The position numbers were made by a program, and so were the translations under genes. A stretch of DNA of 64,000 nucleotides from Mobula hypostoma (Eukaryota). The notes under the pieces were generated by a model. That model saw only the letters and a list, made by a program, of their open reading frames with translations, was not told where the DNA came from and did not search any database. Positions 1 to 64,000 of this stretch are shown here, in pieces (the first letter of the stretch is position 1; every line of letters starts with the position of its first letter). The stretch lies in the NCBI RefSeq assembly GCF_963921235.1, contig NW_026948143.1, forward strand, positions 62,001-126,000, in the 5' to 3' direction.

Positions 1-3000
1 CATAGAGATCACCGACTGTATTTACACCTTTCATCTTCCATTCTTTCCAGTACACCATTCTTTTCCCAATGCGTATCTCAGGGTTATTCCAGAGCGAGGA
101 GTATAACTGGTTTAAATGTGACATTCTACAAGCTTTATGAATTGTACTCCACACACTCCTTGAGTGAGATAGTATAGGATTTAGATTAGTCTTGTTTTCC
201 ACAAGTTGTGAAAGAATGTTAAGGGGAGAATGTGGTACAGCCAGGCTCCATTCTATGATTACCCAATCTAAATCAACATCACTCCTGTCCCAATGTTTAG
301 CTAACTTGGTCATTTCAAAGGATAATTTATATGCCCTGGACATACACATCTTACCCATTTTAATTCTGGGCTTCTTCTTATCCCATAGAAGATCCATGAT
401 AATTTTGTTGTATTGCTTGTAGATCAAATCTGGTACAGTATATTTAAAGGAAGCATCATAGAAAGATAGCTAAACTGAGATGCTATGGCCATTTTAGCTA
501 CATTGACTTTACCCCAGAGGGACAGTCTCAGTGCCCCCCACTTATCCAGATTATTTCTTATCTTACTCAATAATGAGTCATAATTTAAAGAAATTATTTC
601 ATCCAAATTCTCACTAAGTTTCACCCCTAGATACTTCATTCCAACTGGCACCCATCTGAAATTAAACTGAGATACTGAATTTGAAAAACATAGTTTTAAC
701 ATTGGCATAGCTCAGATTTATTGCAGTTGATTTTATAACCAGATGCCTCAGAGTATAATTGAATTGTTTTCATTAGTGGGGGGTAAGGAGTTAGAAGGGT
801 CGCTAATCAGTAATAAAATATCGTCAGCATATAACATCAGCTTATGCTCCTTTCCACCTCCCTTCACCCCTCTAACATTTGGATCTGCCCTCATCACGAT
901 TGCCAGCAGTTCCAAAAAAATCATAAATAACAGTGGGGAGAGGGGGCAGCCTTGGCGTGTACCCAGTGAGATGTTGAAAAATGGGGATATGATACCATTT
1001 GTAATAACTGCAGCCTTAGGGTTTTTATACAAAATTCTAATCCATGATCTAAAGATAGAGTCAAGGCTGTGGTTAAAAATATCCACTCAACCCTGTCAAA
1101 GGCCTTTTTGGCGTCCAGGGAGATGGCGGTAACTGGGATACTACTTGGGGAGTTCAGCCATATTAAGTGCAGTAATCTCCTTACATTGTCAGTTGAGGAT
1201 CTGCCTTTAATGAAGCCAACCTGGTCAGTATTAATTTTAGATGGCAATACTTTCTTTAATTGCAAAGCCAATATTTTAGTCAGTATCTTACAGTCCACAG
1301 TAATTAAGCTTATAGCCTATAATTGGATGGATCTATTGCCTCCCTGTCTTTTTCTGGGATCAACGATATTAATGCTTCATTAAATGAATTTGGTAAAGAT
1401 TCCAAATTAGGTGCTTCTGAATAGATTTTTGTTAGAATAGGAGCCAATATGTCCAGAAATTTCTTATAATATTCAACTGGGAAGCCATCCATGCCTGGAG
1501 ATTTCCCCTTTTTCATAGCCGCAATAGCCCGTCTGACCTCATCCTCAGTAATTGGGGCATCCAAGGACTCAGCTTGTTGTGGGGATAATGTAGGCAATTT
1601 TATGTTAGCAAAAAACTGATTTGGCTCCTCCTGGTCATAGTTAAACGGTGATGCATATAGATGTTCATAGAATTGTCGAAAGACTTCGTTTATTTCTTTA
1701 GATGATGACACTAATGTATCCCCTTTCTTAATTACAGGTATAACACTACTCGTATTCTGCTGGTTTAAGTATCGTGCCAGCAGCTTACCAGCTTTGTCAC
1801 CACCTTCATAGAAACTTGTTGTTAACCTAAATAATGCATATTCTGCTCCTTTGTTATATATGTTATTTAGCTGGAATTTCAAATTGCACAGATCTTTGTA
1901 TAAGTCACTAGCATATTGTCTTGCTAAAACCTTTTCCAATGTGGTTGTTTCTGTCTCCAGATTTTTTATTTGCTCCATACTTTCTTTCTTCCTTTTAGAT
2001 GTTTGTGCTATTAATTTTCCTCTTATATACGCTTGGTTGCCTCCCATACCGAGGACAGCTTTACCGTGGTCTCTACGTTCAATTCAGAAAACGAAGTCAG
2101 ATCCTCAGCCAACTTATCACTAAAATCCTCATCTTTTAACCGCATAGTATTCATTCGCCACCTACCCCTCCTTCCCCTTTCAGAATTTAAATCAATTTGA
2201 ATTTCAGCCGGTGCATGGTCTGGTAATGGTATTGGGCCAATTTTACAGTCTATCAGCTGTTCTACAATGGAGTTGAATATTAGAAAAAAATCTATTCTAG
2301 AGTAGGATTTATTTCGATGAGAGAAAAATGTATATTATTTTCCGGATGGATTCACCAATCGCCATATATCCACCAGACTGATATCCTCAATAAGTGGATG
2401 TAAGGCAGCCCTGTCCCTGGGTGCTGGTGATGTCTGAAATTTGCTTTTATCAACAATAGGGTCCACTACTTGGTTAAGGTCTTCTGCTAAAATTATTTTT
2501 CCTTCCTTGGTGCCTAAAATTTCATTCGCCTTGTTAAGAAAGTCTGGGTCTTCCTTATTAGGTGTATATATGTCACAAAGTACTACATTCACCCCATTAA
2601 TAAGTGCATCTATAAAAATTATCCTGCCTTCCTTGTCTTTAAATTCTCCAAGCAATAGAAAGCTAAGTTTTTTGTTAATTAAAATCATTGTCCCACTTTG
2701 TTTGCTATTAAGTGATGAATAGAATACCTGGCCCACCCAATCTCTTCTAAATTTCAGTGCTTTAACATCTTTAAAATGTGTTTCCTGGACAAATGCAACA
2801 TCAATTTGTTTACCTTTAAGGTATGATAAAATCTTTTTCCTCTTGATTGGGTTTCCACACCCATTGATGTTCCATGATCTGAAATTAACCATTTTCATGT
2901 CCTAAACTTTATGCACAAATGTGCAAAAATATACATTTTCCCCGATGGCTGAGTCTGGAATGCAATAACTCCGAAAAAATAGTCCAAAAAAACCTGCTGT

Positions 3001-3309
3001 ACTCTATCCCCGTGCTCAATTATTACCAACAAACACTGCAAATACTGTGCTCCCAAACAAGTAAACAACCAACGTAACCCAAAAACATATAAATAATATA
3101 TTCCTGCTAGATTAACCAACAAATAAAAACAAACAGGCAGGATAAACTCCACAAAGAAACAGAAAAGAAAAAGACACATGATATGGTTTGCAAAGTGCTG
3201 TGCCAGCTAGCAAGCTTCACCCTAATCAGACCGCTTCACCCAGCTCCCCACCCACCCTGTTATAGCTAAAAAGTTATCTCCACCTATCACTGTGATCAAA
3301 TCCTGTCTC

Positions 3310-4119
3310 TCAGTCAATGCCAGCGCCGCAGTTTTTCTGAATGAATTTCTCTGCTTCTGCAGTGGTAGTAAAGAACTTGTTCTTTCCTTTCCACGTGAAG
3401 CGTAGAACTGCTGGATAAGCGAGTGTGTATCTCATGTTGACTTTTTGCAGCATTTTCCGAGCCGTAGTAAATGCCCTCCATTTTTCAGCCAATTCTCTGG
3501 ACATATCTGGAAAGAAGGAAATGTTACATCCCTCCCACTCAACTCTTCTCTTTGCTTTGGCCGCTTGCAGCACTTTCTCTCTGGCCGAAGAGCGCAAGAA
3601 TTGTATTAGGACTAGCCTGGGGGGGCGATCCTCACCCGGCCTGGAAGCCGAGGCCCGATGCGCCCTCTCAATCTCTAACTCTGCGTTCAGTTCAATGCCA
3701 AATCCTTCGGACATGATTCTTTGCACACACTTAATCAGACCGCCCGTTTCCGCACCCTCCTTTAGACCGATCAGCCTGACGTTGTTGCGTCTGCTCCTGT
3801 TCTCAAGCTCCTTGACACGTTTCCATAGCAGGTCCAAGCATTTATTATTCTGCTCGCTAGCACCCACCAGTTGCATAGTGGTGTCCTCCACACTGGAGAG
3901 ACAGCCCTCGGCTTCCGTCAGCCTCTCTTGAATGGCATTGACGGAGCTCTTCAACTCCGTTGTCGCTTCCTTAATCATAGATACATCAGCAGTCACCACG
4001 AGTAGAGTGGAACTCATACGACTAACCTTGGCCAGTAAATTCTCCATGTTGGAGCCCTGGTCCGTTTGTGTCATTAGCGTGGCTTGAACTTCGGATTGTA
4101 GGCTCTGTCTTGTAGCCAC
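3310..4119 (-). CDS. L1 ORF1p (coiled coil + RRM + CTD, Transposase_22-like), open frame; true start uncertain
   Basis: Motifs LENRSRRNNVRLIGLKEG, IERAHR, PRLVLIQF, FFPDMS and LAYPAVLR are typical of vertebrate L1 ORF1p. Confidence 0.88.
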   Translation of the reverse strand: MATRQSLQSEVQATLMTQTDQGSNMENLLAKVSRMSSTLLVVTADVSMIKEATTELKSSVNAIQERLTEAEGCLSSVEDTTMQLVGASEQNNKCLDLLWKRVKELENRSRRNNVRLIGLKEGAETGGLIKCVQRIMSEGFGIELNAELEIERAHRASASRPGEDRPPRLVLIQFLRSSAREKVLQAAKAKRRVEWEGCNISFFPDMSRELAEKWRAFTTARKMLQKVNMRYTLAYPAVLRFTWKGKNKFFTTTAEAEKFIQKNCGAGID

Positions 4120-4280
4120 GTGGCTCGCTGTGATGCTCTTAGGTCACAAAGTTGTTATTAGCCCTTTTAGTGACAAAAACAGTTTTTAACTGCAGGACCA
4201 CTGTATCCGGACAAGGTGGAATAAATATGCTCTAATTAATAGAATTTCATGGTGGGTTGTCGGAGCTCCGCTGACGTGCA

Positions 4281-4289
4281 GCCATCTTG
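4281..4289 (-). promoter_or_regulatory. YY1-like motif (CAAGATGGC) at the 5' terminus of the L1
   Basis: Plus strand gccatcttg at 4281-4289, a few bases inside the element's 5' end. This is the position of the YY1 site in mammalian L1. Confidence 0.55.
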
Positions 4290-4649
4290 CCCAGTACCCA
4301 TGTGACTCCCTTGCTACTCTTTTTGATTTTGCATCCCTAATGTACTGATACTCATCCTGCTGGTTGCAACCAAGTCCCATCACCTGCCTGCCCTTCCTGA
4401 CAGTCTGACTGCACGTTATCTTTACTTCTTTACCATCCGTTCTATCCTGAGTCCCTTCACTCTTGTTCCCACCTACCCTGCCAAATTAGTTTAAACCCTC
4501 CCCAGCATCTTTGACAAATCTGCCCGAGTGAATACTGGTCCCCTATGAGTTCAGGTGCAACCCATCATTTTTAAACAAGTCAGACCTCCTCCAGAAGAGA
4601 TCCCAATGATCCAAGAATCTGAAGTCCTGCCCCCTGAACCAGCTTCTCC

Positions 4650-5612
4650 TTTTTATGCTGTATATAAATGATTTAGATGATGGAGTAGATGGCTGGATTG
4701 CCAAGTTTGCAGATGATATGAAGATTAGTGGAAGGGAGGTAGTGTTGAGCAAACAGGTAGAATGCAGAAGGACTGAGACTGGGAGAATGGGCAAGAAAGG
4801 GGCAAATGAAATACAGTATTGGAAAATGCATGGTCATGCACTTTGACGGTAGAAATAAATGTGCAGGCTATTTTCCAAATGGGGAGAAAATCGAGGAATC
4901 TGAGATGCAGAAGGGCTTGTGAATCCTTGCGCAGAACACCGTGAAGGTTAACTTGCAGGTCGAGTCAGTGGTGAGGAAGGCAAATGCAATGTTAGCATTC
5001 ATTTCAAGAGGTCTAGAATACAAGAGCAAGGATGTGATGCTGAGGCTTTATAACACACCGGTGAGGCCTCACCTTGAATATTGTGAACAGTTTTGGGCCC
5101 CTCATCTCAGAAAAGATGTGCTGGCATTGGAGAGGGTCCAGAGGAGGTTCACAAGGATGATTCCAGGAATGAAAGGGTTATCATATGAGGAACGTTTGAT
5201 GGCTCTGGGTCTGTACTCGCTGGAATTCAGAAGGATGAGGGGGATCTCAATGAAACCTTTCAAATGTTGAAAGGCCTAACGAGAGTAGATGTGGAAAGGA
5301 TGTTTCCCATGGTGGAAGAGTCTAGGACAAGAGGGCACAGCCTCAGGAAAGAAGGACGCCCTTGCAGAGAAATTTCTTCAGCCAAAGGGTGGTGAACTTG
5401 TGGAAGTTGTTGTCACATGCAGCTGTGGATGTATTTAAGGCAGAGATTGATAGGTTCTTGATTGGCCACGGCCTCAAAGGTTACGGGGAGAAGGCAAGGA
5501 ACTGGGTTTGAGGAGGAGATAAAAATAAAGGATCGGCCATGATTGAATGGCGGAGCAGACTCGATGGGCCAGATGGCCTAATTCTGCTCCTATGGCTTCT
5601 GGTCTTATGGTC
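4650..5612 (+). mobile_element. 5'-truncated CR1 (RT C-half + 3' tail)
   Basis: LYINDLD...KFADD, VRPHLEYCEQFWAPHLRKD, LGLYSLEFRR; ends in a (TCTTATGG)-type tail. Confidence 0.9.
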
Positions 5613-5804
5613 TAAGTCCCTACAAAGGACTGTGGAAACTGCTGAGAATATCATAGGGGTCTCCCTACCATCTATCAGAGACATTTATAAGGAATACTTT
5701 AATATTAAAGCATTTAGCTTGGCAGGTATATCAATCATGATGGAATGGTGGAGCAGACTTGATGGACTGAATGGCCTAATTCTGCTCCTATATCTTATGG
5801 TCTT
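5613..5804 (+). mobile_element. Short Rex1/Babar RT C-terminal fragment followed by a CR1 3' tail fragment
   Basis: KSLQRTVETAENIIGVSLPSIRDIY, then atggcctaattctgctcctatatcttatggtctt. Confidence 0.6.
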
Positions 5805-6309
5805 CTCAGCTACGCACTTATCCACCAAGTCATCCTGCTTCTACCCTTACTGATGCGTGGCACAGGCAGCAATCCAGAAATTACTACCCTGGAAGTCCTT
5901 CTTCTCAACTTTCTACCTAGCTCTCCAAAATCTGTTTTCAGGCCCTCTTTGCTTTTCCTTCTATGTCATTGGTACCAATATGTACCAAGAAATTGGCTGC
6001 TCTCCCTCCCTCTCCAAATTGTTGTGGACGCTATCTGAGACGTCCCTGACCTTGGCACCTGGGAGGCAACATAGCATCTGGGTGTCTTGTTCACGTCCAC
6101 AGACTCTCCTGTCTGTTCCCTTCACTATCAAGTCCCCTATCACTACCACTCCCTTCTTCCCGTACAAGCCAAAGGTCATCCAGCTGCTGCTCCAGATCCC
6201 TAACACGGTTTTCAAGGAGCTGCAGCTGGATGACCTTCACGCAGATTTATTTCCCCGGGAGAGTCTGGGTCCAGCATCCATAACACACGACCACAATTTA
6301 CTATACCAG

Positions 6310-7088
6310 GTCTTCTTCTTATCGTGTCCACGGACAATCTATACATGGCCCAGCCAGAACTGGACACATTTTTGCTCCTTGTTGAATTTGGCAAGATCTG
6401 CAACAGTACAGGGTTCCTCTAGTGATGGGCATTGCAGGAGATGTTGCATAGTTTGTGGCTCAGTTCCATATTCACAAGTTGTCGGGCTGGTTGTATAATC
6501 CCCATTTACTTAGTGACACCTTTGAATGACCTACACCAGTCCTAAGTCTGTTAAGGCACCTCCAGGTTGCCCAGTTGCAATTAGCTCCTGGGGAAGGCTT
6601 TCACCCGGTGGAATCTCCATCACTGGGGGTTGTTTGAGACTGACGAGCCAGTCTTTCCACAAGGCGATGTTGGCTTCAGATGGAGTTGATTGTAATGGAA
6701 CAACACTGTTCATGAAGATCTTCCTTGACTTTAGGTGGCTGGGTGTAGGTGTATGACCATGTAGAGGGTGCCTCTCATCTGATGTTTGACAGAGTCGTCC
6801 TTTCTTGTTGGCTACCGTTCTTCTTATATCAGGGGGAGCGATACCTGCCAGGATATATAGGCTGTTGGTGTTTGTTGGTTTTAAAAAACCTGTGATAAGT
6901 CGGCAGCTTGCATTCAGAATGGCATCCATCTTCTTAGCATGAGCAGATCTTTCCCATGCAGGGCAGGCATATTTGGCAGTGGAATGGCAAAGAGCAAGTG
7001 CACTGGCTTGCAATATTTTCGAGCTTGCTCCCCATTTTGTGTTAGTGAGCTTATTCAGGATGTTGTTTCATGCGCTCACTTTTGCCTT
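6310..7088 (-). mobile_element. RTE-X-like LINE, 5'-truncated, 3' end present
   Basis: SALALCHSTAKYACPAW...LNASCRLITGFLKPT...LAGIAPPDIRR, a C-terminal zinc-knuckle-like CEYGTEPQTMQHLLQCP and an (AAG)n tail at ~6311-6320. Confidence 0.75.
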
Positions 7089-7123
7089 TGTCTAATTCTG
7101 CTCCTATGTCTTATGGTCTTATG

Positions 7124-7381
7124 GAGTGGGAACGGTCCTGGAGACCCATGCACAGTATAGAGTGGGAACAGTTCTGGACAGCCATGCTTCAGGAAGGAAT
7201 GGGAATAGTTCCAGGGAGTCACGCTTCAGGAGGGACCGGGAACAATCCTGGAGACCCATATTTCAGTATAGAGTGGGAACAATCGTGGAGAGCCATGTTT
7301 CTGGATTGTATGGGAGCAATCTTGGAGGGCCACACTTCAGGAAGGAATGGAAACAGCACTGGAGAGCCATAATGCAGGAAG
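7124..7381. repeat. 37-bp minisatellite, ~7 degenerate copies (consensus ~GAATGGGAACAGTCCTGGAGAGCCATGCTTCAGGAAG), left half
   Basis: Head-to-tail units with no spacers. The same unit recurs at 34878-35037. Confidence 0.9.
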
Positions 7382-7560
7382 AACCATAAGACCATAAGAC
7401 ATTGGAGCAGAATTACACCATTCAGCCCATTAATATTTCTTTGCCATTCAGGGCTGATGTCGGATCCCATTCAACCCCGTACACCTGCCTTCTCACCATA
7501 TCCTTTGATGCTTTCATGCCCTGACCTATCAGGAAACTATCAACTTCCACCTTAAGTATA

Positions 7561-10438
7561 TTTGCTAAGGCTATTGGGGAGAATTTAAACTAGAATTGTT
7601 GGGGATTGGGAATCAAACTGAAGAGACGGAGGAAGAGGCGGTTGGCTTGCAAATAGAGAAAGCTTGGGGACAGTGCAAGAGGGAGGATAGGCAGGTGATA
7701 GAGAAGGGATACGCTCAGACCGATGGTTTGAGATGTGTCTATTTTAATGCAAGAAGTATTATGACCAAAGCAGATGAGCCTAGAGTGTGGATCAGTACTT
7801 GGAGCTATGATATTGTGGCCATTACAGAGACTTGGATACTCAGGGGCAGGAACGTTTACTTAGAGTGCCAGGCTTTAGATGTTTCAGAAAGGACAGGGAA
7901 GGAGGTAAAAGAGTTGGGGGTGTGACACTGTTAATCAGAGATAGTGTCATGGCTGCATAAAAGGAGGAAATAATGGAGGGATTGTCTACGGAGTCTCTGT
8001 GGGTGGAAGTTAGGAACAGCAAGGGGTCAAAAACTCTACTGGGTGTTTTTTATAGACAATCCTATAGTAGCAGGGACATTGAGAAGCAGAGAGGGAAACG
8101 GATTCTGGAAAGGTGTAATAATAACAGGGTTGCTATGGTGGGAGATTTTAATTTCCCAAATATTGATTGACATCTCCCTAGAGTGAGGGGTTTAGATGGG
8201 GTGGAGTTTGTTAGGTGTGTTCAGGAAGGTTTCTTGACACAATGTGTAGATAAGCCTACAAAAGGAGAGGCTGTACTTGATCTGGTATTGGGAAATGAAC
8301 CTAGTCAAGTGTCAGATCTCTCAGTGGGAGAGCATTTTGGAGATAGTCACAATTCTATCTCCTTTACCATAGCTTTGGAGAGGAATAGGAACAGACAAGT
8401 TAGGAAAGTGTTTAATTGGAGTAAGGGGAAATAAGAGGCTATCAGGCAGGAAATTGGAATCGTAAATTGGGAACAGATGTTCAAAGGGAAATGTACAGAA
8501 GAAATGTGGCAAATGATCAGGAGGTATTTGTGTGGAGTTCTGCATAGGTACGTTCCAATGAGACAGGGAAAGGATGGTAGGGTACAGGAACCGTAGTGTA
8601 CAAAGGCTGTTGTAAACCCAGTCAAGAAGAAAATAAAAACTTACAGAAGGTTCAGAGAGCGAGGTAACGATAGAGATCTAGAAGATTATAAGGCCAGCAG
8701 GATGGAGCTTAAGAGTGAAATTAGGAGAGCCAGAAGGGGTCATGAGAAGGCCTTGGCGGACAGGATTAAGGAAAAGCCCAAGGCATTCTACAAGTATGTG
8801 AAGAGCAAGAGGATAAGACGTAAGAGAATAAGACCAATCAAGTCTGACAGTGGGAAAGTGTGTATGGAACTGGAGGAGATAGCAAAAGGTACTTAATGAG
8901 TACTTTGCTTCATTATTCACTGTGGAAAAGGATCTTGGTGATTGTAGTGATGACTTACAGTCAACTGAAAAGCTTGAGCGTGTAGATATTAAGAAAGAGG
9001 ATGTGCTGGAGCTTTTGGAAAGCATCAAGTTAGGTAAGTCACCAGGACCGGACGAGATGTATCCCAGGCTACAGGCTGTAGAAAGCTAGAAAGGAGATTA
9101 GTGAGCCTCTAGCAATGATATTTGCATCATCAATGGGGACGGGAAAGGTTCTGCAGGATTGGAGGTTTGCGGATGTTGTTCCCTTATTCAAGAAAGGGAG
9201 TAGAGATAGCCCAGGAAATTATGGACCAGTAAGTCTTACTTCAGCTGTTGGTAAGTTGATGGAAAAGATCCTGAGAGGCAGAATTTATGAACATTTGGAG
9301 AGGCATAATATGATTGGGAATAGTCAGCATGGCTTTGTCAAAAGTAGGTTGTGCCTTATGAGCCTGATTGAATTTTTTGAGGATGTGACTAAGCACATTG
9401 ATGAAGGTAGAGTCATTGCTATAGGGTATATGGATTTCAGCAAGGCATTTGATAAGGTACCCCATGCAAGGCTTATTGAGAAAGTAAGGAGGCACGGGAT
9501 CCAAGGGACATTGCTTTGTGGATCCAGAACTGACTTGCCCACAGAAGGCAAAGAGTGGTTGTAGACGGGTCATATTCTGCATGGAGGTCGGTGACTAGTG
9601 GTGTGCCTCAGGGATCTGTTCTGGGACCCTTACTCTTCGTGATTTTTATAAATGACCTAGATGAGGAAGTGGAGGGATGGGTTAGTAAATTTGGTGATTG
9701 ATGGCAGAATATAGTATTAATGGTAAGACACTTGGCAGTGTGGAGGATCAGAGGGATCTTGGGGTCTAAGTCCATAGGACACTCAAAGCTGCTGCACAGG
9801 TTGACTCTGTGGTTGAGAAGGCATACGGTGCATTGGCCTTCATCAACTGTGGGATTGAGCTTAAGAGCTGAGAGGTAATGTTACAGCTATATAGGACCCT
9901 TGTCAGACCCCACTTGGAGTACTGTGCTCAGTTCGGGTCACCTCACAACAGGAATGGTGTGGAAACTATAGAAAGGGTGCAGAGGAGATTTACAAAGATG
10001 TTGCCTGAATTGGGGAGCATGCCTTATGAGAATAGGTTGAGTGAACTCAGCCTTTTCCCCTTGGAGTGATGGAGGATGAGAGGTGTAGAAGATGATGAGA
10101 GGCGTTGATTGTGTGGATGGTCAGAGACTTTTTCCCCAGGGCTGAAATGGCTAGCGTGAGAGGGCACAGTTTTAAGGTGCTTGGAAGTAGGTACAGAGGA
10201 GATGCCAGGGGTAAGTTTTTTACACAGAGGGTGGTGAGTGTGTGGAATGGGCTGTCGGCGACGGTGGTGGAGGCGGATACGATAGGGTCTTTTAAATGAC
10301 TCCAGGATAGGTACATGGATCTTAGAAAAATAGAGGGCTATGGGTAACCCTAGATAATTTCTAAAGTAAGTGCATATTCGACACAGCATTGTGGGCCAAA
10401 GGACCTGTATTGTGCTATAGGTTTTCTATGTTTCTATG
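7561..10438 (+). mobile_element. CR1-A copy, ORF2 (APE + RT) pseudogene with an internal deletion near 9700
   Basis: [59 protein letters not shown]; tail ttttctatgtttctatg. Confidence 0.93.
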
Positions 10439-11530
10439 CATACCCACTGACTTGTCTCCACCGCTGTCTGTGGAGGTGATTCTACAGATTTACTACTGTT
10501 TGGCTCAAAAATTCCTCCTTATCTTTGTTCTAAGGGGTCGCCCCTCAATGCTGAGGCCTCTAGTTCTGGATACCCCCACCATAGAAAACATCCTTTCCAC
10601 ATCCACTCTATCTCGTCCTTTCAGGATTCTTCTAAATTCCAGTGAGTACAGGCCCAAAGCTGCCAAACACTCCTCATATGTTAATCCGTTCCTTCCCGGA
10701 ATCATCCTTGTGAACCTCCACTGGACTCTCCCCAGTGACCACTTGACCACTGTTACACCCCCTTCTGCAATACTTACAAAGCTCTCCTTCGCCCAGCTTT
10801 TGAAAAATCAGATCACTCTTTGATCCTGCTTTTTCTGACGTATAGGCAGAAGCTGAAAGAAGAGGTGGCCACAATTAAAACTGTCCACTGTTGGTCTGAC
10901 CAATCAGCCTCCATGCTGCAGAACTGGTTCATTGTCGTCAGCTGAAATGTCTTCCATGATGAGGATGTCTCCGAGCTCACGGGTGCAATCACATGCTTCA
11001 TCTGGAAGTGCATTGACAATATTGTCCCCCAGAAGTCGGTCAGGGTCTCCCCAAACCAGAAACTCTGGATTAATAGTTCCGTGCGAGCAGCACTTACAGT
11101 GTGATATCGAGCTTACATTGCTGGCAATCAGCAGAAGCTCAAGAGAAGCAGCTGTGATCTGCGCAAAGCTATCAGGGCTGCGAAACAATAAAACTGGGAC
11201 AAGATTGAATCAAGATTCACAACGAACAGCACACGTGACTTGTGGCAAGGGCTGCATACCATCGCAGACTTCAAAGCCAAGCGTTGTGGTGTCACCGACA
11301 TCGCGGCCTCTCTCCCAGATGAGCGCAATCGCTTTTATGCTCGGTTTGATGTTGCTAACTCTGAGCCTCCGAGGAAAACCTCCGTAACCTGCAACCTGGT
11401 TATCTCTGAGGCTAAGATATGCAGATATTTCCAACGGGTGGACAGTCGCAAGGCTGTGGGACCGGACGGCATCCCAGGGCAGGTACTCAGGATGTGCGCA
11501 GCGCAACTGGCAGGTGTGTTTACTGACATT

Positions 11531-14500
11531 ATTTTTCCCTTTCAATATTTTCATTAGTTTCTACATAGAAGAAAATAGAGTACAAGCTAGTATATATAAA
11601 AGCTAAATAAAACCTACCAATTACATTATAACTATTCATAATAACAATCTTATTACCCCGTATTCATGTAGGTTAGTCAAAGTTATATTGAAATATACTA
11701 ATTTATTACAAAAAAGAGTCTAACCCCTACCAAGACCAAAGCTGTTTATTAATGAGAAAAAAAGGTAAAATACCTTCTCGTATAATAAAAATTAATAATA
11801 GCCAACATCTAAATTTAAACAACGAATTGAGCGTTTTGAAAGTTTTGAAAATAATTCAGAAAGGGTCCCCACAATGTTTGAAAGTCTTGACGAGATTCAG
11901 AAATTGAACAATGGGTCTTCTCTAAATCTAAGCATGACATAACGTCGCATAACCATTGAGCATGAGTAGGAGGAGAAACATCTTTCCATTTAAACAAAAG
12001 TGCTCTCCTAGCTATAAGAGAGCTAAAGGCCAAAATGCGTAAATCAGATGTCTGCAGCTTGATATCTTGTCCTGCAACAATACTGAATAGGGCCGTCAGA
12101 GGAGTAGACTTAAAATTGACTTTGAAAAGTAAGGAAATGTTTGAAAAACTTCCTTTCAATATTTTTCAAGACATGGACAAGTCCAAAACATATGAATTAA
12201 TGAAGCTTCTCCATTATTACATCTGTCACAGTAGGGAGATATATGCGAATAAAAACGAGATAGCTTATCTTTAGTCATATGGACTCTATGTACCAACTTA
12301 AATTGTATGAAGGAATGGCGAGCATATAACGATGAAGTATTAACCAGTTTAAAAATTTCATTCCAAGTTTCCTCAGATATTGATGTATGTAAATCTTGTT
12401 CCCAATTTTGTCAAAAGGAAGATTTCTCGTCTCCAGTAACATACCATAAATATTAGATATTGAACCATTATGAAAAGGTGTCAAATTAAAAATTATGTCT
12501 ATTAAGTTCTTATCTGAGCTTATAGGAAATGTGCATAATTGAGATCTTAGAAAGTCTCTGATTTGTGGATACCTAAAACAGTGAGTTTTGGGTAAGCTAT
12601 ATTTAGCTGACAATTGCTCAAATGAAAAAGGATTTCCTCCACAAGCATATCCCAAAAACATTTAATACCCAACACGTCCCATTCTTTAAAAACTAAATCA
12701 GTCATGGAGCTTTTAAAAAAATTAGAATAAATGGGACTAGAAAAGGAAAATCTCAATAAACCAAAATGTTTTCTAAATTATATCCAGATCCTCAGAGTAT
12801 GTTTAACTATTAAATTATCAGTTCGTTTACTTATAAGTAAAGGAAGTGAGGATCCAAGAAGAGGAATAATAGAAAATTTATTAACCAAGTTAGCTTCTAA
12901 AGAAACGCATACCTGACAGTCTACACGATTAATATAATACAGCCAAAATGTAAGATATCATATATTAACTGCCAGTAATAAAACCTAAAATTAGGTAAGG
13001 CTAAACCTCCAGGCTTTTTAGGTGTTTGAAGATGAACTTTATTTAAACAAGGATGTTTATTTTTTCCATATATAGGTGGGTAAAAAAGATTCAAGAGAAT
13101 CAAAAAAGGATTTAGGAATAAAAATGGGTAAAGTCTGAAAATGATATATAAATTCAGGTAGAATATTAATTTTAATCAAATTAATTCGTCCATTCAACGA
13201 TATTGAAAGAGGTGACCAATTTAATGATATCTTTTTTACATGGTTCAATAAAGTAAGAAAGTTTTTTTTAAACAGGTGTTTGTAATTCTTAGTGATTGTT
13301 ACACCCAAATAAGTAAATCGATTCCTTACAATTTTAAAAGGGAGATTAGTATTAATTGATACCAAATTATTTAAAGGAGATAATTCACTCTTATGTAGGT
13401 TCAATTTATATCCTGAAAACTGGCTAAAACAGGAGAGTAAAGAAAGTACGCAAGGTAACGAGGTCTCAACATTTGAGATAAAAAGCAATATATCATCAGA
13501 TTTTGTGGGTGATACCTCTCCTTAAAATACCACAGATATCATTAGATTCTCGAAAAGCAATGGCAAGGGGTTCTAAAGCTAGATCAAACAGCAGGGGACT
13601 CAACGGGCAGCCTTGTCTAGTTCCACAGTGAAGTTTAAATGGTTTGGAATTTTGAAAATTAGTAAGAACCCAAGCAGAAGGAGATAAATAAAGTAATTTA
13701 ATCCATTGAATAAAATCTAGTCCAAAATTAAATTCTTCTAAGGTTTTAAATAAATAATTCCATTCAACCCGATCGAAGGCCTTCTCAGCACCTAAGGATA
13801 TCACACATTCCAATACCTCTTGAGAAGGAGAGTAAGTAACATTTAATACACAGCGTATATTAAAATGGGAAAGTCAGTTTTTAATATGTCCAGTCTGATC
13901 ATCAGAAATAATAGAAGGTAAAGTATCTTCAATCTCACAAGCCAGGACTTTAGAAAGAATTTTAGTATCAACATTGAGTGATGAAATTGGCCGATATGAA
14001 GAGCATTCAGTTGGATCCTTGTTCTTTTTTAGGATAAGCAAAATAGAAGCTTCTTAAAATAATTGAGGCAAACTCCCCAATTTAAAGGAATCCAAAAAGA
14101 CTAAGTGTAACTGCGGTATAATTAATGAAGAAAAAGCCTTATAAAATTCTCCAGAAAATCCATCTGGACCTGGAGCCTTCCCCGAGTGTAATGAACGTAT
14201 AGCCTCAGCAATTTCCTCATAAGAAATGGGTTGATCCATCTGTTTGCAATTATCCGCAGAGAGCGCAGGGATATTTAATTGATCTAGAAAATTATTCATT
14301 ACAGTATTATCTTTAGGGGAATCAGAACTATAAAGTTTAGAATAGAATTCTCTAAAGGTATCATTTATTTCAGAGTAATCAGTTGTCCTATCACCATTAG
14401 TTTTGCAAATTTCTTTAATTTGTTCTTTAACTACAGAAGTTTTTAATTTGTTGGCCAATACTTTGCCTGATTTATTTCCATGAATGTAAAATTGAGTTTT

Positions 14501-17192
14501 ATCTTTAAGAGTTGAGTTTCAATTGGATATGTTAACAGAAGATCATATTTAGTTTTAACTTCAACACATCTTTTATATAAAACAGGATCTGGAGCTATAG
14601 CATATTTTTGATCTAATTGTTTCAATTGATTGGCTAATTCAATTCTTTCTTTATTAGCTTTATTCTTAACACTCGCAGTATAAGAAATAATTTGTCCTCT
14701 AATATAGGCCTTGAAAGTATCCTATATGATAAGATTAGAAGTCTCTTCCTTTTTATTCTCTTCAAAAAACAAAATAATATGCTTCTCTAGAAATTTTAAA
14801 AATTCCTTATCAGATAACAAAGTTGTATTAAAATGCTAAAATCTGTTGGGTTGAGGAAGACCAGGAAGTTTTAAAGATAGAAATATAGGAGCGTGATCTG
14901 AAACAGCAATCTCTTTATATTCATAGGAATGAACTGATGAAATCATTTGACTATCAATTAAAAAAATCCTGGAATATGTATGATGAACCTGGGGAAAAAA
15001 TGAATACTCCCTATCTGAAGGATATAAAAAACGCCAAACATCAACTATACCACACTTCAATAAAAAGGATTGAATAAAGAAAGCAGATTTATTAAGAGAT
15101 GCTGGTTTAGAAGATGATCGGTCTAAAATTGGGTCTAGCCAACAGTTAAAATCTCCTCCCATCACCAAAGAATAAAGATTCAGATCTAGTAAAAACAAAA
15201 AAAAACTCAAAGAATCCTGGATCATCTACATTTGGGGCATATACATTGGCAAATGCTATTAATTTATTATCTAGTTTTCCTGAAACTATAACAAAACATC
15301 GATAGTATCAGGCACTACTTTATGTTGGACAAAGGAAAATGTATTACCTATGAGAATTGAAACTCTTCTAGATTTGGCCTGAAAAGAAGAGTGAAAACAA
15401 AGTCCATGCCAACGGCTAAAAAAACGTAGATTATCACATTTGTGTATGTGAGATTCTTGTAAAAAATAATAGGGACCTTAAATTTCTTAATATAAGCAAA
15501 AATCTTATTACGTTTAACAGGGTGATTTAACCCTTTCATTTTAAAACTGAGTAAATTAATAGTCTGGTCCATTTTTAATATCATTTAAAGGAAGGGTTAA
15601 AATGTAAGTTAAAAACCAAGCCATAAACCTTGAGAAATGGTAACCAAGCAACAAGTTAGCTAAAAATTCGAAAACTGCTTCTGGAAAAAAAAACATACCC
15701 CCGCCCACCTCCCAAAGAAAGAAAACTGACCAATAGAAAGTTGGCATCTAAACTACGGACAACCCCCCCAAAAAACCTGGTGATCGCTCCAATTAGTTTC
15801 AAGGTTATTTATATTCCAACCTCTACTAAACAATACCCAAACAAGAGATTCAATTTTCGTATATCAAAAATACAGTATTAAAAAATACGAAAGGAAATTA
15901 GTTACAACGGTTTACCAAATGTAAAAGATACAATTATTCATACAGATAGACATTAAACATTTAATCTTATATCTTCATGGAAAAACAGACGAAGCAGTTA
16001 GCCTTCAAATTTAAAAAATCTTCGTCCTTCAGCATTCAAATGAAACCATACGAAGGATCCATCTTTAATGAGACTCTCAGTCAAACTGGGTAGCCAAGGG
16101 ACGGGTTAAAACCCTTATTAAAAAAATTCCAACAGAGCTTGTTTAAACTTAGCACATTCCTGTATAACCTCAAGCGAATAATCTTCGAGAATCTTAATAT
16201 TCCACCCTATAACCAATCATGCCCCTTCGATGGGATTTGCAAATTAAAAGTTTCTCATTTAATCTTGTGTCTTCATGTGGGGAGAAACTAAACAGCTAGC
16301 CTTCAGATTTTAAAAACTTTTGTGCTTCAACAGTCGAGCAGAACCATCTGAAAGAATCGTTTTTAAGTGTGATTCTGAGTCGGACTGGGTAGCGAGGGGA
16401 TGGCTTGATACCCTTATTAAAAAGCTCGGACATAACTTCTTTGAACTTAACACATTCCTACATAACCTCAGGCGAATAATCTTCAACAATTCTAATCTTG
16501 CGACCATTATAGTCAATCATGCCTCTTCAACAAGATTCACAAATTAAGAGTTCCTTTGTCTTAAATTCCTGAAAACATTATTACTGATCTTGGTCTCTGA
16601 CCATTAGGAGATCTAAACGCAGGAGATCTGTGAACTCGATCAATCATAGGCACAGACATCAAAATCTCTGGAAATAATTCTTGCAAAAAGTTTGCAAACA
16701 ACTCCATAGGATGATTACCTTCGAATAATTCTTCGAGACCCAGAACCCATAGGTTGTTCCTTCTACTTCTATTTTCTAGGTTGATAATCTTCTGTCTTAA
16801 CTTTTCGTTGGACTTCGATCACTTTTCACAAAGCTTCTGCAATTCATCCACTTCCGTTTCCAGAGCCGACATAATTTCCTCATTTTTTAAAATACGTTTA
16901 TCATGTTCATTAAGAGTTTGTTGAATAGAATCCAATTTACCATCTATTTGTTTAAATTCAGTGCTGAATTGTTGAAACTTCTCAGAGGCTTCTCGTAGCA
17001 AATCCACAATAGAATCCAAAGAAGCAGGAAGATCGTCCTTTTTAGTACCTCTGACCCTCCTTCCAGCCATAATGAAAGAATATCACACTTAAAAAGAAGT
17101 TTCAAGACAGGTTGGAAATAGTAAGATAATTAGAGTTGGAGCAATGGCAGATTGCTGTTACTCCATCAGCCACCACCAGGAAAAAAATCATA
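11531..17192 (-). mobile_element. Full-length (~5.7 kb) L1-clade LINE (copy 2), both ORFs disrupted
   Basis: ORF1 runs from 17070 (coiled coil, RSRRNN-like, CTD) to a stop at ~16296. ORF2 runs ~15570-11815 (KGLNHPVKRNKIF, MGGDFNC, GKAPGPDGFSGEFYK, AEKAFDRVEW, GTRQGCPLSPLLF, LPNFRFYYW). A-rich 3' end; imperfect TSD gacatt(a)tttt / ggcattttt. Confidence 0.95.
15961..16558 (-). repeat. Diverged ~300-bp tandem duplication of the L1 ORF1 C-terminal domain coding segment
   Basis: ttaatcttatatcttcatgg (15961) matches ttaatcttgtgtcttcatg (16259), and aaattaaaagtttct (16241) matches aaattaagagttcct (16541). Both copies translate to LLIC..RGMI.Y...I.EDYS.EV..EC.KFK....FNKG..PS..YPV...EG*. Confidence 0.85.
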
Positions 17193-18607
17193 GGCATTTT
17201 TAATCTCTCCCTCTCCTAGTGTAGAGTGCCGTTCAGCTTCAAATTATCCACCATTGTCCCTGTACCAAAAAAGGCCAAGGTAATATGTCTGAACGACTGG
17301 CCTCCTGTCGCACTCACCTCAATAATAAGCAAATGCTTTGAGAGGCTGGTCAAGGATTACATCTGCAGCTTGCTACCACCCAGACTGGACCCCCTACAAT
17401 TCGCCTACTGACAACCGATCAACAGATGACACATTAGCCACTGCTCTACATAGCGTCCTTACACATCTGGAGAAGAAGGATGCTTATGTGAGTATGCTGT
17501 TCTTGGACTACAGTTCAGCATTCAACACCATAATTCCATCCAAGCTCAACAGGATGCTCGGAGACCTCGGCCTTGACCCTGCCTTGTGCAACTGGATCCT
17601 GGACTTCCTGTCAGATTGCCGGCAGGCGGTAAGAGTGGTCTCCCTCACCTCCACCCCTCTGACTCTCAACTCAGGTGCCCCTCAGGACTCTGTACTAAGT
17701 CCCCTCCTTTACTCCCTGTATACCCATGACTGTGTCACCACCCACAGCTCCAATCTGCTAATTAAATTTGCTAATGACACTACATTGATTGGCCTAATCT
17801 CAAACAATAACAAGGTGGTCTACAGGGAAGAAGTCATCTCTCTGACACTGTGGTGTCAAGAAAACAACCTTTCCCTCAAAGTTACAAAAACAAAGGAGCT
17901 GGTTGTGGATTACAGGAGGAATGGAGATGGGCTAACCCCAATTGACATCAATGGATCTGGGGTTGAGAGGGTAAACAGCTTTAAGTTCCTCACCGAGGAC
18001 CTCATGTGACCCATGTACCTATCCAGGAGCCTCTCAAAATACCCTATTGTATCCGCTTCCACCACCATGGCCAGCAGCCCTTTCCACACACTCACCATTC
18101 TCTGCATAAAAAACTTACTCCTTAGATAATATGACATAATTAGAAAGGGATGACATAGGATCGGAAGGTGTAGAGTCTCTATGGGCTGAGTTAAGAAATT
18201 GGCAAGGGTAAAAGGACTCTAATGACAGTTGTACACAGGCCTTCAAACAGCAGCCAAGATGTGGATTACAAATTACAGCTGGAGATAGGAAAGACGTGTC
18301 AGAAGGGCAATGTCATGATAATCGTTGGGGATTTTAACATGAAAGTGGATTGGGAAAACCAAGCCAGTACTGGACCTCAAGAGAGAGAATTTATAGAATG
18401 TCTAAGGGATGGATTTTTAGAACAGCTTGTTGTTGAGCCCACTAAGGTATCCGCTGTGCTGGAGTGGGTGTTATGCAATGATCTAGAGGTGATAAGAGAG
18501 CTTAAGGTTAAGGAATCCTTAGGGAACGGTAATCACAATATGAAGAGCAAGAGGATAAGATGTGAAAGAACAGGACCTATCAGGTGTGACAGTGGGAAAG
18601 CGTGTAT

Positions 18608-19165
18608 AGAAACATAGAAACATAGAAAATAGGTGCAGGAGTAGGCCATTCGGCCCTTCGAGCCTGCACCGCCATTTATTATGATCATGGCTGATCATCC
18701 AACTCAGAACCCCGCCCCAGCCTTCTCTCCATACCCCCTGACCCCCGTAGCCACAAGGGCCATATCTAACTCCCTCTTAAATATAGCCAATGAACTGGCC
18801 TCAACTGTTTCCTGTGGCAGAGAATTCCACAGATTCACCACTCTCTGTGTGAAGAAGTTTTTCCTAATCTCGGTCCTAAAAGGCTTCCCCTCTATCCTCA
18901 AACTGTGACCCCTCGTTCTGGACTTCCCCAACATCGGGAACAATCTTCCTGCATCTAGCCTGTCCAATCCCTTTAGGATCTTATACGTTTCAATCAGATC
19001 CCCCCTCAATCTTCTAAATTCCAACGAGTATAAGCCTAGTCGATCCAGTCTTTCATCATATGAAAGTCCTGCCATCCCAGGAATCAATCTGGTGAACCTT
19101 CTTTGTACTCCCTCTATGGCAAGGATGTCTTTCCTCAGATTAGGGGACCAAAACTGCACACAATA
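18608..19165 (-). mobile_element. CR1-B 3' fragment
   Basis: YCVQFWSPNLRKDILAIEGVQRRFTRLIPGMAGLSYDERL...; (CTATGTTT)n tail. Confidence 0.93.
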
Positions 19166-19952
19166 ACCAGAGGAAATAGCAGAGGTAATTAATGAATACT
19201 CTACTTCAGTATTCACTGTGGAAAAGGATCTTGGTGATTGTAGTGATGACTTGCAGCGGACTGAAAAGCTTGAGCATGTAGATATTAAGAAAGAGGATGT
19301 GCTGGAGGTTTGGAAAGCATCAAGGTGGATAAGTCGCCGGGACCGGATGAGATGTACCACAGGCTACTGTGGGAGGCGAAGGAGGAGATTGCTGAGCCTT
19401 TGGCAATGATCTTTGCATCATCAATGGGGACGGGGGAAGTTCCGGAGGATTGGAGGGTTGCGGATGTTGTTCCCTTATTCAAGAAAGGGAGTAGAGATAG
19501 CCCAGGAAATTATAGACCAGTGAGTCTTACCTCAGTCGTTGGTAAGTTGATGGGGAAGATCCTGAGAGGCAGGATTTATGAACATTTGGAGAGGAATAGT
19601 CAGCATGGCTTTGTTAAGGGCAGGTCGTGCTTTATGAGCCTGATTGAATTTTTTGAGGATGTGACTAAACACATTGATGAAGAAAGAACAGTAGATGTAG
19701 TGTACATGGATTTCAGTAAGGTATTTGATAAGGTACCCCATGCAAGGCTTATTGAGAAAGTAAGGAGGCATGGGATCCAAGGGGACCTTGCTTTGTGGAT
19801 CCAGAACTGGCTTGCCCACAGAAGACAAAGAGTGGTTGTAGATGGGTCATATTCTGCATGGAGGTCGGTCACCAGTGGAGTGCCTCAGGGATCTGTTCTG
19901 GAACCCTTACACTTCGTGACTTTTATAAATAACCTGGATGAGGAAGTGGAGG

Positions 19953-22803
19953 TACAAGTGGAGGTCCAGTCCCTCCGCACTAATCCTAACCTTACTATAA
20001 AACCCGCCGATAAGGGGGGTGCTGTTGTAGTCTGGCGTACTGACCTCTACCTTGCCGAGGCACAGCGACAACTCACAGATACCTCCTCTTATTTACCCCT
20101 TGATCGTAACCCCACTAAGGAGCACCAGGCCATTGTCTCCCACACCATCACCGACTTTATCCGCTCAGGGGTTCTCCCATCCGCTGCTACCAACCTTATA
20201 GTTCCCACACCTCGCACTTCCCATTTCTACCTCCTACCCAAGATCCACAAACCTGCCTGTCCTGGTAGACCTATTGTCTCAGCTTGCTCCTGCCCCACCG
20301 AACTCATTTCTGCATACCTCGACACGGTTTTATCCCCCCTTGTTCAATCCCTTCCTACCTATATTTGTGACACTTCTCATGCTCTGAAACTTTTCGATGA
20401 TCTTAAGTTCCCTGGCCCCCACCGCTTTTTATTCACTATGGATGTCCAGTCCCTATATACTCCCATCCCCCATCAGGAAGGTCTCAAAGCTCTCTGCTTC
20501 TTTTTGGATTCTAGACCTAACCAGTTCCCCTCTACCACCACTCTGCTCCGTCCAGCGGAATTAGTCCTTACTCTCAATAATTTCTCCTTTGGCTCCTCCC
20601 ACTTCCTCCAAACTAAAGGTGTGGCCATGGGCACCCATATGGGTCCTAGCTATGCCTGCCTTTTTGTTGGCTTTGTGAAACAATCTAAGTTCCAAACCTA
20701 TTCTGGTATCTGTCCCCCACTTTTCCTTCGCTTTGGCGCTGAAGTTCGTTGACTTCATTAACTTTGCCTCCAAGTTTCACCCTGCCCTCAAGTTTACCTG
20801 GTCCATTTCCGACACCTCCCTCCCCTTCCTAGATCTTTCTGTCTCTATCTCTGGAGACAGCTTATCTACTGATGTCTACTATAAGCTGACTGACTCTCAC
20901 AGCTATCTGGACTATTCCTCTTCTCACCCTGTCTCTTGCAAAAATGCCATCCCCTTCTCTCAATTCCTCCGTCTCCGCCGCATCTGCTCTCAGGATGAGG
21001 CTTTTCATAGAAACATAGAAAATAGGTGCAGGAGTAGGCCATTCGGCCCTTCAAGCCTGCACTGCCATTCAGTATGATCATGCCTAATCATCCAACTCAG
21101 AACCCTGTACCTGCCTTCTCTCCATTCCCCCGATCCCTTTAGCCACAAGGGCCATATCTAACTCCCTCTTAACTATAGTCAATGAATTGGCCTCAACTGT
21201 TTCCTGTGGCAGAGAATTCCACAGATTCACCACTCTCTGTGTGAAGAAGTTTTTCCTCATCTCGGTCCTAAATGGCTTCCCCTTTATCCTTAAACTGTGA
21301 CCCCTCGTTCTGGACTTCCCCAACATCAGGAACAATCTTCCTGCATCTAGCCTGTCCAATCCCTTTAGAATTTTATATGTTTCAATAAGATCCTCCCTCA
21401 ATCTTCTAAATTCCAGCAAGTATAAGCCTAGTCGATCCAGTCGTTCATCATATGAAAGTCCTGCCATCCCAGGAATCAATCTGGTGAACCTTCTTTGCAC
21501 TCCCTCTATGGCAAGGATGTCTTTCCTCAGATTAGGGGACCAGGTGTGGTCTCACCAAGGCCTTGTACAACTGCAGTAGTACCTCCCTGCTCCTGTACTC
21601 GAATCCTCTTGCTATGAATGCCAGCATATCATTTGCCTTTTTCACTGCCTGCTGTACCTGCATGCCCACTTTCCTTTTTTAAAGAAAGGGGCTTCCCTTC
21701 CTCCACCATCAATTCTGCTCTCAAATGCATCTCCCCCATTTCACGCACATCTGCTTTCACTCCATCCTCCCACCACCCCACTAGGAATAGGGCTCCCCTT
21801 GTCCTCACCTACCACCCCACCAGCCTCCGGGTCCAACATATTATTCTCCGTAACTTACGCCACCTCCAACGGGATCCCACCACTAAGCACATCTTTCCCT
21901 CCCCCCCTCTGCTTTCCGCAGGGATCGCTCCCTACGCAACTCCTTTGTTCATTCATCCCCCCCCATCCCTCCCCACCGATCTCCCTCCTGGCACTTATCC
22001 TTGTAAGCGGAACAAGTGCTACACATGCCCTTACACTTCATTCCTCACCACCATTCAGGGCCCCAGACAGTCCTTCCAGGTGAGGCGACACTTCACCTGT
22101 GAGTCAGCTGGGGTGATATACTGCATCTGGTGCTCCCGATATGGCCTTCTATATATTGGCGAGAACCGACGCAAACTGGGAGATCGTTTCGCTGAACACC
22201 TACGCTCTGTCCGCCAGAGAAAGCAGGATCTCCCAGTGGCCACACATTTTAATTCCACATCCCATTCCCATTCTGATATGTCTATCCACGGCCTCCTCTA
22301 CTGTAAAGATGAAGCCACACTCAGGTTGGAGGAATAACACCTTATATTCTGTCTGGGTAGCCTCCAACCTGATGGCATGGACATTGACTTCTCAAACTTC
22401 CGCTAATGCCCCACCTCCCCCTCGTCCCTCGTACCCCATCCATTATTTACATACACACATTCTTTTTTCTCTCTCTCCTTTTTCTCCCTCTGTCCCTCTC
22501 ACTATACCCCTTGCCCATTCTCTAGGTTCCCCCCCCACCTTTTCTTTCTCCCTAGGTCTCCTGTCCCACGATCCTCTCATATCCCTTTTGCTAATCAACT
22601 GTCCATCTCTTGGCTCTATCCCTCCCCCTCCTGTCTTCTCCTATCATTTTGGATCACCCCCTCCCCCTCCCACTTTCAAATCTCTTACAAGCTCTTCTTT
22701 CAGTTAGTCCGGTTGAAGGGTCTCAGCCCGAAACGTCGACTGTACCTCTTCCAATAGATGCTGCCTGTCCTACTGTGTTCACCAGCAACTTTTATGTGTG
22801 TTA
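19953..22803 (+). mobile_element. Penelope-like element (Neptune-type RT + GIY-YIG), 5'-truncated, copy 1; split by CR1-B at 21007-21670
   Basis: IKPADKGGAVVV, YLLPKIHK, GRPIVS, MDVQSLYT, GVAMG; Cys-rich linker CKRNKCYTC; VIYCIWC...LYIGE. 12-bp TSD AGGAAGTGGAGG at 19941-19952 and 22804-22815. Confidence 0.93.
21007..21670 (-). mobile_element. CR1-B 3' fragment nested in the PLE
   Basis: ORF 21084-21500 is CR1 RT C-terminus; catagaaacatagaaa tail. Confidence 0.93.
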
Positions 22804-24024
22804 AGGAAGTGGAGGGATGGGTTAGTAAGTTTGCTGATGACACAAAGGTTGGAAGTGTTGTGGATAGTGTGGGGGGCTGTCAGATGTTACAGCAGGACAT
22901 TGATAGGATGCAAAACTGGGCTGAGAAGTGGCAGATGGAGTTCAACCCAGATAAGTGTGAAGTGGTTCATTTTGGTAGCTCAAAAATGATGGCAGAACAT
23001 GGTAAGACTCCTGGCAGTGTGGAGGATCAAAGGGATCTTGGGGTCCGAGTCCACAGGACACTCACAACAGCTGCGCAGGTTGACTCTGTGGTTCAGAAGG
23101 TATACGGTGTATTGGCCTTCATCAATCCTGGAATTGAATTTAGGAGCCGAGAGGTAATGTTGCTGGTATATAGGACTCTGGTCAGACCCCAGTTGGAGTA
23201 CTGTGCTCAGTTCTGTTCACCTCACTACAGGAAGGATGTGGAAACCATAGAAAGGGCGCAGAGGAGATTTACAAGGATGTTGCCTGGATTGGGGAGCATG
23301 CCTTATGAGAATAGGTTGAGTGAACTCGGCCTTTTCTTTTGGAGCGATGGAGAATGAGAGGTGACCTGATAGAGGTGTATAAGATGATGAGAGGCATTGA
23401 CCGTGTGGAAAGTCAGAGGCTTTTTCCCAGGGCTGAAATGGTTGCCACAAGAGGGTACAGGTTAAGGTACTGGGGAGTAGGTACAGAGGAGATATCAGGG
23501 GTAAGTTTTTTACTCAGAGAGTGGTGAGTGTGTGGAATGGGCTGCCGGCAATGGTGATGGAGGCGGATACAATAGGGTATTTTAAGAGACTTTTGGATAG
23601 GTACATGGAGCTTCGAAAAATAGAGGGCTATGGGTAACCGTAGTAATTTCTAAGGCAGGGACACGTTCGGCATATCTTTTTGGGCCGAAGGGCCTGTATT
23701 GTGCTGTAGGTTTTCTATGTTTTCTATGAGTTCACTTTGAAAGTTGAGAAGGAAAAACTAAATTCCAATGTGTGGTATTTCAGTGGAATAATGGAAATTA
23801 CAATGGCATGAGCAGGGAACTGGCCAAGTTTGACTGGAAAGGGACTCCAGCAGGAAGGATAGCAGAGCAGCAATGGCTGGAGTTTCTGTGAAAAATGAGG
23901 GAAGACAGATATATTCCAAATAAGAACAAACAACAGGAATTCTGCAGATGCTGGAAATTCAAGCAACATACATCAAAGTTGCTGGTGAACGCAGCAGGCC
24001 AGGCAGCATCTATAGGAAGAGGCG

Positions 24025-24066
24025 CAGTCGACGTTTCAGGCCGAGACCCTTCGTCAGGACTAACTG
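24025..24066 (-). ncRNA. Minimal type I hammerhead ribozyme motif in the PLE terminal region
   Basis: Minus-strand RNA CAGUUAGUC-CUGACGA-AGG(GUCUCGG)CCU-GAAA-CG-UC^GACUG. It has the conserved core, a 3-bp stem II, stem I UAGUC/GACUG, a palindromic ACGU in place of stem III and a GUC cleavage triplet. Confidence 0.75.
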
Positions 24067-24353
24067 AAGGAAGAGTGAGTAAGGGATTTGAAAGCTGGAG
24101 GGGGAGGGGGAGATGCAAAATGATAGGAGAAGACAGGAGGGGGAGGGATGGAGCCGAGAGCTGGACAGGTGATAGGCAGAAGGGGATACGAGAGGATCAT
24201 GGGACAGGAGGTCCGGGAAGAAAGACGGGGGGGTGTGACCCAGAGGATGGGCAAGAGGTATATTCAGAGGGACAGAGGGAGAAAAAGGAGAGTGAGAGAA
24301 AGAATGTGTGCATTAAAAAGAGTAACAGATGGGGTACGAGGGGGAGGTGGGGC

Positions 24354-25483
24354 CTAGCGGAAGTTAGAGAAGTCAATGTTCATGCCATCAGGTTGGAGGC
24401 TACCCAGACGGAATATAAGGTGTTGTTCCTCCAACCTGAGTGTGGCTTCATCTTTACAGTAGAGGAGGCCGTGGATAGACATGTCAGAATGGGAGTGGGA
24501 TGTGGAATTAAAATGTGTGGCCACTGGGAGATCCTGCTTTCTCTGGCGGACAGAGCGTAGATGTTCAGCAAAGCGGTCTCCCAGTCTGCGTCGGGTCTCA
24601 CCAATATATAAAAGGCCACATCGGGAGCACCGGACGCAGTATATCACCCCAGTCGACTCACAGGTGAAGTGATGCCTCACCTGGAAGGACTGTTTGGGGC
24701 CCTGAATAGTGGTAAGGGAGGAAGTGTAAGGGCATGTGTAGCACTTGTTCCGCTTACACGGATAAGTGCCAGCAGGGAGATCAGTGGGGAGGGATGGGGG
24801 GGACGAATGGACAAGGGAGTTGTGTAGGGAGCGATCCCTGCGGAATGCAGAGAGAGGCGGGGAGGGAAAGATATGCTTAGTGGTGGGATCCCGTTGGAGG
24901 TGGCGGAAGTTACGGAGAATAATATGTTGGACCTGGAGGCTGGTGGGGTGGTAGGTGAGGACCAGGGGAACCCTATTCCTAGTGGGGTGGTGGGAGGATG
25001 GAGTGAGAGCAGATGTACGTGAAATGGGGGAGATGCGTTTAAGAGCAGAGTTGATAGTGGAGGAAGGGAAGCCCCTTTCTTTAAAAAATGAAGACATCTC
25101 CCTCGTCCTAGAATGAAAAGTCTCATCCTGAGAGCAGATGCGGCGGAGACGGAGGAATTGCGAGAAGGGGATGGCGTTTTTGCAAGAGACAGGGTGAGAA
25201 GAGGAATAGTCCAGATAGTTGTGAGAGTCAGTAGGCTTATAGTAGACATCAGTGGATAAGCTGTCTCCAGAGACAGAGACAGAAAGATCTAGAAAGGGGA
25301 GGGAGGTGTCAGAAATGGACCAGGTAAACTTGAGGGCAGGGTGAAAGTTGGAGGCAAAGTTAATAAAGTCAACGAGTTCTGCATGCGTGCAGGAAGCAGC
25401 GCCAATGCAGTCGTCGATGTAGCGAAGGAAAAGTGGGGGACAGATACCAGAATAGGCACGGAACATAGATTGTTCCACAAACA
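24354..25483 (-). pseudogene. 5'-truncated PLE polyprotein (RT palm/thumb with YIDD, Cys linker, GIY-YIG endonuclease), frame still open
   Basis: LFLRYIDDCIG, LPFLDLSV, TDVYYKPTDSH, GVIYCVRCSRCGLLYIGETRRRLGDRFAEH, GMN. Confidence 0.92.
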
Positions 25484-27111
25484 ATATATTCCAAATAAGA
25501 AGATGTTTTTGAATGGAAGAAGGACACTACCATGGCTGACAAGTGAAGTTCAAATTTTCAAAGGTCCAGTTTAATGTCAGAGCCAAAGTAAAAACAAAGG
25601 AGAAGGCATACAAGGAAGCAAAAGCTACTGGGAAGATAGAGGGTTGGGAAGCTGTTAAAAACTTGCAGAAGAACACTAAGAAAGTTATTAAGAAGGAAAA
25701 GATGAATTATGAATGGAAGCTGGTGACTAATATCAAAGAAGATACTAAAAGCTTTTTTAAAGGGTAAAAGAGAGTCAAGGGTAGATATAGGACCAATAGA
25801 AAATGACGCTGGAGATATTGTAATGAGAGACGCAGAGATGGCAGAGAAACTGAATGTGTATTTTGCATCAGTCTTCACAGTGGAAGACATCTTCAGTATA
25901 CCGGACATTCAAGAGTGTCAGGGAAGTGAAGTATGTGCAGTGAAAATTACGACTGAGAAGATGCTCAGGAAGCTTACTGGTCAAAGAGTGGATAAATCTC
26001 CTGGACGTGATGGAATGCACCCTTGGGTTCCGAAGGAAGTAGCTGGAGAGATTGAGGAGGCATTAACATTGATGTTTCAAGAATCAGTGTATTGTTCCGG
26101 ATGACTGGAAAATTGCAAATGTTAGTCTGCTATTTAAGAAGGGTGGGAGGCAGAAGAAAGGAAACTATAGACCTGTTAGCCTGATATCAGTGGTTGGGAA
26201 GTTGTTGGAATTGATAGTTAGGGATGAGATCACAGAATACCTGGTGGCATATGACAAGATAGACCAAAGCCAGCATGGTTTCCTGAAAGGAAAATCCTGC
26301 CTGACTAACCTACTGCAATTCTTTGAGGAAATCACAAGTAGGGTAAGCAAAGGAAATGCAGTAGATATGGTATACTTGGATTTTCAGAAGGCCTTTGACA
26401 AGGTGCCACACAGGAGGCTGCTTAGCAAGATAAGAACCCATGGAACTACAGGGATGTTACTAGCATGGGTGGAGCATTGGCTGGTCAGCAGAAAACAGAG
26501 AGTGGGAATAAAGCAATCCTATTCTGGCTGGCTGCCGGTTACCAGTGGAGTTCCACAGGGGTCAGTGTTGGGATCGCTGCTTTTTACGATGTATGTCAAT
26601 GATTTGGCCTATGGGATTAATGGATTTGTGGCTAAATTTGCCACAAAGATAGGTGGAGTAATGGGTAGTGTTGAGGAAACAGAGAGCCTGCAGAAAGACT
26701 TTAGATAGTTTAGCGGAATGGGCAAAGAAGTGGCAAATGAAATACAGTGTTGGAAAGTGAATGGTCATGCACTTTGGTGAAAGAAATAAATGGGCAGACT
26801 ATTATTTAGATGGGGAGAGAATTCAAAATGCAGAGATGCAAAGAGATTTGGAATCCTTGTGCAGGATACCCTAAAGGTTAACCTCCAGGTTGAGTCAATT
26901 GTGAAGAAGGCAAATGCAATGTTGGCATTCATTTCTAGAGGTATAGAATATAAGAGCAGGGATGTGATGTTGAGGCTCTATAAGGCACTCGTGAAACCAT
27001 ACTTGGAGTATTGTGTGCAGTTTTGGGCTCCTTATTTTAGAAAGGATATCCTGACATTGAAGAGGGTTCAGAGAATATTCACGAGAATGATTCCAGGAAT
27101 GAAAGAGTTAT

Positions 27112-29903
27112 CATAGAAACATAGAAAATAGGTGCAGGAGTAGGCCATTTGGCCCTTCGAGCCTGCACCGCCATTCAGTATGATCATGGCTGATCATCCA
27201 ACTCAGAACCCTGTACCAGCTTTCCCTCCATACCCACTGATCCCTTTAGCCACAAGGGCCATATCTAACTCCCTCTTAAATATAGCCAATGAACTGGCCT
27301 CAACTGTTTCCTGTGGCAGAGAATTCCACAGATTCACCACTCTCTATGTGAAGAAGTTTTTCTTAATCTCAGTCCTAAAAGGCTTCCCCTTTATCCTCAA
27401 ACTGTGACCCCTCGTTCTGGACTTCCTCAACATCGGGAACAATCTTCCTGCATCTAGCCTGTACAATCCCTTTAGGATTTTATACGTTTCAATAAGATCC
27501 CCCCTCAGTCTTCTAAATTCCAGTGAGTATAAGCCTAGTCGATCCAGTCTTTCATCATATGAAAGTCCTGCCATCCCAGAAATGAATCTGGTGAACCTTC
27601 TTTGTACTCCCTCTATGGCAAGGATGTCTTTCCTCAGATGAGGGGACCAAAACTGCACACAATACTCCAGGTGTGGTCTCACCAAGGCCTTGTACAACTG
27701 CAATACTACCTCCCTGCTCCTGTACTCGAATCCTCTTGCTATAAATGCCAGCATACCATTCGCCTTTTTCACCGCCTGCTGTACCTGCATGCCCACTTTC
27801 AATGACTGGTGTATAATGATACCCAGGTCTCGTTGCACCTCCCCTTTTCCTAATCGGCCACCATTCAAATAATAATCTGTTTTCCTGTTTTTGCCACCAA
27901 AGTGGATAACCTCACATTTATCCACATTAAATTCCATCTGCCACGAATTTGCCCACTCACCTAACCTATCCAAGTCGCCTGCATCCTCTTAGCATCCTCC
28001 TCACAGCTAACGCTGCCGCCCAGATTCGTGTCATCCGCAAACTTGGAGATGCTGCATTTAATTCTCTCATCTAAGTCATTAATATATATTGTAAACAACT
28101 GGGGTCCCAGCACTGAGCCTTGCGGTACCCCACTAGTCACTGCCTGCCATTCTGAAAAGGTCCCGTTTATTCCCACCCTTTGCTTCCTGTCTGCCAACCA
28201 ATTCTCTATCCACATCAATACCTTACCCCCAATACCATGTGCTTTAAGTTTGCACACTAATCTCCTGTGTGGAACCTTGTCCAAAGCCTTTTGAAAATCC
28301 AAATATACCACATCCACTGGTTATCCCCTATCTGCTCTACTAGTTACATCCTCCAAAAATTCTATGAGATTCGTCAGACATGATTTTCCTTTCACAAATC
28401 CATGCTGACTTTGTCTGATGATTTCACTGCTTTCCAAATGTGCTGTTATCACACTTTTGATAACTGACTCTAGCATTTTCCCCACTACCGATGTTGGGCT
28501 AACTGGTCTATAATTCCCCGGTTTCTCTCTTTCTCCTTTTTTAAACAGTGGGGTTACATTTCAGAATGGTATGCTGGCATTTATAGCGAGAGGATTCGAG
28601 TACAGGAGCAGGGAGGTACTACTGCAGTTGTACAAGGCCTTGGTGAGACCACACCTGGAGTATTGTGTGCAGTTTTGGTCCCCTAATCTGAGGAAAGACA
28701 TCCTTGCCATAGAGGGAGTACAAAGAAGGTTCACCAGATTGATTCCTGGGATGGCAGGACTTTCATATGATGAAAGACTGGATCGACTAGGCTTATACTC
28801 GTTGGAATTTAGAAGATTGAGGGGGATCTTATTGAAACGTATAAAATCTGAAAGGGATTGGACTGGCTAGATGCAGGAAGATTGTTCCCGATGTTGGGGA
28901 AGTCCAGAACGAGGGGTCACAGTTTGAGGATAAAGGGGAAGCCTTTTAGGACTGAGATTAGGAAAAACTTCTTCACACAGAGAGTGGTGAATCTGTGGAA
29001 TTCTCTGCCACAGGAAACAGTTGAGGCCAATTCATTGGCTATATTTAAGAGGGAGTTAGATATGGCCCTTGTGGCTACCGGGATCAGGGGGTATGGAGGG
29101 AAGGCTGGTGCAGGGTTCTGAGTTGGATGATCAGCCATGATCATAATAAATGGCGGTGCGGGCTCGAAGGGCCGAATGGCCTACTCCTGCACATATTTTC
29201 TATGTTTCTATGTTTCTATTAGCCACCCTCCAATCCTCAGGAACTAGTCCAGGATCTAAAGAGTTTTGAAAAATTATCACTAATGCATCCACTATTTCTT
29301 GGGCTACTTCCTTAAGCACTCTGGAATGCAGACCATCTGGCCCTGGGGATTTATCTGCCTTTAATCCCTTCAATTTACCTAACACCACTTCTGTACTAAT
29401 ATGTATTTTCCTCAGTTCCTCCATCTCACTGGACCCTCTGTCCCCTACTATTTCCGGAAGATTATTTATGTCCTCCTTAGTGAAGACAGAACTAAAGTAG
29501 TTATTCAATTGGTCTGCCATGTCCTTGGTCCCCATAATCAATTCACCTGTTTCTGTCTGTAGAGGACCTACATTTGTCTGAACCAATCTTTTTCTTTTCA
29601 CATATTTATAAAAGCTTTTACAGTCAGTTTTTAGGTTCCCTGCCAGTTTTCTCTCACAATCTTTTTCCCCTTTCCCAATTAAGCCCTTTGTCCTCCTCTG
29701 CTGGACTCTGAATTTCTCCCAGTCCTCAGCTGAGCCACTTTTTCGGGCTAATTTGTATGCTTCTTCTTTGGAATTGATACTATCCTGAATTTCCCTTGTC
29801 AGCCACGGGTGCACTGCCTTCCCTGATTTATTCTTTTTCCAAACTGGGATGAACAATTGTTGTAGTTCATCCATGCAATCTTTAAATGCTTGCCATTGCA
29901 TAT
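27112..29903 (-). mobile_element. CR1-B, 5'-truncated, split into 27112-28560 and 29221-29903
   Basis: LVPEDWRVAN|VTPLFKK joins across the insert; RT motifs [29 protein letters not shown]; (CTATGTTT)n tail. Confidence 0.93.
28561..29220 (+). mobile_element. CR1-B 3' fragment inserted antisense into another CR1-B
   Basis: MLAFIARGFEYRSREV... through the tail ttttctatgtttctatgtttctat. Confidence 0.93.
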
Positions 29904-30253
29904 GCACCTCTATCAGGTCACCTCTCATCCTCCATCGCTCCAAGGAGGAAAGGCCGAGTTCACTCAATGTATTCTCATAAGGCATGCTCCCCAATCCAGG
30001 CAACATCTTGTAAATCTCCCCTGCACCCTTTCTATAGTTCCCACATCTTTGCTGTAGTGAGGTGATCAGAACTGAGCACTAACCTCCATGCAGAATACGA
30101 CCCATCTACAAACACTCTTCACTTTTTGTGGGCAAGCCAATTCTGGATCCACAAAGCAATGTCCCCTTGGATCCCATGCCTCTTTACTTTCTCAATAAGC
30201 TTTTCTTTCGGTAACTTATCAAATGCCTTGCTGAAGTCCATATACACTGCATC

Positions 30254-30343
30254 AGCTGCTATATTTATGCTCTATTCTTAGTTGGTGCAGCTGTAACGAA
30301 ACTCAATTTCCCTCAGGATCAATAAAGTATGTCTATTTATCTA
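30254..30343 (+). mobile_element. Rex1/Babar-type 3' tail stub
   Basis: aatttccctcaggatcaataaagtatgtctatttatctatct, which resembles the tail of the element at 37438. Confidence 0.6.
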
Positions 30344-33300
30344 TCTACTGCTTTACCTTCATCAATGTGTTTAGTCACTTTCTCAAAAAATTCAATCAAG
30401 CTCGTAAGGCACGACCTGCCTTTCACAAAACCATGCTGACTATTCCTCTTCAAACGTTCATAAATCCTGCCTCTCAGGATCTTTTCCATCAACTTACCAA
30501 ACACTGAAGTAAGACTCACTGGTCTATAATTTCCTGGGCTATTTCTACTCCCTTTCTTGAATCAAAGAACAGCATCTGCAACCCTCCAATCCTCTGGATC
30601 CTCTCCTGTCCCCATTGCTGATGCAAAGATCATTGTCAGAGGCTCAGCAATCTCCTCCCTCACCTCCCACAGTAGCCTGGGGTGCATCTCATCTGGTTCC
30701 AGAGACTTATCCAACTTGATGCTTTCCAGAAGCTCCAGCACATCCTCTTTATTAATATCTATATGCTCAAGCTTTTCAATACGCTGTAAGTCATCCTTAC
30801 AATCGCCAAGATCTTTTTCTGTAGTGAATACTGAAGCAAAGTATTCATTAAGTACCTCTACTATCTCCGCCGGTTCCATACACATTTTTCCACAGCCACA
30901 CTTGATTGGTCCTATTCTATCATGTCTTATCCTCTTGCTCTTCACATACTGTCGAATGCCTTGGGGTTTTCCTTAATCCTGCTCGCCAAAGCCTTCTCAT
31001 GGCCCCTTCTGGCTCTCCTAATTTCATTCTTAAACTCCTTCCTGCTAGCCTTATAATCTTCTAGATTACTATCATTACCTAGTCTTTTGAACCTTTTCTA
31101 AGCTCTTTTCTTCTTGACTAAATTTTCAACAGCCTTTGTACACCATGGTTCCTGTACTCTACCATCCTTTCCCTGTCTTATTGGAATGTACCTACGCAGA
31201 ATGCCACGGAAATATCCCCTGAACATTTGCCACATTTCTTCTGTACATTTCCCTGAGAACATCTGTTCCCAATGTATGCTTCCAAGTTCCTGCCTGATAG
31301 CCTCATATTTCCCCTTACTCCAATTAAACACTTTCCTAACTTGTCTGTTCCTATCCCTCTCCAACTATGGTAAAGGAGATAGAATTGTGATCACTATCTC
31401 CAAAATGCTCTCCCACTGAGAGACCTGACACCTGACCAGATTTATTTCCCAATACCAGATCAAGTACAGCCTCTCCTCTTGTAGGCTTGTCTGCATACTG
31501 TGTCAGGAAACCTTCCTGAACACACCTAACAAACTCCACCCCATCTAAACCCCTCACACTAGGGAGATGCCAATCAATTTTGGGGAAATCTCCCATCAAG
31601 ACAACCCTGTTATTACTTCACCGTTCTAGAATCTGTCTCCCTATTTGAACCCCGATGTCCCTGTTACTATTGGGTGGTCTTCCTCTTTCTAACTTCCACC
31701 CACAGAGACTCCGTAGACAAACCCTCCATGACTTTCTCCTTTTCTGCAGCCGTGACACTATCTCTGATCAGCAGTGCCACTCTCCCATCTCTTTTTCCTC
31801 CCTCTCTGTCCTTTCTGAAACATCTAAAGCCTGGCACTCTAGCCATTGCCGGCCCTGAGCCACCTAAGTCTCAATAATGGCCATAACATCATAACTCCAA
31901 GAACTGATCCACACTCTGCTTTATTAATGATGCTTCTTACATTAAAATAGACACAGCTCAAATCATCAGCCTGAGCACATCCCTTCCCTCTCATCTGCCT
32001 ATCCTTCTTCTCACACTGCCTAGAAGCTTTTTCTATTTGTGAGCCAGCCAATCCTTCCTCCATCTCTTCAGTTCAGTTCCCACCCCCCAAAGAGGTCCCA
32101 ATGATCCAGTTCAATTCTAACTCTGTCAAACTCTGTCCATTTGCCTTAGCAAACCTCCTTGACAGGATATTGGTCCCCTTTGGATTCAAGCGCAACCCAT
32201 CCTTTTTGTACAGGTCACACCTGCCTCAAAAGAGGACACAATGATCTAGAAATCTGAATCCCTGCCCCCTGCACCAATCCCTCAGCCACGCACTTATCAA
32301 CCAATTCACAATTCCTATACTCACTGTCGCGTGGCATAGGCAGTTATCCTGAGATTACTACCTTTGAGGTCCTGCTTCTCAACTTCTTTCCTCACTCCCT
32401 GTAGTATGTTTTCAGGACCTCATCCCTTTTCCTACCTATGTCGTTGGTACCAATTCAATTCAATAACAACACATCCTTTCTGAGATATGGGGCCCAAAAC
32501 TGTTGACAATATTCCAAGTGCAGCCTGACTAGTGTTTTATAAAACCTCAGCATTACCTCCTTGCTTTTATATTCTATTTCCCTTGAAATAAATGGCAACA
32601 TTGCATTTGACTTCTTTACCACAGACTCAAACTGTCAATTAACTTTTTGGGAGTCGTGTACGAGAACTCTGAAGTCCCTCTGCACCTCTGATGTTTGAAC
32701 CTTCTCCCCATTTAGATAATACTCCGCACTATGTTCCTTTTACCAAAATGCATTATCATATATTTCCCAAAATTGTATTCCATTTGCCACTTTTTTTGCC
32801 CATTCTTCCAATTAGTTTAAGTCCTGCTGCAATCACATTGCTTCCTCAGCAGTACCTATCCCTCCGCCTATCTTTGTATCATCTGCAAACTTTGCCTCAA
32901 AGCTATCAATTCCATTATCTACAAACGTTTGTAAATCATTGACAAACAATGGAAAAAGTAGCCATCCTGATACTGACCCCTGAGGAATACCACTAGTCAC
33001 CGGCAGCCAACCAGAAAAGCCCACTTTTATACCCATTCACTGCCTCCTGCCTGTCAGCCATTCCTCTATCCAAGCCAGTATCTTTCCTGAAATGCCACAG
33101 GATTTTATCTTGTTAAGCAGCCTCATGTGTGACACCTTATCAAACACCTTCTGAAAATCCAAGTAAATGACATCCACTGCCTCTCCTTTGTCAACCCTGC
33201 TTGCTACTTCCTCAAAGAACTCTAACAGATTTGTCAGGCAAGATTTCCCTTTACAGAAACCATGCTGAATTTGACTTATTTTATCATTAATCTACAAGTA

Positions 33301-34877
33301 CTCCGAAACATCATCCTTAATAATAGACTCCAACACTTAATCCATCTAGTCCAAGTGAGTTCACCACCATAAGGCCTTTTAGTTTGCCTTCCACTTTTTC
33401 CTTTGTAATAGTAATGGCACTCACATCTGCTCCATGACACTCATAGACCTCCGGCACACTGCTAGTGTCTTCCACAGTGAAGACTGATGCAAAGTACCCA
33501 TTAAGTTCATCTGCCATTACTTTGTTTTCCAGTGGTCCAGAATCAATTCTCACCTCCCTTTTACTCATTATATAACTGAAAAAAAACGTTTTGGTATCCT
33601 GCTTTATATTATTGGCTAGTCTGCCCTCGTCTTTTCCCTTCTTATAGCTTTTTAGTTGCCTTTTGTTGAACTTTAACAGTTTTCCAATTATCCAACTTCC
33701 CACTCACTTTTGCTACCTTATATGTCCTTTCCTTGGCTTTTATGCAGTGCTTAACTTCCCTTGTCAGCCACGGTTGCCTACACCTGCCATTTCAGAATGA
33801 CTTCTTCTGTGGGACATGTCTATCCTGCGCCTTGTGAACTATTCCCAGAAACTTCAGTCACCTCTGCTCTGCTGTCATTCCCGCCAGTATCTCCCTCCAA
33901 CCCACCTGGGCAAGCTTTTCTCTCATGCCTCTGTAATTCCCTTTATGCCATTGCAATACTGATACATGTGAGTTATGCTTTTCCCTCTCAAATTGCAGTA
34001 TGAATTCAATCATATTATGATTGCTGTCTCTTATGGGTTCCTTTACGTTAAGCTCCCTAATAAGATTTGGGTTATTACACAACACCCAATCTAAGATAGC
34101 TTTCCCCGAGTGGGGTCGAACACAAGCTGCTCTAAAAAGCCATCTCATAAGTCATTCAACAAATTCACTCTCTTGCAATCCGCCACCAACCTGATTTTCT
34201 CAATCTCCTTGCATATTGAAGTACCCCATTACAATTGTGTCATTACCCTTATTACATGCCTTTTCCAGCTCCCTTTGCAATCGTAACCCCACATCTTAGA
34301 TACTATTTGGAGGCCTATATATGATTTCCATCATGGATTTTTAACTCTTGCAATTTCTTACCTCCACCCACAAAGATTCAACATTCTCTGTCCCTGTGTC
34401 TCCTCTTTCTAAAGATGTGATTCTATCTCCTACGAGCAGAGCCACACCATCGCCTATGCCTTCCTGCCTCTCCTTTCGATACAAAGTATAGCCTTTTGAT
34501 GTTAAGCTCCCAACTATGGCCATCTTTCAGCCACGACTCAGTGATGCCCGCAACGTCAGACTGACCAATCTCTAAATGTGCCATGAGTTCATCCACCTTA
34601 TTCCAATTTCTATGTGTATTTAAATACAGCACCTTCAGTCCTGCATTCTTCACCCTTATGAATTTTGCCTCTGTGGTACAATTTAACTCTTTGCTCTGTC
34701 TGCATTTGTACCTAATGATTGACTTGTCCTTTTCAACATTTATGTTACACCCATCATCTACTTGTAAACCTGCTGGCTCATCCTCAGCTCTGTCATATTG
34801 GTTTGCATCCCCCTGCCGTATTAGTTTAAACCACACCTAACGGCTCTAGTCATGCGACCCATCCTATTGTAGAGGTG

Positions 34878-35037
34878 ATGCTTCAGGAAGGAGTGGGAAC
34901 AGTCCTGGGAAGATCGCTACAGGAAGGAATGTGGACAGTCCCAGAGAGCCATGCTTCAGGAAAGAATGGGAACAATCCTGGAGAGCTTCACTTCAGGAAG
35001 GAATGGGAAAAGTCCTGGAGAGCCACACTTCAGGAAG
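34878..35037. repeat. 37-bp minisatellite, ~4.3 copies, right half of the 7124-7381 array
   Basis: Same unit and same orientation as the left half. Confidence 0.9.
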
Positions 35038-35510
35038 GTGTGCTTGGTCATAGAGGGGAATGAGTGTGACAGCTAAGGATTAAACTAGCAGAAGAGATCT
35101 GACAAATAATTTCATTTTCATGACGTTTGAAATGTCAAGGGTGTCACACAAAGTGTTGGGAAATTTCCACTGCACCAGTGGCTCCATTCAATTCCATGGA
35201 GAATACTGGATAACAAACAAACTCATCTGAGCGTTTCTTTTTAATGCTACTCGTTTGGCAAAGTTATCCATTTATTTTTTTGGTTCCCTTTGAACCTGTT
35301 CCAATTCAGAAAATAAAACCAGAGATGTAGAACACTTTCATTTAGCACCAATCAGTAATACTGCAGATTCAAAAACTTTCAGTCACACCCAAGTCTCATG
35401 TTCCAGTTACAAGTTCATTTTCTCAGATCAGGTTTGCCTGTTAAATAGGTAACAAACAATGAAACAATATTGTTGTGGGAGGTGTGAATGAACTCCTGTT
35501 AAACAGGTAA

Positions 35511-36327
35511 ACATAGAACATAGAATAGTACAGCACAGTACAGGCCCTTCAGCCCACAATGTCTCCCATATAACCCCCACCTTAAATTCCTCCATATACC
35601 TGTCTAGTAGTCTCTTAAACTTCATTAGTGTATCTGCCTCCACCACTGACTCAGGTAGTGCATTCCACGCACCAACCACTCTCTGAGTAAAAAACCTTCC
35701 TCTAATATCCCCCTTCAACTTCCCACCCCTTACCTTAAAGCCATGTCCTCTTGTATTGAGCATTGGTGACCTGGGGAAGAGGCGCTGGCTATCCACTCTA
35801 TCTATTCCTCTTAATATCTTGTATACCTCTATCATGTCTCCTCTTATCCTTCTTCTCTCCAAAGAATAAAGCCCTAGCTCCCTTAATCTCTGATCATAAT
35901 CCATACTCTCTAAACCAGGCAGCATCCTGGTAAATCTCCTCTGTACCCTTTCCAATGCTTCCACATCCTTCCTATAGTGAGGCGACCAGAACTGGACACA
36001 GTACTCCAAGTGTGGCCTAACCAGAGTTTTATAGATCTGCATCATTACCTCGCAACTCTTAAACTCTATCCCTCAACTTATGAAAGCTAACACCCCATAA
36101 GCTTTCTTAACTACCCTATCTACCTGTGAGGCAACTTTCAGGGATCTGTGGACATGTACCCACAGATCCTTCTGCTCCTCCACACTACCAAGTATCCTGC
36201 CATTTACTTTGTACTCTGCCTTGGAGTTTGTCCTTCCAAAGTGTACCACCTCACACTTCTCCAGGTTGAACTTCATCTGCCACTTCTCAGCTCACTTCTG
36301 CATCCTATCAATGTCTCACTGCAATCT
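35511..36327 (-). mobile_element. 5'-truncated CR1 3' fragment with a 4-bp TSD (GTAA)
   Basis: LVRPHLEYCVQFWSPHYRKD...; (CATAGAA)n tail; gtaa at 35507-35510 and 36328-36331. Confidence 0.92.
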
Positions 36328-36747
36328 GTAAGATAAATAAATGAAGCAATATTGTTGTGGGAGGTGTGAATGAACCCCTGTTAAACAGGTAGCATAAATG
36401 CATGAAGTTACCTGAGTAAAATTGTTATAGAGTCATAGAAAAGTGCAGCACAGATTCCCTTTATTTACAATGGAATAAAGTGCCATAGGCTTTCTTTATG
36501 ACCAGCACCATGGTCCTGAAGGAACATTGTTTCGTTTATACTGTGTACTGTACCAGCAGTTTATGATTGAAATGACAATAAAAAGCGACTCGACTTGACT
36601 TTCAATGGATTATGGACCTGTATTCTCAGATCTCTTTGTTCTACTGCACTCCTCAGTGCCCTACCATTTACTTGTAAGATCTACTCTCGTTGGTGCTACC
36701 AAAGTGCAACACCTCACACTTATCTGCATTAAATTCCATCTGCCATT

Positions 36748-36748
<1 letters not shown>

Positions 36749-36786
<38 letters not shown>

Positions 36787-36895
36787 GGATTTAGAATGTA
36801 TGTCTAGTGCACATTCTGGAGCAGAGGGTGGCGGTAATGTACCATTAAGCTGGATGCCAACCACAGTAAAACAAGATACAGACAGACAGACAGAT
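36749..36895 (+). repeat. (GT)n microsatellite followed by a short LINE 3' stub (possibly I/Nimb-like) ending in (CAGA)n
   Basis: About 18 GT units at 36749-36784, then gagggtggcggtaatgtaccattaagctggatgccaacc. The family guess is from recall only. Confidence 0.5.
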
Positions 36896-37437
36896 TTTTC
36901 CAGCTGATCCAAATCCCATTGCAAGTTCTAACAGTCTTCCTTGCTGTCCACCATGCCCCCAATAATGGTGTTATCTGCAAAATTGCTGATACAGTTAACC
37001 ATATTATCATCCGGATCATTGACGTAGATAGTCATAGTGAAGTATAGCACTGAAAAAGCCCCTTCAGCCCATCTAGTCCATGCCAAAACCATTTAAAATG
37101 CCTACTCCCATCGACCTGCACTGGGACCATAGCCCTCCATGCCCGTACTATCTATGTATCTATTCACACCTCTGAAATGTTGAAATCGAGCTTGCATGCA
37201 CTTGTGCTGGCAGCTCATTCCACACTCTCATGATCCTCGTGTAGAAGTTTCCCCTCACTTTCCCCATAAACTTCTCACCTTTCACCCTTAACGCATGACC
37301 TCTGGTTGTAGTCCCACCCATCCTCAGTGGAAAAAGACTGTTTGCATTTACCCTATGGATCTCCCTCATAAATACAAACAGCTTCAGACCCAGCACTGAT
37401 CCCTGCAGCACTCCACTAGTCACAGGCCTCCAGTCAA

Positions 37438-40210
37438 AGATAGATAGATAGATACTTTATTGATCCCAAAGGAAATTACAGTGTCACAGTAATATTACAA
37501 GTGCACAGATATACAAATATTAGACGAGAAGTAAGAATGAATAAAAAATAAGTTACCTCAAACATCTAACTGGAGGGAGTCATTGGTTCCCTGGCTATAG
37601 GTTGACTCATCATAAAGCCTAATGGCCAAAAGTAAGAATAACCTCATATCGTGCTCTTCGGAGCAGCGCAATTGTCTTAGTCTATAAGTGCTCCTTTGTT
37701 TAGCCAAGGTGCCAAGCAGAGGATGAGAAATATTATCCAGAATTGCCAGGATTTTCTGGTATCCTTTATTCTACCACAGCCTCCAGTGTGTCCATTTAGA
37801 AACATAGAAAACCTACATCACAATACAGGCACTTTGGCCCACAAAGTTGTGCTGAACATGTCCTTACCTTAGAAATTACTAGGGATACCCATAGCCCTCT
37901 ATTTTACTAAGCTCCATGTACCTATCCGAAAGTCTCTTAAAAGACCCTATTGTATCCGCCTCCACCACTGTTGCCGGCAGCCCATTCAATGTACTCACCA
38001 CTCTCTGCGTAAAAAACTTACCCCTGACATCTCCTCTGTACCTACTCCCCAGCACCTTAAACCTGTACCCTCAAACCTGTGCCCTCTTGTGGCAGCCATT
38101 TCAGCCTCGGAAAAAGCCTCTGACTATCCACACGATCAATGCCTCTCATCATCTTATACACCTCTATCAGGTCACCTGTCATCCTCAGTCGCTCCAAAGA
38201 GAAAAGGCCGAGTTCACTCAACCTATTTTCATAAGGCATGCTCCCCAATCCAGGCAACATCCTTGTAAGTCTCCTCTGCACCCTTTCTATGGTTTCCACA
38301 TTCTTCCTGTAGTGAGGCGACCAGAACTGAGCACAGAACTCCAAGTGGGGTCTGACCAGGGACCTATATAGCTGCAACATTACCTCTCAGATCCTAAATT
38401 CAATTCCATGATTGATGAAGGCCAATACACCGTATGCCTTCTTAACCACAGAGTCAACCTGTGCAACAGCTTTGAGTGTCCTATGGACTCGGACCCCAAG
38501 ATCCCTCCGATCCTCCACACTGCCAAGAGTCTTACCACATTCTGCCATCATATTTGACCTACCAAAATGAACCACTTCACGCTTATCGAGGTTGAACTCC
38601 ACCTGCCACTTCTCAGCCCAGTTTTGCATCCTATCTATGTCCCGCTGTAACCTCTGACAGCCCTCCACACTATCCACAACATCCCCAACTTTTGTGTCAT
38701 CAGCAAACTTACTAACCTATCCCTCCACTTCCTCATCCAGGTCATTTATAAAAATCACGAAGAGTTAGGGTCCCAGAACAGATCCCTGAGGCACACCACT
38801 GGTCACCGACCTCCATGCAGAATATGACCCGTCTACAACCACTCTTTGCCTTCTGTGGGCAAGCTGGTTCTGGATCCATAAAGCAATGTCCCCTTGGATC
38901 CCATGCCTCCTTACTTTCTCAATAAGCCTTGCATGGGGTACCTTATCAAATGCCTTTCTGAAATCCATATACACTACATCTACTGCTCCTGTAACAGAGA
39001 CAGCCTTTCTAATCAGCTTATTGAGCCTGTTGACATCACTCATGTTGATGCCATTGTCCCAGCACACCACCACATAGATGATTGTACTGGCAACAACAGA
39101 CTGGTAGCACATGTGAAGGAGAGGCCTGCACAATCCAAAGAACCTCAATCTCCTCAGGAATTAGAGGTGACTCTGGCTCTTCTTGTACACAGCCTCTGTG
39201 TTGGTGCTCCACTCAAGCCTGTCATCCAAGTGCACCCCCAGGTATTTGTAGGTCCTCAGCCCATTCACGTCCTCACCATCAATAGTAACAGGGAGCAGTG
39301 CAGACCTAAAGCCCATCATCATCTCCTTTGTCTTATGGTGTTGAGCTGCAGATAATTCAGTTTGCACCATTTAACAAAGTCCTCCACCGAGGCCCTGTAT
39401 TCATCCTCCTATCCTCCATTTATATACCCAACTATTGCTGGATCATCAGAGAATTTCTGTAGATGACATGACTCAGTTTTGTATCTAAAGTCCGAGGTAT
39501 ACAGGGTAAACAGGAAGGGAACCGATACAGTCCCCTGTGGGGCCCCAGTGCTGCTTATATCCATGTCAGACACACAGCTCTGAAGCCACACATACTGTGG
39601 TCTGCCAGTCGGAGTCCATTATCCAGGATACAATGGAAGTGCCAACCTGCATTGAACAGAGTTTCTCCCCCAGCAATGAGGGCTGTATGGTATTGAAGGC
39701 ATTTGAAAAATCAAAAAAAAACATGGTCCTCACAGTGCTGCCCTGCTTATCCAAATGGGAGTAGGTTCTGTTCAGCAGGTAGATGACAGCATCGTCAATT
39801 CCAATGTGCTCCTGGTAAACAAACTGCAGGGGATCGAAGGCTGATCTGACCAGGGACCAGAGGTGAGCCAGGACCAGCCTCTCTAGAATTTTCATGATGT
39901 GTGAGGTCTAGGGCCACTGGACGGTAGTCATTCAAGACTTTTGTTTGGCCCTTCTTGGGTACTAGGGCCACACAAGATGTTTCCACACAGTCAGGACCCT
40001 TTCCAGGCTGAGACTCAGATTGAAGATGCGCTGAAAAACTCCACACTCCTTCACGACCTTGGGTTCACACCATCCAGTCCAATGCTTTGCCGTGTCTGAG
40101 CTTCCCCAGAGACCTCTTACCTGCTCAGTAGTGAAGGTGAGTCCATGACAACTGGGAAGTTGGTGGAAGGTGGGGGCTGGGGGAGGTGAAGATTGGGACG
40201 ATAGACATTG
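37438..40210 (-). mobile_element. Rex1/Babar LINE, 5'-truncated, split by CR1-A
   Basis: (TATC)n tail after AATAAA; DPLQFVY, FFDFSNAFNTIQP, GAPQGTVSVPFLFTLYTSD, QKFSDD, YKYLGVHLDDRLEW. Confidence 0.9.
37797..38985 (-). mobile_element. 5'-truncated CR1-A nested in Rex1/Babar
   Basis: YMDFRKAFDKVPH through the 3' tail tagaaacatagaaaacc. Confidence 0.93.
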
Positions 40211-40446
40211 GTCTATGCAGGCAACCATCTACTACCGGTCTCTGGCTTCTCCCACAAAACCATTCTTGAATCCAATTTACTACCTCAACTTGAATGCTGA
40301 GCGACTGGATCTTCTTGACCAGTCTCCTATGTGGGACCTTGACAAATGCCTTACTAATGTCCATATAGACAACATCCACTGCCATGCTTTTATCCACTTT
40401 CCTGGTAACTTCCTCGAAAAGCTTTAAGATTGATTAGACATGACTT

Positions 40447-40761
40447 TTTAAGGCATCCGTTAGTCTTGCGAGACCATGGATCTGCGCCTGGAAAGTCTTC
40501 ACTCTCCAGGGCGCAGGCCTGGGCAAGGTTGTATGGAAGACCAGCAGTTGCCCATGCTGCAAATCTCCCCTCTCCATGACACCAAGGTTGTCAAAGGGAA
40601 GGGCATTAGGACCCATACAGCTTGGCACCAGTGTCGTTGCAGAGCAATGTGTGATTAAGTGCCTTGCTCAAGAACACAACACGTTGCCTTGGCTGGGGTT
40701 CGAACTCATGACCTTCAGGTCGCTAGTCCAATGCCTTAACCACTTGGCCACGTGCCCACAC
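40447..40761 (-). mobile_element. tRNA-derived SINE, full length (~315 bp)
   Basis: Pol III A box TGGCCAAGTGG (40740-40750), B box GAGTTCGAACCC (40696-40707), central CTTGAGCAAGGCACTTAA block, short A tail, and a perfect 12-bp TSD TAGACATGACTT (40435-40446, 40762-40773). Confidence 0.92.
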
Positions 40762-42699
40762 TAGACATGACTTGCCATGCACAAAACCATGCTGACTATT
40801 CCTAATCATTCTCTGTCTATCCAAATACTCATATATCCGGTCCCTTAGAATACCTTCCAAGAACTTTCCCACTACTGATGCTAGGCTCACCGGCCTTTAA
40901 TTTCCTGGTATGTGTTTAGAAACTTTCTTAAACATAAGACCAAAAGATTCGGGATTAGAATTAGGTCATTTGGCTGATCGAGTCAGTGGAACAAGATTGG
41001 CTATCCTTAAACCTTCTGGTACCTCACCTGTTGTGAAGGATGATTTCAATATCTCTGCTCGGGCCCCTACAATTTCTGTACCAGGCTCCCCCTGGGTCCA
41101 TGGGAACACCTTGTCAAGCACTGGAGATTTATCCACCTTAATTTGCCAGAAGACAGCAAACATATCCTCCTCTGTAATTTGTATTAGGTCCATAGCCTCG
41201 CTGCTGCTTTGCCTCACTTCTATAGACTCTGTGTCCATTTCTAAAATAAATACAGATGCAAATAATCCATTTAAGATCTCCCCCAAGTGTTCAGACTCCA
41301 TGCATAGAGTACCATTCTGCTCTTCCAGAGGACCAGTTTTGTCTCTTGCAATCCTTTTGCTCTTAACATACCTGCAGAATCCTGTCGGATTGTTTTTCAC
41401 CTTGTACGCTGGGGCAACCTCATGCTTTATTTTAGCCCTCCTGGTTTCTTCCTTAAGTGTTCTCTTGCATTTCTTATACTCCCTAAGCACCTCATTTGTT
41501 CCTACTTTCCTATATCTGCTATACACATTTTTTTCTCTTAAAAAGGGTCTCCATATGTCTTGAAACCCAAGGTTCCCTGTTATCTTTACCTTTTATTCTG
41601 ACAGGCAGCAGTTTGTGACCTTGTAGACATCTATTCTTCTAAATTATGTGGGCTGCTGAGCGGTCTGCAACGATGATGATGATTATGGCCGGTTCTTTAT
41701 TTGTGAAGATCTACCCAGGTTTGGAATCGGAGTTGTCCTGATGAACTCAGACTGCTTGCCCAGTTATTCCACTGGACACTCAGTCACGCCATGACAGAAC
41801 AAGCTCGTTCAGAAGAGAGACGCCATGGAAGGTGTTGCTATGGGCACAGCAGCATCGGAGATGCCATATGCAAGTGACCACTTGCACGGCAAGCCAAACA
41901 ATGGTCCTGTGGCCATCACGACATCTGGAAAGGTGAGGCTATGAAAGATGCTTTGCCTTCATTAAGTGAGCAAGATGTCCAGCCCAGAACTCATCTGTCT
42001 CCAGTCTATAATATAGCCATTTTAACATGGTCATATCCTTCCTTACTTCTCAGTTCCACCCATAAAGCCTCACTAGATGAGCTCTCCAGTCTGTCCTGAC
42101 TGAGCACTGCAGTGATCTTTTCCCTGACGAGGAACCCACTCACCCCTCCTCCTTAAGCCCTCCCATTGTTGCATCTAAAGCAATGGAACCCGGAAATATT
42201 GACCTGTTATTCCTGCCCCTCCTGTAACTAAGTCTCACTGATGGCTACAATATCATAAATCAGGGTGTTGATTCATGCCCTGAGCCCATCTGCCTTTCCT
42301 ACTATAATTCTTGCATTGAAATATCCGCAGCTCAGGAGATTTGTTGCACCATGCTTAACGTTTTTATTCCAGACTTTTTCTGAAGTCTTAACATCAACAG
42401 TTTTCATAGTCTCTTTACTAGCTGTTCCCATCTCCCGGCATTCTAGTTTAAACACCTCCCCCCCTCCCCCGTGCAGCACAAGCAAACCTTCCCACTGTGA
42501 GAGGTCTGAATACAGACCTGTTAAACAGGTAAAATAAAATCATGTCAGTACCTGAGCAATATTGTTGTGATGGGTCTGATAGCAGCATTGATTTCCCACA
42601 AAATTGCTCACTCCCTCCCATTGGACAGAAGATACAAAAGCCTGACAACATGAGCCGATAGGCTTAAGGGAAGGGCAGCCTCTACCCTGTTATTTACAA

Positions 42700-43312
42700 A
42701 GGTTCAAAGTTCAATGTACATTTATTATCAAAGTACATATATGTCAGATTGGTTTTCCCGTGGGTGTACTCAGTAAATCCAAGAACCATAACAGGCTCAA
42801 TGAAAGACTACACACAATGGGGGAGGGAGGGGAGGGTACAAACAACCAATGGGCAAAATACAGAAGAGAAACGATCGCAATAATAAATAAATTAGCAATA
42901 AATATCAAGAGCATGAGATTAAGAGTTGTAGAACAGTTCAGTGATGGGGGCAAGTGACGTTACCCTCTCTAGTTCAAGAGCCTGCTGGTTGAGGGGTAAT
43001 AACTGAACCTGGTGGTGTGAGTCCTGAGGCTCTTGTACTGTCTTCCTGATGGAAGCAGAAAGAAGAGAGCATGGCCTGGGAGGTGAGGATCTCTGATGAT
43101 GGATGCTGCTTTCCTGCAACAGTGTTTGATGTAGATGTGCTCAGTGGTGGGGTAGGGTTGAATCCATTACTTCTGTAAGATTTTCTGTTCAAGGGCGTTG
43201 GTGTTTCCGTACGTTGTGGGCCAAGGGCCTGTACTGTGCTGTACTATTCTATGTTCGATACCAGGCTGTGATGCAGCCAGTCAATACATGCTCCACTACA
43301 CATCTATAGAAG
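42700..43312 (-). mobile_element. Rex1/Babar 3' fragment, with a CR1 tail stub at ~43213-43255
   Basis: KAASIIRDPHLPGHALFFLLPSGRQYKSL...; AATAAA and a (TTTGAAC)-like tail. Confidence 0.75.
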
Positions 43313-45316
43313 GCAAATAGAAATAAATTAATTACTCAGATGATGAAGAATGGCCATGTTGACCAAGCCCATGAAATGTCCCAGACGCTGTTGCTAATGT
43401 TTGGAACTAAAGTTAGGGATTATTAGTGAAGGTTAGCGATCATTAGGGAATGTGTTAGAATTTGTGATTTCAGTTGGTTTGCCTTAATATCTTCATAACT
43501 GTAAAAGTAAATTAAAGAGATCATGACCAATGCCACTGGATATGTAAAAAAGCAAGAGTTTGTAATTCAGGCTGCATCGTAGTAAACCTCTTCTGCAGCC
43601 TCTCCAAAGTATCGACATCCTTCTTGAGATTGTCGTCAGGGATAGTGTGTCAGATGCAGAAAGGGAGGACTTCCTGGAGGGATCATCCATTGAGTCAGTG
43701 TGGGTGGAAGTCCAAACAGAAAGGGAACAATCATGCCATGCAGTATTCTGTAGACCCCTCCCCCACTCCCCCCACAATAGCAACAGGGCCAGTGAGGAAC
43801 AGGTAAGTAGCCAGATTTTGGAGAAGTGCAAAAATAGCAGGCAGGTGACTCCAACTTTCACAATACTGATTGGCACTTCCTCAGTGCAGAAGGTTCAGAC
43901 GGGGTGGAGTTTGTCAGGTGTCCAGGAAGGAGTCCTGGTACAATACATAGTCAGGCTGACCGGAGAAGAGGCCATACTGGATCTGAGACTGGGCAATGAA
44001 CCTGGTCAGATGACAAACCTCTCAATGGGCGAGCATTTCAGAGACAGTGAAAAAAATCCCCCAACCTTTACCATAACCTCGGAGAGGGATTGGAGCAGAT
44101 GGTATGGGAAAGTATTTAATTGGGCGAGGATGAATTATGATGCGATTAGGCAGGAACTTGGGAAGAGGATGTTTGTTTAAAGCGAGAGCTTCGCGAGTGT
44201 TCAGGTTCATTCCGGTGGCCCAATCAGCGGCTGAAGCGGGCCACACCAATAAGAACTTAAGAAATAAAAGCAGGAGTAGGCCATTCGACCCATCAAGCCT
44301 GCCCCACCATTCAATAAGATCATGGCTGATCTGTTGGTAAACTCAGCTCCATCTACCTGCCTTTTCCCCATAACCCTTAATTCCCTTACTATGTAAAAAC
44401 GTATCTAACTGTTTCTTAAATATATTTAGTGAAGAAGCCTCAACTGCTTCCCTGGGCAGAGAATTCCACAGATTCACCACTCTCTGGGAAAAACAGTTTC
44501 TCCTCATCTCCGTCCTGAATCTTCTCCCCTGAATCTTGAGGCAATGTCCCCTAGTTCTAGTCTCACCTACCAATGGAAACAACTTTCCTACTTCTATCTT
44601 ATCTATTCCTTTCAAAATATAGTATGCTTCTATAAGATCCCCTCTCATTCTTCTGAACTCCAGAGAGTATAATCCCAGGCGACTCAATCTCTCCTCATAG
44701 GTTAACCCCTTCATCCCTGGAATTAACCTGGTGAACCTCCTCTGCACTGCCTCCAAAGCCAGTATATCCTTCCTCAAGTGTGGAGACCAGAACTGCACAT
44801 AGTACTCCAGGTGCGGCCTCACCAGTACCCTGTATAGTCGCAGCATGACCTCCCTGCTCTTGAATTCAATCCTTCTCAGCCATGATCTCAGAATGGTGGT
44901 GCAGGCTCGAAGGGCCAAATGGTCTACTTCTGCACCTATTGTCTATTGTTTATTGTCTATTCTAGCAATGAAGGCCAACATTCTGTTTGCCTTCTTAAGA
45001 ACCTGTTGTACCTGCAAACCAACTTTTTGCGATTCATGAACAAACACTCCGGAGTCCCTCTGCACAACAGCATGCTGCAATCTTTCACCATTTAAATAAT
45101 AATCTGCTTTTCTATTATTCCTTCCAAAATGGATGATCTTGCATTTACCAACATTGTATTCCATCTGCCAGACTTTGGCCCACTCACTTAACCTATCTAT
45201 ATCCCTCTGCATACTCTCCACATCCTCTGTACAATTTGCTTTTCCACTCAGTTTAGTGTCATCAGCAAATTTTGCTACACTATGCTCAGTCCCCTCCTCC
45301 AGATCATCAATGTAAA

Positions 45317-48300
45317 TAGAAACATAGAAAACCTACAGTACAATACAAGCCCTTCGGCCCACAATACTGTGTCAAAAATATCCCTACCTTAGAAATCTGC
45401 CACTTCTCAGCTTTTCCCAGTTTTGCAACCTCTCAATATCCTGCTGTAACCTCTGACAGCCACAACACTATCCACAACACTTCCAACCTTTGTGTCATCA
45501 GCAAACTTACTAACCCATCCCTCCACTTCCTCATCCAGGTCATTTCTAAAAATCACGAAGAGTATGGGTCCCAGAACAGATCCGTGAAGCGCACCACTGA
45601 TCACCAACCTCCATGCAGAACATGACCCGTCTACAACCACTCTTTGCCTTCTGTGGGCAAGCCAGTTCTGGATCCACGAAGCAAGGTCCCCTTGGATCCC
45701 ATGACTCCTTACTTTCTCAATAAGCCTTGCATGGGGTACCTTATCAAATGCCTTGCTGAAATCCATATACACTACATCTATTACTCTTCCTTCATCAATG
45801 TGCTTAGTCACATTCTCAAAAAATTCAATCAGGCTCGTAAGGCATGACCTGCCCTTGACAAAGCCATGCTGACTATTCCTAATCATATTACACCTCTCCA
45901 AATGTACATAAATCCTGTCTCTCAAGATCTTCTCCATCAACTTACCAACCAATGAGGTAAGACTCACTGGTCTATAATTCCCTGGGCTATCTCTACTCCC
46001 TTTCTTGAATAAAGGAACAGCATCCACAACCCTCTAATCCTCCGGAACCTCTCCCATCCCCATTGATGATGCAAAGATCATCGCCAGAGGCTCAGCAATC
46101 TCCTCCCTCGCCTCCTACAGTAGCTTGGGGTACATCTCATCCGGTCCCAGTAACATATCCAACTTGATGCTTTCCAAAAGCTCCAGCACATCCTCTTTCT
46201 TAATATCTACGTGCTCAAGCTTTTCAGTCTGCTGTAAGTCATCACTACAATCACTAGGATCCTTTTCCACAGTGAATACTGAAGTAAAGTATTCATTAAG
46301 TACCTCTGCTATTTCCTCCAGTTCCATACACACTTTCCCACTGTCACACTTGATAGGTCCTATTCTTTCACGTCTTATCCTTTTGCTCTTCACATACTTG
46401 TGGAATTCCTTGGGGTTTTCCTTAATTCTGCCTGCCAAGCTCTCCTAATTTCCTTCTTAAGCTCTTTCCTGGTAGCCTTATAATCTTCTAGATCTCTAAC
46501 ATGACCTAGCTCTCTGAACCTTTCGTAAGATTTTCTTTTCTTCTTCTCTAGATTTATTACAGCCTTTGTACACCACGGTTCCCATACCCGACCATAACTT
46601 CCCTGTCTCATTGGAACATACCTATACAGAACTTAGCACAAATATCCCCTGAATATTTGCCACATTTCTTCCGTACTTTTCCCTGAGGACATCTGTTTCC
46701 AATATAAGCCTCCAATTTCCTGCCTGATAGCCTCACAATTCCCCTTACTCCAATTAAACACTTTTCTAACTTGTCTGTTGCTATCTCTCTCCAATGCCAT
46801 TGCAAAGGAGATAGAATTATGATCACTATCTCCAAAATGCTCCCCCACTGAGAGATCTGACACCTGACCAGGTTCATTTCCCAATACCAAATCAAGTACA
46901 GTCTCTCCTCTTGTAGGCTTATCTACATATTGTGTCAAGAAACCTTCCTGAACACACCTAACAAACTCCACCCCATCTAAACCCCTTGCTCTAGGGAGAT
47001 ACCAATCAATATTTGGGAAATTAAAATCTCCCACCACGACAACTCTGTTATTATTACACCTTTCCAGGATCTGTTTCCCTATCTGCTCCTTGATAGCCCT
47101 GTTTCTATTGGGCGGCCTATAAAAAACACCCAATAGAGTTATTGACTCCTTCCTGTTCCTAATCTCCACCCACAGAGACTCTGTAGACAATCCCTCCATG
47201 ACGTACTCCTTTTCTGCAGCCGTGACACTATCTCTGATCAAAAGTGCCACGCCCCCACCTCATTTGCCTCCCTTCCTTTTCTTTCTGAAACATCTAAAGC
47301 CTGACACTTGATGTAACCATTCCTGTCCCTGAGCCATCCAAGTCTCTGTAATGACCACCACATCATATCTCCAAGTACTGGTGCACGCTCTAAGCTCATC
47401 CGCTTTCTTTACAACACTCCTTGCATTAAAGTAGACACATCTCAAGTCTTTGGTCTGAGCACGTCCTTTCTCTATCACCTGCCTATCATCCCTCTCGCAC
47501 TGTCTCCAAGCTTTCTCTATTTCTGAGCAAACCGCCTCTTCCCCAGTCTCTTCAGTTCAGTTCCCACCCCCCCAACAATTCAAGTTTAAACTCTCGCCAG
47601 TAGCCTTAGCAAACCTCCCCCCCCCAGGATATTGGTCCCCCTGGGATTCAAGTGCAACCCGTCCTTTTTGTACAGGTTACACCTGTCCCAAAAGAGGTCC
47701 TAGTGATCTAGAAATCTGAATCCCTGCCCCCTGCTCCAATCCCTCAGCCACACACCTATCTTCCACCTCATTCTATTCCTAATCTCACTGTCACGTGGCA
47801 CAGGCAGTAATCCTGAGATTACTACCTTTGTGGCCCTGCTTCTCAACTTCCTTCCTAACTGTCTGTAGTCTTTTTTCAGGACCTCTTCCCTTTTCCTACT
47901 TATGCCAATGGTACCAATGTGTACCACGACCTCTGGCTGTTCTCCCTCCCACTGCAGGATATCTTGGACACAATCTGAAACACTTGGACCCTGGCACCTG
48001 GGAGGCAAACTACCATTCGTGTTTCTTTCCTGAGTCCACAGAATCGCCTGTCTGACCCCTAACTATAAAGTCCCCTATCATTACTGCCTTCGTCTTCCTT
48101 TCCCTACCCTTCTGAGCCACAGGGCCAGACTCTGTGCCAGAGGCGTGACCACTGTTGTTTCCCCCAGGTAGGCTGCCCCCTCGCCAAAAGTACTCAAGCA
48201 GGAGTACTTTTTGTTAAGGGGTACAGCCACAGGCGTTCTCTATAGTATCTGCCTCTTGCCCTTCCCTCTCCTGACTGTTACCCACTTCTCTGCCTCCTGT

Positions 48301-48643
48301 GGTCCCGGAGTGACTACCTGCCCATAGCTCCTCTCTATCACCTCCTCGCTCTCCCTGACCAGACGAAGGTCATCGAGCTGCATCTCCAGTTCCCTAACGC
48401 GGTCCCTGAGGAGCTGCAGCTCGACACACCGGGTGCAGATATGGCCGTCTGGGAGGCTGGGAGTCTCCCAGACATCCCACATCCGACACCGAGCACAGAA
48501 AACCGGCCTCACACACATACTTCCTCCTTTCCATAATTAACACAGGTAAACCTACCTCATCTTGCCTTGTTACCGCCTAAGCCCATTGAGCCAAAGCCCT
48601 ACCACTCTACTGCCTCTCACTCCGCTGCCTACTCTGACGCGCT
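45317..48643 (-). mobile_element. CR1-A with 5' UTR and ORF1, and an internal deletion of the RT C-terminus near 45394
   Basis: ORF1 CARCRMW...CTRC zinc finger + coiled coil (48240-48518), SGNH domain (47700-48100), EN (46633-47478), RT (45407-46438) and tail at 45317. Confidence 0.93.
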
Positions 48644-49063
48644 ACTGTGGGCCCAGCACCAACCCCTGCGGCACCCCACTCACAATTGACTGCCAACTGG
48701 AGAAACACCCATTTACACTAACTCTCTGCCTTCTATTGGTTAACCAATCAATTATCCATGCCAATACACTTCCTCGAACTCCAAGCATCCGTATCTTATT
48801 TGTAAGTCTCTTGTGCAGCACCTTATCAAACGCCTTCTGGAAATCCATATATACGACATCCACCTGTTCCCCTCTATCCACGGCACTCATTATATCCTCA
48901 AAGAACTCCAATAAGGTTGTCAAACAGGACCTGCCCTTTCTGAATCCGTGCTGCATCTGTCTAATGGAACCACTCCTTTCTATATGTTTCCTTATTTCTT
49001 CCTTAATGACAACTTCAAGCATTTTCCTGACTACAGAAGTTAAGCTAACTGGCCTATAGTTGC

Positions 49064-49240
49064 AAACACGAGGAATTCTGCAGATGCTGGAAATTCAAGC
49101 AACACACATCAAAGTTGCTGGTGAACGCAGCAGGCCAGGCAGCATCTCTAGGAAGAGGTACAGTCGACGTTTCTGGCCGAGACCCTTCGTCCTGAGATGC
49201 TGCCTGGCCTGCTGTGTTCACCAGAAACTTTGATGTGTGT
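49064..49240. mobile_element. 177-bp non-coding hairpin mini-element made of PLE terminal sequence
   Basis: TSD GGCCTATAGTTGC at 49051-49063 and 49241-49253; inverted arms 49102-49148 and 49194-49240 (45/47 match); matches the 23927-24056 PLE end. Confidence 0.9.
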
Positions 49241-50043
49241 GGCCTATAGTTGCCTGTCTTTTGCCTACATGCTTTTTAAAAAAGTGGCGTGACATTTGCT
49301 GTCTTCCAATCTGCCGGGACCTGCCCAGAGTCTAGAGAGTTTTGATAAACGATTACCAACGCACTACTATAACCTCCAACAATTCCCTCAACACCCTGGG
49401 ATGCATCCCATCATGTCCAGGTGACTTATCTACCTTCAGGCCCTCTAGCTTGCTCATCATTATCTCTTTAGTGACAGTGATTTTATCGAGGTCCACACCT
49501 CCCATTTCGTCCATAACATTCCTTGGCATATTAGACGTGTCCTCTACCATGAGGACCGAAACAAAATAGTTGTTCAATGCCTCGGACATTTCCTTATCAC
49601 CCAATATCAATTTCCCCTTCTTGTCTTCCAAGGGACCTACGTTGAATTTAGCCACCCTCTTCCACTTTATATATTTATAAAAACTTCTGTTATCTGTTTT
49701 TACATTTTGTGCTAATTTACTTTCATACTCTATCTTCCCTTTCCTTATTTCTTGTTTAGCTGTTCTCTGTTGTTTTCTAAAGTTTCCCAATCCTCCAGTC
49801 TCCCACTACTCTTTGCGACTTTGTACACATGAGCTTTTAATTTGATACTATCCTTTATTTCCTTAGTTATCCAAGGCTGGCTCTCCCCACACTTACTGTC
49901 CTTACTTTTGATTGGAATATACTTTTGTTGAGCACTGTGAAAAATCTCTTCGAAAGTACTCCACTGTTCCTCAACTGTCCTACCAAATACCCTGTGCTTC
50001 CAATCCACATTAGCCAACTTCTCCCTCATCCTGTTGTAGTCTC

Positions 50044-50987
50044 TGTTACGTAACCGCCAACAATATGAATATTAATCGAGACAGTTTATATAAAAACAAC
50101 CAAACATTTATTAAACACGGATAAACAATAAGAAAATGAAAACCTTAACTGGAAGTTAACCGCTATGCGGCCGTTCAACAAATCGTCACTCGGTACTGGT
50201 TCTTAAAGTGATAAATGCGAAAACGGTTCTTAAAGCGGTAAAGTCAAATACAGTTCTTAAAATGGTAGATCTGAAAGTCCAACAGATTTATACATTCAAT
50301 TGGGAGAGACTTCTCTGGAGAAGGATTTCTTCATAGACGCGACTTTCCTGCTGGTTCTGTCCAAAGGATTCATGATGAAGGAAATAAACGGCTTAAAACA
50401 ACTGACCTTTCTTCTGGCGAGCATATCCTGCATGAACTACCTTGCTTTTTTGGCAGGATTTCTCTTCGATGCAGGTCACTACTTCTTCAACGAAGACTCA
50501 ATAAGGTCGATCCTTTGTTAAACTGCCGAACAATACCAACTTCTCTTAATCCTTCATATCCTGTACTTCGATAAAGTCTTCACTCTCCAATACTACTGAA
50601 AAGGTACGTCAACAAACCTGGCAGAAATTGCCAGTCCAGCACTATTGTACCTTACAATAGAATGTAAAACTCCGTTGTAAAAATGAAACTGCGTCATAAA
50701 ACAAATACGCAATGGAACTTTTTTACCCGTGGTGGATATGTTATCAGGGGGTATGGAGGGAAGGCTGGTGCAGGGTTCTGAGTTGGATGATCAGCCATGA
50801 TCATAATAAATGGCGGTGCAGGCTCGAAGGGCCGAATGGTCTACTCCTGCACTTATTTTCTATGTTTCTATATTTCTATGTTATCACGTGACCTCACATC
50901 AGCGGGAAAATTACATCAGGTGACCTCCAAAAGGCCATTACATCATTCTCACAAGAAAGTCACCAGATCTCCTTGAGGTATATAACA
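50044..50987 (-). mobile_element. Solo LTR (Gypsy-like or ERV), containing a CR1-B tail stub at ~50745-50882
   Basis: TGTTA...TAACA termini, 4-bp TSD tctc/cctc, minus-strand AATAAA at 50107-50112; cleanly interrupts CR1-H. Confidence 0.82.
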
Positions 50988-52565
50988 CCTCCCTTGTTCA
51001 AGCATAATACACTAGTTTTAGATCTAACTATTTCATCCTCCATCTGTGTACGAAATTCAATCACACTATGATCACTCTTTCTAAGAGGATCCCTGACTAC
51101 AAGATTGTTAATCTTACCTGTCTCATTGTACAGGACTAGATCTAAAATAGTATTTTCCCTTGTGGGTTCACTAACATGCTGCTCAAGAAAGCCATCGTGG
51201 ATGCATTCTATGAAATCCTCCTCAAGACTTCCTTGACCAACCAGATTCACCCAATCTATGTGGAAGTTAAAATCCCCCATGACAACTGCTGTTCCGTTCT
51301 TACAAGCCTCAGTTATTTCTTGGTTAGTGCCTCTGCCACTGCAATATTTTTATTAGGTGGCCTATAGACAACTGCCACCAATGATTTTTTCCCTTTACTA
51401 TTCTTAATCTTTACCCAGATGGACTCAACATTCTGCTCTGTAGGTCTTATATCGTCTCTCATCTCATCCCTAATCAAGAGTGCCACCCCACCTTCTTTGC
51501 CTTCCTGCCTATCTTTCTGTATTACCCGATACCCTTGGATACTTAATTCCCAGTCAGCTCCATCTTTCAACCAGGTTTCTGCAATAGCTACTAAATCATA
51601 TGCCTCGGTACTGATCTGTGTCAGAAGTTCACTAACCTTGTTTCTAATACTACGGACATTTAGATAAAGTGCCCTTATGCTCATTGTCCTTTTCGGATCC
51701 AGTGACCTATGCGATTTTTGCTTTTTACTTTTATGCACTCTACTCTTACTTTTTTCTTCACTAACTCTAGCTTTGGTCTCTGCATCACTTTCCTCTTCTT
51801 TTCTGTGTGGGTTCCCATCCCCCTGCCATATTAGTTCAAAACAGCACTAGTAAACAATCTCCCTAGCACATTGATCCCAGCCCTGCCCAGATGTAGACCG
51901 TCCGGACGGTACTGGTCCCACCTCCCCCAGAAGTGGTTCCAATGCCCCAGGAATCTGAAACCCTCCCTCCTGCACCACTGCTCAAGCAACATATTCATTC
52001 TAGCTGTCCTGCTATTCCAACTCTGGTTAGCACGTGGCACCGGTAATAATCCTGAGATGATTACCTTTGAGGTCCTACTCTTTAATTTATCTCCTAGCTC
52101 CTTAAATTCAACTTGTAGGACCTCATCCAGCTTTCTTCCTATGTTGTTAGGACCTACATGCACCACGCAGCTGGCTGCTCACCCTCCCCTTTCAGAATGC
52201 CCTGCAGCCTCTCCGAGACATCTCTGACCCCTGCACCCGGAAGGCAACACACCATACGGGAGCCCTGTTTGCAGCCACAGAAGCTCCTCTCTATTCCCCT
52301 TACCATGGAATCCCCTACCACAAGAGCTCCACCACTTTTTCTCTTGCCCTCACGTGCAGCAGAGCCACCCATGGTGCCATGATCCTGGCTACTGCTGCTC
52401 TCACCTGATGAGCCATCTCCCCCACCAGACTCCAAAGCGGTATATCTGCTTTTGAGGGAGATGACCGCAGGAGACTCCTGTACTACCTTCCTGCTACTAC
52501 TCTTCCCGTTGGTCACCTATTCCCTATCTTTCCTTAAATCCTTAAACTGCTAAAACAAGGTTTTG

Positions 52566-55500
52566 CACAGGTCGGCAATGCTTGTTTAAAAGTACAGAAG
52601 GGACAAGTGGGCCAGCCATCGTCTGGAGTAGGCCAGTGGTGAGAGTAGGAGAGTCAGGCTTTGGCTCAAAGGAGGATTCGGCTTGAATGGGGCATTGGCT
52701 CTGGGTAGGTTTCCGTTAAGGTTCTCTTTTTTTCTCTTTCTTACTGTAGCTAGTGTCGTAAATAGCTGATGTGTGTTCTTCATGCTGGATGTTGGAGTCC
52801 TGGGAGACCCAGACTGCAGCTCTGTGAAGACCGTGTTAGGGATCTGGAGCAGGAACTGGATGACCTTTGGCTTGTATGGGAGAGTGAGGAGATAATTGAT
52901 CAGAGTTACAGAGAACTAGTCACCCCGAAGCTGCAGGAGACGAGTAGCTGGGTGACTGTCAGGAGAAATGGAAATGTGAATAGGCGGTTAGCGCAGAGCA
53001 CCCCTGTGGCCATTCCCCTCAATAATAAGTATACTGTTTGGGATACAGTTGTGGGAGGGGGGGGAAGTAATGACCTCCCAGGGGATTGTCATGGTTCCTG
53101 GCCTACCGGCACTGAGCATAGGACTGTAGTGCAGAAGGGAAAGAGGGAGAAGAGGGGAGTGGTAGTGATAGGGCACTCAATAGTGAGGGGAACAGACAGG
53201 AGATTCTGTGAACGTGAACAGGACACCTGAATGGTATGTTGCCTCCCTGATGCCAGGGTCGGGGATGTCTCAGATCACTCCCACAGGGAGAGAGAGCAGA
53301 CAGATGTCTTGGTACATATCGGTACCAATGACATCAGAAGAAAAAACAAAGTGGTTGTGAAAAGAGGATTTAGAGACCTAGGTAGAAAGCTGAGAAGCAG
53401 GATCTCCTGGGTAGTAATTTCTGGATTGCTGCCTGTGCCACGTGCCAGTGAGGGCAGAAACAGGATGATTTGGTAGATAAATGTGTGACTGAAAAGCTGG
53501 TGCAGGGGGCAGGGCTTCAGGTTCCTGGATTATTGGGATCTCTTCGGGGGAGGTATGACCTGTTCAAAAGTGACTGGTTGAACCTGAACCCGAGGTGGAC
53601 CAATATTCTCATCGGCAGGTTTGTTAGAGCTGTTGGGGAGGGTTTAAACTAACTTGGCAGTGGGGTGGGAACTGGAGTAAAGGGACTCAGGATAGGATGG
53701 ATGGTAAAAAAGTAAAGATAGCGTGCAGTCAGACTGTCAGGTAGGGCAGGCAGGTGATGGAACATAGTTGTAGCCAACAGGCTGAGTATCAAACCATTAG
53801 GATGCAGAATCAGAAAGGATAGCAAATATGGTACTCAAGGTGTTGTACCTAAATGTGTGTAAAAGCTTTTACAAGTATGTAAAAAATAAAAGAAAGATGA
53901 GAATGGATATAGGCCTGCTAGAAAATGAGGCTGGAGAAATAATAACAGGGGACAAGGAGATGGCAGATGAGCTAAATAAGTATTCTGCATCAGCCTTCAC
54001 TGTGGAAGACTCTAGTGGTGTGAGGGTGTGAGGGAAGAGAAGGTGCTCAGAAAGCTGAAAGATCCAAGTCACCCGGACTAGATGAACTGCACCCTAGGCT
54101 TCTGAAAGAGGTAGCAGTTGAGATTGTGGAGGCATTATTAATGATTTTTCAAAAATCATTGGACTCTGGCATGGTGCCAGAGGATAGGAAAATTGCAAAT
54201 GTCACTCCACTCTTTAAGGAAGGAGGAAGGCAGCAGAAAGGAAATTATAGACCAGTTAGCCTAACATCAGTGGTTGGGAAGATGTTGGAGTCAATTGTTA
54301 TGGATGAGGTTATGGAATGCTTGGTGACATAGGACAAGATAGGACAAAGTCAGTATGGTTTCCTTAAGGGAAAATCTTGCCTGATGAACCTGTTGAGTTC
54401 CTCATCTAAGAAAAAATGGGCTGGTATTGGACAGGGTTCAGAGGAGGTTCACAAGGATGGTTCTGGGAATGAAAGGGTTATCATACGAGGAACATTTGAT
54501 GGCTCTGGGTCTGTACTCACTGGAATTTAGAAGAATAAAAGGGCTTTTATAGATATGTGAAAAGAAAAAGATTGATTAAGACAAATGTAGGTCCCCTACA
54601 GTCAGAAACAGGTAATTGATTATGGGGAGCAAGGACATGGCAGACCAATTAAATAACTACTTTGGTTCTGTCTTCACTAAGGAGGACATAAATAATCTTC
54701 CGGAAATAGTAGGGGACAGAGGGTCCAGTGAGATGGAGGAACTGAGCGAAATACATGTTAGTAGGGAAGTGGTGTTAGGTACATTGAAGGGATTAAAGGC
54801 AGATAAATCCCCAGGGCCAGATGGTCTGCATCCCAGAGTGCTTAAGGAAGTAGCCCAAGAAATGGTGGATGCATTAGTGATAATTTTTCAAAACTCTTTA
54901 GATTCTGGACCAGTTCCTGAGGATTGGGGGGTGGCTAATGTAACCCCACTTTTTAAAAAAGGAGGGAGAGAGAAACCGGGGAATTATAGACCGGTTAGCC
55001 TAACATCGGTTGTGGGGAAAATGCTAGAATCAGTTATCAAAGGTGTGATAACAGCACACTTGGAAAGCGGTGAAATCATCGGACAAAGTCAGCATGGATT
55101 TGTGAAAGGAAAATCATGTCTGCTGAATCTCAGAACTTTTTGAGGATGTAACTAGTAGAGTAGATGGGGAGAACCAGTGGATGTGGTATATTTGGATTTT
55201 CAAAAGCCTTTTGACAAGGTCCCACACAGGAAATTAGTGTGCAAACTTAAAGCACATGGTATTGTGGGTATGGTATTGATGTGGATAGAGAATTGGTTGG
55301 CAGACAGGAAGCAAAGAGTGGGAATAAACGGGACCTTTTCAGAATGGCAGGCAGTGACTAGTGGGGTTCCACAAGGCTCAGTGCTGGGACCCCAATTGTT
55401 TACAATATACAAAGTATATTAATCTTAGACGAGGGAATTAAATGCAGCATCTCCAAGTTTGTGGATGACACGAAGCTGGGCGGCAGTGTTAGCTGTGAGG

Positions 55501-56775
55501 AGGATGCTAAGAGGATGCAGGGTGACTTGGATAGGTTAGGTGAGTGGGCAAATTCATGGCAGATGCAATTTAATGTGGATAAATGTGAAGTTATCCACTT
55601 TGGTGGCAAGAACAGGAAAACAGATTATTATCTGAATGGTGGCCGATTAGGAAAAGGGGAGGTGCAATGAGACCTGGGTGTCATTATACACCAGTCATTG
55701 AAAGTGGGCATGCAGGTACAGCAGGCGGTGAAAAAGGCGAGTGGTATGCTGGCATTTATAGCGAGAGGATTCGAGTACAGGAGCAGGGAGGTACTACTGC
55801 AGTTGTACAAGGCCTTGGTGAGACCACACCTGGAGTATTGTGTGCGGTTTTGGTCCCCTAATCTGAGGAAAGACATTCTTGCCATAGAGGGAGTACAAAG
55901 AAGGTTCACCAGATTGATTCCTGGGATGGCAGGACTTTCATATGAAGAAAGACTGGATGAACTGGGCTTGTACTCGTTGGAATTTAGAAGATTGAGGGGG
56001 GATCTTATTGAAACGTATAAAATTCTAAAGGGATCGGACAGGCTAGATGCAGGAAGATTGTTCCTGATGTTGGGGAAGTCCAGAACGAGGGGTCACAGTT
56101 TGAGGATAAAGGGGAAGCCTTTTAGGACCGAGATGAGGAAAAACTTCTTCAGACAGAGAGTGGTGAATCTGTGGAATTTTCTGCCACAGGAAACAGTTGA
56201 GGCCAGTTCATTGGCTATATTTAAGAGGAGGTTAGATATGGCCCTTGTGGCTAAAGGGATCAGGGGGTATGGAGGGAAGGCAGGTACAGGGTTTTGAGTT
56301 GGATGATCAGCCATGATCATACTGAATAGTGCTGCAGGCTCAAAGGGCCAAATGGCCTACTCCTGCACCTATTTTTTATGTTTCTATGTATCTCATTGAA
56401 ACCTTTTGAATGTTGAAAGGCCTAGACAGAGTAGATGTGGAGAGGATGTTTCCGATAGAGGGGGAGTCTAGGACAAGCGGGCACAGCCTCAGGATAGAGG
56501 GGTGCCCTTTCAAAACAAAGATGTGAAGAAATTTCTTTAGCTAGAGAGTGGTGAATTTGTGGAATTTGTTACCAGAGGTGGCTGTGGAGGCCATGTCATT
56601 GGTTATATTTAAGGCAGAGCTTGATATGTTTTGATTTGACACAGCATCAAAGGTTACGAGGAGGAGGCTGAAGAAGGGGGGCCAAGGAGGGAAAAGTAAG
56701 GATCAGCCATGATGGAATGGCAGAGCAGACCTGATGGGCCAAACGGCCTCATTCTACCCCTATGTCTTATGGTCT
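52566..56775 (+). mobile_element. CR1-G with 5' UTR and ORF1 but large ORF2 deletions (~53857, ~54397); split by CR1-B
   Basis: DRVRDLEQELDDL, VVIGHSIVRGTDRRFC, VHIGTNDI; VLYLNVC|KSFYKYVK deletion junction; tail tatgtcttatggtct. Confidence 0.85.
54538..56389 (+). mobile_element. 5'-truncated CR1-B (complete RT region, few lesions)
   Basis: [44 protein letters not shown]; (TTTCTATG) tail. Confidence 0.94.
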
Positions 56776-57311
56776 AAATCGGGAGCAGATGTTCTCAGGG
56801 AAACACACAGCAGAAATGTGGAGGTTGTTTATGGAGCACTTGCTGGGCTTTCTGGATAGATTTGTCCATCTGAGGCAGGGAAAGGATGGAAGGCTAAAGG
56901 AACCATGTTGACAAGAGAGGTGGAGCATTTAGGGAAGCATACTTAAGGTTCAGGAAGCAAGGATTAGACAGAGTTCCAAAGAGTTAGAACATAACCAGGA
57001 AGGAGCTTAAGAATGAACTAAGGAGAGCTAGAAGGGGATATGAAAAGGCCTTAGTGAGTGATGATGGCTGGTTCTTCACTTGTGAAGATCAGGAGTGAAG
57101 AAGAATCCTCAGGAGTGACGTCACGATCATTGGTGACCGTAGAGGTGCCCCTTCTCCATTGCTGTAGGACTTTTTCTTCCCGCCTGCCCTGCATAGATTT
57201 ATAGTGAGGTTCAGTGAGCGCGGACTGGTTCCACTCTTTCGGCCAGGGAACGTTCCACAATGGCATAGCGAGCTGCAATGACTGCAGCAACCACAAGGCT
57301 GTAGGTTAAAT

Positions 57312-57493
57312 ATCGGAGTTTTCCTTCTCCTAGACAGACTGCCTGGCAAGGCTAACAAATCTCATCTACCCGGGTTTGGAATCGGAGTTGTCCTTCTCCC
57401 AGACAGACTGCCTGGCAAGGCTGATAAATCCCATCTACCCGGGTTTGGAATCGGAGTTGCCCTTCTCCTAGGCTGGTTGTCAATCAAGGCTGA
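57312..57493. repeat. 69-bp tandem repeat, ~2.6 copies
   Basis: ATCGGAGTT starts at 57312, 57381 and 57450. Confidence 0.9.
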
Positions 57494-58185
57494 GAGAGAG
57501 TGAGCAGTTTCAAGTTCCTGGGTGTCAAGATCTCTGAGGGTCTAACCTGGTCCCAATATATCGATGTAGTTATAAAAAAGGCAAGACAGTGGCTCTAATT
57601 CATTAGGAGTTTGAAGAGATTTGGCATGTCAACAATTACACTCAAAACCTTCTATAGTTGTACCATGGAGAGCATTCTGACAGGCTGCATCACTGTCTGG
57701 TATGGAGGGGCTACTGCACAGGACCGAAAGCAGCTGCAGAGGGTCATAAATTTACTCGGCTCCATCTTGGGTACTAGCCTACAAAGTACCAGGTCATCTT
57801 CAAGGAGCGGTGACTCAGAAAGGCAGCGTTCATTATTAAGGACCTCCAGCACCCAGGGCATGCCCTTTTCTCACTGTTACCATCAGGAAAGAGGTACCGA
57901 AGCCTGAAGGCACACACTCAACGATTCAGGAACAGCTTCTTCCCCTCTGCCATCTAATTCCAAAACAGACATTGAACCCTTGAACACCACCTCACTTTTT
58001 AAATATTTATTATTTCTGTTTTTGCACAATTTTTAATCTATTCAATATAGGTATACCTATATTTATTTATTTTCTTACTTATTATTTTTTTTTTCTCTTC
58101 TATATTATGTATGCATTGAACTGCTGCTGCTAAGTTAACAAATTCCACGACACATGCCGATGATAACAAACCTAATTCTGGTTTT
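57494..58185 (+). mobile_element. Rex1/Babar 3' fragment
   Basis: ERVSSFKFLGVKISEGLTW, FYSCTMESILTGCITVWYG, LQRVI; T-rich 3' UTR. Confidence 0.88.
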
Positions 58186-58527
58186 GAGGAGCCTAGCCTG
58201 CCCGCCCAGTATAGTACTGGATGCTTGGTTGTGCCATCACATCGCGCCTTGGCAAATAGGATTAAGAAAAACCCCAATGCATTCTACTCATCTGAAAAAT
58301 AGAAAGATAACTTTCCACATGGGCCTCAACAATCTCTTCTTGAGCATCTCACAAAGTCAGCCCTGGGGACTGATCTTTCTTAATATGCTGCATTCTGGAA
58401 GCAAGATGATAGTCATCAGTTCATACAGAATGGGAACAGGCTCTTTGGTTCATTGACTGCCGTTCATTAAGCACCCATTTACAGTAATTCTGCTTTATTC
58501 TCCTAGCGTCGCCATGAACTCTCTTTA

Positions 58528-58600
58528 GATTCCAGAACCATTTTTATGCCATGGACCCTTATTATCCGAGGGGTCTGAGGACCCCAGGTAGAGAATCCCT
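58528..58600. mobile_element. Possible decayed hAT-type MITE
   Basis: tttatgccatggaccc...ggggtctgaggaccccaggtagagaatccctg; the 3' end resembles the reverse complement of a CAGGG-type terminal repeat. Confidence 0.4.
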
Positions 58601-58927
58601 GTTCTGGATGTTCCCCATTATCTATACACAGGGCACATTTACAATCACCACATGGTTTCTGATTGAGAGAATTCGGCTGAACCTCTGAACTTAAAGAACA
58701 ACAGCTCTCTGTGAGATTCAGGCAATTTTAGGTGCCTGGTCGAACAATCCAATTGATAGTGAGATCAGACCTCTGTATTGCAGGTACACTCCTCTCTTTA
58801 ACCACTTTACATTGTGGATAACAATTGAATGGCCGAAGCCTCAGTTACTTCTAACCCACAGGTTACAGACGTCTTGCTTCTCCTCCAGACTCAATCCTTT
58901 ACCAAGTACTTGTTATTCAAAGTAACA

Positions 58928-59018
58928 TACACAGAATGCTGGAAGAACTCAGCAGGTCAGGTAGTGTCTATGGAACTAAAGAACAGTTGATGTTTTGTGC
59001 TGAAAACCATTAATCAGG
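58928..59018 (-). mobile_element. Old, decayed PLE terminal fragment
   Basis: acacagaatgctggaagaactcagcaggtcaggtagtgtctatgga is similar to the PLE end at 23967-24020. Confidence 0.55.
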
Positions 59019-59489
59019 TTTAGTCTCGCATGGTGCTTGCAGCAGATCGCCCTTTGGTGATGAGGTTCTATTGATGTTTCAAGCATCCTGTTGTTTTCTT
59101 TCCTTTGCTGAACATTCTGCCCCTAATCAAGTTGTTTTGAGAGCTGTAGCTCATTAGTTGATTCCTTCTGGATTTAATGAATGTTCTGGCCCATTTGTCT
59201 CTCTATTTAAAGTGTAACACTGTTTAACTTGCTCTCCACTGAAGTTGACATGCACAGCTGGTAAATATCAACACATAGCTCACCAGGTCCATTGACCTTC
59301 CTGTTCCTCCCGCCCCGCACGCTGTTGTTCCTGACTTAATGCATATGGCAATTATTTTACCAACTTTACAAACAATTTTCAATAACTGCGAAGATATTAA
59401 AACTAGAGCACATCCGAAACACTTCAATGTAATTTGAACATTAATCTGTTTACTTAAGCTGAATGTTCGTGATTAACAGCAGTCCTCTC

Positions 59490-60573
59490 CTCTGGCTGAG
59501 ACCCCATCTAGATTATTGTGTGCAATTCTGGTTATCATACCATCCAACAGACGTCACTAAGCTGGAAAGGATACAGAAAAGGTTTATGAGGGTGTTAGCA
59601 GAACTGGAGGGCTGGAGTTATAAGGAAAGGCTGAATAGCTTGGGACCTAATAGAATGATATAAAATCATAAAAGTCAGAGTTAAAATGGATGGTCACTGT
59701 CTGTTCCCCAGGGTAGGGGAGTTTAAAACTAGAGGACATACAATCAGTGGCCACTTTATTAGGTACAACTGTACACTTGCTCGTTAATGCAAATACCTAA
59801 TCAGTCAATCATGTGGCAGCAACTCAATACATAAAAGCATGTGGACATGGTCAAAAGGTTCAGTTATTGTTCAGACCAAGCCTCAGAATGGGGAAGAGAT
59901 GTGATCTAAGTGACTTTGACATACAACGGTTGTTGGTGCCAGATGGGGTGGTTTGAGTATCACAGAAACTGCTGATCTCCTGGGATTTTCACACACAACA
60001 GTTTTTAGAGATTACAGAGAATGGTACAAGAAACAAAAACAACATCAAGCGAGCAGCAGTTCTATGGGCAAAAATGCCTTGTTAATGAGAGAAGTCAGAG
60101 AGAATGGTCGGACAGGTTCAAGCTCACAGGAAGGTGACAGGAACTCAAATAACAACACATTACAACAGTGGTGTGCAGAACATCTTTGAATTCACGACAC
60201 GTTGCATGTTGAAGTGGACGGGCTACAGCAGCAGAAGACCATGAACAGACACTCAGTGGCCTAATAAACTTAGGAGGCACCCAATAAACTGGTCACTGAA
60301 TGCATATTTAAGGAGAGAGAAGAAAGATTTAAGAGGGAACTTAACGGCAGTTTTTTTCCACACAGAGGATGGAGAGTAAATTAAATGTGCTGCCAGAGGA
60401 AGTGGTATAGGCGAATATAATTACCATGTTTGAAAGACATTTGGACAGGTACATGGAAAGGAAAGGTTTAGAGCATTCAGGCCCAAAAAACAGTTGGATT
60501 AGGTCAGGTGGACATCTTAATCAGCAAGGATGATTTGGACTGAAGAGCCTCTTCCCCTACTGTATAACTCTAT
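59490..60573 (+). mobile_element. Old CR1 3' fragment split by a Tc1-derived element
   Basis: LRPHLDYCVQFW...LERIQKRF; actagaggacata|tatttaagg junction. Confidence 0.8.
59741..60302 (+). mobile_element. Internally deleted Tc1/mariner DNA transposon
   Basis: Terminal inverted repeats cagtggccactttattaggtac / gcacccaataaactggtcactg, TA on the left flank, and transposase HTH remnant MGKRCDLSDF...SITETADLLGFSHTTVFRDYREW. Confidence 0.88.
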
Positions 60574-60823
60574 GGCATAGAAGGAGACCATTCATCCCAT
60601 AACATCTATTCTAGTTCCATCAGCCCTGTTTCTGCACGGTAGCCATAATAGTGTAACTGTGTGTGCTGAGTCTGTAAGAGATACTGTTATTCTGAGATTT
60701 AATATGTCATTGAAAGTGTTTGAAAGAATTTCACTTACTGGAATTCTAAAATTGAAAAAATACAGTGAAGGAAATATTACTTGCCAGTCCTGAGGAGAAA
60801 CATCACACAGATTGGATATGTAT

Positions 60824-61080
60824 GTCACTGGAACAGGCAGACACCAGGTCCCTGTTTCCTGTTCGTGGATCAGATGGACTCCGTGTCCCTGTTGTCGGTT
60901 ACTGGAACAGGCAGACTCTGTGTCCCTTTTGTTTGTTAATGGAGCAAACGGACTCTGGGCCCCTGTTTCCTGTTACTGGATTAGGTTGATTCCAGGACCC
61001 TGTTTTCTGTTACTGGGGCAAACTGACTCTGGGTCCCTGGTGTCTGTTACTGGAACAGGCAGACTCTGGGTACTTGTTGT
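60824..61080. repeat. 37-bp minisatellite, ~7 copies (consensus ~GTTACTGGAACAGGCAGACTCTGGGTCCCTGTTTCCT)
   Basis: Head-to-tail degenerate units. Confidence 0.9.
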
Positions 61081-61589
61081 AGTGGAGCAGGCTGTTGTTT
61101 CCGTGACCACAGACATGATTCCAAGGTGACATGTCGCCCCTCAGGTGCCAGTGTCAATGATGTCACTGTTAAACAGAGTGCAGAATGTTGAGGCTGTGAA
61201 TTGTGAAGGGTATAACCACTTGATATACAGATGTCATGGTCCAAATCATCACCCCTGGGTTATGGAGGGTTGTATTCATAGAAAACTATCCATAACTTTC
61301 AGAATATTCAACAACATGAACCCTTGACAAAATTTGCAGTTTATGATGCATTTTGTGTTAATTTCTTTTCTTTTCCCAATATACATACTATAACAGCATT
61401 TTTTCATTCAGTATCTCCACTGTTGGTGAGTAACTGGGGAATTCAGTGAGGGCACATTTCCATTCCCTGATGGCCGCAGGGTGTCAGAGGCAGGACTGTT
61501 TGGATTGTTGACAGTGCAACACACATTGAGAATGGTCAAGGACAGTGTGTTTGGAGATGGTACTTGGGGAAAGGCTTCAATATCTGAGC

Positions 61590-62165
61590 TATTCGGGAGA
61601 CTTGGGATCTGTAAAAGCTGAGCCACACTTGGAAAATTGTTTTCAGATCTGGTCACCTCATTATAGGAAGGATGTGGAAGCTTTAGAGAATGTGCAGAGC
61701 AGATTTACCAGGGTGCTGCCTGAATTAGAGGACAAGTCTTACAGCATGGCTATATCTTCAATGAACTTGGGCTTTTCTCTGGAGCAGAAGAGCATGAGAA
61801 GCATCTTTGTAGAGATGTAAAAGATTATGGAAGGCATAGATAAAGTGGACAGGTAGTGTCTTTTTCCCCGAGTACCAATGGCCAATAACAGAGCATGTCT
61901 GATTAATATTGAGTGGAAGGTTTTGGAAAGAGGCCATAGGTAGTTTTTTTTACATAGAGTAGTGGGTATTAGCAACATGCCAATGGGGGTGATGGTAGAG
62001 GCAGATACATTGGAGACATTTCCCAGATTCTTAGCTAGATACGTGATAGAAAAATGGAGGGCTACATGGGAGGGAAAGGTTAGATTGATGGTGGGGCAGG
62101 TTAATATTGGTCAGCCCAGTATTGTGGGTCAAAAGGCTCATTCTGTGTTGTACCGTTTTATGTTC
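61590..62165 (+). mobile_element. Old CR1 3' fragment
   Basis: PHLENCFQIWSPHYRKDVEALENVQSRFTRVLP; degenerate tail. Confidence 0.82.
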
Positions 62166-62719
62166 GATCCAGCTGGACTGAGACTGAGAATTGTGGATTC
62201 GCCAGAGCCAGAGGCTTCAAACCAGGGTTGGTAGAGGTAGTGAACCTCAACAGTTGGAGATAGGAGAGAGATCAAAAAAGATGAAGATTTCAGAATTTAG
62301 TAAATGATTGCAGGAGGCAGAGAAAACAAAGTTTGCAATAACAGGAGCTTGTGGTTGGTTGTTATTGGTTCTCTAGTTGCAAGAGCCTGGGGAATTCAGG
62401 CCATGAGGTGGTGGGTGTGGGAGGGTGATGATGATGCAGCCATCAGTGAAACCTGGCTTCTTGGACAGCTGTAGTCACTTACATTTCATGATTAGTCAGA
62501 ACAAAAAGGAATTTAAAATAAAAGGATCTTTTAAAGAAGATGTGCTTTCTGGTTTGTGCTGAAGGGAGACATTTTTTATTAGGGGTGAAAATACATTAAT
62601 GACACAATAAACAAGCTTTGATTGAGCAATTACTTTGTTTCCCCAGAGGGTTCTGGGAGAAACATCCATGAACTCACTGGAATGTTGTAAATAATAAACC
62701 TGATTAGAGGAGCTTGCTA

Positions 62720-63285
62720 ATAAGACCATAAGATATAGGAGCAGAAGTAGGCTATTTGGCCCATCGAGTCTGCTGCACCATTCAATCATGGTCTGATCCA
62801 ATTCTTCCAGTCATCCCCACTCACCTGCTTTCACCCCATACCCTTTGATGCCCTGGCTAATCAAGAATCTATCTATCTCTGCTTTAAATGCACCCAATGA
62901 CTTGGCCTCCACAGCTGCTCGTGGCAACAAATTCCACAGATTTACCACCCTCTGACTAAAGTAATCTCTTGGCATCTCTGTTCTAAATGGACATCCTTCA
63001 ATCCTGAAGTCGTGCCCTCTTGTCCTAAACTCCCTTACCATGGGAAGTAACTTTGCCATATCTAATCTGTTCAGGCCTTTTAACATCTGGAATGTTTCTA
63101 TGAGATCCCCCCTCATTCTCCTGAACTCCAGGGAATACAGCCCAAGAGCTGCCAGAATCTGTCGATTCTTGAAAGATCATTAACGCCTCCACAATCTCTC
63201 CAGCTGCGTCCTTTAGAACCCAAGGGTGCATTCCATCAGGTCCAGGAGATTTATCCAACCTCAGACCACTAAGCATCCTGAGCAA
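62720..63285 (-). mobile_element. CR1 3' fragment joined by a deletion to an RT-linker piece
   Basis: (CCATAAGA) tail; MRGDLIETFQMLKG...; DKSPGPDGMHPWVLK. Confidence 0.85.
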
Positions 63286-63294
63286 TAAGCTTTA

Positions 63295-64000
63295 ATGTAT
63301 TAGTCTTCACTGTGGAAGATACCAGCAATATGCTAGAAGTTCAAGAGTGTCAGGGGCAGAAGTGTGTGAAGTTACCATTACTAGGGAGAAGGCACTTCGG
63401 AAACTGGCAAGTCTGAAGGTAGATATGTCACCAGATGGTACATACCCCAGGGTTCTGAAAGAGGTGGCTGAAGAGCTTGTAGAGGCATTGCTAATGATCT
63501 TTCGAGAATCAATTGATTCTGGCATATTTCCAGAGGACTGAGCCACTCCACTCTTTAGAAGGGGAGAGAGGCAGAAGAAAGGAAGTTGTAGGCCAGTTTG
63601 TCTAACCTCAGAAGTTGGGAATATGTTGGAATTGATTTAGAGTATGGTTTCAGGGTACTTGAAGACATATGATCAAAAAGGCTGAAATCAGCATAGTTTC
63701 CTTAAGGGAAAATCTTGCCTGACAAATCTGTTGGAATTCTATGAAGAACTAACAAGCAGGATAGACAAAGGAGAACCAGTGGATGTTGGATTTTCAGAAG
63801 GCTTTTGACAAGGTGCCAGACATGATGCAGCTAAACAAGCTTCGAGCCCATGGTATTACAGGAAAGATTCTAGCATGGATATAGCAGTGGTTGATTGGCA
63901 GGAGACAAAGCGTGGGAATAAAAGGTTGGCTGCCAGAGACCAGTGGTTTTCCACAGGGGTCTATGTTGGGACTGCTTCTTTTTAAATTACACATCATTGA
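63295..64000 (+). mobile_element. CR1 RT fragment running off the window
   Basis: YPRVLKEVAEELVEAL, GKSCLTNLLEF, DFQKAFDKVP. Confidence 0.88.

What the first reader, a model, noticed from the sequence alone, without database searches (positions are those of the whole stretch)
15961..16558. L1 with a second, diverged ORF1p C-terminal domain starting in frame behind the ORF1 stop
Seen: ORF1 ends ...ELLICES.RGMIDYNGRKIRIVEDYSPEV.ECVKFKEVMSELFNKGIKPSPRYPVRLRITLKNDSFRWFCSTVEAQKFLKSEG-TAG (~16296). In the same frame, 12 sense codons (LFSFSPHEDTRL) lead into a second copy: NEKLLICKSHRRGMIGY/GWNIKILEDYSLEVIQECAKFKQALLEF/NKGFNPSLGYPV.LRV/IKDGSFVWFHLNAEGRRFFKFEG-TAA (slashes are frameshifts). The period is ~298-300 bp. 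Known: L1 ORF1p normally has one CTD, which with the RRM binds RNA, and the inter-ORF spacer is non-coding. Inference: the two copies look too diverged for post-insertion decay, yet many differences look conservative. The duplication may therefore predate this insertion and belong to the active lineage. Possible roles are a stop-readthrough ORF1p with two CTDs, a separate mini-ORF, or a spacer that tunes ORF2 reinitiation. It could also be a dead relic.
Basis: partly seen in the sequence, partly recalled or inferred. Interest (0 to 1): 0.72.

Follow-up and report, generated by a model that had tools for sequence, protein, structure and literature searches.

The report
Dead gene duplicate lengthens jumping-gene spacer
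A jumping gene (L1), probably from a ray, long ago doubled the last 300 letters of its first gene; the extra copy broke and now travels with the whole family as non-coding spacer, not as a second protein domain.

Summary
The duplication is real: a decayed full-length L1 on the minus strand carries two tandem copies (16555-16256, 16255-15958; 74% identical) of the ORF1 3' end, its stop and 40 nt of spacer. Copy 1 is the ORF1p C-terminal domain (CTD). It is not a second domain. The family lacks this locus's copy-1 stops and ORF1 frameshift, but keeps copy 2's first frameshift (5 of 5 listed contigs covering it). Readthrough would add 33 residues and stop. Copy 2 lost the residues shared with outgroups (19 versus 6, P=0.015), and the 'conservative' changes are no better than chance (P about 0.15). 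The '12 sense codons' are just the duplicated spacer start; an open in-frame join has about 14% chance. No homolog among 153 has two CTDs. Best reading: a duplication in a master element whose second copy decayed into about 300 of 723 nt of inter-ORF spacer. An RNA-level effect on ORF2 translation is untested. Modest interest: a spacer with a traceable origin.

The parts
11535..17183 (-). Full-length decayed L1 (ends approximate)
   Evidence: Read; RVT_1 hit E 5.5e-14 in 13496-13873; ORF1p matches
17071..17183 (-). Short 5' UTR; its start loosely resembles the conserved L1 5' motif quoted for lizard elements
   Evidence: Sequence; motif from passage of PMC5381506; resemblance by eye only
16296..17070 (-). 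ORF1 (coiled coil, RRM, CTD); broken at this locus by three stops and one frameshift near 16576
   Evidence: human ORF1p 2YKO E 0.0067; the frameshift and the stops at 16529 and 16460 are not the family state (tables 3, 4)
16256..16555 (-). Repeat copy 1 (300 nt): end of RRM, CTD, ORF1 stop, first 40 nt of spacer
   Evidence: CTD match to 2JRB E 2.5e-5; 113 bits with a profile of 150 homologs that included this copy
16296..16298 (-). ORF1 stop: TAG at this locus, TAA in at least part of the family
   Evidence: loose-end consensus of 7 X5 contigs at 16300 (table 7)
16256..16295 (-).
   Evidence: Aligns with 15997-15958 behind copy 2; AUG list; 41% of shuffles are also stop-free
15958..16255 (-). 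Repeat copy 2 (298 nt): pseudogenised CTD with indels at 16208 (-2), 16128 (+1), 16068 (-1), TGA at 16083, terminal TAA at 16000-15998, then the second copy of the spacer start
   Evidence: profile hits in pieces of 21.8 and 3.7 bits; first break shared by other family members
15573..15957 (-). Rest of the inter-ORF spacer, T-rich (44% T), no likeness to ORF1
11815..15572 (-). ORF2 (endonuclease-like start, reverse transcriptase), in many frameshifted pieces; the upstream ATG at 15584 is private to this locus
   Evidence: 15582 differs in 94-99% of depth in X1, X5 and X10 (table 3); the endonuclease label is from recalled motifs, Pfam gave no hit on the piece tried

Best explanation
In an ancestral, still active L1 of this family, a 300-nt block (end of the RRM, CTD, stop codon, 40 nt of spacer) was duplicated in tandem. 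The upstream copy left ORF1 whole and stayed under selection as the one working CTD. The downstream copy lay behind the stop, was no longer translated, and gathered frameshifts and substitutions in the master lineage, which went on to amplify it in the genomes of several related species. It now forms about 300 of the 723 nt between ORF1 and ORF2 and is most likely a tolerated passenger. Shown: family-wide presence, a shared frameshift, one-sided loss of conserved residues. Inferred: the order of events, and near-neutrality. Not resolved: whether the event was an out-of-register template jump during reverse transcription or unequal recombination between DNA copies.
For: Summed contig depth over copy 2 / junction bin / copy 1 / upstream ORF1: X1 5380/7099/4305/5046, X5 16148/26918/14415/17583, X10 1047/833/975/1102, X12 176/98/375/300 (presence only, not copy number). 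One listed contig bridges the junction with more than 31 nt each side (X12 record 20), and 'from_end' values of 59-75 at 16231 and 69 at 16279 imply more in X1 and X10 (my inference). No indel is listed at any copy-2 break, whereas the ORF1 frameshift at 16576 is seen in 48-57% of depth in all four runs (table 4). Of the 31 pieces shown (5287 not shown), 5 of 5 that cover the -2 break lack two extra letters and 2 of 3 that cover the -1 break lack an extra letter. Where the copies differ, the outgroup agrees with copy 1 more often in 7 of 7 outgroups (19:6, 14:3, 14:6, 17:5, 13:4, 11:6, 13:4; P below 0.05 in 5 of 7, which are not independent). 18 of 20 listed family differences inside the repeat move towards the other copy, leaving at most 19% family-level difference, residual distance about 0.11-0.16. 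0 of 153 proteins with a CTD profile hit have two CTDs. [quoted passage not shown]
Against: Only 40 of 143 substitution rows and 31 of 5318 pieces were visible, so no full family sequence or family-level dN/dS was obtained. The +1 break may be variable: 2 of 6 listed contigs covering it have no gap, 4 of 6 miss a letter somewhere. After masking listed private sites the copies differ more at third codon positions (12/12/22, P=0.03); this is expected from constraint on copy 1 alone, but does not exclude a spell of constraint on copy 2, and the masked set is biased. Contigs drop rare variants, so a rare subfamily with an open copy 2, or without it, could be missed. Persistence of the duplicate across four organisms with hardly any deletion is also what a weak benefit would give.
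Confidence: 0.75

Rival explanations
1. Copy 2 is dead as protein but is kept because the longer spacer, or its short AUG frames, sets the ORF2:ORF1 translation ratio or dampens retrotransposition to a level the host tolerates.
For: Kept in 4 of 4 organisms laid, with few deletions. The spacer has 14 AUGs at this locus, 9 in the duplicated part. In the megabat L1 a long spacer lowers retrotransposition about 26-40-fold, a shuffled one works 8.8-fold worse than the intact one, and removing its AUGs lowers the rate (PMC4072516, passages); the pig spacer is also inhibitory (PMC6501411, passages).
Against: The spacer folds no better than shuffles (z +1.17, 19 of 20 shuffles as good; this locus is decayed, so weak). 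Shared presence is also explained by descent from one master. No conservation test could be run.
Confidence: 0.12
2. The two copies come from two sister L1 subfamilies joined out of register by a template switch or recombination; copy 2 was once the working CTD of the ORF2 donor and decayed afterwards.
For: Third-position excess between the copies; dN/dS 0.48, bootstrap 0.26-0.89. Recombination between co-active L1 families is documented (PMC5872511, passages).
Against: dN/dS is not below the neutral simulation (median 0.69, P=0.13). The one-sided loss of residues shared with distant fish outgroups points to decay rather than to a second working lineage. No single-copy sister family joined across the unit within 82% identity, beyond 2 X1 contigs. 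The outcome today is the same: a dead copy in the spacer.
Confidence: 0.08
3. Stop readthrough yields an ORF1p with two CTDs, or copy 2 is a separate mini-ORF.
For: The unit is 300 nt, so copy 2 starts in frame, and the linker has no stop. A C follows the stop, which is known to raise leakiness (recalled).
Against: Frame plus open linker has about 14% chance. The -2 break shared in organisms A, B and E ends the frame 33 residues after the stop. The only AUG in copy 2's CTD frame gives 8 residues. A 7-nt deletion at the junction is tolerated in 3 of 4 runs (table 4). No two-CTD protein among 153.
Confidence: 0.03
4. The duplication is private to this locus, or an assembly artefact.
For: None left; this locus is about 7-9% from the family (89-121 places of 1351 at 20% share or more), which explains part of the 25% difference only.
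Against: Copy 2 and the junction occur in contigs of four organisms; residual distance 0.11-0.16 after allowing for private decay; asymmetric change.
Confidence: 0.02

Closest known systems
Vertebrate L1 ORF1p (coiled coil-RRM-CTD; mouse CTD 2JRB, human 2YKO)
   Same: ORF1 through copy 1 has this order and matches both structures by sequence.
   Different: An extra, broken CTD-coding copy follows the stop; none of 153 homologs has a second CTD in the protein.
Long L1 inter-ORF spacers of fish, frog, lizard clade 2, megabat, pig, perissodactyls
   Same: Length 723 nt, 35% GC and T-rich, within the 257-1032 bp range and about 34% GC reported for fish (PMC5381506 passages); spacer length is labile (PMC5872511 passages).
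   Different: The passages seen describe short T-rich or A-rich repeats in such spacers, not a spacer made from a copy of ORF1. Here about 40% of it has a traceable coding origin. Sharks and rays were not among the species in those passages.
Mobula hypostoma XP_062907615 (P0003), closest named protein
   Same: 62% identical over the CTD, E 6e-27; points to a ray as host (inference).
   Different: One CTD and a 17-40 residue tail in its isoforms; its DNA context could not be fetched.

Membership tests
L1 clade non-LTR retrotransposon | ORF1p with coiled coil, RRM and CTD | tested here: met
   2YKO E 0.0067 over residues 63-165; 2JRB E 2.5e-5; only weak coiled-coil Pfam hits, no Pfam ORF1 family hit
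L1 clade non-LTR retrotransposon | ORF2 with reverse transcriptase | tested here: met
   RVT_1 52.8 bits, above the cut-off of 29.6
L1 clade non-LTR retrotransposon | APE endonuclease at the start of ORF2 | tested here: inconclusive
   No Pfam hit on the one broken piece tried; motifs recognised from memory only
L1 clade non-LTR retrotransposon | A-rich tail and target-site duplication | tested here: inconclusive
   A-rich end near 11535-11560 by eye; no clear target-site duplication seen
L1 clade non-LTR retrotransposon | RT groups with L1 rather than Tx1 in a tree | not tested
   No tree built
Functional second ORF1p CTD | Open frame across copy 2 in the family | tested here: not met
   -2 break shared by 5 of 5 listed covering contigs; no restoring indel listed
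Functional second ORF1p CTD | Purifying selection on copy 2 | tested here: not met
   Outgroups side with copy 1 (19:6); BLOSUM62 mean -0.29 against neutral -0.56 to -0.59, P 0.14-0.16; 34 amino-acid differences against 35 expected. Family-level dN/dS not obtainable.
Programmed stop readthrough | Conserved leaky stop context and ribosomes past the stop | tested here: inconclusive
   TAG here, TAA in 7 X5 contigs and in copy 2; translation itself not testable
IRES- or reinitiation-bearing L1 spacer | Structured RNA or AUG-dependent effect on ORF2 translation | not testable with these tools
   Folding z +1.17 on the decayed copy; needs a reporter assay

The most novel reading that the evidence does not exclude
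An L1 lineage of rays gained its long spacer by duplicating the end of ORF1, and keeps the dead copy because its length or short AUG frames retune ORF2 translation. The family would then be a natural before-and-after experiment on how and why L1 spacers grow, possibly with an early phase in which readthrough gave a two-CTD ORF1p.
Probability: 0.12. Interest if true: 0.55.

Novelty: new variant of a known kind. Interest (0 to 1): 0.27.

Why it matters
How long L1 spacers arise and why they persist although they inhibit retrotransposition in culture is an open point in the papers read (PMC4072516, PMC5381506, passages). This family shows one route plainly: tandem duplication of ORF1's end, then decay. 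It also shows that a master L1 can carry 300 extra nt of dead coding sequence with several AUGs ahead of ORF2 and still amplify across species, which bears on scanning versus internal-entry models of ORF2 translation. It gives no new protein architecture.

Tried and rejected
No whole genome is held, so copies could not be collected and aligned. Three word-based protein searches found nothing (copy 1 'longer', 0 of 28 candidates; ORF1 N-terminal part, 0 of 41; alignment of copy 1 with copy-2 pieces, 0 of 20); they also missed P0003, so these blanks are weak. A 21-nt motif shared by both copies gave 1 locus in metagenome contigs, a chance match, and 0 in viral contigs. P0003 found no relative in prokaryote genome contigs (0 of 59 stretches). 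No RNA holder listed, so expression is unknown. Four proteins with more than one matched stretch (P0004, P0057, P0116, P0132) were checked: none has two CTD profile hits. Earlier findings of the scan: none returned. Literature: searches listed no paper on an ORF1-derived L1 spacer (two of them, 40 and 50, returned 0 papers); only four papers were read, as passages, and Repbase or Dfam consensus entries for rays could not be searched, so the structure may be on record there. The supplement of PMC5381506 holds spacer sequences that were not compared with their ORF1s (one search showed only the head of that file). A junction microhomology (TTAAA shared a few bases from the join) was seen by eye but cannot separate the origin mechanisms.

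Full report
Setting. The finding lies in a full-length L1 on the minus strand, about 17183 to 11535. ORF1 runs 17070-16296 and ORF2 15572-11815, with a reverse transcriptase hit. The copy is decayed: ORF1 has three stops and a frameshift, and ORF2 is in many pieces. The closest named protein is from Mobula hypostoma, 62% identical over the CTD, so the host is probably a ray (inference). No whole genome is held.

The observation. Two tandem copies, 16555-16256 and 16255-15958, are 74.4% identical over 301 nt, E 9e-48. Copy 1 matches the mouse ORF1p CTD structure 2JRB, E 2.5e-5. Copy 2 has indels of -2, +1 and -1 at 16208, 16128 and 16068 and a TGA at 16083. The unit is 300 nt, hence in frame. 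One in three duplications would be, and 41% of shuffles of the 40 nt have no stop, together about 14%. In the ORF1 frame the reading stops 33 residues after the ORF1 stop.

Is it private or family-wide? Twenty of 23 listed runs hold part of the stretch, from eight coded sources. Contigs of four runs from organisms A, B, C and E were laid on 15500-16850 at 82% likeness. All 30 bins are covered in all four, and summed depth over copy 2 and the junction bin is of the same order as over copy 1 and upstream ORF1, lower in X12. One of the 31 listed pieces bridges the junction with more than 31 nt on both sides; distances to contig ends at 16231 and 16279 imply others in X1 and X10 (inference from table 3). 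Joints that skip one unit (291 and 300 nt) occur in 2 of 1830 X1 contigs at depth 16-17, and in none of the other runs. The duplicate is thus the family's normal state.

How old is it? This locus departs from the family at 89-121 of 1351 places at 20% share or more. Of the 40 rows shown (103 hidden), 20 fall in the repeat, and 18 of them move towards the other copy. So at least 18 of the 74 differences are private decay, and the family's two copies differ by at most 19%; allowing 7-9% private change per copy leaves a distance of 0.11-0.16.

Is copy 2 alive? The family reads sense codons at the copy-1 stops 16529 and 16460 and shows two more letters at the ORF1 frameshift 16576 in 48-57% of depth in all four runs, so the method sees a family-wide 2-nt indel. 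It lists no indel at any copy-2 break. Five of five listed contigs over the -2 break, from organisms A, B and E, lack two extra letters; two of three over the -1 break lack an extra letter; the +1 break is uncertain, with 2 of 6 gap-free and 4 of 6 missing a letter somewhere. The first break alone closes the frame. A 7-nt deletion at the junction is present in three runs, up to about half of the depth in X12. Seven X5 contigs show TAA at the ORF1 stop (table 7), as copy 2 does, so the TAG context may be private.

Pattern of change. dN/dS between the copies is 0.48 against a neutral median of 0.69 for the same transition bias, P=0.13. There are 34 amino-acid differences against 35 expected, and their mean BLOSUM62 score is not above neutral, P 0.14-0.16. 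The change is one-sided: outgroups agree with copy 1 rather than copy 2 by 19:6 for P0003 (P=0.015) and in the same direction for 7 of 7 outgroups tried, 5 of them at P below 0.05. Private decay alone, or constraint on both copies, would be symmetric. With the listed private sites masked, differences fall 12/12/22 on the three codon positions (P=0.03), close to the 1:1:2 expected if one copy is constrained and one is free; the mask is biased towards well-supported sites, so this is weak. None of 153 proteins with a CTD profile hit has two CTDs.

How it works. Shown: family-wide duplicate, shared frameshift, asymmetric decay. Inferred: a master element duplicated 300 nt; ORF1 stayed whole through copy 1; copy 2, behind the stop, decayed and was carried along. 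The spacer is now 723 nt, about 425 without the duplicate; the other L1 in this window has one CTD and a spacer of about 410 nt. A jump of the reverse transcriptase between templates or unequal recombination would both do; the data do not separate them. Whether the extra length matters is open. The spacer folds no better than shuffles and has 14 short AUG frames at this locus. In megabat and pig L1 long spacers lower retrotransposition in culture, and in the megabat both order and AUGs matter (PMC4072516; PMC6501411; passages only).

Comparison and novelty. Long spacers of 257-1032 bp are the rule in fish L1 (PMC5381506, passages and head of one supplement) and their length is labile in perissodactyls (PMC5872511, passages). 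PMC5203782 (passages) lists ORF1p variants such as an extra RRM, not a doubled CTD. Eight literature searches (listings only) showed no report of a spacer built from ORF1, but subscription journals and repeat databases were out of reach. Verdict: a real, family-level structural variant of an ordinary L1; the second domain is a relic. Interest 0.27.

Noticed in passing
window 380-4220, minus strand: A second L1 of a distant family (ORF1 24% identical) with an open ORF1 of about 254 residues (4074-3310), one CTD, a spacer of about 410 nt and no internal repeat.
   Followed up: partly
window 16251-16257: A 7-nt deletion at the junction of the two copies in contigs of three organisms (0.8%, 11% and 53% of depth), perhaps a subfamily marker.
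   Followed up: partly
window 16014-16319: Two X1 contigs skip 291 and 300 nt, each with a short side of 28-29 letters: either rare single-copy elements, secondary deletions, or mis-laid pieces.
   Followed up: no
window 19289-20752, plus strand: A 487-residue stop-free frame that seems to join two different reverse transcriptases near 19945-19960 (CR1-like, then Penelope-like; labels from memory, untested), probably a nested insertion that happens to be in frame.
   Followed up: no
window 18613-19034 and 21006-21426: A 420-nt direct repeat, 91-94% identical, 2392 nt apart, that looks like the 3' end of one LINE family on the minus strand.
   Followed up: no
P0003 (XP_062907615, Mobula hypostoma): An L1 ORF1p-like protein annotated as a host gene with three isoforms and a short tandem repeat in its coiled coil; domestication or an annotated intact L1, not examined.
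   Followed up: no
window 16277-16256 and 15979-15958, minus strand: The last 22 nt of the duplicated spacer start are 20 of 22 identical between the copies and hold an AUG, a stop and an adjacent AUG; may be chance.
   Followed up: no
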